A stretch of DNA of 30,698 nt, taken from assembly GCF_003334785.1 (NCBI RefSeq), contig NZ_QOWV01000028.1. One strand, written 5' to 3'. The position numbers were made by a program, and so were the translations under genes. Within the stretch, counting starts at the first letter, position 1; each line of letters opens with the position of its first letter. Origin of the DNA: Escherichia coli (GTDB lineage: Bacteria; Pseudomonadota; Gammaproteobacteria; Enterobacterales; Enterobacteriaceae). The notes under the pieces are model-generated. The model worked only from the letters and a program-made list of their open reading frames with translations. It did not search any database and was not told the DNA's origin. Positions 1 through 30,698 of the stretch are shown in pieces.

Positions 1-17273: not shown

Positions 17274-17589
17274 CCGCTGACACAGGTCTGCGGCTGGAAT
17301 TGCCTGATGCGCTACGCTTATCAGGCCTACGAGTTCAGTGCTCTACGTAGGCCGGATAAGGCGTTCACGCCGCATCCGGCATAAACTACAGCTGGCAGAC
17401 AGCCGCTGCGAAGGCATTTTTGCACATGGCGTTGGAGGAATGCGCGGTTGTTGGCGGGAATGAATCACGGTAGCCGCTGACACAGATCAGCGGCTGGAAT
17501 TGCCTGATGCGCTACGCTTATCAGGCCTACGAGTTCAGTGCTCTACGTAGGCCGGATAAGGCGTTCACGCCGCATCCGGCATAAACTAA
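17190..17589. repeat. Two tandem copies of a 200-bp unit (17190-17389 and 17390-17589), each holding the last 27 codons of cynR plus a REP pair; about 97% identical
   Basis: Direct comparison of the two stretches shows six substitutions over 200 bp; copy 1 is contiguous with cynR, copy 2 is a detached cynR 3' fragment followed by the same REP sequences. Confidence 0.9.
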
Positions 17590-17609
17590 GCTCGCTGTAA
17601 CCCAGTCGT

Positions 17610-18893
17610 TCAACGTTTGTAATCGATGGCTTCTGGCTGCTCCAGATATACGGTGGTTTGTGCCGGTTGTGTGCTGGCAATCACCTTGCCGCCACGTACC
17701 GAATAACGTACCGGAACCTGACGGCGCAGCGCATCAAACCCATTTTCAGCCGGCAGGATAATCAGGTTGGCGCTGTTTCCGGCGGCAATGCCGTAATCCT
17801 GCAAATTCAACGTCCTTGCGCTGTGGTGGGTGATTAAATTCAGGCCATCGTTAATCTGCCCGTAGCCCATCAACTGGCAAACATGCAGCCCCATATGCAG
17901 CACTTGCAGCATATTCGCCGTTCCCAGCGGATACCACGGATCGAAGACATCATCGTGACCAAAGCAGACGTTAATGCCGGACTCCAGCATCTCTTTAACG
18001 CGCGTGATGCCGCGACGTTTTGGATACGTATCGAAACGTCCTTGCAGATGAATATTGACCAGCGGGTTGGCGACAAAGTTAATACCGGACATTTTCAGCA
18101 AGCGGAACAGGCGTGAGGTATACGCCCCGTTATAGGAGTGCATTGCCGTGGTGTGGCTGGCGGTGACTCGCGCGCCCATGCCTTCATGGTGCGCCAGGGC
18201 AGCAACGGTTTCGACAAAGCGCGACTGCTCGTCATCGATCTCATCACAGTGAACGTCGATGAGACGGTCGTATTTTTGCGCCAGGGCGAAGGTTTTATGC
18301 AGCGACTCCACGCCGTATTCACGGGTAAATTCAAAATGCGGAATCGCCCCCACTACATCTGCCCCTAAGCGTAACGCCTCTTCCAGCAACGCTTCACCGT
18401 TGGGATACGACAAAATCCCTTCCTGAGGGAAGGCGACGATTTGCAGATCAATCCACGGCGCGACTTCCTGCTTCACTTCCAGCATTGCTTTCAGCGCAGT
18501 TAGCGTTGCATCCGAAACATCGACATGGGTACGCACATGCTGAATGCCGTTGGCAATCTGCCATTTCAGCGTTTGCCATGCGCGTTGTTTCACATCGTCA
18601 TGGGTTAATAACGCTTTGCGCTCGGCCCAGCGTTCAATGCCTTCAAACAGCGTGCCGGACTGATTCCAGTTCGGTTGTCCGGCGGTTTGCGTGGTGTCCA
18701 GGTGAATATGTGGCTCCACAAACGGCGGTATAACTAAACCTTGTTCGGCATCCAGGCTGTTTTCAGTTATGGGCATCACGCCGGATTGCGCATCAATGGC
18801 GCTGATTTTTCCGTCCTGCAGATGAATCTGCCACAGCCCCTCTTCGCCTGGTAACCGGGCGTTAATAATTGTTTGTAAAGCGTTATTCGACAC
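17610..18893 (-). CDS. codA: cytosine deaminase
   Basis: ORF track 432 aa from 18908; canonical 427-aa CodA begins (GTG)[38 protein letters not shown] at 18893; its start lies 11 bp inside the 3' end of codB. Confidence 0.94.
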
Positions 18894-20142
18894 TGTTAGC
18901 CTCCACATGCGTCATTGCTGCTGTCGTTTTACGATTCAAAATCGGGTTAAGGATCAGATAGCTCAGCGCGCCACCTAATACCGCGTTGACCGGAACAATT
19001 CCCGGTAACCAGTGGCCTGCAGCAATCCCCAAGGCGACCGCCAGAATCGCCACCCAATTGACACTCATCATACGCGTGGTCGCAAAGTGCTCATAGCGGC
19101 GACGGTTCATCAGATAGTCGGCGATGATCACGCCACCCACTGGAGGAATAGCTGCCGAAAGGAAGGTCAACCAGCCGACAAAATTGTTATACAGCCATAA
19201 TGCGCAGACCGTACCGATAATACCGTTGATTACCGAAAGGGTTTTGCTCGACATCCCGGTAATGTTGGCGAAACCTAAACCCGACGCATAGAGTGCGTTA
19301 TCGTTGGTGGTCCAGATATTCAGCCCCAGCACCACAATCGCAGGCAGCAGCAGGCCCTGAGCAATCATCACATCAGAGATATCCGCCATGCCCAGTGCCG
19401 CAGCGCCCGCTGCACCGAAAATAAACATCAACGAGTTGCCGAGGAAAAAGGCCACCATCGCCACCAGCACCGCCAGTTTGGCATTGCGACCAAACCGGAC
19501 AAAGTCAGCGGTGAGCGTACCCGCACTGATAAATGACCCCACAACCAGCGCCAGCGCGACATTGAAATCTAACGGTTGTGCGGGAACGACCGCTTTTAAT
19601 GCGTCCAGGCCGCCCATGCCGTTAACAGCCAGCCACACGGAATAACCGCCCAGGCAGGCGATAGCCGGAACCGCAATCACCGAAAGAACCGTCAGCGCCG
19701 AAATGCCAAAAAAGACGGTGACGGTCATCAGTAAACCGGAAACGGCAATCAGCAAATTAATATCCAGCCCGGTTGCCTTACCCACCGGAATGGCAAACAT
19801 CGCCACACCGACGCCAAACCAGCCAACCTGAGTTCCGCCCAGTAGCAGTGAAGGCAGCCATGAGCCTTTAACACCAAACGAGAAGCGAGCAAGAAGATGA
19901 GTGGTCAGGCCGGTTTTTGCGCCAATGTAACCGAGAAATGAAGTGTAAATACCGAGGAGAAGATTACCGATGAGAACTGCGAGGAAGAAATCATGATAGC
20001 TAAGACCGGTTCCGAGAGTGCCGCCGGTCCACATACTGGCGGAAAAGAAGGTTAATCCCAGCATGACGAACGTCAATGCCAATACCCCTTTCCGCGCCGA
20101 CTGCGGGACTGGCCCCTGGCTAAAGTTGTTATCTTGCGACAC
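18883..20142 (-). CDS. codB: cytosine permease (NCS1 family)
   Basis: ORF 419 aa [52 protein letters not shown]...; canonical length, polytopic membrane protein. Confidence 0.96.
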
Positions 20143-20208
20143 GAAATTCCCCCTTTTTGCTGTTTGAAACCCAAAAAATCCGCCGCATTCTATTCATCTG
20201 AAGATAAA

Positions 20209-20224
20209 AAGCAATCGTTTTCGT
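20209..20224 (-). promoter_or_regulatory. PurR-box-like sequence upstream of codB (minus-strand reading acgaaaacgattgctt)
   Basis: About 13 of 16 positions match the PurR operator consensus ACGCAAACGTTTGCGT as I remember it, 67-82 bp upstream of the codB ATG; codBA is known to be purine-repressed. Assignment is by pattern only. Confidence 0.4.
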
Positions 20225-20292
20225 GGGGAAATATATTTTTTATATGAATGAGTGCAAAAAGGTGGGGGAAAAATTATCGGTGTAAAAACAGT

Positions 20293-20455
20293 GGGTAGGC
20301 CTGATAAGACGCGTCAGCGTCGCATCAGGCATCTGAGCATGGTGTCGGATGCGACGCGAGCGCCTTATCCGACCTACGGTTCAGGTCCGTAGGCATGATA
20401 AAACGCGTCAGCGTCGCATCAGGCATCGGCACACAGTGCCGGATGCACCGCGCGA
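20293..20455. repeat. REP/BIME cluster between prpE (3' end) and the codBA promoter
   Basis: Repeated gtaggcctgataagacgcgtcagcgtcgcatcaggcat and gtcggatgcgacgcgagcgccttatccgacctac type palindromes read directly. Confidence 0.85.
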
Positions 20456-20471
20456 CGCATCCGACAATAAC

Positions 20472-22358
20472 CTACTCTTCCATCGCCTGGCGGATCTGAT
20501 CCAACGACGCAGGATCATCAATGGTCGTCAGATCTCCAGGATCGCGTCCTTCGCAAATCGCCTGGATCGTGCGGCGCAGCATTTTTCCGGATCGCGTTTT
20601 TGGCAATTGCGAGACAAACCAGACGTGCGCCGGGCGGCCAAAGTTGCCAATCTGGCTGTCCACCAGCGCCATAATCGCCTTCTCTTGCGAGTGCGCCACA
20701 TCACGATCTTCCAGACTGTCGCTCTCTTTCGGAATGACAAACGCCACCGCCACCTGCCCTTTCAGCGCATCTTTCACCCCAACCACCGCCACTTCGGCAA
20801 CGCCCGGATGGCTGGAGATACTCTCTTCAATCTCGCGCGTCCCCAGCCGATGCCCGGCAACGTTAATTACATCGTCAGTGCGCCCGAGAATAAAGTGATA
20901 ACCGTCAGCGTCACGGATGCCCCAGTCAAAGGTGGCGTACACCGGGCGGGAAAACAGCGACCAGTAAGTCTTCACAAAGCGGCCGTCGTCGCCCCAGATG
21001 GTCTGAATACACCCCGGCGGCAGCGGCCCTTCCACCACCAGCATCCCTTTCTCGTTGACGCCACACGGTTCGCCGGTGACTTCATTAAGCAACTGCACGT
21101 TATAGCCATACATCGGCACACCGGGGCTTCCCAGACGCGTCGGCCTGTCGTCCAGACCGCGAGCAATCGCCATAATCGGCCAGCCGGATTCGGTCTGCCA
21201 GTAGTTGTCGATGACCGGCACATCCAGCGTATTGCTCACCCAACTGGCGGTCGGCTCGTCCAGCGGTTCTCCAGCCAGATAGAGCACTTCCAGCGACGAG
21301 AGATCGTGTTTGCGAATTTCAGCGGTAGGGAATTTTTTCAGCACGCGAATGGCGGTCGGCGCTGAGAACATCCGGCTAACCTGATATTTCTCGACGATTT
21401 TCCACCACACGCCGCAGTCCGGCCAGGTCGGCAATCCTTCGTAAACGATAGTCGCCATCCCCGCCAGCAGCGGCGCGTAAACGATATACGAATGCCCCAC
21501 CACCCAGCCGATATCCGATGCGCAAAAGAACACGCTGCCCGCTTTGCCGCCAAAAATGGTGTCCATCGAGGTCGCCAGCGCCACCGCATATCCGCCGACG
21601 TCACGCTGCACGCCTTTAGGTTTGCCGGTCGTGCCGGAAGTGTAGAGAATGCAGGAGGTTTCGTTGGATTCCAGCCACGCCACCGGTACCCGCGCGCCGA
21701 TGTGTTGATGGCGCAACGACGCGAAATCGACATCCCGCCCGCTGACGCGCGCCATTTTCGCCAGCCCGCGATCCACCAGCAAAACATGGCGTGGCTGGTG
21801 CTGCGCCTGACTTATCGCATCGTCGAGCAATTTTTTATAGGGAATGATTTTGCCACCGCGCGCTCCGGCATCAGCCGAGACAATCAGCACCGGTTTAGCG
21901 TCATCAATTCGCGCCGCCACGCTGTGCGAGGCAAATCCACCAAACACCACCGAGTGAATAGCGCCAATGCGCGCGCAGGCCAGCAGAGTAATATGCGCTT
22001 CGGCAATCATCGGCATATACACCAGCACCCGATCGCCGCGCTGCACACCCAATGAACGCAACATTGAGGCCACCGCGTTCACTTCGTCATGCAGCTGACG
22101 AAAGGTAAAGGTGCGCTCTTCTTCTGTTTCCGAAGAGACGGCAATCAGCGCCAGCGCCTCTGGCTGTTTCTCCAGCCAGCGGTCGATGGCGTTGTGGCAC
22201 AAGTTGGTTCGGCCTTCACAAAACCAACGGGCAAACGGCGGATTGCTGTGATCGAGCGTTTGCGTAAAGGGCGTCTGCCAGTCAATACGCCGGGCCTGCT
22301 CGGCCCAGAACTGCTCCGGTTCGTTAATCGAACGCTGATAAAATTCGCTAAAAGACAT
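20472..22358 (-). CDS. prpE: propionyl-CoA synthetase (acyl-CoA ligase, AMP-forming)
   Basis: ORF 628 aa MSFSEFYQRSINEPEQFWAEQARRIDWQTPF... with the YTSGTTGKPKG AMP-binding motif; canonical PrpE length. Confidence 0.96.
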   Translation of the reverse strand: MSFSEFYQRSINEPEQFWAEQARRIDWQTPFTQTLDHSNPPFARWFCEGRTNLCHNAIDRWLEKQPEALALIAVSSETEEERTFTFRQLHDEVNAVASMLRSLGVQRGDRVLVYMPMIAEAHITLLACARIGAIHSVVFGGFASHSVAARIDDAKPVLIVSADAGARGGKIIPYKKLLDDAISQAQHQPRHVLLVDRGLAKMARVSGRDVDFASLRHQHIGARVPVAWLESNETSCILYTSGTTGKPKGVQRDVGGYAVALATSMDTIFGGKAGSVFFCASDIGWVVGHSYIVYAPLLAGMATIVYEGLPTWPDCGVWWKIVEKYQVSRMFSAPTAIRVLKKFPTAEIRKHDLSSLEVLYLAGEPLDEPTASWVSNTLDVPVIDNYWQTESGWPIMAIARGLDDRPTRLGSPGVPMYGYNVQLLNEVTGEPCGVNEKGMLVVEGPLPPGCIQTIWGDDGRFVKTYWSLFSRPVYATFDWGIRDADGYHFILGRTDDVINVAGHRLGTREIEESISSHPGVAEVAVVGVKDALKGQVAVAFVIPKESDSLEDRDVAHSQEKAIMALVDSQIGNFGRPAHVWFVSQLPKTRSGKMLRRTIQAICEGRDPGDLTTIDDPASLDQIRQAMEE

Positions 22359-22397
22359 AATGCTCTCCTGTTGAACTTACGCCTTACCGCCGTTTAC

Positions 22398-23849
22398 TTA
22401 AATGACGTACAGGTCGAGATACTCATTGACCGGCATCTGTTCCAGGCGAGCTCTGTCGAGAGAAACCTCCAGAATGCGCTGCTGTTGGCGAGTCGGGAAC
22501 TGGCGCGCGAGATTGATTTTGAATTTATCGACCAGTTTCGGAATACCATCCTGACGGCGGCGAGCATGACCAATGGGGTACTCCACCACCACTTCTTCAA
22601 ATCGTGTGCCGTCGGTGAACTCAAGGGTAATGGCATTGGCGATGGCGCGTTTTTCCGGGTCGTGGTAGTCAGCGGTAAATGCCGGATCTTCAAAGCAATT
22701 GATCTTCTCGCGCAGGGCGTCAATGCGTTTATCTTGCGCAACGTTGTCCTCGTAATCTGCCGCCGTTAAGCGCCCGAATAGCAGCGGGATCGCCACCATG
22801 TACTGAATGCAGTGATCGCGGTCTGCCGGGTTATTGAGCGGCCCTTTTTTGTCGATGATGCGAATACAGGCTTCGTGGGTGCGAATGGTCACTTTTTCGA
22901 TATCCGCCGCCGTTTTGCCTGCTGCCTGCATCTGTTCATAGAGCGTCATCGCTGCTTCAACTGCCGTCTGGGAGTGGAACTCCGCCGGGAAGGAGATTTT
23001 GAACAGCACATTTTCCATAACGTAGGAACCGTACGGGCGCTGGAAGCGGAACGATTCACCTTTAAAGGAGACGTCGTAGAAGCCCCACACCGGCGCAGTC
23101 AGGGCTGACGGGTAACCCATTTCGCCCGTTTTCGCCATCAGTGCCAGACGTACCGCGCGGGAAGTGGCATCGCCCGCCGCCCAGGATTTACGCGTGCCGG
23201 TGTTCGGCGCATGGCGATAGGTGCGCAGCGACTGACCGTCCACCCACGCCAGCGAAACGGCGTTGAGAATTTCCTCGCGGGTCAGGCCGAGCATTTCGGC
23301 GACCACGGCGGTGGAAGCCACTTTCACTAACAGAACGTGGTCGAGGCCGACGCGGTTAAAGGAGTTTTCCAGCGCGATGCAGCCCTGAATTTCATGGGCT
23401 TTGATCATTGCGGTCAGCACCTGTTTCATGGTCAACGGCGCTTTGCCGCTGGCGACCGCGTTGCGCGAAAGCCAGTCCGCCGTTGCCAGAATGCCGCCGA
23501 GGTTGTCGGAAGGATGGCCCCACTCCGCCGCCAGCCAGGTATCGTTGAAATCGAGCCAGCGGATCATCGCGCCGATGTTAAATGCCGCCTGGACGGGGTC
23601 GAGCTGGAACTGAGTTCCGGGGACGCGCACGCCGTTGGGTACGACGGTGCCGGGAACAATTGGCCCCAGCAGTTTTTTACAGGCCGGGTATTCGAGAGCT
23701 TCCAGACCGCAGCCGAGCGTGTCGAGCAGGCAGTAATGTGCGGTGTCGTAGGCCACTTTAGAGCTGATTTCGTAGTTCATGACGTAATCGACGATATCAA
23801 CGATTTCACGATCAAATTCCGGGCGGATGTTGTTGATTTGAGCTGACAT
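22398..23849 (-). CDS. prpD: 2-methylcitrate dehydratase
   Basis: ORF 483 aa [52 protein letters not shown] (MmgE/PrpD family); canonical length. Confidence 0.96.
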
Positions 23850-23882
23850 TGGGTACGTTTCCTTATTGTTATTCGTAGAGGT

Positions 23883-25052
23883 TTACTGGCGCTTATCCAG
23901 CGCGACAAACGGGCGGTCTTCCGGTCCAACATAATTGGCGGAAGGACGGATAATTTTGTTGTCCTGACGTTGTTCGATAATGTGCGCCGCCCAGCCGGTG
24001 ACGCGGGCGATAACAAACAGTGGTGTGAACATCTCGGTGGGAACGCCCATCATGTTGTAGGAAACAGCAGAGAACCAGTCGAGATTGGGGAACATCTTTT
24101 TGCTCTCCCACATCACCGTTTCCAGGCGATCGGCGATGTTGTACATCTTCAGCGAGCCGCCTTCCTGCGAGAGCTGCTTCGCCACACGTTTAATCACCTG
24201 GTGGCGCGGGTCAGCGATGGTGTAAACCGGATGACCAAAACCAATGACCACTTCTTTGTTTTCCACGCGCTTGCGGATATCTGCTTCGGCTTCGTCCGGC
24301 GTTTCGTAGCGTTGCTGGATCTCCAGCGACACTTCATTCGCCCCGCCGTGTTTTGGCCCGCGCAGTGCGCCAATCGCGCCAATAATCGCGGAATACATAT
24401 CAGAGCCGGTGCCCGCAATCACCCGACTGGTAAAGGTGGAGGCGTTAAACTCGTGTTCGGCGTACAGCACCAGCGAGATATGCATCGCCTTTTCCCAGCT
24501 TTGCGATGGCTTTTCGCCGTGCAGCAGATGCAGGAAGTGACCGCCGATGGAGTCGTCATCGGTTTCCGGTTGGATGCGTTCGCCGTTGTGGCTGTAGTGA
24601 TACCAATAAAGGAGAATCGAGCTAAGCGACGCCAGCAGTTTGTCGGCAATATCCCGCGCGCCAGAGACGGTATGCCCCTCTTTTTCTGGCAGCGTGCAGC
24701 CGAGCGCGGAAACACCGGTGCGCATAACATCCATCGGGTGCGACGCCGCCGGTAAGGCTTCCAGCACGGTACGCACGTTAGCCGGTAAACCGCGCAGGGC
24801 TTTCAGTTTCGTTTTGTAAGCGGCGAGTTCGTCACGGGTCGGCAGTTTGCCGTGGATCAGCAGATGCGCCACTTCTTCAAATTCGCAATGTTTCGCCAGA
24901 TCAAGAATATCGTAGCCGCGGTAATGCAGGTCATTGCCACTTTTACCCACGGTGCAGAGCGCCGTATTGCCCGCCGGAACGCCAGAAAGTGCCACAGATT
25001 TTTTCGGTTTAATGACATGGGTACTGTTTTGCAGGATCGTTGTGTCGCTCAT
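23883..25052 (-). CDS. prpC: 2-methylcitrate synthase
   Basis: ORF 389 aa [52 protein letters not shown] (citrate synthase family); canonical length. Confidence 0.96.
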
Positions 25053-25084
25053 GTTGTCCTCGTCATTGTTATCATTTGTAGGGT

Positions 25085-25560
25085 CGAGATTGTTGTCGGA
25101 TGCGACGCTATGCGTCTTATCCGACCTACAGTTCAGTTCACCCCGTAGGCCTGATAAGTCGCGTCAGCGGCGCATCAGGCATCGGTTGTCGGATGCGACG
25201 CTATGCGTCTTATCCGACCTACAGTTCAGTGCACCCCGTAGGCCTGATAAGTCGCGTCAGCGGCGCATCAGGCATCGGTTGTCGGATGCGACGCTATGCG
25301 TCTTATCCGACCTACAGTTCAGTGCACCCCGTAGGCCTGATAAGTCGCGTCAGCGGCGCATCAGGCATCGGTTGTCGGATGCGACGCTATGCGTCTTATC
25401 CGACCTACAGTTCAGTGCACCCCGTAGGCCTGATAAGTCACGTCAGCGGCGCATCAGGCATCGGTTGTCGGATGCGACGCCATCCGTCTTATCCGACCTA
25501 CAGTTCAGTGCACCTCGTAGGCCTGATAAGTCGCGTCAGCGACGCATCAGGCATCGGCTG
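25085..25560. repeat. BIME array: five tandem 93-bp units, each a head-to-head REP pair, between prpC and prpB
   Basis: Unit starts at 25085, 25178, 25271, 25364, 25457 (and a degenerate edge at 25550), giving a period of exactly 93 bp; units are near-identical with divergence at the array ends. The reverse-frame ORFs across it are repeat translations. Confidence 0.92.
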
Positions 25561-25584
25561 TCGAATACAATCAACGGGCGTTTT

Positions 25585-26475
25585 TTATTTCACCTGGCTA
25601 CGGGCAAACAGGTTGTCGAGCTTCTCTTCGTACTGGTAGTAGTTGATGCTTTCGTACAGCTCGTTGCGGGTCTGCATGGTGTCGATGACGCTTTTCTGCG
25701 TGCCTTCCTGGCGCAGGACGTTGTAGACATGTTCAGCGGCGCGGTTCATGGCGCGGAACGCTGAAAGTGGGTACAGCGCCATTGCGACATGGGCGCTGCG
25801 TAATTCGTCGGTGGTAAACAGCGGCGTGGCACCAAATTCGGTGATGTTGGCGAGGATCGGCACCTGCACCGCATCGGCAAACTGGCGGTACATGGCGAGT
25901 TCGGTAATCGCCTCCGGGAACAACATCTCGGCACCCGCTTCAACATAGGCCTGCGCACGCTCGATCGCCGCATCCAGCCCCTCTACCGCCAGAGCATCGG
26001 TGCGCGCCATGATCACAAAATCAGGATCGGTTTTCGCATCCACCGCCGCGCGGATCCGATCCACCATCTCTTCTTTCGAGACGATCGCTTTATTCGGACG
26101 ATGACCGCAGCGTTTCGCACCAACCTGATCTTCAATATGCAATCCTGCCGCACCGGCTTTAATCATCGATTTCACGGTGCGCGCCACGTTAAAGGCCGAA
26201 GAACCAAAACCGATATCCGCATCCACCAGCAGCGGCAGCGAACAAACGTCGGTGATACGGCGAATGTCGGTCAGCACATCATCAAGGGTAGAAATACCGA
26301 GATCGGGCAGCCCCAGCGAACCTGCCGCCACGCCACCGCCAGAAAGATAAATTGCCTGATATCCGGCACGCTGCGCCAACAGCGCATGATTAGCGTTGAT
26401 GGTGCCAACAATCTGCAATGGATTTTCTTTAGTCAGTGCAGCGCGAAACGCTTTACCTGGAGAGTGTAGAGACAT
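25585..26475 (-). CDS. prpB: 2-methylisocitrate lyase
   Basis: ORF 296 aa [60 protein letters not shown] (PEP mutase/isocitrate lyase family); canonical length. Confidence 0.96.
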
Positions 26476-26522
26476 AGCCCATCCTTTGTTATCAACTTGT
26501 TATTTGCGTTGATAAAGACAAA

Positions 26523-26537
26523 GCAAGGGGTGTGCCA
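26523..26537 (-). promoter_or_regulatory. sigma-54 (-24/-12) promoter of prpBCDE: minus-strand TGGCAC-ACCCC-TTGC
   Basis: Plus strand reads gcaaggggtgtgcca, so the minus strand is TGGCACACCCCTTGC, a perfect match to the GG-N10-GC sigma-54 consensus about 48-62 bp upstream of the prpB ATG; an AT-rich bend/IHF-like tract follows at 26544-26590. Confidence 0.85.
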
Positions 26538-26610
26538 CAATTGCCTTAATAAAATTAAATGTTTAATTTCAATTTGTTAGAGATAAAGTCATGAACTAAT
26601 CCGCAAATAT

Positions 26611-26670
26611 GCGTTTCAGTTAACGTTTCAGGCAATGTTTCACCGCGTTTCATTGCAACAATTATGAAAC
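26611..26670. promoter_or_regulatory. Putative PrpR enhancer (upstream activating) sites: four direct GTTTCA repeats ending in the palindrome GTTTCAT-N10-ATGAAAC
   Basis: GTTTCA at 26613, 26625, 26637, 26647 and inverted TGAAAC at 26665; it sits in the prpR-prpB divergent region, about 90-150 bp upstream of the sigma-54 promoter, as expected for an enhancer-binding-protein site. Binding is inferred. Confidence 0.55.
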
Positions 26671-26713
26671 AAGACTAAACCCAATATTCGGTTTCTTAAC
26701 TTTGCGGTGCGCT

Positions 26714-28300
26714 ATGGCACATCCACCACGGCTTAATGACGACAAACCGGTTATCTGGACGGTATCTGTAACGCGCCTGTTCGAGCTGTTTCGCGATATC
26801 AGCCTCGAGTTTGATCACCTGGCGAACATTACCCCTATTCAGCTTGGCTTTGAAAAAGCAGTGACCTACATCCGCAAGAAACTGGCAAACGAACGCTGTG
26901 ACGCCATCATCGCGGCTGGCTCTAACGGCGCGTACCTGAAAAGCCGCCTGTCAGTGCCAGTTATTTTGATTAAACCGAGCGGCTACGATGTGTTACAGGC
27001 ACTGGCAAAAGCCGGAAAACTCACCTCTTCTATCGGCGTTGTCACCTATCAGGAAACCATTCCAGCGCTGGTGGCGTTTCAAAAAACCTTTAATTTGCGC
27101 CTCGACCAACGTAGCTACATTACCGAGGAAGACGCACGCGGGCAGATTAACGAGCTAAAAGCTAACGGCACCGAAGCGGTGGTCGGCGCAGGGCTGATTA
27201 CCGATTTGGCAGAAGAAGCCGGAATGACCGGAATTTTTATCTATTCCGCCGCCACCGTGCGCCAGGCGTTCAGCGATGCGCTGGATATGACGCGCATGTC
27301 GTTACGCCATAACACTCACGATGCCACCCGCAACGCCCTGCGTACTCGTTACGTGCTGGGCGATATGCTCGGTCAATCACCACAGATGGAACAAGTACGG
27401 CAGACTATTTTGCTGTATGCCCGCTCCAGTGCGGCGGTGTTGATTGAGGGGGAAACGGGGACGGGCAAAGAGCTGGCGGCCCAGGCGATTCATCGGGAAT
27501 ATTTTGCCCGCCACGATGCGCGACAGGGCAAAAAGTCGCATCCGTTTGTTGCCGTCAACTGCGGGGCGATTGCCGAATCGCTGCTGGAAGCAGAACTGTT
27601 TGGCTATGAGGAAGGGGCGTTTACCGGCTCGCGACGCGGAGGTCGCGCCGGGCTGTTCGAAATTGCCCACGGCGGTACGCTGTTTCTGGATGAGATTGGC
27701 GAAATGCCGCTACCTTTGCAGACCCGGCTGCTGCGGGTGCTGGAAGAAAAAGAGGTCACCCGCGTCGGCGGGCATCAGCCTGTTCCGGTAGATGTACGGG
27801 TCATTAGCGCCACTCACTGCAATCTGGAAGAAGATATGCAGCAAGGACGTTTTCGCCGTGATCTGTTTTATCGGCTGAGTATTTTGCGTCTGCAATTGCC
27901 ACCACTGCGCGAGCGGGTGGCGGATATTCTTCCGCTGGCGGAAAGCTTTTTGAAAGTGTCTCTGGCGGCGCTCTCCGCCCCATTTTCTGCTGCATTACGC
28001 CAGGGGTTACAGGCAAGTGAAACTGTGCTGCTGCACTACGACTGGCCAGGCAATATTCGTGAACTGCGCAATATGATGGAACGACTGGCGCTGTTTTTAA
28101 GTGTGGAACCGACGCCGGATTTAACGCCGCAGTTTATGCAACTGCTACTGCCGGAACTGGCGCGCGAGTCGGCGAAAACTCCCGCTCCACGCTTACTGAC
28201 ACCACAACAGGCACTGGAGAAATTTAATGGCGATAAAACAGCAGCGGCGAATTATTTAGGCATCAGCCGGACGACGTTCTGGCGGCGGCTGAAAAGCTGA
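26714..28300 (+). CDS. prpR: sigma-54-dependent transcriptional activator of the prp operon
   Basis: ORF track 532 aa from a TTG at 26702; canonical 528-aa PrpR begins [19 protein letters not shown] (ATG 26714); central AAA+ sigma-54 interaction domain (GETGTGKE Walker A, GAFTG motif) and C-terminal HTH. Confidence 0.94.
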
Positions 28301-28303
28301 ACT

Positions 28304-28335
28304 GCCGAATGCAGCGCGAACGCTTTATCCGGCAT
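28304..28335. repeat. Degenerate REP-like palindrome downstream of prpR (gccgaatgcagcgcgaacgctttatccggcat)
   Basis: Imperfect inverted repeat resembling REP in the convergent prpR-yahO spacer. Confidence 0.5.
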
Positions 28336-28397
28336 AAATTTCAATAGATGATCACCGATAAACTTACGCATCGGAGATGTTTACATAGGATTCAGAA

Positions 28398-28673
28398 TTA
28401 CTTCTTCTTATAAATATTTGCCGTGCCGTGGATCTTATTGTCAGTTTGACCGGAGGTCAGTACCAACACATCAGCCCCTTTTTCATCCGCTTTTTTGATC
28501 AAATCTTCTTTTGCATCTGCAGTCGACATTTCATTGCTGGTTGAAATATCACCTATTTTTTCATACTGCGATTCAACTTTTTCAAATTCCGCTTTGGTCA
28601 TCAATTCAGCGGCATAGACATTGGTAACGGCTAACGCTAACGCACCGACTAACATTTTAGAGATTATTTTCAT
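28398..28673 (-). CDS. yahO: small periplasmic protein of unknown function (YahO-like, predicted signal peptide)
   Basis: ORF 91 aa [30 protein letters not shown]...; hydrophobic N-terminus ending in the signal-peptidase motif VYA-AE; lysine-rich mature part; AT-rich gene. Confidence 0.88.
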
Positions 28674-28819
28674 ATTACGGCTCCAGAGTTGTTATCACAC
28701 TATCACCCACCCACATTATTGGGTTGATTAATAATTAGTTCAGTCAGGGCATAAACGCCAGTAACCGGAAATAAGACACTTTGTGATCTCTCTCGTACCC
28801 GATTATTTTTGGTAGAAAT

Positions 28820-29491
28820 ATGATGCAGTTAGTTCACTTATTTATGGATGAAATCACTATGGATCCTTTGCATGCCGTTTACCTGACCGTAGGACTGTTC
28901 GTGATTACTTTTTTTAATCCGGGAGCCAATCTCTTTGTGGTAGTACAAACCAGCCTGGCTTCCGGTCGACGCGCAGGGGTGCTGACCGGGCTGGGCGTGG
29001 CGCTGGGCGATGCATTTTATTCCGGGTTGGGTTTGTTTGGTCTTGCAACGCTAATTACGCAGTGTGAGGAGATTTTTTCGCTTATCAGAATCGTCGGCGG
29101 CGCTTATCTCTTATGGTTTGCGTGGTGCAGCATGCGCCGCCAGTCAACACCGCAAATGAGCACACTACAACAACCGATTAGCGCCCCCTGGTATGTCTTT
29201 TTTCGCCGCGGATTAATTACCGATCTCTCTAACCCGCAAACCGTTTTATTTTTTATCAGTATTTTCTCAGTAACATTAAATGCCGAAACACCAACATGGG
29301 CACGTTTAATGGCCTGGGCGGGGATTGTGCTCGCATCAATTATCTGGCGAGTTTTTCTTAGTCAGGCGTTTTCTTTGCCCGCTGTGCGTCGTGCTTATGG
29401 GCGTATGCAACGCGTTGCCAGTCGGGTTATTGGTGCAATTATTGGTGTATTCGCGCTACGCCTGATTTACGAAGGGGTGACGCAGCGGTGA
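28820..29491 (+). CDS. yahN: LysE/RhtB-family amino-acid exporter homologue
   Basis: ORF 223 aa MMQLVHLFMDEITMDPLHAVYLTVGLFVITFFNPGANLFVVVQTSL..., multi-pass hydrophobic protein; length matches YahN as I remember it. Confidence 0.88.
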   Translation: MMQLVHLFMDEITMDPLHAVYLTVGLFVITFFNPGANLFVVVQTSLASGRRAGVLTGLGVALGDAFYSGLGLFGLATLITQCEEIFSLIRIVGGAYLLWFAWCSMRRQSTPQMSTLQQPISAPWYVFFRRGLITDLSNPQTVLFFISIFSVTLNAETPTWARLMAWAGIVLASIIWRVFLSQAFSLPAVRRAYGRMQRVASRVIGAIIGVFALRLIYEGVTQR

Positions 29492-29507
29492 GCAGATAAT
29501 TTACTCT

Positions 29508-29753
29508 CTACGTAATCAACCTGATTTGCCGAATCACGGCCATCGGCGATGATAGCCCCCGTAATGCGTGGTCCTTATTTCCGATAAGTTTACTTGAGTC
29601 TTTAGCTTCCCATTTCAGCCCACTCTCCCCTGTGTGGGCTTTTTTCATTGGTCTGCCCCATCCTGAATAGCCAAACAATGGCAATGTTCCACTTTGCAGG
29701 GATGATAATAAGGGGATCTGATTCAGAAGAGTTTTGAAAAGTTGGACCGCCAT
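29508..29753 (-). CDS. yahM: small uncharacterized protein YahM
   Basis: ORF track 91 aa from 29783; the 81-aa form beginning MAVQLFKTLLNQIPLLSS (ATG 29753) has a GAGG Shine-Dalgarno 7 bp upstream, whereas the longer start has none. Only 16 bp separate its stop from the convergent yahN stop. Confidence 0.75.
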   Translation of the reverse strand: MAVQLFKTLLNQIPLLSSLQSGTLPLFGYSGWGRPMKKAHTGESGLKWEAKDSSKLIGNKDHALRGLSSPMAVIRQIRLIT

Positions 29754-30165
29754 CGAGGCCTCGAACCCCGTACCATACAACAATCCTGGTTGTCGTCTGC
29801 TCTTCCTGATGAGCTAATGGCGGTTTTTGATATGAGCCTTACAGCATATTTTCTGTCAGGCTTGAGTGCGATGCGTAAGATACAGAAAAGACCCCACACA
29901 AACATGATGGAATTATGATTTTTTTCATATGAATGTCAACCAACACATTCACAAAACATCTGCATGAGATCATTTTTTATACACCGCATGGCTGCGAAAC
30001 CACTACTGGTGCTTTTTTAAGCGAAGTGTCGCCGATCACAACAAAATATCGGCGAAAAAAGAGATGGAATGCCAGTTGGCATACAGATATACAGATGAAA
30101 TGATTACCTGCATTGCGATTCACTCTCAGGTGGAATAACAACTTGCAGGTGGAACCCTTTCTGAA

Positions 30166-30698
30166 CTAAAGAGTGTAGCGGATTTTAACGTGCTTATTTA
30201 CAGGATAATATCTGTCACCTAATTCCTGCACTCTATTAGATATCCATTCATTTAATCGCGCATCATCTCTGTATGTTTTTACGTCCAGAACAGAGAGCAA
30301 TAACATCACCAGTGATTCAGGAAAAACAGGGTAGATATTTTTTAAGTGTAATAATAATCCATGCGCAAGCGCCTGCTTAATGGGCGCGTCTGTCTCCGGA
30401 ATAGACGACATTTCGCGAAGCCATTTTTCCACATGCATACACTCTTTCCCTTTAGGGAAAATTCTCAGCAAAGGCATATGGTATTCAAGAAGAATACATT
30501 TGCAATCTGTTCGCACTGAATCGATAAACTGCACTAATTTCTTAAGCCCGGTAAAGCGTCCAGCCTGCACGTTTGCTTTAATATCAAGAAACGCATCATC
30601 CTGGTCATATACCCAAACTGTCTGAACCGCCCCGGAAATCCTGGAGACTAAACTCCCTGAGAAAGAGGTAAACAGGATGACTAAAAATACTCGTTTTT
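30166..30698 (-). CDS. yahL: uncharacterized protein, 5'-truncated by the window end (probably yahL)
   Basis: Reading frame is open from 30166 up to the window edge (I translated 30571-30698 by hand and found no stop); the ORF-track start at 30570 is just the first GTG in from the edge. AT-rich; identity as yahL is inferred from map position only. Confidence 0.6.
   Translation of the reverse strand, partial: KRVFLVILFTSFSGSLVSRISGAVQTVWVYDQDDAFLDIKANVQAGRFTGLKKLVQFIDSVRTDCKCILLEYHMPLLRIFPKGKECMHVEKWLREMSSIPETDAPIKQALAHGLLLHLKNIYPVFPESLVMLLLSVLDVKTYRDDARLNEWISNRVQELGDRYYPVNKHVKIRYTL

Follow-up and report, generated by a model that had tools for sequence, protein, structure and literature searches.

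The window, by which we mean the whole analysed stretch of 30,698 nt of Escherichia coli DNA (contig NZ_QOWV01000028.1), carries the gene order of a K-12-type E. coli chromosome, mhp-lacI-lacZYA-cynXST-cynR-codA-codB-prpEDCB-prpR-yahONML. It is collinear with the annotated K-12 derivative ER2683, save for the lacZ deltaM15 deletion of that strain, and is 100% identical to K-12-type strains over a 601-nt query covering the codB/codA junction. Both cod genes are read from the minus strand. The codB gene (18883..20142, with the same coordinates in the open reading frame list and in RefSeq) is GTG initiated and encodes a cytosine permease of 419 aa, which scores 695.5 bits over residues 1-414 against the NCBIfam equivalog NF008241 of the NCS1 family, the cut-off being 326 bits. 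The codA gene (17610..18893, based on RefSeq, the NF006685 profile, and the PDB alignment) encodes the cytosine/isoguanine deaminase, with 427 aa when read from a GTG. CodA reaches 895.6 bits with NCBIfam NF006685 (PRK09230, amidohydrolase superfamily), for which the cut-off is 483, and the HxH metal-binding motif is found in its translation. Residues 2-427 align in full with the PDB chains 1K6W and 3O7U of the E. coli enzyme, whose structure and activity are characterised (E about 1e-294), and are identical to them at every one of the 426 aligned columns. The gene names given by the initial annotation, which was made from the sequence alone, are borne out by the NCBIfam profiles and by RefSeq.

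The locus is the same object as the codBA operon of E. coli K-12 (b0336 for codB, b0337 for codA; CodA UniProt accession no. P25524). The order prpE-codB-codA-cynR, the coding sequence coordinates, the length of 427 aa, and the GTG start all match RefSeq, where the PGAP annotation of the collinear K-12 derivative has codA at 17610..18893 and codB at 18883..20142. We find no difference from K-12-type codBA at the junction, and the window has a wild-type lacZ.

Read on the minus strand in the codB frame, the junction is ACG CAT GTG GAG GCT AAC AGT GTC GAA TAA. The codB gene ends with the TAA stop codon at 18883..18885, as seen in the sequence and in the open reading frame list, and the GTG initiation codon of codA, read as fMet, occupies 18891..18893, as supported by the sequence, the N-terminal peptides of PMC13245402, and its comparative position. 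Since codons start at 18893 in codA and at 18894 in codB, the two genes use different frames shifted by one nucleotide, and they share the 11 nt from 18893 to 18883 (GTGTCGAATAA), an out-of-frame overlap evident from both the sequence and the RefSeq coordinates. The initial annotation had described exactly this arrangement, with the codB stop codon at 18883-18885, an 11-bp out-of-frame overlap, and a GTG at 18893 opening the canonical 427-aa CodA, and the sequence, the translation, and RefSeq concur with it.

A second possible start is an ATG in the codA frame at 18906..18908. The maximal codA frame in the list runs from it (17610..18908, 432 aa) and overlaps codB by 26 bp, as had also been stated correctly. 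The listed frame begins at 18908 because two codons before the ATG the codA frame is closed by an in-frame TGA, read in the sequence at 18912..18914. This TGA leaves six open codons above the GTG, and the ATG is therefore the sole alternative start. The chance of at least one start-like codon in six codons is about one in four (1-(58/61)^6), so that an extra start-like codon upstream of the GTG is unremarkable. The ATG is spelled by the His-Val codons of codB (cATGtg).

A Shine-Dalgarno sequence, GGAGG, lies at 18900..18904 within the codB codons Val-Glu-Ala and is separated from the codA GTG by a spacer of 6 nt. [quoted passage not shown] The duplex reaches -9.3 kcal/mol, which is the strongest value in codBA and within the top 0.6% of positions. 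For the 20 nt upstream of the ATG the duplex energy is +0.3 kcal/mol, meaning that the ATG is without a Shine-Dalgarno sequence, and the GGAGG sits downstream of the ATG and is therefore unable to serve it. Together with its origin in the codB CAT-GTG codons, its distribution, and the family profile, this led us to judge the ATG non-functional as a codA start. The ATG belongs to an AUGUG motif (compare PMC9841429), but this ATG is neither annotated nor observed as an initiation site.

Could the ATG nevertheless be the main start, giving a CodA of 432 aa (MWRLTVSNN) in which the GTG encodes an internal valine? ATG is generally the preferred initiation codon, and this one opens the longest reading frame, but CodA begins at the GTG in the annotation, in the family profile, and in the crystals. 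In each of the seven E. coli genomes that we inspected, RefSeq/PGAP starts codA at the GTG and gives the 11-nt overlap; these genomes are of differing strain types and sources and were chosen across the 97-100% identity range of the matches. Positions 2-426 of the 426-position NF006685 profile cover residues 8-432 when the 432-aa translation is used, and the family model thus starts at Ser2 of the 427-aa form, with no columns covering the 5-residue extension. The PDB entry 1K6W has 426 aa with SNNALQ as its first residues, and 3O7U has 427 aa. Variation within the species does not bear on the choice: in eight E. coli strains, taken from the 97-100% range of nucleotide identity over the 601-nt junction query, the ATG, the Shine-Dalgarno sequence, the GTG, and the TAA show no change, so that intraspecies data cannot discriminate between the ATG and the GTG.

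The start codon in use is established by published N-terminal peptides. For E. coli K-12, the TRAINSPOTTER N-terminomics data (PMC13245402 Table S1) contain two N-termini for b0337/codA. One is a 13-residue peptide bearing Met, with a pulse-SILAC H/L ratio of about 17, and is newly made, and the other is a 12-residue peptide with Met removed, with an H/L ratio of 0.03, and is pre-existing (PMC13245402). Both peptides map to NC_000913:356171-356173, the codA GTG, and are placed in the database TIS class, and this b0337 start is also backed by INRI-seq and REPARATION (PMC13245402). For b0337, the same table prints a start context of 60 nt, which is identical to the window sequence. Since Met is found at the position encoded by the GTG, initiation at the codA GTG is its only possible origin. 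An internal valine would be expected if the protein began at the ATG, but it is Met, not Val, that precedes the 12-residue peptide, in a nascent-like form, and the Met-less form is observed as well (PMC13245402). The Met-SNNALQ N-terminal peptide refutes the ATG as the main CodA start.

The only question that the initial annotation had left open, namely which of the two starts serves codA, was therefore already answered: N-terminal mass spectrometry, which it had proposed as a check, exists in these published peptides and places the CodA N-terminus at the GTG. The sign that would have spoken for the upstream ATG, an N-terminus beginning MWRLTV, does not appear, as Table S1 of PMC13245402 has no MWRL- or LTVSNN-initial peptide; this is a weak negative, because fMWR would be undetectable. 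The workflow of PMC13245402 cleaves only after Arg, and an ATG-initiated CodA would hence yield fMWR, which is too short for identification.

This blindness of the assay to a product of only three residues is one argument for dual initiation, in which CodA would mostly be made from the GTG while a minor 432-aa proteoform (MWRLTV-SNN...) would come from the ATG at 18908, which is without a Shine-Dalgarno sequence. Such an ATG, in frame and 15 nt upstream, invariant in the eight strains, is passed continuously by ribosomes translating codB. The same traffic also counts against it, as elongating ribosomes within the actively translated codB would occlude the ATG, and Table S1 of PMC13245402 lists no alternative TIS for b0337. 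The invariance is explained by the low divergence of the strains (97-100%) and by the coding of His-Val in codB. Taking into account the species distribution described below, we consider a minor product from the ATG very improbable.

For the comparison across species, one genome per species was scanned with a degenerate pattern for a 10-residue CodA motif, yielding at least 120 loci. The motif lies about 190 nt inside codA, and its choice therefore does not bias the junction. CodA and CodB were located by tblastn, and a script then called the junctions. Among the matches listed, codB and codA are adjacent in 36 Enterobacterales species of 17 named genera; Citrobacter, Proteus, and Providencia supply many of these species, so the junction counts are not independent. 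A start codon occupies the position homologous to E. coli CodA residue 1 in all 36 species among the matches listed, 27 times as ATG and 9 times as GTG, the GTG users being E. coli, a 'Hafnia paralvei' contig, five Providencia species, Morganella, and Serratia sp. Ag1. By comparison, the ATG five codons upstream occurs, among the 36 species of the matches listed, only in E. coli and in the near-identical 'Hafnia paralvei' locus; it is missing in the other 34 species, while the position of the GTG/ATG start is universal. This distribution argues against both an ATG main start and a minor one, as the upstream ATG is unconserved beyond E. coli and its closest relative.

The 'Hafnia paralvei ATCC 29927' locus (NZ_LXET01000005.1, 8320-10861) has the upstream ATG otherwise specific to E. 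coli as well as the GTG start. Identity to the E. coli proteins is 94% for CodB and 90% for CodA, far higher than for Citrobacter or Salmonella (about 82-83%), and this suggests either that the genes were transferred horizontally or that the contig is mislabelled or contaminated.

The Shine-Dalgarno sequence is part of the conserved layout. Nearly all of the 36 species among the matches listed have GGAG(G) or GAGG 6-7 nt upstream of the start, and the columns -10 to -8 (GAG) are conserved at 94%, 100%, and 100%. One of the conserved bases is the third, synonymous one of a codB Glu codon, suggesting that it is the RNA, and not CodB, that is under selection here. The frame relation of codB and codA is likewise constant in 36/36 Enterobacterales species among the matches listed. 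The overlap measures 11 nt in 28 of these species, 14 nt in 2, and 8 nt in 6, where the value of 8 nt for two Providencia loci is based on a frame-scanning heuristic, the tblastn-frame extension giving 32 and 20 nt for them. The sequence of the CodB C-terminal tail is weakly conserved between species. Outside the Enterobacterales, codB and codA overlap by 4 nt (ATGA) in Bacillales; more broadly, the Bacillales and Aeromonas junctions have 4- or 7-nt overlaps or short spacers, and some Clostridia have gaps of 150-390 nt.

Where codA stands alone in Enterobacterales, its start lies at residue 1, as ATG or often as GTG, in 17/24 cases among the matches listed. Three Yersinia species (Y. artesiana, Y. 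proxima, and Y. aleksiciae) differ from this. Their stand-alone codA genes are orthologous to and 82-83% identical with E. coli codA, but they have TTA or TCA, and no start codon, at the E. coli start position, and an ATG about five codons upstream that is preceded by GGAG(G) at a distance of 5-6 nt. No codB adjoining codA was found in the available DNA of these three species. Their CodA proteins probably carry a short N-terminal extension, judging from the reading frames, and the Shine-Dalgarno-backed upstream ATG in the three species indicates that such an extension is tolerated in the CodA family. That these Yersinia genes seem to start about five codons upstream of the homologous position speaks for an ATG-initiated E. 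coli CodA, but the E. coli ATG at the equivalent position is without a Shine-Dalgarno sequence, unlike that of Yersinia. With the peptides, the profile, and the species distribution all against it, we regard the ATG as main start as practically negligible.

We are instead nearly certain of a Shine-Dalgarno-directed GTG start with subsequent Met removal and an incidental upstream ATG, and nothing contradicts the GTG as the main codA start. In this mechanism, the GGAGG within the last codB codons directs CodA initiation at the GTG (18893..18891), which is read as formyl-methionine. The initiator Met is then cleaved off, so that mature CodA begins with Ser-Asn-Asn-Ala-Leu-Gln, and the ATG 15 nt above the GTG is an incidental outcome of the codB His-Val codons. 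In having a GTG that is read as fMet, with Met removed before the small residue Ser, codA resembles other GUG-initiated E. coli genes. Near-cognate codons make up about 9% of the annotated E. coli starts confirmed by experiment, with 50 GTG and 10 TTG among 688 (PMC13245402). The codB gene is GTG initiated too, making both cistrons of codBA GUG-initiated genes. The codB GTG lies at 20140-20142 on the minus strand and is preceded by AGGGGG, and no CodB N-terminal peptide is listed in PMC13245402.

The layout also raises the possibility of translational coupling. The codA ribosome binding site and start fall within the final 22 nt of codB, and ribosomes reaching the end of codB would terminate 8-11 nt past the codA start. 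Because of this position within the last 22 nt, codA translation is probably linked to codB translation, in addition to the independent initiation driven by the Shine-Dalgarno sequence. The link could work by keeping the ribosome binding site unfolded or by local re-initiation. Translational coupling is the general rule for co-directional gene pairs of E. coli that overlap or lie close together (PMC6728339, PMC12548453), and codBA has the layout of such pairs, being co-directional with an 11-nt overlap and a Shine-Dalgarno sequence in the codB codons Val-Glu-Ala. Coupled overlapping pairs of the ATGA or TGATG type, which work by termination-reinitiation (PMC6728339, PMC10666635, PMC12548453), share a strand and an operon as codB and codA do, and also have the downstream start and its Shine-Dalgarno sequence inside the 3' end of the upstream gene, which in codBA is conserved across genera. 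A difference is that the overlap in codBA is 11 nt and not the common 4 or 1 nt, and the coupling of codBA is putative; with an overlap of 11 nt, a terminating codB ribosome halts 8 nt past the codA start codon and not on it. We found no coupling experiment on codBA in the literature searched, and by analogy to these pairs we consider translational coupling of codA to codB plausible.

A fold that hides the ribosome binding site does not emerge as the basis of such coupling. The 70-nt fold around the codA start has an energy of -10.6 kcal/mol, where shuffled sequences average -10.61 (z = 0.00), the Shine-Dalgarno zone is about half unpaired across species (38 junctions), and no consistent masking of the ribosome binding site was seen in the RNA accessibility of these 38 junctions. 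A start hairpin that pairs GACGCAUGU with ACAGUGUC and holds the Shine-Dalgarno sequence in its loop was considered as a coupling device and rejected, its energy being equal to the shuffle mean (z = 0.00). The predicted folds thus offer no sign that RNA structure renders codA translation dependent on codB, while coupling by re-initiation is unaffected.

The strong Shine-Dalgarno sequence of codA would allow fully independent initiation. The 11-nt overlap might accordingly have no function, the variable tail of codB simply running through the codA ribosome binding site and codA initiating de novo. The absence of a significant sequestering structure and the poor conservation of the CodB tail agree with this, as does the variable length of the overlap, with 8, 11, or 14 nt in Enterobacterales and other lengths in Bacillales, Aeromonas, and Clostridia. 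On the other hand, nearly all lineages with adjacent genes, in Enterobacterales as well as in Bacillales, have kept the two overlapping or almost abutting, and the general coupling of close co-directional E. coli pairs (PMC6728339, PMC12548453) also speaks for a role of the overlap. A functionless overlap appears possible to us but somewhat doubtful.

The GTG start and the overlap are already known as the standard annotation of a well-studied operon with ordinary overlapping genes. The N-terminus of CodA has been established for decades, and proteome-wide N-terminomics has now confirmed it too. The original codBA paper, by Danielsen et al. in 1992, is said to report the GTG start and the N-terminal sequence, and Austin & Huber reportedly did the same for codA in 1993. 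The modest addition made here is comparative: the 17 named Enterobacterales genera among the matches listed share the start position, the GAG-bearing Shine-Dalgarno sequence in codB, and an overlap that measures 8, 11, or 14 nt, and the competing ATG is lineage specific, unlike the conserved position of the GTG/ATG start. Annotation and expression constructs both require the right N-terminus of CodA, and codA is widely used as a suicide and counter-selection gene with 5-fluorocytosine. In gene-therapy constructs, the codA GTG is routinely swapped for ATG. The codB/codA case shows how start calling by the longest reading frame fails at overlapping junctions.

Further observations concern the surroundings of the two genes. 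The coding strand carries ACGAAAACGATTGCTT at 20211-20222, about 70 nt before the codB GTG, and this sequence differs from the PurR-box core GMAAACGTTTKC at a single position. The window contains two PurR-box-like matches where 0.65 are expected, which alone is not significant. The codBA operon is under purine repression, and the match at 20211-20222 is consistent with it. Five matches to the Rfam family naRNA4 (RF02564) represent REP-type palindromic repeats. One lies at the left end of the window (3-80, plus strand), one between prpE and codB (20298-20374, minus strand), and three with equal scores are arranged in tandem between prpC and prpB (25148-25219, 25241-25312, and 25334-25405, minus strand).

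On the other side of codA, the cynR-cynTSX cluster occupies about 13825-17273, between codA and lacA. In E. coli 2015C-4136CT1 (NZ_CP027550.1), lacA directly follows codA and the cluster is absent, which indicates a strain-level presence/absence polymorphism. Between cynR and codA, RefSeq annotates in the collinear K-12 derivative an 84-nt pseudogene fragment (17390-17473, plus strand), a hypothetical protein with its N-terminus missing. The lacZ gene of the window (8759-11833, plus strand) is full length with 1024 aa, whereas the lacZ deltaM15 deletion of ER2683 removes 93 nt and shifts the coordinates left of lacZ by 93. Co-directional neighbours in the window show two 4-nt overlaps besides the one of 11 nt, both of the classical kind and on the minus strand, between mhpE and mhpF (1193-1196) and between mhpF and mhpD (2140-2143).

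Follow-up and report, generated by a model that had tools for sequence, protein, structure and literature searches.

Between prpE and codB in Escherichia coli, a 16-bp sequence resembling a PurR operator lies next to a block of REP palindromes, and this arrangement raises the question of whether the two elements form a regulatory unit or are merely adjacent. We analysed the locus within a 30,698-nt stretch of E. coli DNA (hereafter the window, to which all coordinates refer unless stated otherwise), for which a sequence-only reading had described the operator as combined with the REP cluster. The 329-bp spacer between the two genes corresponds exactly to positions 20143–20471. The 729 bp around it are shared with K-12 at 100% identity and are found in practically every E. 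coli genome. Window coordinates were converted to those of K-12 (NC_000913.3) by subtracting the window position from 375064.

The orientation of the flanking genes determines how transcription from one could affect the other. On the window minus strand, the ORF list and RefSeq annotations place the coding sequence of prpE, encoding propionyl-CoA synthetase, at 20472–22358, with its TAG stop codon at 20474–20472; this assignment agrees with RefSeq K-12 and other strains and with the 100% DNA identity to K-12. The coding sequence of codB, encoding cytosine permease and beginning with a GTG codon, occupies 18883–20142 on the same strand according to the ORF list and RefSeq annotations, and codA follows it at 18893–17610 (minus strand; ORF list, RefSeq). 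In the NC_000913.3 annotation prpD, prpE, codB and codA are all on the plus strand, and other strains agree. prpE had been read as convergent with codB, but the ORF list, NC_000913.3 and other strains all show that the two genes are arranged in tandem on the window minus strand. Since they share one strand, transcripts reading through from prp would be in sense orientation to codBA; the proposal that such read-through is antisense to the codB promoter started from the wrong premise, as the genes are co-directional.

The PurR operator within the codBA promoter

The 16-mer ACGAAAACGATTGCTT is located at 20209–20224 on the minus strand, 67–82 nt upstream of the codB GTG codon (20142), and the position given for it in the sequence-only reading is borne out. 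It is the sole match in the window to ACGCAAACGTTTGCGT at three or fewer mismatches. A plain search for ACGCAAACGTTTGCGT is not significant on its own, with 0.29 matches expected per window and 25 of 100 shuffled sequences giving at least one. The significance of the box was therefore taken from a matrix scan in place of the consensus search, using a matrix constructed from the 27 other ChIP-chip PurR motifs in Table 1 of Cho et al. (2011), with the codBA site left out. On this matrix ACGAAAACGATTGCTT scores 22.0 bits, the best value in the 30.7-kb window on either strand, which exceeds the 19.9-bit median of the genuine (training) PurR sites and was reached by only 2 of 300 windows simulated with a first-order Markov model. 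The second-best match in the window, AGGACAACGGTTTCGT at 3707–3722, scores 14.4 bits, and the weakest genuine sites score as low as 12.1 bits. By coordinate arithmetic this sequence appears to fall inside a coding region, and it is probably a chance match.

The identification of the 16-mer as a PurR operator is right and was already established. In Table 1 of Cho et al. (2011; PMC3159470) the same 16-mer is given as the PurR motif of the codB–codA transcription unit, at 354,064–354,079 of an older genome build. Coordinate mapping (addition of 776) converts this interval to K-12 354840–354855 and hence to window 20224–20209, and both the sequence and the genome position are those of the site occupied in vivo. 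The same study (PMC3159470) reports ChIP-chip enrichment at the codBA site in the presence of adenine and a 34.5-fold drop in codB upon adenine addition; codB and codA were classed as directly repressed by PurR, and PurR motifs were found to sit on the −10 and −35 regions. Operators of the pur regulon (purF, purT, purL, purHD and others) share a 16-bp imperfect palindrome that fits ACGNAAACGTTTGCNT, has a central CG and overlaps the core promoter. Comparison of the codBA box with the documented codBA PurR site reveals no difference, as they are the same site, and the box departs from the ideal palindrome at three positions (A4, A10 and T15).

The outcome of the plain consensus search, in which a quarter of the shuffles also produced a match, would be compatible with a chance palindrome at this position, purine control of codBA then being indirect. 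Published in vivo PurR occupancy at the exact motif, together with purR-dependent repression (PMC3159470), argues strongly against this, as do the matrix score, which exceeds the median of genuine sites, and the conservation of both the box and its position in Enterobacterales and Pasteurellaceae (see below). A chance origin is thus exceedingly improbable, and we regard it as effectively refuted.

The operator is built into the codBA promoter. The PurR box ends in the six bases TTGCTT, which constitute the −35 hexamer, and the −10 hexamer, TAGAAT, is located 16 nt downstream of it (20187–20192, minus strand), with TA..AT being invariant in 19 Enterobacterales promoters. The initially transcribed region GATTTTTTG (20172–20180, minus strand), assigned from the sequence and from the published start region, begins with the seventh nucleotide past TAGAAT (bases 7–15); G (20180) and A (20179) are the alternative start sites, and a T6 tract comes after them. 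These start-site positions (G7/A8) are reportedly those of Qi and Turnbough (1995). With G 20180 as +1, the PurR box extends from −44 to −29, which takes in the −35 hexamer. The codB promoter is therefore not far from the box, a possibility that the sequence-only reading had itself raised. In view of this overlap, the complex of PurR with hypoxanthine or guanine would repress codBA by shutting RNA polymerase out.

Downstream of the operator, the start region has the characteristics of the UTP-sensitive class of promoters subject to reiterative transcription (codBA/upp), namely G/A starts, a T6 tract and the right distance from the −10 hexamer. The sequence 5′-ATTTTTTG has been quoted as the codBA initially transcribed sequence (PMC7039003). 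At codBA, the start site switches in response to UTP, and this switching is coupled to reiterative transcription of a non-productive kind (PMC12709180 and PMC6245113, both with reference to Qi and Turnbough, 1995); the start region in the window is the one responsible for this behaviour. Within the class of UTP-sensitive promoters that comprises pyrBI, upp-uraA and codBA, the window shows the published codBA start region without any difference, GATTTTTTG being positioned 7–8 nt after the −10 hexamer.

Just upstream of the PurR box, direct reading of the sequence identifies ATATAAAAAATATAT (20231–20245, minus strand), an ATA-N9-TAT motif of the type associated with NAC, the nitrogen assimilation control protein. 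The motif is centred 58–59 nt upstream of the start sites, and the NAC class calls for ATA-N9-TAT near −59 or −64. Muse et al. (2003) reportedly footprinted NAC at −59 of codBA, and a RegulonDB-derived network lists Nac as acting on codBA. The motif is not conserved in the other genera sampled. Both this site and the GATTTTTTG start region had been overlooked in the sequence-only reading.

A promoter consensus scan missed the codBA promoter, because TTGCTT matches TTGACA at only three of six positions. Such a weak −35 element is consistent with dependence on an activator. The scan also returned a sigma-70-like match, TTTGCA-17-TATATT, at 20230–20258 on the minus strand, overlapping the NAC motif and upstream of the real promoter; with 0.8 matches expected, it occurs at about the chance rate and is probably meaningless. 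The codBA promoter has a weak −35 hexamer, TAGAAT as its −10 hexamer, a putative activator site of the NAC type that directly precedes the PurR box, and a G/A start followed by the T6 tract. Given the PurR box, the NAC-type site and the UTP-sensitive start, codBA would integrate purine, nitrogen and pyrimidine signals.

Conservation of the cod module across genera

Conservation of the operator was assessed in a set of 80 codB loci, with one genome per species. Sufficient upstream sequence was available for 29 Enterobacterales loci, and 28 of them have a PurR box scoring 16–23 bits at 58–67 nt before the codB start; genera carrying it include Hafnia, Proteus, Citrobacter, Salmonella, Kluyvera, Edwardsiella, Morganella, Providencia and Budvicia. 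These box-bearing loci also have an [AG]TTTTT+G tract 29–38 nt before the start codon. The single exception in this order is a Pluralibacter metagenome bin, in which the best match reaches 11.7 bits at 57 nt and is on the opposite strand. Pasteurellaceae have a box of 18–21 bits at 58–60 nt in nine out of ten loci, the exception being Spirabiliibacterium (3 bits), and in the codB loci of Vibrionaceae the box is weaker and variable. Control windows taken from inside the codB coding sequence gave 8.5 bits or less on the PurR matrix.

When the upstream regions of 19 Enterobacterales species were aligned, the invariant columns were those of the PurR core, the TA..AT of the −10 hexamer and ATTTTTT, and the G preceding ATTTTTT was kept in 18 of the 19 genera or species. 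No conserved sequence was found upstream of the PurR box in this 19-species alignment. In pairwise comparisons with Hafnia, Citrobacter, Salmonella and Proteus, homology of the E. coli DNA starts within window positions 20228–20197 and runs to the end of codA, and its start falls at the PurR box, at 20224–20228, in three of the four cases. Since homology starts at the box and nothing is conserved upstream of it, the PurR operator can be regarded from these alignments as the 5′ edge of an old and conserved codBA module.

The history of this module may not be one of vertical descent alone. E. coli CodB is 94% identical to that of Hafnia paralvei and only 82–84% identical to those of Salmonella, Citrobacter and Kluyvera, and the Hafnia promoter has an identical PurR box together with a longer, E. 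coli-like 5′ UTR. The CodB identities, the Hafnia promoter and the start of homology at the PurR box are hints that the codBA module may have been exchanged horizontally.

The BIME-2 array and its independence from the operator

The REP block consists of four units, all given here on the minus strand in the direction from prpE to codB. REP 1 (20437–20475) is a degenerate y-type unit, GTAGGTTATTGTCGGATGCGTCGCGCGGTGCATCCGGCA, recognized by the inverted repeat I7 and by an alignment to the y consensus with a score of 9 that includes indels. An 11-nt linker (20436–20426) separates it from REP 2 (20389–20425), an inverted z2-type unit, TGCCTGATGCGACGCTGACGCGTTTTATCATGCCTAC, with two mismatches to the z2 consensus. 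A further linker of 11 nt (20388–20378) leads to REP 3 (20343–20377), a y-type unit, GTAGGTCGGATAAGGCGCTCGCGTCGCATCCGACA, which differs from the y consensus by five substitutions without gaps and is associated with inverted repeats I9 and I2. After a third 11-nt linker (20342–20332), the array ends with REP 4 (20295–20331), an inverted z2-type unit, TGCCTGATGCGACGCTGACGCGTCTTATCAGGCCTAC, that follows the z2 pattern without mismatch and is marked by the direct repeat D1. Matches to the z2 consensus itself extend over 20295–20330 (no mismatches) and 20389–20424 (two mismatches), with none expected by chance. The y and z2 consensus sequences used for this typing follow Bachellier et al.

REP 3 and REP 4 together with their 11-nt linkers make up one 94-bp BIME-2 unit, and direct repeat D1 has the same 94-bp spacing. 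The array as a whole thus comprises four alternating y and z2 REPs, or two 94-bp units, between 20295 and 20475, and the GTAG/CTAC tetranucleotide is kept in all four REPs. BIME-2 elements are described as y and z2 REPs with short linkers, arranged in tandem copies whose number is variable at a given locus (PMC3333891), and on its sequence features the array would be classed as an ordinary BIME-2. The REP block had been delimited as 20293–20455; its palindromes are real, but the extent has to be corrected to 20295–20475, since the degenerate y REP reaches 20475. The TAG stop codon of prpE lies within the GTAG of REP 1 (20472–20475), whose first G is also the third base of the codon before the stop. 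The palindromes themselves are extragenic, and the foot of the REP 1 hairpin begins 6 nt past the prpE stop.

A search of Rfam assigned 20298–20374 (minus strand) to the naRNA4 family (RF02564) with 71.6 bits, the gathering score of the family being 59.5, and the second unit, at 20392–20466, scored 44.4 bits, which is below threshold. The naRNA4 model was built on the y+z2 unit of REP325 and amounts to a description of such a REP pair, and a match therefore denotes a REP-type repeat and not a dedicated sRNA gene. On the transcribed strand, the RNA of the REP block is predicted to fold with −103.6 kcal/mol (z-score −6.9). The array shares with REP325/naRNA4, located between yjdM and yjdN, the alternation of inverted y and z2 REPs, short linkers, tandem repetition, a position between co-directional genes and a copy number that varies between strains. 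REP325 has 6 units (12 REPs), whereas the K-12 prpE–codB array has 2 (4 REPs). Unlike REP325, the prpE–codB array has a degenerate promoter-distal y REP that overlaps the prpE stop codon, and its downstream gene has a regulated promoter of its own and is outside the upstream operon.

Other REP/BIME arrays are present in the window. A BIME is found at the start of the window (3–134), two perfect y REPs are located just downstream of codA (17347–17580), and an array between prpB and prpC (25145–25552) contains five z2-containing units, three of which score above the Rfam naRNA4 threshold. With arrays downstream of codA and upstream of codB, codBA is bracketed by REP clusters on both sides.

Comparison of E. 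coli strains separates the array from the promoter. Spacer lengths in the strains sampled were 235, 324, 329, 423, 893 and 985 bp, which correspond to approximately 1, 2, 2, 3, 8 and 9 units of 94 bp, respectively, and the PurR box, the −10 hexamer and the T tract were unchanged across strains with arrays of differing length. The REP-free 152 bp adjacent to codB (20143–20294) is single-copy and present in 5224 of 5426 E. coli genomes, with at least 99% identity in 3982 records, and queries containing REPs match a median of 9 places per genome. The codB promoter fragment was without a match in 202 of the 5426 complete E. coli genomes, and eight of the matches were on plasmids. Among the 80 codB loci, prpE and a REP array were found upstream only in the E. 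coli representative.

Since the array is lineage-specific and variable in copy number and the promoter is constant, the PurR operator and the REP array are mere neighbours with separate histories. The claim that the operator is combined with the REP cluster does not hold for an array that ranges from 1 to about 9 units and is missing upstream of codB in other genera; the word describes adjacency and not a unit. We consider it highly probable that the interval is a prpE–codB spacer that holds two unrelated and already described neighbours, the codBA promoter and a BIME-2 array serving as the 3′ UTR of prpBCDE. The PurR site, the logic of the codBA promoter and the REP/BIME arrays are all already known for E. 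coli K-12. What the present analysis corrects is the picture of the locus: the genes are in tandem, the array reaches the prpE stop, the conserved cod module begins at the PurR box, and the array is a lineage-specific, copy-variable neighbour and not the partner of the operator.

Possible roles of the array at the prpE 3′ end

The array forms the 3′ UTR of prpBCDE, which runs in the same direction as codBA, and its RNA would fold into hairpins of very high stability. Judging from REP arrays located elsewhere between tandem genes, these hairpins most likely protect the 3′ end of prp mRNA from exonucleases, and most likely also stop part of the read-through into codBA. REP hairpins are known to block 3′-to-5′ exonucleases, and the ends left by trimming of Rho-terminated transcripts often coincide with them (PMC6061677); some BIMEs attenuate transcription (Espeli, 2001, cited in PMC3333891 and PMC6061677). 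According to a 2026 preprint, REP325 functions as a partly Rho-dependent terminator and mRNA stabilizer between tandem genes, and REP arrays in such positions show a genome-wide bias towards expression of the upstream gene; neither this preprint nor the RepRanger paper mentions prpE or codB. On this analogy it is plausible that the array damps prp read-through, or insulates codBA from it, in the sense direction. Every functional effect that we propose for the REP array at prpE–codB is drawn from general REP biology and is put forward on that footing.

The sequence that follows the array may be relevant to how transcription would stop. The spacer between the last REP and the promoter (20246–20294, minus strand) is rich in C and poor in G, with 17 C and 3 G residues in 49 nt, and its excess of C over G is within the top 0.27% of all 49-nt segments of the window. 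This composition is conserved in most of the E. coli strains sampled and not in other genera. It resembles that of a rut (Rho-utilisation) tract, from which we infer that the spacer would suit Rho loading, and a Rho-assisted stop is possible given such a C-rich tract after the array. A terminator scan predicted no intrinsic terminator on the minus strand between 19900 and 20700, and approximately 10 nt separate the REP 4 stem from the U5 run that comes after it. The notion that a REP doubles as a Rho-independent terminator was dropped, there being no terminator-like site on the transcribed strand.

The close approach of the array to prpE may also have consequences for translation. A REP within 15 nt of a stop codon is reported to stall terminating ribosomes (Liang et al., 2015, as cited in PMC12306157). 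At 6 nt past the stop, the REP 1 hairpin is inside this range, and it may affect termination of prpE translation.

It is also quite possible, if short of probable, that the array is repeat DNA, selfish or neutral, for which no role has been selected at this locus, any effect on prp or cod expression being incidental. Such a BIME would have been spread by a REP-associated transposase and would grow or shrink by slippage or recombination. The range of 1 to about 9 units next to a constant promoter fits well with this idea, as do the restriction of prpE and the array to the E. coli locus among the 80 examined, the three similar arrays elsewhere in the 30-kb window and the general variability of BIME-2 copy number at a given locus (PMC3333891). 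Complete loss of the array, however, was seen in none of the eight E. coli loci read; moreover, REP arrays between tandem genes have a genome-wide upstream-expression bias, and the position of this array at a stop codon and ahead of a C-rich tract fits a role in the 3′ UTR. With an approximately ninefold range in copy number and no array upstream of codB in other genera, any selected function would be loose at most.

A different type of function would be that of a gyrase-binding topological insulator, which absorbs the positive supercoils generated by prpBCDE transcription and thereby shields a supercoiling-sensitive codBA promoter. The array is of the BIME-2 type, for which gyrase binding and cleavage have been reported, and topological-insulator activity of REPs has been reported as well (both in work cited in PMC3333891); in addition, the tandem layout means that positive supercoils from prp transcription would move towards codBp. 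Such a function would, however, need high prp transcription, and it explains the variation in copy number no better than the other models. A recent preprint, moreover, has REP325 acting at the level of RNA and transcription and not on chromosome structure. We therefore consider a topological insulator unlikely.

The preferred reading, in which the array acts as the prpBCDE 3′ UTR beside an unrelated promoter, leaves the variation in unit number to be considered in its own right. It is conceivable, but quite doubtful, that the number of BIME-2 units (1 to about 9) serves as a dial that sets both the leak of propionate-induced prpBCDE transcription into codBA and the stability and translatability of the prpE message. 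If so, E. coli lineages would differ in the coupling between propionate catabolism and cytosine salvage while their promoter and coding sequences remain unchanged. The locus offers a natural series of 1 to about 9 BIME units before a well-characterised promoter, and may serve as a testbed for ideas about REPs as terminators or stabilizers in 3′ UTRs.

A further feature of the region is located within the 3′ end of prpE, where seven GATC (Dam) sites are clustered in 98 bp (20493, 20498, 20513, 20531, 20540, 20565 and 20590); the expectation from the window average is approximately 0.43 per 110 bp. In one published study that examined the prpE 3′ end, prpE was untranscribed under the conditions used, and the RNA polymerase ChIP signal some 200 bp further downstream, near the codB promoter, increased upon deletion of dam.

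Follow-up and report, generated by a model that had tools for sequence, protein, structure and literature searches.

A tandem BIME-2 array of variable copy number in the prpB-prpC spacer of Escherichia coli

The REPs at malE-malF and hisJ-hisQ reportedly stall 3' exonucleases and favour the upstream cistron, in work said to go back to Newbury et al. in 1987. These classical stabilisers consist of one or two REPs within a polycistronic mRNA, whereas the array considered here, located between prpB and prpC of E. coli, contains ten. The closest known relative of the prp array is the naRNA4 locus REP325, in the yjdM-yjdN spacer of MG1655, which is likewise a tandem array of y and z2 REPs. A 2026 preprint, with the original naRNA4 laboratory among its contributors, reported that, when REP325 is deleted, expression downstream of it goes up about 8-10-fold and the mRNA of the upstream gene falls 3- to 160-fold, and that the attenuation by REP325 is partly Rho-dependent and yields a ladder of hairpin-ended RNAs. 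The same study found neither a compaction role for REP325/naRNA4 nor REP-REP contacts, and its authors argued that REP effects are context-dependent rather than uniform across the genome. REP hairpins are also known to shield Rho-terminated transcripts from exonucleases.

Other activities of REPs have been described at the level of DNA and of translation. Gyrase cleavage sites are over-represented in BIME-2 elements, with a preference for y REPs and independently of transcription, and only a subset of the elements is cleaved; the BIME-2 gyrase sites at sucC-sucB and tldD-yhdP (Espeli and Boccard 1997; Sutormin 2018) belong to the same element class as the prp array. Ribosomes can be stalled by a REP located downstream of a stop codon, which is also the arrangement at prpB, but according to Liang, Rudd and Deutscher 2015 this requires a REP no more than 15 nt from the stop codon.

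The prpB-prpC repeat and its variation from strain to strain have already been published (PMC7360682, PMC3045373), and a "prpB // prpC repeat" is listed among the causes of contig breaks in K-12 NCM3722. Pobeguts et al. found that prpB is induced more strongly than the downstream genes in one isolate, and that the number of repeats differs between strains. According to papers that cite Simonte et al. 2017 (Mol Microbiol 103:55), that work showed degradation of the prpBCDE mRNA by RNase R and the ability of an rnr mutant to use propionate anaerobically; it is cited by Pobeguts et al. for the possibility that RNase R targets these repeats. The presence of a BIME-2 array, its copy-number polymorphism and the functional idea for REPs are thus already known, and are ordinary.

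The array analysed here lies in a stretch of 30,698 nucleotides of K-12-like E. coli DNA (contig NZ_QOWV01000028.1), referred to below as the window. Like REP325, it occupies an untranslated spacer between co-directional, co-transcribed genes and has the same orientation relative to transcription. The two arrays are similar in size (5.1 copies of 93 bp at prp, 5.8 copies of 100 bp at REP325) and differ in the head-to-head linker (15 versus 17 nt) and in the tail-to-tail junction (7 versus 13 nt). The z2 REP of the prp array is close to that of REP325, whereas its y REP is a GTCGGAT/ATCCGAC variant unlike that of REP325. The effects of REP325 have been measured, while those of the prp array are argued from it by analogy.

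Structure, class and operon context of the array

Tandem Repeats Finder (TRF) reported a single array at 25092-25563, with a period of 93, 5.1 copies, 97% matches, zero indels and a score of 895, and the same 93-nt register was found again by a second, separate repeat search of the window. Such a repeat structure cannot have arisen by chance. A preliminary description of this DNA had placed five head-to-tail 93-bp units in the prpB-prpC spacer, on which both searches agree; of the span that it gave for the array, 25085-25560, the end was right and the start was 7 nt early, the true start being 25092. It had also described a 532-bp spacer consisting almost entirely of repeat, and measurement gave exactly this length (25053-25584, the prpC start codon ending at 25052 and the prpB stop codon occupying 25585-25587), with 465 bp, or 87%, in the five full units. 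The units are numbered u1 to u5 from the prpC end (Table 1), and the remnant of a sixth unit beyond u5 matches the unit at 8 of its first 10 nt.

The central units are nearly identical and the outer ones carry substitutions, much as the preliminary description had it: u2 and u3 are the same sequence, from which u1 and u4 each depart by a single substitution and u5, next to prpB, by four. Concerted evolution, which had been offered as the explanation, is more than is needed. The MG1655 spacer, of 439 bp (349573-350011), has the four units u1, u2, u4 and u5, and the window has the same arrangement with one extra u2, so that a very recent duplication of this one unit suffices to account for the identical central units.

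Table 1. Coordinates of the prp genes, the repeat array and associated elements in the window
Feature	Position	Strand	Basis
prpE, after prpD	20472-22358	-	NCBIfam equivalog model, 1308 bits
prpD, after prpC	22398-23849	-	NCBIfam equivalog model, 929 bits
prpC, 2-methylcitrate synthase, downstream of the array	23883-25052	-	NCBIfam NF009006, 720 bits
prpC leader and ribosome-binding site (GACGAGGACAACATG on the - strand)	25053-25091	-	Cross-genus spacer comparison
Five full 93-bp BIME-2 units, u1 (prpC end) to u5 (prpB end)	25092-25556	-	TRF, unit sequences, pairwise differences
y-type REP of u1 (GTAGGTCGGATAAGACGCATAGCGTCGCATCCGAC on the - strand)	25095-25129	-	GTAG heads, hairpin, compensatory changes
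y-type REPs of the other four units	25188-25222, 25281-25315, 25374-25408, 25467-25501		
15-nt head-to-head short linker AGTTCAGTKCACCCC, in every unit	25130-25144	.	Unit sequences
z2-type REP of u1 (GTAGGCCTGATAAGTCGCGTCAGCGGCGCATCAGGC on the + strand)	25145-25180	+	GTAG heads, hairpin, likeness to REP325 z2
z2-type REPs of the other four units	25238-25273, 25331-25366, 25424-25459, 25517-25552		
Sixth-unit remnant GCTGTCGAATAC (decayed y tail) and prpB 3' flank	25557-25584	-	TRF, 5.1 copies
prpB, methylisocitrate lyase, upstream of the array	25585-26475	-	NCBIfam NF008455, 561 bits
Candidate sigma-54-type -24/-12 element TGGCACACCCCTTGCT, upstream of prpB	26522-26537	-	Best match; sole 1-mismatch match in the window
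prpR, divergent, sigma-54 activator gene		+	NCBIfam equivalog model, 1013 bits

Each unit contains two opposed REP heads, GTAGGTCGGATAAG on the - strand and GTAGGCCTGATAAG on the + strand. On the + strand, a unit reads through an inverted y REP (GTCGGATGCGACGCTATGCGTCTTATCCGACCTAC), the head-to-head linker (AGTTCAGTGCACCCC), the z2 REP and a 7-nt tail-to-tail junction, which reads ATCG/GTT between units. The REP head GTAGGYCKGATAAG occurs ten times in the array (five on each strand), 20 times in the window and not once in shuffled sequences. The GTAG foot tetranucleotide is kept, ten heads of the form GTAGG(Y)C(K)GATAAG being present in the array where none is expected by chance. The pair of oppositely oriented palindromes that the preliminary description had assigned to every unit is therefore present throughout, with ten heads distributed as one per strand per unit. 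All of these REPs are extragenic, none of them reaching the stop codon of prpB or the start codon of prpC.

The REPs are imperfect palindromes, in which stems of 7 and 3-5 bp flank a 2x2 internal loop. Folded as RNA on the operon sense strand, the y REP hairpin is predicted at -19.2 kcal/mol (z -5.8) and the z2 REP hairpin at -16.3 kcal/mol (z -4.4), and the whole spacer at -250.8 kcal/mol (z -10.8). An alignment of 16 REP variants, drawn from the window, REP325, another E. coli allele and E. albertii, is 98.4% paired in this two-stem structure and has changes on both sides of the stem at 4 pairs, a degree of covariation that was reached in 0 of 500 shuffles. The y REP of the prp array provides a clear instance, since the canonical GCCGGAT/ATCCGGC has become GTCGGAT/ATCCGAC by a compensatory change, with a T at stem position 2 and the matching A.

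By the published definition, y and z2 REPs alternate with opposite orientation in a BIME-2, which has a short S linker between the heads, an s-, l- or r-type flank between the tails, and multiple tandem copies. A BIME-1 occurs as one z1/y pair whose long L linker bears an IHF site. The paired REPs of the prp array had been called BIMEs in the preliminary description, and more exactly the element is a BIME-2 array, y and z2 being called by alignment to REP325. Its y REPs (GxCGGAT-type) and z2 REPs (GCCTGAT-type) alternate head to head, the linker between the heads is short (15 nt), the tail-to-tail junction measures 7 nt, and the tandem copy number is variable (5.1 here, 0-5 in other E. coli and 3.5 in E. 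albertii). A BIME-1 can be rejected on the short linker, the tandem copies and the finding that the IHF consensus WATCAANNNNTTR has no match within the spacer, 25053-25584. The suggestion that the array is an IHF binding platform is not supported, for IHF binding belongs to the L linker of BIME-1 and not to BIME-2.

The three inter-unit tail-to-tail junctions that score highest against the Rfam naRNA4 model (RF02564), which was built on REP325, reach 63.1 bits on the sense strand, above the gathering threshold of 59.5 bits, and further matches score 57.7, 35.1 and 29.7 bits. Two other BIMEs in the window score higher, at 79.3 and 71.6 bits. The naRNA4 model therefore recognises generic z2/y pairs, and a score above its threshold indicates membership among REP pairs rather than function.

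The scores of prpB, prpC, prpD, prpE and prpR far exceed the NCBIfam equivalog cut-offs. The array had been described as internal to the prpBCDE operon, and the evidence agrees: the genes lie on one strand, neither sigma-70-like promoters nor intrinsic terminators were predicted in 24800-26800 (a region that covers the spacer), a sigma-54-like element lies upstream of prpB, and the prpBCDE mRNA is described in the literature as polycistronic. The predicted sigma-54 element is likely the operon promoter, a reading that draws on its position near prpR, as the number of such matches is not above chance. The array was also considered as an intrinsic terminator and rejected, with 0 terminator-like sites (a GC-rich hairpin followed by a U run) in 24800-26800. 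An exact match to the IHF consensus, TATCAACTTGTTA, lies at 26490-26502 (+), in the interval from the sigma-54-like element to the start of prpB, and is one of two in the whole window, a number not above chance.

Copy number in E. coli and the spacer in other species

The copy number of BIME-2 elements generally differs between strains, and the preliminary description had expected as much of this array. For a census, RefSeq complete E. coli genomes were sampled systematically twice, with 59 informative genomes each time and 118 in total; the first sample was queried with the array, and the second with the flanks only, the units being read from the span between them in the record. The expected variation was found, with 0-5 units, a range that holds for these 118 sampled genomes and is not a full count. 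The most frequent allele has no unit, only a 44-bp spacer without any REP (44 genomes, 37%), followed by one unit in 34 genomes (29%), including O157:H7 and Nissle-like strains, and four units in 28 (24%), including K-12 (MG1655) and BL21. Three units were found in 7 genomes, five in 4 and two in a single genome. The array query was covered over at least 80% in 3,137 of 5,220 E. coli genomes, which agrees with the sampled census, and the array is absent in about 37-40% of E. coli genomes. It can be concluded that any effect of the array is dispensable, and that selection for it is weak or lineage-specific.

Copy number changes between strains in whole 93-bp steps and follows flank identity, that is lineage, yet homoplasy is present. 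A second five-unit allele, with 96% identity and other unit variants, occurs in a different lineage. Of the 5,220 genomes, only those of XL1-Blue (NZ_CP081007.1) and Origami2(DE3) (NZ_CP084529.1) have exactly the five-unit allele of the window, and every other K-12 genome among the matches listed has four units. Either a unit has been gained during laboratory propagation, or the assemblies are in error. XL1-Blue and Origami2(DE3) both harbour F' lac-pro episomes, and the TG1 F' record (NZ_CP128219.1) has four units; a common episomal origin, independent gain and assembly error are all possible sources of the shared allele. A few genomes have partial loci. The prp locus of SCU-171 (NZ_CP054363.1) has prpB adjoining a cytosine permease gene, which suggests that prpCDE has been deleted, and in the ST131 strain 2017_APHA (NZ_CP051615.1) only 55 bp of the locus matched. 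There was no match whatever in 206 of 5,426 genomes.

The spacer was also compared across species, using one PrpB-bearing genome for each. In E. albertii the orthologous spacer contains 3.5 units of the same 93-bp y/z2 family (L010 3391-3797), the final y REP being replaced by GTAATCCCGACCCTAC, and one unit each is present in the genome of a cryptic Escherichia clade and in the representative genome of E. coli. Citrobacter species and Salmonella enterica subsp. arizonae and diarizonae have one or two different REPs, which begin at the prpB stop codon. REPs are thus found in the prpB-prpC spacer of three genera, Escherichia, Citrobacter and Salmonella. The Kluyvera spacer retains a REP remnant, and those of Pseudocitrobacter and Shimwellia are short and without REPs.

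On this comparison the occupied spacer is the ancestral state in Escherichia and the 0-unit allele of E. coli a derived, later loss, because E. albertii carries 3.5 units of the same family. The prpC leader is conserved from Escherichia to Citrobacter and Salmonella, and the 0-unit allele (L003 401-444) lacks 9 bp of it, ATGATAACA, that are kept in all three genera; the loss of these 9 bp might alter the initiation of prpC translation. Simple excision of the units would not give the 0-unit allele, whose prpB-side flank (ATTTTTCGTTGTGTT, + strand) mismatches that of the occupied allele and from which the 9 bp are also gone. The differing flank and the incomplete prpC leader together argue that more than one event lies behind it.

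Ribosome stalling at the E. coli prpB stop codon was considered and set aside. The computed distance from the stop codon to the first REP stem is 32 nt, which exceeds the limit of 15 nt, so that stalling should not apply in E. coli. The arrangement in Citrobacter and in Salmonella arizonae and diarizonae (loci L012, L015, L017-L019 and L022-L029, at about 3380-3510) is different, the prpB stop codon TAG falling within the GTAG of the REP head with a gap of 0 nt, and judging from this spacing the REP there could stall terminating ribosomes by the mechanism of Liang et al.

Possible effects on prpBCDE expression

The explanation that we favour, with somewhat better than even confidence and by analogy with REP325, is that the BIME-2 array attenuates transcription into prpCDE and protects the prpB mRNA. 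The array would be transcribed within the prpBCDE mRNA to give a row of ten stable hairpins. Transcription would be partly attenuated there, in part through Rho, so that less RNA polymerase would reach prpCDE, and the hairpins would block 3'-to-5' exonucleases, so that the upstream prpB segment would outlive the distal part of the message. Together, attenuation and protection would raise the ratio of prpB to prpCDE mRNA. RNase R, which is able to digest structured REP RNA, would set the persistence of the mRNA intermediates. With a C/G ratio of 0.97 and a high degree of structure, however, the RNA of the array is not a typical Rho loading site. The preliminary description had proposed a stabiliser, decay barrier or partial terminator, and each of these roles is plausible because such effects have been measured for the near-identical REP325 array. 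The effect would modulate expression without being essential, given the many E. coli lineages that have a single unit or lack the array. Unequal recombination between units, or slippage during replication, probably accounts for their gain and loss, and a REP-associated transposase may have seeded the array in the first place.

The main alternative is that the array is a passive, selfish or neutral repeat, produced by REP proliferation and tandem amplification, that has no measurable effect on prp and drifts in copy number. The census is what such a repeat would leave behind, with 0-5 copies that are strongly lineage-structured and missing altogether from a large fraction of genomes, a change of one unit within K-12 laboratory lineages, and a literature in which BIME-2 elements vary in the same way generally. 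This account is harder to reconcile with the strong action of REP325, the closest studied analogue, on both of its flanking genes, with the persistence of REPs in this spacer across the three genera, and with ten mRNA hairpins of -16 to -19 kcal/mol each, which are unlikely to be inert; we regard it as perhaps a one-in-four prospect. A main role at the DNA level seems decidedly improbable, with strong gyrase binding and cleavage in the array relieving the supercoiling that transcription induces, or insulating the genes downstream from that of the divergent prpR/prpB promoters. This holds for it as the explanation, even though binding of gyrase, another of the functions proposed at the outset, is itself plausible. 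BIME-2 elements are enriched for cleavage with y REPs preferred, and the prp array has five of these, but they are of the GTCGGAT variant rather than GCCGGAT, the prp locus is not among the cleaved subset that has been named, and a gyrase role is in any case compatible with effects at the RNA level.

Two further readings take the units as encoding a product. One is that they give rise to small RNAs resembling naRNA4, which would bind to HU and bring about nucleoid condensation, a reading to which the three junctions above the Rfam gathering score lend some colour. The force of those scores is lost when the model accepts in effect any z2/y REP pair, including the higher-scoring BIMEs elsewhere in the window. 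The prp operon is silent without propionate, and RNAs of this kind would be made only rarely. With the founding member REP325/naRNA4 itself found to have no compaction role in the 2026 preprint, we consider the reading very unlikely. The other is that the array encodes a protein, through an ORF at 25100-25639 (+) of 179 aa for which some RefSeq genomes list a "hypothetical protein"; the PGAP entry WP_001526095.1 belongs to a different five-unit allele (L007 448-987). The frame is open throughout the array because 93 nt is exactly 31 codons, and the product is a 31-residue repeat translated from palindromes. The ORF also runs antisense to the prp genes and into the end of prpB, becomes shorter with fewer units and disappears with none, and MG1655 has no gene annotated at its position. 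It is very likely a spurious call, and a genuine gene here can hardly be credited. The MG1655 locus tags jump from b0331 to b0333 at this position.

If the preferred explanation, attenuation into prpCDE with protection of prpB mRNA, is extended to copy number, then the number of units would act as a heritable, stepwise dial on the stoichiometry of prpB to prpCDE, and would explain lineage differences in propionate use. We rate this extension as unlikely. If true, the dial would be set at 0 units in many lineages, at one in others and at 2-5 in K-12-like strains, and would cover both the inability of K-12 to use propionate under anaerobic conditions, which depends on RNase R, and the quicker adaptation to propionate reported for a Crohn's isolate with a different number of repeats. 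The natural alleles of 0 to 5 units constitute a ready series for the question of whether REP number tunes expression within an operon, with REP325 as the mechanistic model. Two practical points also arise from the locus, namely that assemblies can miscount prp units, and that automated annotation sometimes places a spurious ORF over the repeats.

Other REP elements in the window

Other BIMEs occur elsewhere in the window. The highest naRNA4 score, 79.3 bits, belongs to a BIME at 3-114, downstream of mhpE. A tandem duplication of 200 bp at 17190-17592 (2.0 copies, 96% match) holds the 3' end of cynR together with a z/y REP pair, so that the BIME appears to have been duplicated along with the gene end; its head-to-head linker, GAGTTCAGTGCTCTAC, resembles that of the prp array. 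In the prpE-codB spacer, just downstream of prpE, a tail-to-tail z2/y BIME at 20295-20377 scores 71.6 bits with naRNA4 and shares the unusual y variant of the prp array, GTAGGTCGGATAAG, so that prpCDE is bracketed by related REPs.

Follow-up and report, generated by a model that had tools for sequence, protein, structure and literature searches.

Organization of the prp locus

The stretch of DNA analyzed here (the window), 30,698 nucleotides from Escherichia coli (GCF_003334785.1 NZ_QOWV01000028.1), contains the prp locus, with prpE, prpD, prpC and prpB on the minus strand and prpR on the plus strand. Gene identities were assigned with NCBIfam equivalog models.

20475-22358, minus strand: prpE (NCBIfam equivalog)
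22401-23849, minus strand: prpD (NCBIfam equivalog)
23886-25052, minus strand: prpC (NCBIfam equivalog)
25585-26475 including the stop codon, 25588-26475 by NCBIfam, minus strand: prpB, methylisocitrate lyase, first gene of prpBCDE (NF008455, TIGR02317 and the ORF list)
26714-28300, 26714-28297 by NCBIfam, plus strand: prpR, σ54 enhancer-binding protein (NF011953, TIGR02329)

The start of prpR agrees with the K-12 annotation, and the spacer between prpB and prpR occupies exactly 26476-26713, a distance of 238 bp. This spacer is base-for-base the same as that of K-12 MG1655, so that published K-12 work on PprpB applies to it directly, and a 401-bp query covering it (26400-26800) is matched by 5220 of 5426 complete E. 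coli genomes. An Rfam scan of the spacer matched no RNA family, and on this result an RNA-element explanation of the spacer was dropped. Within the operon, three tandem Rfam naRNA4 elements of the REP/BIME type, spaced ~93 bp apart on the minus strand (25148-25405), occupy most of the 535-bp prpB-prpC spacer; further naRNA4 copies lie downstream of prpE (20298-20374, minus strand) and at the start of the window (3-80, plus strand).

The product of prpR comprises a PrpR_N sensor domain, an AAA+ domain and a C-terminal helix-turn-helix (HTH). The AAA+ domain carries the sequence GAFTGS at residues 301-306 (window 27614-27631) rather than the canonical GAFTGA of the σ54 contact loop, a property of PrpR noted also in PMC3162934, and its Walker A motif reads GETGTGKE. 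Together with the NCBIfam PrpR hits, the GAFTGS motif and the HTH confirm a first-pass annotation of this DNA, which had described the divergent gene beside the spacer as encoding a σ54 enhancer-binding protein. Among 17 PrpR proteins, from E. coli to the Burkholderiales, with a C-terminal identity of 34-66%, the recognition helix LG(I/V)SRTT(L/F)WR(R/K) is invariant, and the linker that precedes it varies freely in both length and sequence.

The σ54 promoter of prpBCDE

The sequence TGGCAC-N5-TTGC occurs once in the 30.7-kb window, as TGGCACACCCCTTGC at 26537-26523 on the minus strand. With 0.18 matches expected by chance, this uniqueness alone is statistically weak. The -12 C of the element lies 47 bp 5' of the prpB ATG on the prpB sense strand, the correct orientation for a prpB promoter, and TGGCACACCCCTTGCT (26537-26522, minus strand) has zero mismatches to TGGCAC-N5-TTGCW, with 10 bp separating the GG of the -24 region from the GC of the -12 region. 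This geometry predicts that prpB transcription starts at ~26511, 12 bp past the -12 C.

26522-26538, minus strand: σ54 -24/-12 element GTGGCACACCCCTTGCT (identity to the ChIP-seq 17-mer, unique match, conservation)
26476-26511, minus strand: predicted prpB leader of ~36 nt (from the -24/-12 geometry)

The σ54 promoter is established by published experiments. A σ54 ChIP-seq peak in E. coli, OS01, has the motif GTGGCACACCCCTTGCT upstream of prpB, and its listed "distance 36" is consistent with the predicted leader (PMC4591121); a genomic SELEX (gSELEX) peak of the RpoN holoenzyme falls within the E. coli prpR/prpB spacer (PMC8743547). At the orthologous Salmonella site, TGGCATAGCCTTTGCTTT was bound in ChIP-chip experiments and prpBCDE was 45-fold RpoN-dependent (PMC3844500). 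An element of the TGGCAY-N5-TTGC type is present in all of the ~70 orthologous spacers and is invariant in 14/14 aligned enterobacterial spacers. In the orthologous spacers it lies 40-98 bp before the start codon of the divergent neighbor of prpR, which is prpB at most loci but a distant PrpB paralogue at a few others. Both the perfect σ54 element upstream of prpB and the assignment of the promoter to σ54, as given in the first-pass annotation, are borne out, the former by the exact, unique match and the ChIP-seq motif, the latter by the agreement with the E. coli ChIP-seq and RpoN gSELEX data.

A cluster of GTTTCA half-sites upstream of prpR

On the plus strand, GTTTCA begins at 26613, 26625, 26637 and 26647 (spacing of 12, 12 and 10 bp) and TGAAAC occupies 26665-26670, the last two copies forming GTTTCAT-N10-ATGAAAC at 26647-26670. 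Four direct GTTTCA repeats ending in this palindrome had been described at 26611-26670 from the first inspection of the sequence, and every one of these elements is present there. The description of the palindrome's interior as an N10 spacer calls for a refinement. In Entomohabitans, Pseudocitrobacter and Shimwellia a genuine TGAAAC stands opposite this segment, TTGCAACA, in the alignment, and the TGCAAC within the segment keeps the flanking purine/pyrimidine of the extended half-site consensus. Because the spacer thus probably holds a variant half-site, the array would consist of six sites rather than four repeats and a simple palindrome. With > and < denoting half-sites on the plus and minus strands and brackets a variant or degenerate site, the E. 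coli array is best read as > > > > (<) <, with gaps of 12, 12, 10, 7 and 11 bp.

26613-26618, plus strand: predicted PrpR half-site 1, GTTTCA in the context gCGTTTCAg (exact hexamer)
26625-26630, plus strand: predicted PrpR half-site 2, GTTTCA in the context aCGTTTCAg (exact; 14/14 enterobacterial spacers)
26637-26642, plus strand: predicted PrpR half-site 3, GTTTCA in the context aTGTTTCAc (exact hexamer)
26647-26652, plus strand: predicted PrpR half-site 4, GTTTCA in the context gCGTTTCAt, left arm of the palindrome (exact hexamer)
26654-26659, minus strand: predicted variant PrpR half-site 5, TGCAAC on the plus strand and GTTGCA on the minus strand (alignment and flanks)
26665-26670, minus strand: predicted PrpR half-site 6, TGAAAC on the plus strand (exact hexamer)
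26611-26671, no strand: PrpR upstream activating sequence, the predicted enhancer (hexamers, conservation and phasing)

The five exact half-sites and the variant one, at 26613-26670, lie 90-147 bp from the -12 C, and the predicted enhancer, counted from the inferred prpB start, covers about -100 to -160. The enhancer falls inside PPrp, a functional synthetic biosensor part that runs from ~26675 to ~26486 in window coordinates and gave a 59-fold response to propionate with PrpR supplied in trans (PMC9452892).

Repeats of a hexamer may arise by chance or from base composition, or may bind a factor other than PrpR, and in favor of such an explanation the whole window shows no over-representation of GTTTCA/TGAAAC (21 copies against 16.9 expected). 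Five of these 21 copies, however, lie within 58 bp. A cluster of this kind was obtained in 0/2000 first-order Markov simulations of the window, and its probability is ~1e-4 when the spacer's own composition is used.

Comparative analysis of the PrpR half-site

The enhancer consensus given for Salmonella PrpR in Table 1 of PMC4987338, which cites the DNase I footprint of Palacios & Escalante-Semerena 2004, is CGTTTCATGAAACG. This sequence is GTTTCA abutting its own reverse complement, and GTTTCA is therefore the half-site of the Salmonella consensus. We collected 80 loci from a one-genome-per-species collection with a profile of the PrpR N-terminal domain built from a 9-sequence alignment. These loci came from Escherichia, Citrobacter, Salmonella, Pluralibacter, Entomohabitans, Pseudocitrobacter, Shimwellia, Xenorhabdus, Photorhabdus and many Burkholderiales, and ~75 of the 80 contain a divergent prpB or distant PrpB paralogue. 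In the spacers of 22 gamma- and betaproteobacterial lineages, GTTTCA/TGAAAC ranks first of 2080 strand-collapsed hexamers, with 94 copies against 5.5 in shuffled sequences (maximum 13) and at least three copies in 21/22 lineages; the runner-up hexamers are overlapping shifts of GTTTCA. Clusters of at least three copies were located within 200 bp upstream of prpR in 73/73 cases, with none elsewhere in the 442 kb of loci. The local cluster that simulations never reproduced, the top rank of the hexamer in 22 lineages, the confinement of clusters to the region upstream of prpR and the agreement with the published PrpR consensus effectively refute the explanation by chance, composition or another factor. 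The PrpR site assignment, which had been put forward as an inference, is supported by the published half-site, the k-mer enrichment, the co-location with prpR, the helical phasing and the invariant recognition helix.

The extended half-site consensus is a-Y-GTTTCA-w. Half-sites in the same orientation are spaced by 11-12 bp in 25/51 cases and by 21-22 bp in 10/51, that is, by one or two helical turns, and convergent pairs are either 17-18 bp apart or abutting. Across 27 lineages the arrays generally have their forward sites toward the promoter and their reverse sites toward prpR, so that the two groups converge, and six is the commonest number of half-sites per array (11/27 lineages). The number ranges from 3 to 8, and "always six sites" was accordingly rejected as a universal rule.

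Constraint on individual half-sites

In the alignment of 14 enterobacterial spacers, ACGTTTCA (site 2), TTG(C/A)AACA (site 5) and ATGAAACA (site 6, 14/14) are invariant, and the distance between half-sites 2 and 6 is 40 bp in 13/14 spacers and 39 bp in a Pluralibacter metagenome-assembled genome (MAG). Sites 1, 3 and 4 vary, being degenerate or replaced in several genera: half-site 1 aligns with the near-cognate GTGTCA or GCTTCA in other Enterobacteriaceae, and half-site 3, which is shared with Entomohabitans, Shimwellia and Pluralibacter, reads ATTTCA in E. albertii and in Salmonella and Citrobacter gives way to an abutting TGAAAC. The loss of site 3 in E. albertii and the degeneracy of sites 1, 3 and 4 in some genera imply that not every repeat need be essential.

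These differences raise the possibility, which we regard as rather doubtful, that the functional enhancer consists of the conserved subset only, namely site 2 together with sites 5 and 6 in the invariant 40-bp frame, and that sites 1, 3 and perhaps 4 in E. coli do not belong to a cooperative platform, being instead copies that are weak, dispensable or in decay. In its favor, beyond the invariance of sites 2, 5 and 6 alone among the 14 genera and the replacements just described, Salmonella reportedly has two dyad-symmetric sites, located by DNase I footprinting in the work of Palacios & Escalante-Semerena 2004, and no iterated array. However, E. coli and other Escherichia, among them E. whittamii, all keep sites 1-4, and the whole enhancer block is more constrained than the neighboring spacer. 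In 87% of E. coli records the 70-bp enhancer block (26607-26676) is unchanged, and its identity never falls below 95%, whereas the adjacent 70 bp (26538-26607) are identical in only ~45%. This adjacent segment is unusually polymorphic: it is 90-95% identical in 667 E. coli records, and ~880 genomes keep the enhancer block yet have the segment too diverged for a megablast hit. Furthermore, the loss of a site is accompanied by another phased site close by, such that the count stays near 5-6, and a lack of function would not readily account for the helical phasing of the additional sites.

An IHF-like core between the promoter and the enhancer

The first-pass annotation had placed an "AT-rich bend" between the promoter and the repeats, and part of this proposal stands.

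26544-26590, no strand: AT-rich tract, 81% AT, between promoter and enhancer (composition)
26567-26579, plus strand: putative IHF-like core TTTCAATTTGTTA (WATCAANNNNTTR with one mismatch)

The tract is 81% AT in a window of 46% AT; it is the window's most AT-rich 47-bp segment and ranks in the top 0.08% of such segments. The putative integration host factor (IHF) core within it is located ~50 bp upstream of the -12 region, about halfway between that region and the first half-site. Another two matches with one mismatch each are found at 26553-26568, and a match to WATCAANNNNTTR in a lone sequence is not significant by itself. The core at 26567-26579 aligns across 14 Enterobacteriaceae, with sequences of the AATCAxxxxxTTA type outside E. 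coli, and same-strand IHF-like cores positioned at 0.45-0.65 of the promoter-enhancer gap occur in 14/21 lineages, where 0.5 would be expected and 1000 shuffles gave no more than 3. Several betaproteobacterial spacers of only 45-50% AT carry perfect IHF cores. AT-richness was rejected as a conserved feature because these spacers are not AT-rich yet retain the core, and what is conserved is thus the IHF-like core; the AT-rich tract itself is real in E. coli. In Salmonella, expression of prpBCDE requires ihf, a result of Palacios & Escalante-Semerena 2000 as relayed in PMC4987338 and PMC5566544.

The spacer of E. whittamii is largely rewritten, with the IHF-like core kept. A perfect match to the IHF consensus, TATCAACTTGTTA, is present at 26490-26502, downstream of the -12 region in the prpB leader, and lies within an 8-bp inverted repeat, TTATCAAC/GTTGATAA (26489-96 / 26508-15). 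The surrounding block, 26485-26515, shows conservation in Escherichia and Citrobacter and, in part, more widely. It could serve as a second IHF site, form a hairpin in the leader RNA or act in translation initiation.

The prpR side of the spacer

The distance from the end of the last half-site to the prpR ATG is 43 bp, and the enhancer therefore probably overlaps the prpR promoter, an arrangement that suggests autoregulation of prpR through the overlap. PrpR is described as a "dual regulator" in the K-12 annotation, and a single CRP site that serves both divergent promoters and overlaps the PrpR operator has been reported. It is conceivable on these grounds, if improbable, that the array is mainly an operator of the divergent prpR promoter, acting in autoregulation with CRP, and that activation of prpBCDE uses only part of it. 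An operator role is, however, compatible with an enhancer role and does not exclude it. The PPrp part behaves as a propionate-inducible σ54 promoter even when separated from prpR, and both the position of the array relative to the σ54 element and the mid-gap IHF core are conserved although the distance to prpR varies. Additionally, a scan of 26400-26800 found no recognizable σ70 promoter. The best match in the spacer to the CRP consensus TGTGA-N6-TCACA is 6/10, no better than background, and we therefore assign no CRP site. The evidence as a whole favors the array as the enhancer of prpBCDE.

Between the last half-site and the prpR start codon lies a near-perfect palindrome, AAACCCAATATTCGGTTT (26677-26694), which is conserved in Escherichia and Citrobacter and is a candidate for a prpR promoter or operator element or for a 5'-UTR hairpin.

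A model for activation of prpBCDE

Taken together, the spacer is very probably the native control region of prpBCDE, made up of a σ54 promoter, a PrpR array of six half-sites and an IHF bend midway between them. In this model, which is the textbook mechanism and has the most support, σ54 RNA polymerase would wait as a closed complex on TGGCAC-N5-TTGC (26537-26523). PrpR, encoded divergently and activated by 2-methylcitrate, would assemble on the six helically phased half-sites at 26613-26670, whose center lies ~130 bp upstream of the inferred start. IHF would bend the DNA at 26567-26579, roughly midway, such that the AAA+ ring of PrpR could meet the polymerase, and ATP hydrolysis would then drive opening of the promoter. 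The assignment of individual half-sites in E. coli, including the sixth, variant one, is a prediction from motif and alignment, and one HTH may occupy each half-site, as a long flexible linker would allow.

A more general proposal, which we offer tentatively and hold to be possible rather than probable, is that PrpR enhancers, unlike conventional dimer operators, are orientation-tolerant arrays of single half-sites at one-turn spacing, that six such sites template one hexamer, and that the IHF midpoint is a conserved rule. If this were true, the hexamer would take one tethered HTH per half-site, six sites being the commonest count, and the long, variable linker before the invariant recognition helix would let lineages change from dyads to direct repeats or back, as Salmonella and E. 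coli would illustrate, with function kept. The midpoint IHF bend would then be a design rule extending from the Enterobacterales to the Burkholderiales.

Comparison with other σ54-dependent control regions

The arrangement of a -24/-12 promoter with an upstream activating sequence more than 80 bp upstream is familiar from NtrC-glnAp2, nifH and Pu, and the prp region shares it; nifH and Pu also have an intervening IHF bend that aids looping, as proposed here for the prp region. NtrC binds 17-bp inverted repeats as dimers. PrpR half-sites, unlike these dimer sites, tolerate a change of orientation, which suggests more independent docking of the HTH.

The closest known system is the prpR-prpBCDE locus of Salmonella, which is orthologous to that of E. 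coli and likewise has a divergent prpR. Its control needs σ54, IHF and PrpR (Palacios & Escalante-Semerena 2000, as reported in citing papers). The σ54 element is in the same place (TGGCATAGCCTTTGC in Salmonella, TGGCACACCCCTTGC in E. coli), the PrpR enhancer is likewise built from GTTTCA/TGAAAC, and the prpR-proximal block, GTTTCATTGCAACAxTTATGAAAC, is almost identical in the two. The promoter-side half of the enhancer differs. Salmonella and Citrobacter have there an abutting dyad, GTTTCATGAAAC, whose left half is the counterpart of half-site 2, whereas E. coli has GTTTCAGGCAATGTTTCA, direct repeats 12 bp apart. The repeat upstream of this position is exact in E. coli and degenerate in Salmonella and Citrobacter, whose array reads (>) > < > (<) < in contrast to the > > > > (<) < of E. 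coli, and the gap from promoter to array is 113-127 bp compared with 90 bp in E. coli. The 14-bp dyad CGTTTCATGAAACG, in which GTTTCA is followed directly by TGAAAC, is absent in E. coli and other Escherichia; the abutting dyad is present in Citrobacter, in S. enterica arizonae and in a Pluralibacter MAG. The Salmonella prp system gives roughly threefold stronger output (PMC5566544), and the differences in dyad and gap might be related to this strength.

The enhancer of NorR at norVW has three dyad sites, all of which are required for the ATPase activity of the hexamer (Tucker et al. 2010, PMC2831303). Like the PrpR array, it serves a σ54 activator with six half-sites in ~60-70 bp upstream of the divergent regulator gene, and assembly of the NorR oligomer is templated by its sites. 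The NorR sites are three regular inverted repeats, whereas the PrpR array mixes direct and inverted half-sites at one-turn spacing and has 3-8 of them among lineages. The E. coli array, > > > > < < with gaps of 12, 12, 10, 7 and 11 bp, does not have the three-dyad form of NorR, and may work like it nonetheless.

The homologous PrpR at a prp locus of Xanthomonas citri binds GTTGCAA-N2-TTGCAAC, and its half-site TTGCAAC is required for binding (PMC12153269). The half-site GTTGCA differs from GTTTCA at a single base, and the variant E. coli site (26654-26659) has exactly this sequence. The Xanthomonas site differs in being a repressor-type single dyad in the prpB promoter, at which binding was unresponsive to 2-methylcitrate in vitro (PMC12153269).

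The prp control region, which switches on the E. coli genes for propionate catabolism, is already known and well characterized, and the understanding of prp regulation is unchanged by these results. The additions are modest and chiefly of use in engineering PprpB: a putative variant half-site as the sixth of the array, spacing by one helical turn, direct repeats in E. coli as opposed to the Salmonella dyad, and the extension of the midpoint IHF rule into the Betaproteobacteria. Curated regulon databases may already hold them. PprpB/PrpR is, in turn, a widely used propionate-inducible module for expression and biosensing (pPro vectors, gut propionate sensors), and a base-resolved map of half-sites, IHF core and -24/-12 element shows engineers which bases to keep when trimming the part. 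The map also serves the removal of catabolite repression and the tuning of output, for example by converting the E. coli direct repeats to the Salmonella dyad. The comparative set offers clean natural data on how enhancer-binding proteins tolerate rearranged half-sites.

Variation at other prpR loci

In several Oxalobacteraceae (Herminiimonas, Herbaspirillum, Duganella), prpR lies divergent to a gene whose product is only 36-40% identical to PrpB and represents a paralogue of the PEP-mutase/isocitrate-lyase family. The loci of our set with a PrpB paralogue (L034, L035, L037, L039-L042, L044, L049, L057 and L064) keep the σ54 element and the GTTTCA array wherever the spacer was analyzed. Four loci, L071, L073, L074 and L076 (Janthinobacterium, Xenorhabdus kozodoii and Glaciimonas), have neither an adjacent prpB nor an upstream GTTTCA cluster; they may be rearranged, or their PrpR homologues may be paralogous regulators with other targets.

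In 9/12 betaproteobacterial lineages (L033, L037, L038, L048, L052, L056, L064, L070 and L077) a single TGAAAC on the prpB sense strand, with unconserved flanks, occurs at a nearly fixed offset, ~24-26 nt past the -12 TTGC. This hexamer, which is absent in E. coli, sits just past the predicted transcription start and may represent a promoter-proximal PrpR contact or a negative site.

Follow-up and report, generated by a model that had tools for sequence, protein, structure and literature searches.

In E. coli K-12, ptwF, pawZ and pauD are pseudo-tRNA fragments at prophage attachment sites, partial 3′ duplicates of host tRNA genes made by integration at att sites. Lambdoid and Stx phages carry argN, a tRNA-Arg(UCG) gene of the ileZ-argN-argO cluster that lies 3′ of Q. 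Non-decoding tRNA-like RNAs are also known, such as the tRNA-like domain of the Salmonella Y RNA YrlA and mascRNA. Here, we describe an 81-nt tRNA-like gene that can be compared with all of these. It lies in the AT-rich tail (positions 28301-30698) of a stretch of E. coli DNA of 30,698 nt (contig NZ_QOWV01000028.1), which we analysed as a whole and refer to as the window.

An earlier note on this DNA had taken the tail for a horizontally acquired islet, probably silenced by H-NS. The gene identities given there (yahO, yahN, yahM and yahL) agree with the MG1655 and RefSeq annotation, and the segment is identical to MG1655 at 2321 of 2322 positions. The strand does not switch at every gene change as described, because yahM and yahL are both encoded on the minus strand. 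We consider it probable that the tail is a mosaic of three layers bordering a conserved gene block, with the tRNA-like element in the middle one.

The element is located on the minus strand at 29743-29823 (MG1655 345334-345414) and was called as a tRNA-like gene by ARAGORN. Its minimum-free-energy fold (ViennaRNA) is a cloverleaf with a 7-bp acceptor stem, D and T arms and an encoded 3′ CCA, and the G18G19 and T54-Ψ55-C56 positions of these two arms are kept. A covariance model, which we built for this analysis from 26 phage argN sequences, matched the element over its full length (65.4 bits, E ∼1e-15); this was the only match in the window, the next best reaching 10 bits. The Rfam tRNA model RF00005 gave no match, whether 2.7 kb was searched at E ≤ 1 or 171 nt at E ≤ 10, and all other Rfam matches in the segment and in the 171 nt around the element were sub-threshold chance matches. 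None of the RefSeq records listed carries a tRNA annotation beneath the element; the entries read “yahM”, “hypothetical protein” or “none”.

A canonical decoding anticodon arm, with a 5-bp stem, a 7-nt loop, U33 and a purine at position 37, was not found. According to ARAGORN, the loop is CAGGAUU, with A at position 33 and U at 37, and the stems of the D and anticodon arms are 5 nt apart instead of one. In the thermodynamic fold, a 7-bp stem (ACGACAA/TTGTTGT) carries a 6-nt loop (CCAGGA) without U33. ARAGORN labelled the element as tRNA-Ser(GGA), which we rejected because it has no long variable arm, carries A33 and contains extra nucleotides.

The element is 75-86% identical to argN copies of phages, plasmids and Stx phages. 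It shares with argN an identical acceptor stem (CCGCCAT/ATGGCGG), U73, the encoded CCA, the D-arm pattern (U8, A14, G18G19, A20/A21) and the T arm CGGGG-TTCGAG-CCTCG. In addition, the signature GGAAGAGCAGACGAC is common to the element and a degenerate argN lineage, examples of which are found in phiP27 (17240-17321), as “tRNA-OTHER” on plasmid pHX138.261ft_1 and as “tRNA-Pseudo-TTG” in Yersinia phage YeP1. Most of its closest relatives in phages are pseudogenes in decay, their T loops broken, so the phage ancestor may already have been non-functional. In contrast to these decaying copies, the element is invariant in the Escherichia lineages compared and occupies a fixed chromosomal site between yahN and yahL instead of a position 3′ of Q in a prophage. 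Its flanks are unrelated to phage DNA: local alignments of the leader and downstream DNA to three phages, in which we looked for degraded ileZ/argO or other phage sequence, scored no better than shuffled sequence. It also differs from phage argN in having a promoter-like site and a predicted leader of its own, and in its unique anticodon arm; neither the exact chromosomal variant nor any intermediate is present among the 2.9 million viral contigs of IMG/VR. To our knowledge, the host tRNA-Arg genes are unrelated to the element. Like ptwF, pawZ and pauD, it is a non-decoding tRNA-related sequence of the K-12 chromosome with ties to phage history, but it is full-length, with both acceptor strands, and lies away from any prophage boundary. 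Of the three fragments, ptwF is also listed in PMC3946193.

Conservation of the element was compared across four Escherichia lineages, three of them non-coli. In E. albertii, Escherichia sp. E1V33 and one divergent Escherichia lineage, all 81 positions are identical, whereas the third codon positions of yahN are 61-66% identical in the same three lineages and dS, measured for one lineage (L011), amounts to 0.34-0.70. Divergence starts within ∼10 nt on both sides of the element, and its immediate flanks are 35-88% identical. A similar picture is seen within E. coli, where 4751 of 5171 records (92%) reach an identity of 99% or more over the 97 nt at the element, compared with 1523 of 5115 (30%) for the adjoining 97 nt. 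The element is conserved well above neutral expectation, independent of the overlapping ORFs, which are broken in other lineages. Because it carries no substitutions, it offers no covariation from which an RNA structure could be proved; one compensatory pair occurs, in a leader hairpin. Most genomes contain one copy. The element is dispensable: it is missing from one Escherichia lineage (L034) and from about 5% of E. coli genomes.

About 80 nt upstream of the element lies the best promoter-like site of the region, a predicted σ70 site (TTGACA-16-CATAAT; 29912-29939, minus strand) with 11 of 12 consensus matches and a predicted start near 29905. All four Escherichia lineages share the –35 hexamer, and three share the –10 hexamer; in E. 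albertii, the latter reads CATATT and the spacer is 1 nt shorter. A Reg-Seq study reports an active, IHF-repressed yahM promoter (10.1101/2025.05.13.653802), which is matched here by gene name, not by coordinates. The predicted start is followed by a leader of ∼82 nt (29824-29905, minus strand) with two predicted hairpins, which is 78-88% conserved.

The leader coincides with the 5′ part of xtpA (b4845; 29723-29905, minus strand), a fifth ORF in the current MG1655 annotation. The MG1655 curators label xtpA a putative regulator, and a literature search found no paper on the origin of its name or annotation. In both E. albertii and L011, codon 4 of its frame is TAG. We regard xtpA as doubtful, as we do the yahM ORF (81 aa; 29508-29753, minus strand), which judging from its sequence is probably not a genuine conserved coding sequence. 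The ATG of yahM falls within the tRNA-like element, on the 3′ strand of its acceptor stem. In three other Escherichia lineages, the yahM reading frame runs for 11-31 codons before it is interrupted, and E. coli AVS0528 has a frameshift in it. The yahM protein has no family match, and within E. coli its DNA is far more variable than the adjoining element.

We propose that the middle layer is an Escherichia-specific insert starting just past the yahN terminator, and that selection has most likely acted on an RNA made from it and not on the annotated YahM or XtpA. The σ70 promoter would drive transcription of the leader and then of the tRNA-like unit (29823-29743). In this unit, the acceptor stem, the D and T arms, U73 and the CCA are those of argN, and the anticodon arm is altered. 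We infer that this transcription runs through the element and that RNase P and 3′ trimming would then free a stable L-shaped RNA, which is unable to decode and probably binds a factor recognizing the tRNA shape, as a decoy or regulator. That the element is a functional RNA is, on the pattern of its conservation, most likely. The fuller history is a tentative reading that we would stop short of calling probable: the Escherichia ancestor would have captured a phage argN tRNA, its decoding anticodon arm would have been lost, and the genus would since have kept it unchanged under a promoter of its own, domesticated as a non-decoding decoy or regulator of a tRNA- or RNA-binding protein. One possible partner is suggested by two CAGGA motifs, one in the D loop and one in the “anticodon” loop, placed 20 nt apart in a geometry that may be reminiscent of CsrA sites. 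With regard to the proposed mode of action only, such an RNA may resemble YrlA and mascRNA, in which a module folded as a cloverleaf or an L serves in processing or in binding proteins and not in translation; its sequence is unrelated to theirs, and it matches no such family in Rfam. At present, MG1655 345334-345414 behaves as a gene under strong purifying selection would, and its only annotation is as two non-conserved ORFs. If a stable RNA is made from it, this would be a new conserved structured RNA in the best-studied bacterial genome and a clear case of a phage tRNA repurposed by its host, and the y-ome entries yahM and xtpA would have to be removed or re-interpreted.

Alternatively, the tRNA-like sequence could be a neutral relic, the dead pseudo-tRNA of an old lambdoid prophage, with its invariance due, for example, to selection on the overlapping XtpA or YahM, a DNA-level protein-binding site or localised gene conversion. 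This would agree with the decay of most phage copies of the variant, the non-canonical anticodon arm, the missing tRNA matches in Rfam and among the RefSeq records listed, the loss of the element from some genomes and the annotation of xtpA as a protein gene in MG1655. We nevertheless think that a relic is unlikely. Selection on the two ORFs is difficult to reconcile with yahM and xtpA both being broken in the compared lineages and with the invariance of their synonymous positions, and gene conversion has no obvious donor because most genomes are single-copy. The absence of the exact variant from viral contigs speaks against a relic as well, and so does the absence of any change over 81 nt in lineages that have diverged to the extent seen in yahN and, within ∼10 nt, on either side of the element.

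We propose that yahO and yahN, the first layer, have been divergently transcribed residents beside prpR since before the split of Escherichia, Citrobacter and Salmonella. The gene order prpB-prpR-yahO-yahN is found in about 15 Citrobacter species and in the Salmonella enterica subspecies arizonae and diarizonae, with orthologue identities of 84-89% for YahN and 71-84% for YahO. The far flank of yahN varies by genus, with foxA in Salmonella and a diguanylate-cyclase-like ORF in Citrobacter. Between prpR and yahO, a putative REP-type palindromic element (28301-28335; GCCGGATAAAGCGTTCGCGCTGCATTCGGCA) can be read directly from the sequence, and the REP-derived Rfam family naRNA4 gives a weak, sub-threshold match at 28261-28334 (28.6 bits, E 0.019).

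The 91-aa product of yahO (28398-28673, minus strand) is a clear member of the DUF1471 (YdgH/BhsA/McbA) small periplasmic stress proteins and scores 171.7 bits against the NCBIfam equivalog NF007400 (cutoff 90). It is indeed lysine-rich, with 13 lysines (14%). Sequences near-identical to YahO have solved structures (2NOC and 2MA4). YahN (223 aa; 28820-29491, plus strand) is clearly an RhtB/LysE-family exporter, which confirms its assignment as a LysE-type exporter at the family level (TIGR00949, 237.8 bits, cutoff 183.95); its scores stay under the equivalog cutoffs of RhtC, LeuE, RhtB and ArgO. In the divergent yahO-yahN promoter region, a CRP-box-like site (TGTGATCTCTCTCGTA; 28782-28797) differs by one base from a high-confidence CRP ChIP-seq site (TGTGATCTCTCTCGCA) between yahN and yahO of ETEC H10407 (PMC4287617). 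Expression of yahO is 241-fold RpoS-dependent (PMC2907692) and mature YahO protein is abundant in biofilms (PMC4349694). According to this published work, the first layer would be expressed and under control of CRP and RpoS, and the silence ascribed to the segment does not apply to yahO.

An intrinsic terminator of yahN (29617-29646, plus strand; GCCCAC-N10-GTGGGC followed by T6) lies inside the yahM ORF. Its hairpin and U-run were seen in an Rfam alignment and can also be read directly; a simple terminator scan missed it on account of its loop, which exceeds 8 nt. The terminator is also present in the Escherichia lineages L011 and E. albertii, with 92-98% conservation. The conserved block stops just 3′ of it, and the DNA beyond is restricted to Escherichia. 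Synteny beyond the genus holds for yahO-yahN, which is kept in Citrobacter and Salmonella, and not for the DNA past the terminator.

The third layer would consist of yahL (3′ 152 codons; 30153-30622, minus strand), whose gain or loss would be a precise indel of this one gene and which has here been inactivated by the insertion of an IS3-family element. The indel comprises 836 bp, with clean boundaries (one near 30152) and a few bases of possible microhomology. The proposed check for presence and absence across E. coli identified yahL as strain-variable, with the gene in 4042 of 5426 genomes (74%). Its dN/dS is 0.17, and yahL is a real, fast-evolving orphan protein gene. An exhaustive HMMER search recovered Escherichia copies or fragments only, plus one homologue at 26% identity. 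YahL has no Pfam match below E 0.001 and no match in NCBIfam, PHROG or PADLOC; its AlphaFold model is poor (pLDDT 54.9), and a Foldseek search with it against the PDB returned nothing below E 0.08. A link to DUF2686/YjfZ, which adjoins the remote homologue, was unsupported by BLASTP. Our analysis splits old residents (yahO and yahN) from genuinely young DNA (yahL).

The drop in GC content after prpR, seen earlier by eye, was borne out by windowed GC, which is 43.8% at 28301-30621 compared with 54.8% at 1-28300. This is the lowest-GC 2,321-nt stretch of the window; elsewhere, stretches of this length have a mean of 54.7% (SD 2.1), and the lowest, at lacY/lacA, has 46.3%. At 200-nt resolution, two AT-rich blocks with 37-41% GC appear at 28300-28900 and 29800-30620, while the yahN and yahM region between them has 45-53%. 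GC3 is 0.39-0.50 in the ORFs of the tail and 0.54-0.69 in the mhp, lacIZ, cyn, cod and prp genes. Relative to these genes, synonymous codon usage deviates in every ORF of the tail (z –3 to –10), from yahO (–3.0), yahN (–5.2) and yahM (–6.4) to xtpA (–8.2) and yahL (–9.7). Both anomalies are real, and the tail is therefore distinguishable from its flanks. It is not the sole such part of the window, however, because lacY/lacA are also AT-rich (45.5% GC) and lacA shows a codon usage z of –6.9.

A single horizontally acquired islet that spans all 2.4 kb and is silenced by H-NS is nevertheless quite improbable in our view. As first described, such an islet would be ordinary, with annotated genes in a species in which AT-rich orphan regions are common. 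Its atypical composition, the restriction of the yahL side to Escherichia, the strain-variability of yahL and the presence of both a phage-derived tRNA-like sequence and an IS element do point to acquired DNA. H-NS prefers an AT content about that of the yahL block (∼60%), so that occupancy of the yahL side (61% AT) is plausible from its composition; a search of full-text literature and supplements for H-NS ChIP results on these genes yielded none that were usable. In being AT-rich, codon-deviant and of restricted distribution, the yahL side resembles the H-NS-silenced islets of enterobacteria. Unlike these, the segment has no mobility module, as neither an integrase or phage protein family nor flanking direct repeats were found in it, and half of it is ancestral and expressed. 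The synteny of yahO-yahN with prpR predates the split of the three genera, and the GC content of yahN is ordinary in Citrobacter and Salmonella (53-57%). Expression of yahO is strong and under RpoS/CRP control (PMC2907692, PMC4349694, PMC4287617), and in an RpoD SELEX table the yahN/yahO spacer is without the H-NS mark that neighbouring rows carry (PMC3946193). Moreover, the indel structure indicates separate events, the IS being a secondary insertion within yahL. The tail is a patchwork, not one recently acquired islet.

Low GC could also result from gene-specific constraint on a lysine-rich periplasmic protein, a membrane protein and promoter-rich intergenic DNA instead of foreign origin, which suits the low GC of yahO in every genus (40-47%, a property that would be a stable one of the first layer), the yahN value near the E. 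coli genome mean and the large intergenic share of the segment, but is very improbable given that the GC3 and synonymous-codon deviations are independent of amino-acid content and strongest in yahL, that yahL and the tRNA-like insert are taxonomically restricted and that the element has phage relatives.

At the far end of the mosaic, the description of yahL as truncated was correct in itself; the cause is an IS3-family element starting at 30623 and not the edge of the window. The match to K-12 ends at 30622, and the final 76 bases (30623-30698, plus strand) are the left end of an IS1203-like element with the start of its first ORF (MTKNTRF...). This 76-nt piece, which is only the end of the element, is 97-100% identical to annotated IS3-family and IS1203 loci on many replicons. 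The junction at 30622/30623 occurs in 0 of 5,426 complete genomes. The gene itself has been published as an “E. coli-specific” PCR marker (PMC11057252), and about a quarter of the complete genomes searched are without yahL.

The window comes from the lac-cyn-cod-prp region of the E. coli chromosome, in reverse complement orientation relative to MG1655 (MG1655 coordinate = 375157 – window position), and positions 28301-30622 are identical to that genome at 2321 of 2322 nucleotides. The genes yahO, yahN, yahM and yahL were correctly named in the earlier note, in agreement with MG1655, the current annotation of which contains a fifth ORF missing from that note, xtpA (b4845; 29723-29905, minus strand). 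A strand change at each gene had also been described, which fails for yahM and yahL, both encoded on one strand. The drop in base composition after prpR is real: GC content is 43.8% in 28301-30621 versus 54.8% elsewhere in the window, lower than in every other 2.3-kb stretch (next minimum 46.3%, at lacY/lacA). The segment is thus more AT-rich than the lac genes as claimed, but lacY and lacA (11885-13815, 45.5% GC) come close to it. At a resolution of 200 nt, it consists of two AT-rich blocks, one covering yahO and the yahO-yahN spacer (28300-28900, 38-41% GC) and one that begins upstream of the yahM region and includes yahL (29800-30620, 37-41%), with yahN and the yahM region in between (45-53%). 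Codon usage also sets the segment apart: GC3 of its genes is 0.39-0.50 versus 0.54-0.69 for the mhp, lacIZ, cyn, cod and prp genes, and with these as reference and the amino acid sequence fixed, synonymous codon choice deviates with z-scores of –3.0 (yahO), –5.2 (yahN), –6.4 (yahM), –8.2 (xtpA) and –9.7 (yahL). A comparable value was obtained for lacA (–6.9), which lies elsewhere in the window, and cynR is deviant as well (–4.5).

This segment had been interpreted as one horizontally acquired, likely H-NS-silenced islet, which is borne out in part: the yahL side looks like young DNA and is possibly a target of H-NS, whereas yahO and yahN, on the other side, are ancestral and active. We scanned one genome per species, found YahN relatives in 29 loci and mapped the neighboring proteins onto these to derive synteny. 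The gene order prpB-prpR-yahO-yahN is found in Escherichia, in some 15 species of Citrobacter and in two subspecies of Salmonella enterica, arizonae and diarizonae, with identities of 84-89% for YahN, 71-84% for YahO and 80-85% for PrpR. In all these genera yahO is AT-rich (40-41% GC in Citrobacter, 45-47% in Salmonella), while the GC content of yahN is an ordinary 53-57% in Citrobacter and Salmonella and ∼50% in Escherichia, the mean of the E. coli genome. The divergent yahO-yahN spacer contains a CRP-box-like sequence, TGTGATCTCTCTCGTA (28782-28797), one base off the high-confidence CRP site identified there by ChIP-seq in ETEC (PMC4287617). Expression of yahO is 241-fold RpoS-dependent in EDL933 (PMC2907692), and in UPEC biofilms the mature protein, which has lost its signal peptide, is present in amounts sufficient for MALDI imaging (PMC4349694). 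A table of RpoD SELEX data marks several nearby spacers with “HNS”, but not yahN/yahO (PMC3946193). Because of this synteny across genera, the core regulation and the expression, the yahO-yahN half is not a recent silent islet; both genes are old residents, expressed and part of core regulation. YahO scores above the equivalog cutoff that NCBIfam sets for this DUF1471 protein and has matches to the solved structures 2NOC and 2MA4, and YahN exceeds the cutoff of an RhtB-type exporter subfamily. YahN relatives with 77-80% identity in Enterobacillus and Edwardsiella (L031-L033, L036) have no adjoining prpR or yahO, which suggests movement of yahN between lineages. Directly 3′ of the prpR stop codon lies a single REP-type palindrome (28301-28335), a weak match to Rfam naRNA4 that remains sub-threshold (28.6 bits; gathering score 59.5).

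Conservation across genera stops shortly past the yahN terminator. In Salmonella, a TonB-dependent receptor ORF of roughly 700 aa, which we take to be foxA, follows after ∼40 nt, and Citrobacter werkmanii carries a diguanylate-cyclase-like ORF in this position; among the loci compared, E. coli DNA from 29492 onward is restricted to Escherichia. Among 5,426 complete E. coli genomes, the strain-variable presence expected of an islet is seen for yahL (the fragment is found in 4042); the yahO-yahN query has matches in 5134 of them, the query for the yahM region in 5157. Where yahL is missing, the gap amounts to exactly 836 bp, with a clean join between the flanks ...GCAGGTGG and CTCTCTTAAAT... and yahK left adjoining. 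A word-indexed search and, over 1.84 billion representatives, an exhaustive HMMER search returned only Escherichia copies, fragments and a single homologue of 26% identity in an unrelated locus, in agreement with a study that regards YahL as a signature protein of E. coli/Shigella (PMC11057252). Relative to a divergent Escherichia lineage, dN/dS is 0.17 for yahL and 0.02-0.05 for its neighbors; yahL is coding but fast-evolving. It is a young, variable protein gene without a match in family searches; structure prediction, proposed in the earlier note for YahO, YahM and YahL, yielded a poor model for YahL and no match in a fold search. The remote homologue (L278, a locus in GCA_009799345.1; 942-1772) and a similarly long DUF2686 (YjfZ-like) gene (6001-6828) are separated by ∼4 kb; BLASTP gave no similarity between YahL and DUF2686. 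As described before, yahL is truncated, but by an IS3-family (IS1203-like) element inserted near codon 120, whose left end occupies 30623-30698, and not by the window edge. This exact junction occurs in none of the 5,426 genomes, and the flanking DNA is 100% K-12-like. Genomic SELEX located strong holoenzyme binding of RpoF, RpoE and RpoH (intensities 27.1, 17.8 and 5.6) inside yahL, at MG1655 ∼343660 in old coordinates (PMC5493296).

It is a conserved tRNA-like gene, not the AT-rich islet as first described, that gives this locus its interest. ARAGORN made a single tRNA call in the whole window, an unannotated 81-nt element on the minus strand (29743-29823; MG1655 345334-345414) that covers the yahM start codon and sits within xtpA. 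Its minimum-free-energy structure is a cloverleaf with a perfect 7-bp acceptor stem (CCGCCAU/AUGGCGG), U8, A14, G18G19, A20/A21, a T arm of CGGGG-UUCGAGG-CCUCG, and U73 followed by an encoded CCA. The Rfam tRNA model does not match the element. The anticodon arm is abnormal, with surplus nucleotides past the D stem: it can be read as a 5-bp stem with the loop CAGGAUU, including A33 and U37, or in its thermodynamically predicted form, in which a stem of 7 bp closes a loop of 6 nt. This arm rules out a normal decoding tRNA.

The same 81 nt, without a single difference, are found in E. albertii, Escherichia sp. E1V33 and a divergent lineage that bears the label E. coli SCPM-O-B-8794 (L011), in which third codon positions of yahN are just 61-66% identical; dS relative to L011 is 0.34-0.70. 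Around the element, identity in these lineages is 35-85% just downstream and 78-88% in the leader. Within E. coli, identity to a 97-nt query centered on the element reaches at least 99% in 4751 of 5171 records, compared with 1523 of 5115 for the adjacent 97 nt of the “yahM coding sequence”. These alignments indicate strong constraint on the element, for which the overlapping ORFs do not account. The xtpA frame is interrupted by a TAG as its fourth codon in E. albertii and the divergent lineage, and we looked for a basis of the xtpA annotation and found none. In each of the three other lineages, the yahM frame ends or diverges 11-31 codons from its start; it is frameshifted in E. coli AVS0528 and includes the yahN terminator hairpin; since its ATG is part of the acceptor strand, it would be lost in tRNA-type 3′ processing. 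The element is missing from ∼5% of E. coli genomes and is dispensable. In Escherichia sp. MOD1-EC7003 (L034, 8658-9400), the yahL 3′ end and the middle of the yahM region are joined by a deletion that removes both the element and its promoter-like site; other DNA, possibly a transposase, lies upstream of the junction.

BLAST relatives are found in 32 phage records and on a plasmid (85.7% identity, annotated “tRNA-OTHER”, between tRNA-Ile and tRNA-Arg). The Stx2 phage homologue is argN, tRNA-Arg(UCG), in the middle of ileZ-argN-argO between the antiterminator gene and stx; phiP27 and mEp460 carry a degenerate, unannotated copy in the same place, and that of Yersinia phage YeP1 is annotated as a pseudo-tRNA. 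A covariance model of 26 distinct phage argN sequences gave one full-length match in the window (65.4 bits, E about 1e-15; next best 10 bits), matched the same element in three other Escherichia loci, and had no match among the loci searched from Citrobacter and Salmonella. Homology to phage argN ends at the tRNA edges; alignments of the flanks with phage DNA score no higher than those of shuffled sequence. Scans of viral contigs recovered many canonical 77-nt argN genes and a widespread degenerate variant of 80-81 nt sharing the signature GGAAGAGCAGACGAC with our element; in most of these copies the T loop has decayed and contains G runs of variable length. Such copies are very common in prophage contigs (IMG/VR loci L158-L237), their length varying from 78 to 86 nt by the G run in the former T loop, as expected of a decaying pseudogene; a phiP27-like minority retains an intact T loop. 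The chromosomal anticodon-arm variant is absent among 2.9 million viral contigs. The nearest phage relatives of the element are mostly pseudogenes, whereas the element itself is invariant in the lineages compared.

The region's best promoter-like site, TTGACA-16-CATAAT (29939-29912, minus strand), is found about 80 nt upstream of the element. All four Escherichia lineages share its –35 hexamer and three of them its –10 region; E. albertii has CATATT and a spacer shorter by 1 nt. A Reg-Seq preprint independently describes an active, IHF-repressed yahM promoter (10.1101/2025.05.13.653802). For the ∼82-nt leader and the element, RNAalifold predicts two leader hairpins and then the cloverleaf, with a compensatory change in one of the hairpins. 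Judged from conservation and fold, the element probably is a functional RNA; that it serves as a decoy or regulator is a more tentative proposal. Beyond the promoter-like site, we infer that transcription would start near 29905, that RNase P and 3′ trimming would yield an L-shaped RNA of 81 nt with CCA at its end, and that this RNA would work through being bound rather than by decoding, because it has no usable anticodon loop. A 29-codon ORF, MKKIIIPSCLCGVFSVSYASHSSLTENML (29839-29928, minus strand), begins inside the promoter spacer and crosses the leader; the A-richness of the spacer probably produced this frame as a side effect. Two CAGGA motifs, 20 nt apart, occupy the D loop (29805-29809) and the “anticodon” loop (29784-29788, minus strand; tRNA-like positions 16-20 and 36-40). 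CsrA binding sites present GGA in a loop, a geometry that this pair resembles, which may be coincidence because the D-loop copy is inherited from argN.

Follow-up and report, generated by a model that had tools for sequence, protein, structure and literature searches.

Convergent Stop Codons of yahN and yahM

How do two convergent genes end their transcripts when only 16 bp lie between their stop codons? Gene order in the window (the whole stretch of E. coli chromosome analyzed here, 30,698 nt) is prpR (+), yahO (−), yahN (+), yahM (−), xtpA (−) and yahL (−). The ORF listing and the raw sequence place the yahN TGA at 29489–29491 on the plus strand, and the yahM stop at 29508–29510, which is CTA on the plus strand and TAG on the minus strand. 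A sequence-only reading of this DNA had proposed that such spacing leaves no room for two independent intrinsic terminators, and that the transcripts must either overlap as antisense 3′ ends or share a bidirectional terminating structure, with negative coupling of the two genes as a possible outcome. Between window positions 29400 and 29960 the K-12 MG1655 genome is 100% identical; a window position w converts to a K-12 coordinate K as K = 345649 + 29508 − w.

The spacer (29492–29507, GCAGATAATTTACTCT) is 16 bp long and contains neither a hairpin nor a U-tract. RefSeq places the end of yahM at 345649 and that of yahN at 345666 in K-12, the same 16-bp gap, which recurs in the RefSeq annotation of every other E. 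coli locus fetched; not one substitution was found in the spacer among nine diverse E. coli compared. The reported stop-codon distance thus agrees with the ORF listing, the raw sequence and the RefSeq annotation. It is no statistical anomaly, small or zero gaps being common between convergent E. coli genes; in MG1655, ExcludonFinder lists 165 convergent overlapping pairs whose intergenic distances average 95 nt (PMC12288877). That the two stops lie so near each other means little by itself, because the yahM ORF shows no sign of coding constraint, as described below.

Neither a simple consensus scan nor a relaxed hairpin scan found a terminator in the 16-bp gap on either strand, in accord with the claim that two independent ones would not fit between the stops. 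Transcription from each side must therefore enter the opposing unit.

Two other features of the window can be mentioned. Its last positions (~30605–30698, plus strand) belong to an end portion of an IS3-family element (IS1203-like, with many copies per genome). The element interrupts yahL; K-12 and strain 300709, which is 100% identical, have yahL intact. Between the prpR stop (28298–28300) and yahO lies a REP-like double hairpin resembling naRNA4 (28261–28334, minus strand; sub-threshold Rfam match of 28.6 bits). A published Term-seq 3′ end, K-12 346858(+), falls at window position 28299, on the prpR stop codon, so that the window contains a second convergent pair with overlapping ends.

The yahN Gene and Its Predicted Terminator

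yahN (28820–29491, plus strand) encodes a LysE-family exporter annotated at 223 aa, with a match to TIGR00949 (E 6.6e-71). Among the nine E. coli its pN/pS is 0.14, with 13, 3 and 29 polymorphic sites at the first, second and third codon positions. YahN orthologs are widespread in Enterobacterales, and the neighborhoods of orthologs were fetched for comparison. Since the full-length orthologs are nearly all 210–215 aa long and begin MDPLHAVYL, the true start is probably the ATG at 28859 (MDPLH...) rather than the annotated one at 28820. A promoter-like site within the gene (29415–29442, plus strand, 9/12 matches) was considered as an sRNA promoter and rejected, its conservation being no higher than that of the surrounding coding sequence.

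Downstream of yahN, a predicted intrinsic terminator was found at 29617–29646 on the plus strand: stem AGCCCAC/GUGGGCU, a 10-nt loop and U6. The stem (29617–29640) has 7 bp, five of them GC pairs, with a dG of −13.7 kcal/mol, so that a stable GC-rich stem-loop is followed directly by a U-tract on the transcribed strand, as expected of an intrinsic terminator. It lies 126–155 nt beyond the yahN stop, within the annotated yahM ORF, and a yahN mRNA that reaches it would cover 139 of yahM's 246 nt in antisense. A simple terminator scan of 28300–30698 yielded no match; its loop limit was 8 nt, which the 10-nt loop exceeds. The hairpin was exposed by the relaxed scan, together with a weak Rfam match driven purely by the terminator-like hairpin. 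A strict criterion demanded 7 perfectly paired bp with 5 or more GC pairs, a loop no longer than 10 nt and, directly downstream, 6 or more T among 8 nt. Under it the hairpin is the sole match within 500 nt downstream of the yahN stop, and such a site appeared in none of 2000 dinucleotide shuffles. Both strands of the whole 30.7-kb window hold two strict-criterion sites in total; the second is at 6484–6507 (plus strand).

Comparison with other Escherichia ties this hairpin to yahN. In E. albertii (L017) the stems are identical, the loop differs at two positions, and the hairpin stands 135 nt after that species' own yahN stop. Homology between E. albertii and E. coli downstream of yahN runs through the hairpin and U-tract; identity then drops directly from ~93% to 20–50%, and homology resumes only at the tRNA-like element described below. 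L023, a divergent Escherichia lineage, has a hairpin of 100% identity. Not all strains keep the hairpin strictly, since in the Nissle/SCU-176/A33 group it is weakened (1-nt bulge, U5, dG −7.3). In Salmonella bongori and Citrobacter the sequence after yahN is unrelated. Having been kept together with yahN in E. albertii and L023, the hairpin appears to belong to yahN.

In this proposal, transcription of yahN would cross the spacer, continue through ~110 nt of the annotated yahM ORF, and end at the 7-bp stem (29617–29640) plus U6. We infer that the hairpin terminates yahN in vivo, and refer to it as a predicted terminator. The Term-seq supplements of Adams et al. (2021; PMC7815308), as far as covered here, list no K-12 coordinate of the form 34550x or 34551x, and two of their tabs give no curated 3′ end on the yahN strand in K-12 345390–346858; low expression of yahN in LB and M63 may account for this.

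The Minus-Strand Transcript

The minus strand carries a sigma-70 promoter at 29912–29939 (TTGACA-16 nt-CATAAT, 11/12 matches) whose transcription start is at the xtpA ATG, 29905. xtpA itself (29723–29905, minus strand; K-12 b4845) is an ORF of 60 aa. According to the RegulonDB v12 record of Muto et al. (2022), xtpA is translated from leaderless mRNA. The cloning primer that Adams et al. (2021; PMC7815308) used for a “yahM 5′UTR” begins at the same ATG (ATGTTTGTGTGGGG), and a promoter with IHF repression has been reported (bioRxiv 10.1101/2025.05.13.653802).

Within the xtpA transcript ARAGORN identifies a tRNA-like element (29743–29823, minus strand), for which Rfam gave no tRNA match. It has 76% identity to tRNA-Ile, and its 3′ acceptor strand contains the start codon of yahM. 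The element is 100% identical in E. coli, E. albertii (L017 3402–3482), L023, and two other Escherichia lineages (L016 3176–3256 and L020 3167–3247). A 24-mer from it occurs in 4 of 100,044 species representatives, three of them named Escherichia and one a Proteobacteria metagenome-assembled genome; L023 is among these four. The XtpA frame is intact in all E. coli checked. Elsewhere the frame is stopped at codon 4 (L016 and L023) or codon 17 (E. albertii), or lacks an ATG (L020). Given that none of these lineages outside E. coli has an intact frame and that the RNA is invariant, this comparison suggests conservation of the tRNA-like RNA as the product, rather than of the XtpA peptide.

How does this transcript end? 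The relaxed scan found no intrinsic terminator on the minus strand from 29960 to 29200; a minus-strand hairpin at 29697–29681 was rejected as a terminator, being weak, with 6/7 pairs and a poor U-run. Two published signals fall on this strand. The first is a Term-seq 3′ end, K-12 345390(+), which corresponds to 29767 in the T-arm of the tRNA-like element (Adams et al., 2021; PMC7815308). In the parts of those supplements covered, it is listed three times, consistent with one entry per growth-condition tab, and it is the sole curated 3′ end that two tabs give in K-12 345390–346858. The second is a Rho termination region peaking at K-12 345585(+) (Adams et al., 2021, supplementary file 2), with a Rho score of 6.23 and p of 3.1e-33; reads upstream/downstream were 264/45 untreated and 480/510 with bicyclomycin (BCM) (PMC7815308). 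The converted coordinate, 29572 on the minus strand, is approximate, since the score is computed over 800-nt windows. Upstream of this release region lies a C-rich, G-poor stretch (29745–29706, minus strand) with 12 C and 2 G, a C/G ratio of 6, as a Rho-dependent terminator would have. On this composition, 29706–29745 is a plausible Rho utilization site.

Minus-strand transcription would thus start leaderless at the strong xtpA promoter (29905) and proceed across the tRNA-like element, with a stable 3′ end accumulating at 29767. With the C-rich stretch transcribed, Rho would end the transcript within the yahM ORF at ~29572, and ~17% of the signal would go on antisense into yahN unless Rho is inhibited.

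An alternative would have the hairpin at 29617–29640 serve both strands, like the overlapping bidirectional terminators known from SEnd-seq: both RNAs fold, the polymerases pause, and they are released when they collide head-on. Being perfectly palindromic, the stem folds on both strands; it sits between the yahN stop and the xtpA stop, and the collision model needs no canonical U-tract (bioRxiv 10.1101/2022.10.23.513370). Such a terminator predicts both ends within ~30 nt of one another, with the 3′ half of yahM never transcribed. On the minus strand, however, the sequence after the hairpin (GAAAUGGGAAG) has no U-run. Neither strand has a curated Term-seq 3′ end at the hairpin in the Adams et al. 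data covered (PMC7815308). The minus-strand signal is BCM-sensitive and its Rho peak is ~45 nt beyond the hairpin, whereas the bidirectional class is described as Rho-independent. The defining pattern of that class, Rho-independent 3′ ends on both strands flanking one hairpin, was therefore not seen at the yahN hairpin, and we regard this explanation as improbable. The shared bidirectional structure offered by the sequence-only reading is not supported: the sole hairpin has a U-tract on the plus strand only, and the minus strand ends by Rho (PMC7815308).

yahM, Probably Not a Protein Gene

The annotated yahM ORF (29508–29753, minus strand; 81 aa) is part of a longest open frame of 29508–29783. 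Among the nine E. coli its pN/pS is 0.72, and its polymorphic sites are spread evenly over codon positions (9/6/6), with 3 indel columns. As out-of-frame controls, the two remaining frames of this region give pN/pS values of 0.59 and 1.13, so that yahM is within the range of non-coding frames; compared with 0.14 for yahN, purifying selection on the yahM frame was not detected.

The frame is also broken in four independent ways within E. coli: codon 12 is a stop in O157:H7; CE10 has a −1 shift within a C-run and Ecol_656 one within the T-run; and Nissle, SCU-176 and A33 have a net shift of −2. Several of these are flagged “frameshifted” by RefSeq. No intact yahM ORF was found in E. albertii, L016, L020 or L023, where the frame is broken or the segment absent; intactness does not follow the DNA across lineages. 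A search of 5.8 billion proteins returned 61 clusters of YahM homologs, all the named ones being E. coli or Shigella and many truncated. Divergent YahM matches (59–65% identity) were discarded as coming from error-rich assemblies with fragmented genes (L004–L006), which were left out of the selection analysis. No NCBIfam family or Pfam domain is on record for YahM, and XtpA likewise has no NCBIfam family.

Could yahM still be a genuine E. coli small-protein gene, with its tight spacing the result of genome compaction and mutual termination of no consequence? The ORF is intact in many E. coli and is annotated as an 81-aa protein in most, a GAGG lies 5 nt upstream of its ATG, and yahM transcripts are reported to be induced on epithelial cells (PMC7649339). 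Yet both the GAGG and the start codon lie inside the T-arm/acceptor stem of the tRNA-like fold, and the Rho termination region falls inside the ORF, which fits weak or absent yahM translation. Together with the unconstrained substitution pattern, the several disruptions, the missing protein family and the loss of the frame in all four other Escherichia lineages, these points make a genuine gene very unlikely.

We conclude from these comparisons that yahM is probably not a constrained protein-coding gene. Most likely it is a chance or very young ORF that spans the tRNA-like element's 3′ end and, in antisense, the yahN 3′UTR. The premise that two genes converge here accordingly finds no support on the yahM side, with its pN/pS of 0.72, its four breakages and its absence outside E. 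coli/Shigella. These results suggest that the minus-strand partner of yahN is the xtpA/tRNA-like transcript and not a yahM mRNA.

A Conserved Block in the yahN 3′UTR

Part of the sequence under yahM is conserved. The terminal block of the yahN 3′UTR, terminator included (29549–29647, plus strand, 99 nt), is 96% identical in L023, against 65% for third codon positions of yahN (P 7e-14), and 87% identical in E. albertii, against 60% (P 3e-9). L023 has the whole arrangement, with a yahN that is 86% identical. The last ~100 nt of the yahN 3′UTR are conserved far above the neutral rate. Indels of 1 nt occur within the block in both outgroups; what is constrained is therefore not a reading frame. 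In the proposed arrangement, the terminator and the ~70 nt before it would constitute this conserved 3′UTR.

In L016 and L020 the segment corresponding to 29527–29737 is deleted, conserved block and hairpin included, so that both are dispensable there. In these lineages the same stop triplet closes the xtpA frame, its distance to the yahN TGA being 16 bp once more. At 3131–3175 of both loci the xtpA-frame sequence abuts yahN across this gap, and no yahN terminator is recognizable. Their yahN neighborhood differs as well, being flanked by a gene of 878 aa and a convergent SNF2-family helicase gene.

One reading of this conservation is that the yahM ORF hides a conserved non-coding RNA, an sRNA derived from the yahN 3′UTR and acting in trans or as a cis-antisense to the tail of the xtpA/tRNA-like transcript, the conserved minus-strand product being the tRNA-like RNA rather than XtpA. 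We consider this a tentative idea, with the odds against it. No known RNA family in Rfam covers either the 3′UTR block or the tRNA-like element, the only matches being two that are sub-threshold, and a literature search on yahN plus Hfq found nothing relevant.

Probable Tail-to-Tail Overlap and Known Systems

With yahN reaching ~29646 and the minus-strand transcript at least ~29572, the two transcription units would overlap tail to tail by roughly 75–140 nt. The picture as a whole, in which the spacer terminates neither strand, a hairpin ends the plus-strand transcript, Rho ends the minus-strand transcript and the two tails overlap, we judge to be likely. It agrees with the first option of the sequence-only reading, overlap of antisense 3′ ends, for the yahM ORF contains the predicted yahN terminator, and a published list has the pair as a convergent excludon (PMC12288877).

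That listing derives from ExcludonFinder, which assigned yahM-yahN to the convergent excludons in 50% or more of 58 MG1655 RNA-seq samples (Sanmartin et al., NAR 2025, Table 1; PMC12288877). Given the 16-bp gap and a rule of 50% of mean coverage, an excludon is called here after very little read-through. The locus resembles other excludons of that set in being convergent, in its very short intergenic distance and in having the predicted terminator of one unit inside the other, as do 146 of the 165 MG1655 convergent excludons (PMC12288877). The neighboring units, yahN on the plus strand and xtpA/yahM on the minus strand, are transcribed towards each other, and the plus-strand terminator (29617–29646) lies inside the yahM ORF, downstream of the opposite-strand xtpA stop. 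The ExcludonFinder call is made from RNA-seq coverage only; here the minus-strand partner is suggested to be the xtpA/tRNA-like transcript trimmed by Rho.

The yahN hairpin is like canonical intrinsic terminators of long 3′UTRs in its GC-rich 7-bp stem, loop, U6, and conservation with the upstream gene; it differs in that its 10-nt loop is longer than usual and that it stands 126 nt past the stop, inside an antisense ORF. With bidirectional terminators (Ju et al., 2019; Wang et al., bioRxiv 10.1101/2022.10.23.513370) the locus shares the convergent pair and the single palindromic hairpin. Unlike them it has a U-tract on one side only and a Rho-dependent minus strand, that class being Rho-independent. 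The minus-strand end resembles Rho termination of untranslated or antisense RNA (PMC7815308), with a C-rich stretch and a BCM-sensitive drop 130–170 nt later. Adams et al. class the Rho site as internal to the yahM ORF, while in the present reading it marks where the xtpA/tRNA-like transcript normally ends.

The overlap might also be a selected device that makes yahN and the xtpA/tRNA-like unit mutually exclusive, through transcriptional interference or RNase III cleavage of a 75–140-bp duplex. The excludon listing of the pair speaks for this (PMC12288877), as does the terminator embedded in the opposing unit, which the ExcludonFinder authors take as a stronger sign of function (PMC12288877). 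Conservation of the overlapped block exceeds the neutral rate, and the convergent xtpA-yahN arrangement persists in L016 and L020 without the body of yahM, again with a 16-bp gap. These same two lineages have nevertheless lost the block and the hairpin; in E. coli, Rho removes most minus-strand transcription before the yahN coding sequence; and validation of double-stranded RNA with p19 proved unfeasible for convergent pairs (PMC12288877). A selected device is in our estimation unlikely.

Tail-to-tail overlap at close convergent genes has been catalogued in E. coli, and the overlapping 3′ ends at yahM-yahN are an ordinary, already published case, so that the finding as originally stated matters little. 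What this locus offers is a correction of annotation: yahM is probably not a protein gene, the predicted terminator of yahN lies inside it, and the minus-strand partner appears to be the Rho-terminated xtpA/tRNA-like transcript. If the conserved block should prove to be a functional RNA, E. coli would have one more 3′UTR-derived regulator, and its uncharacterized y-ome one gene fewer.
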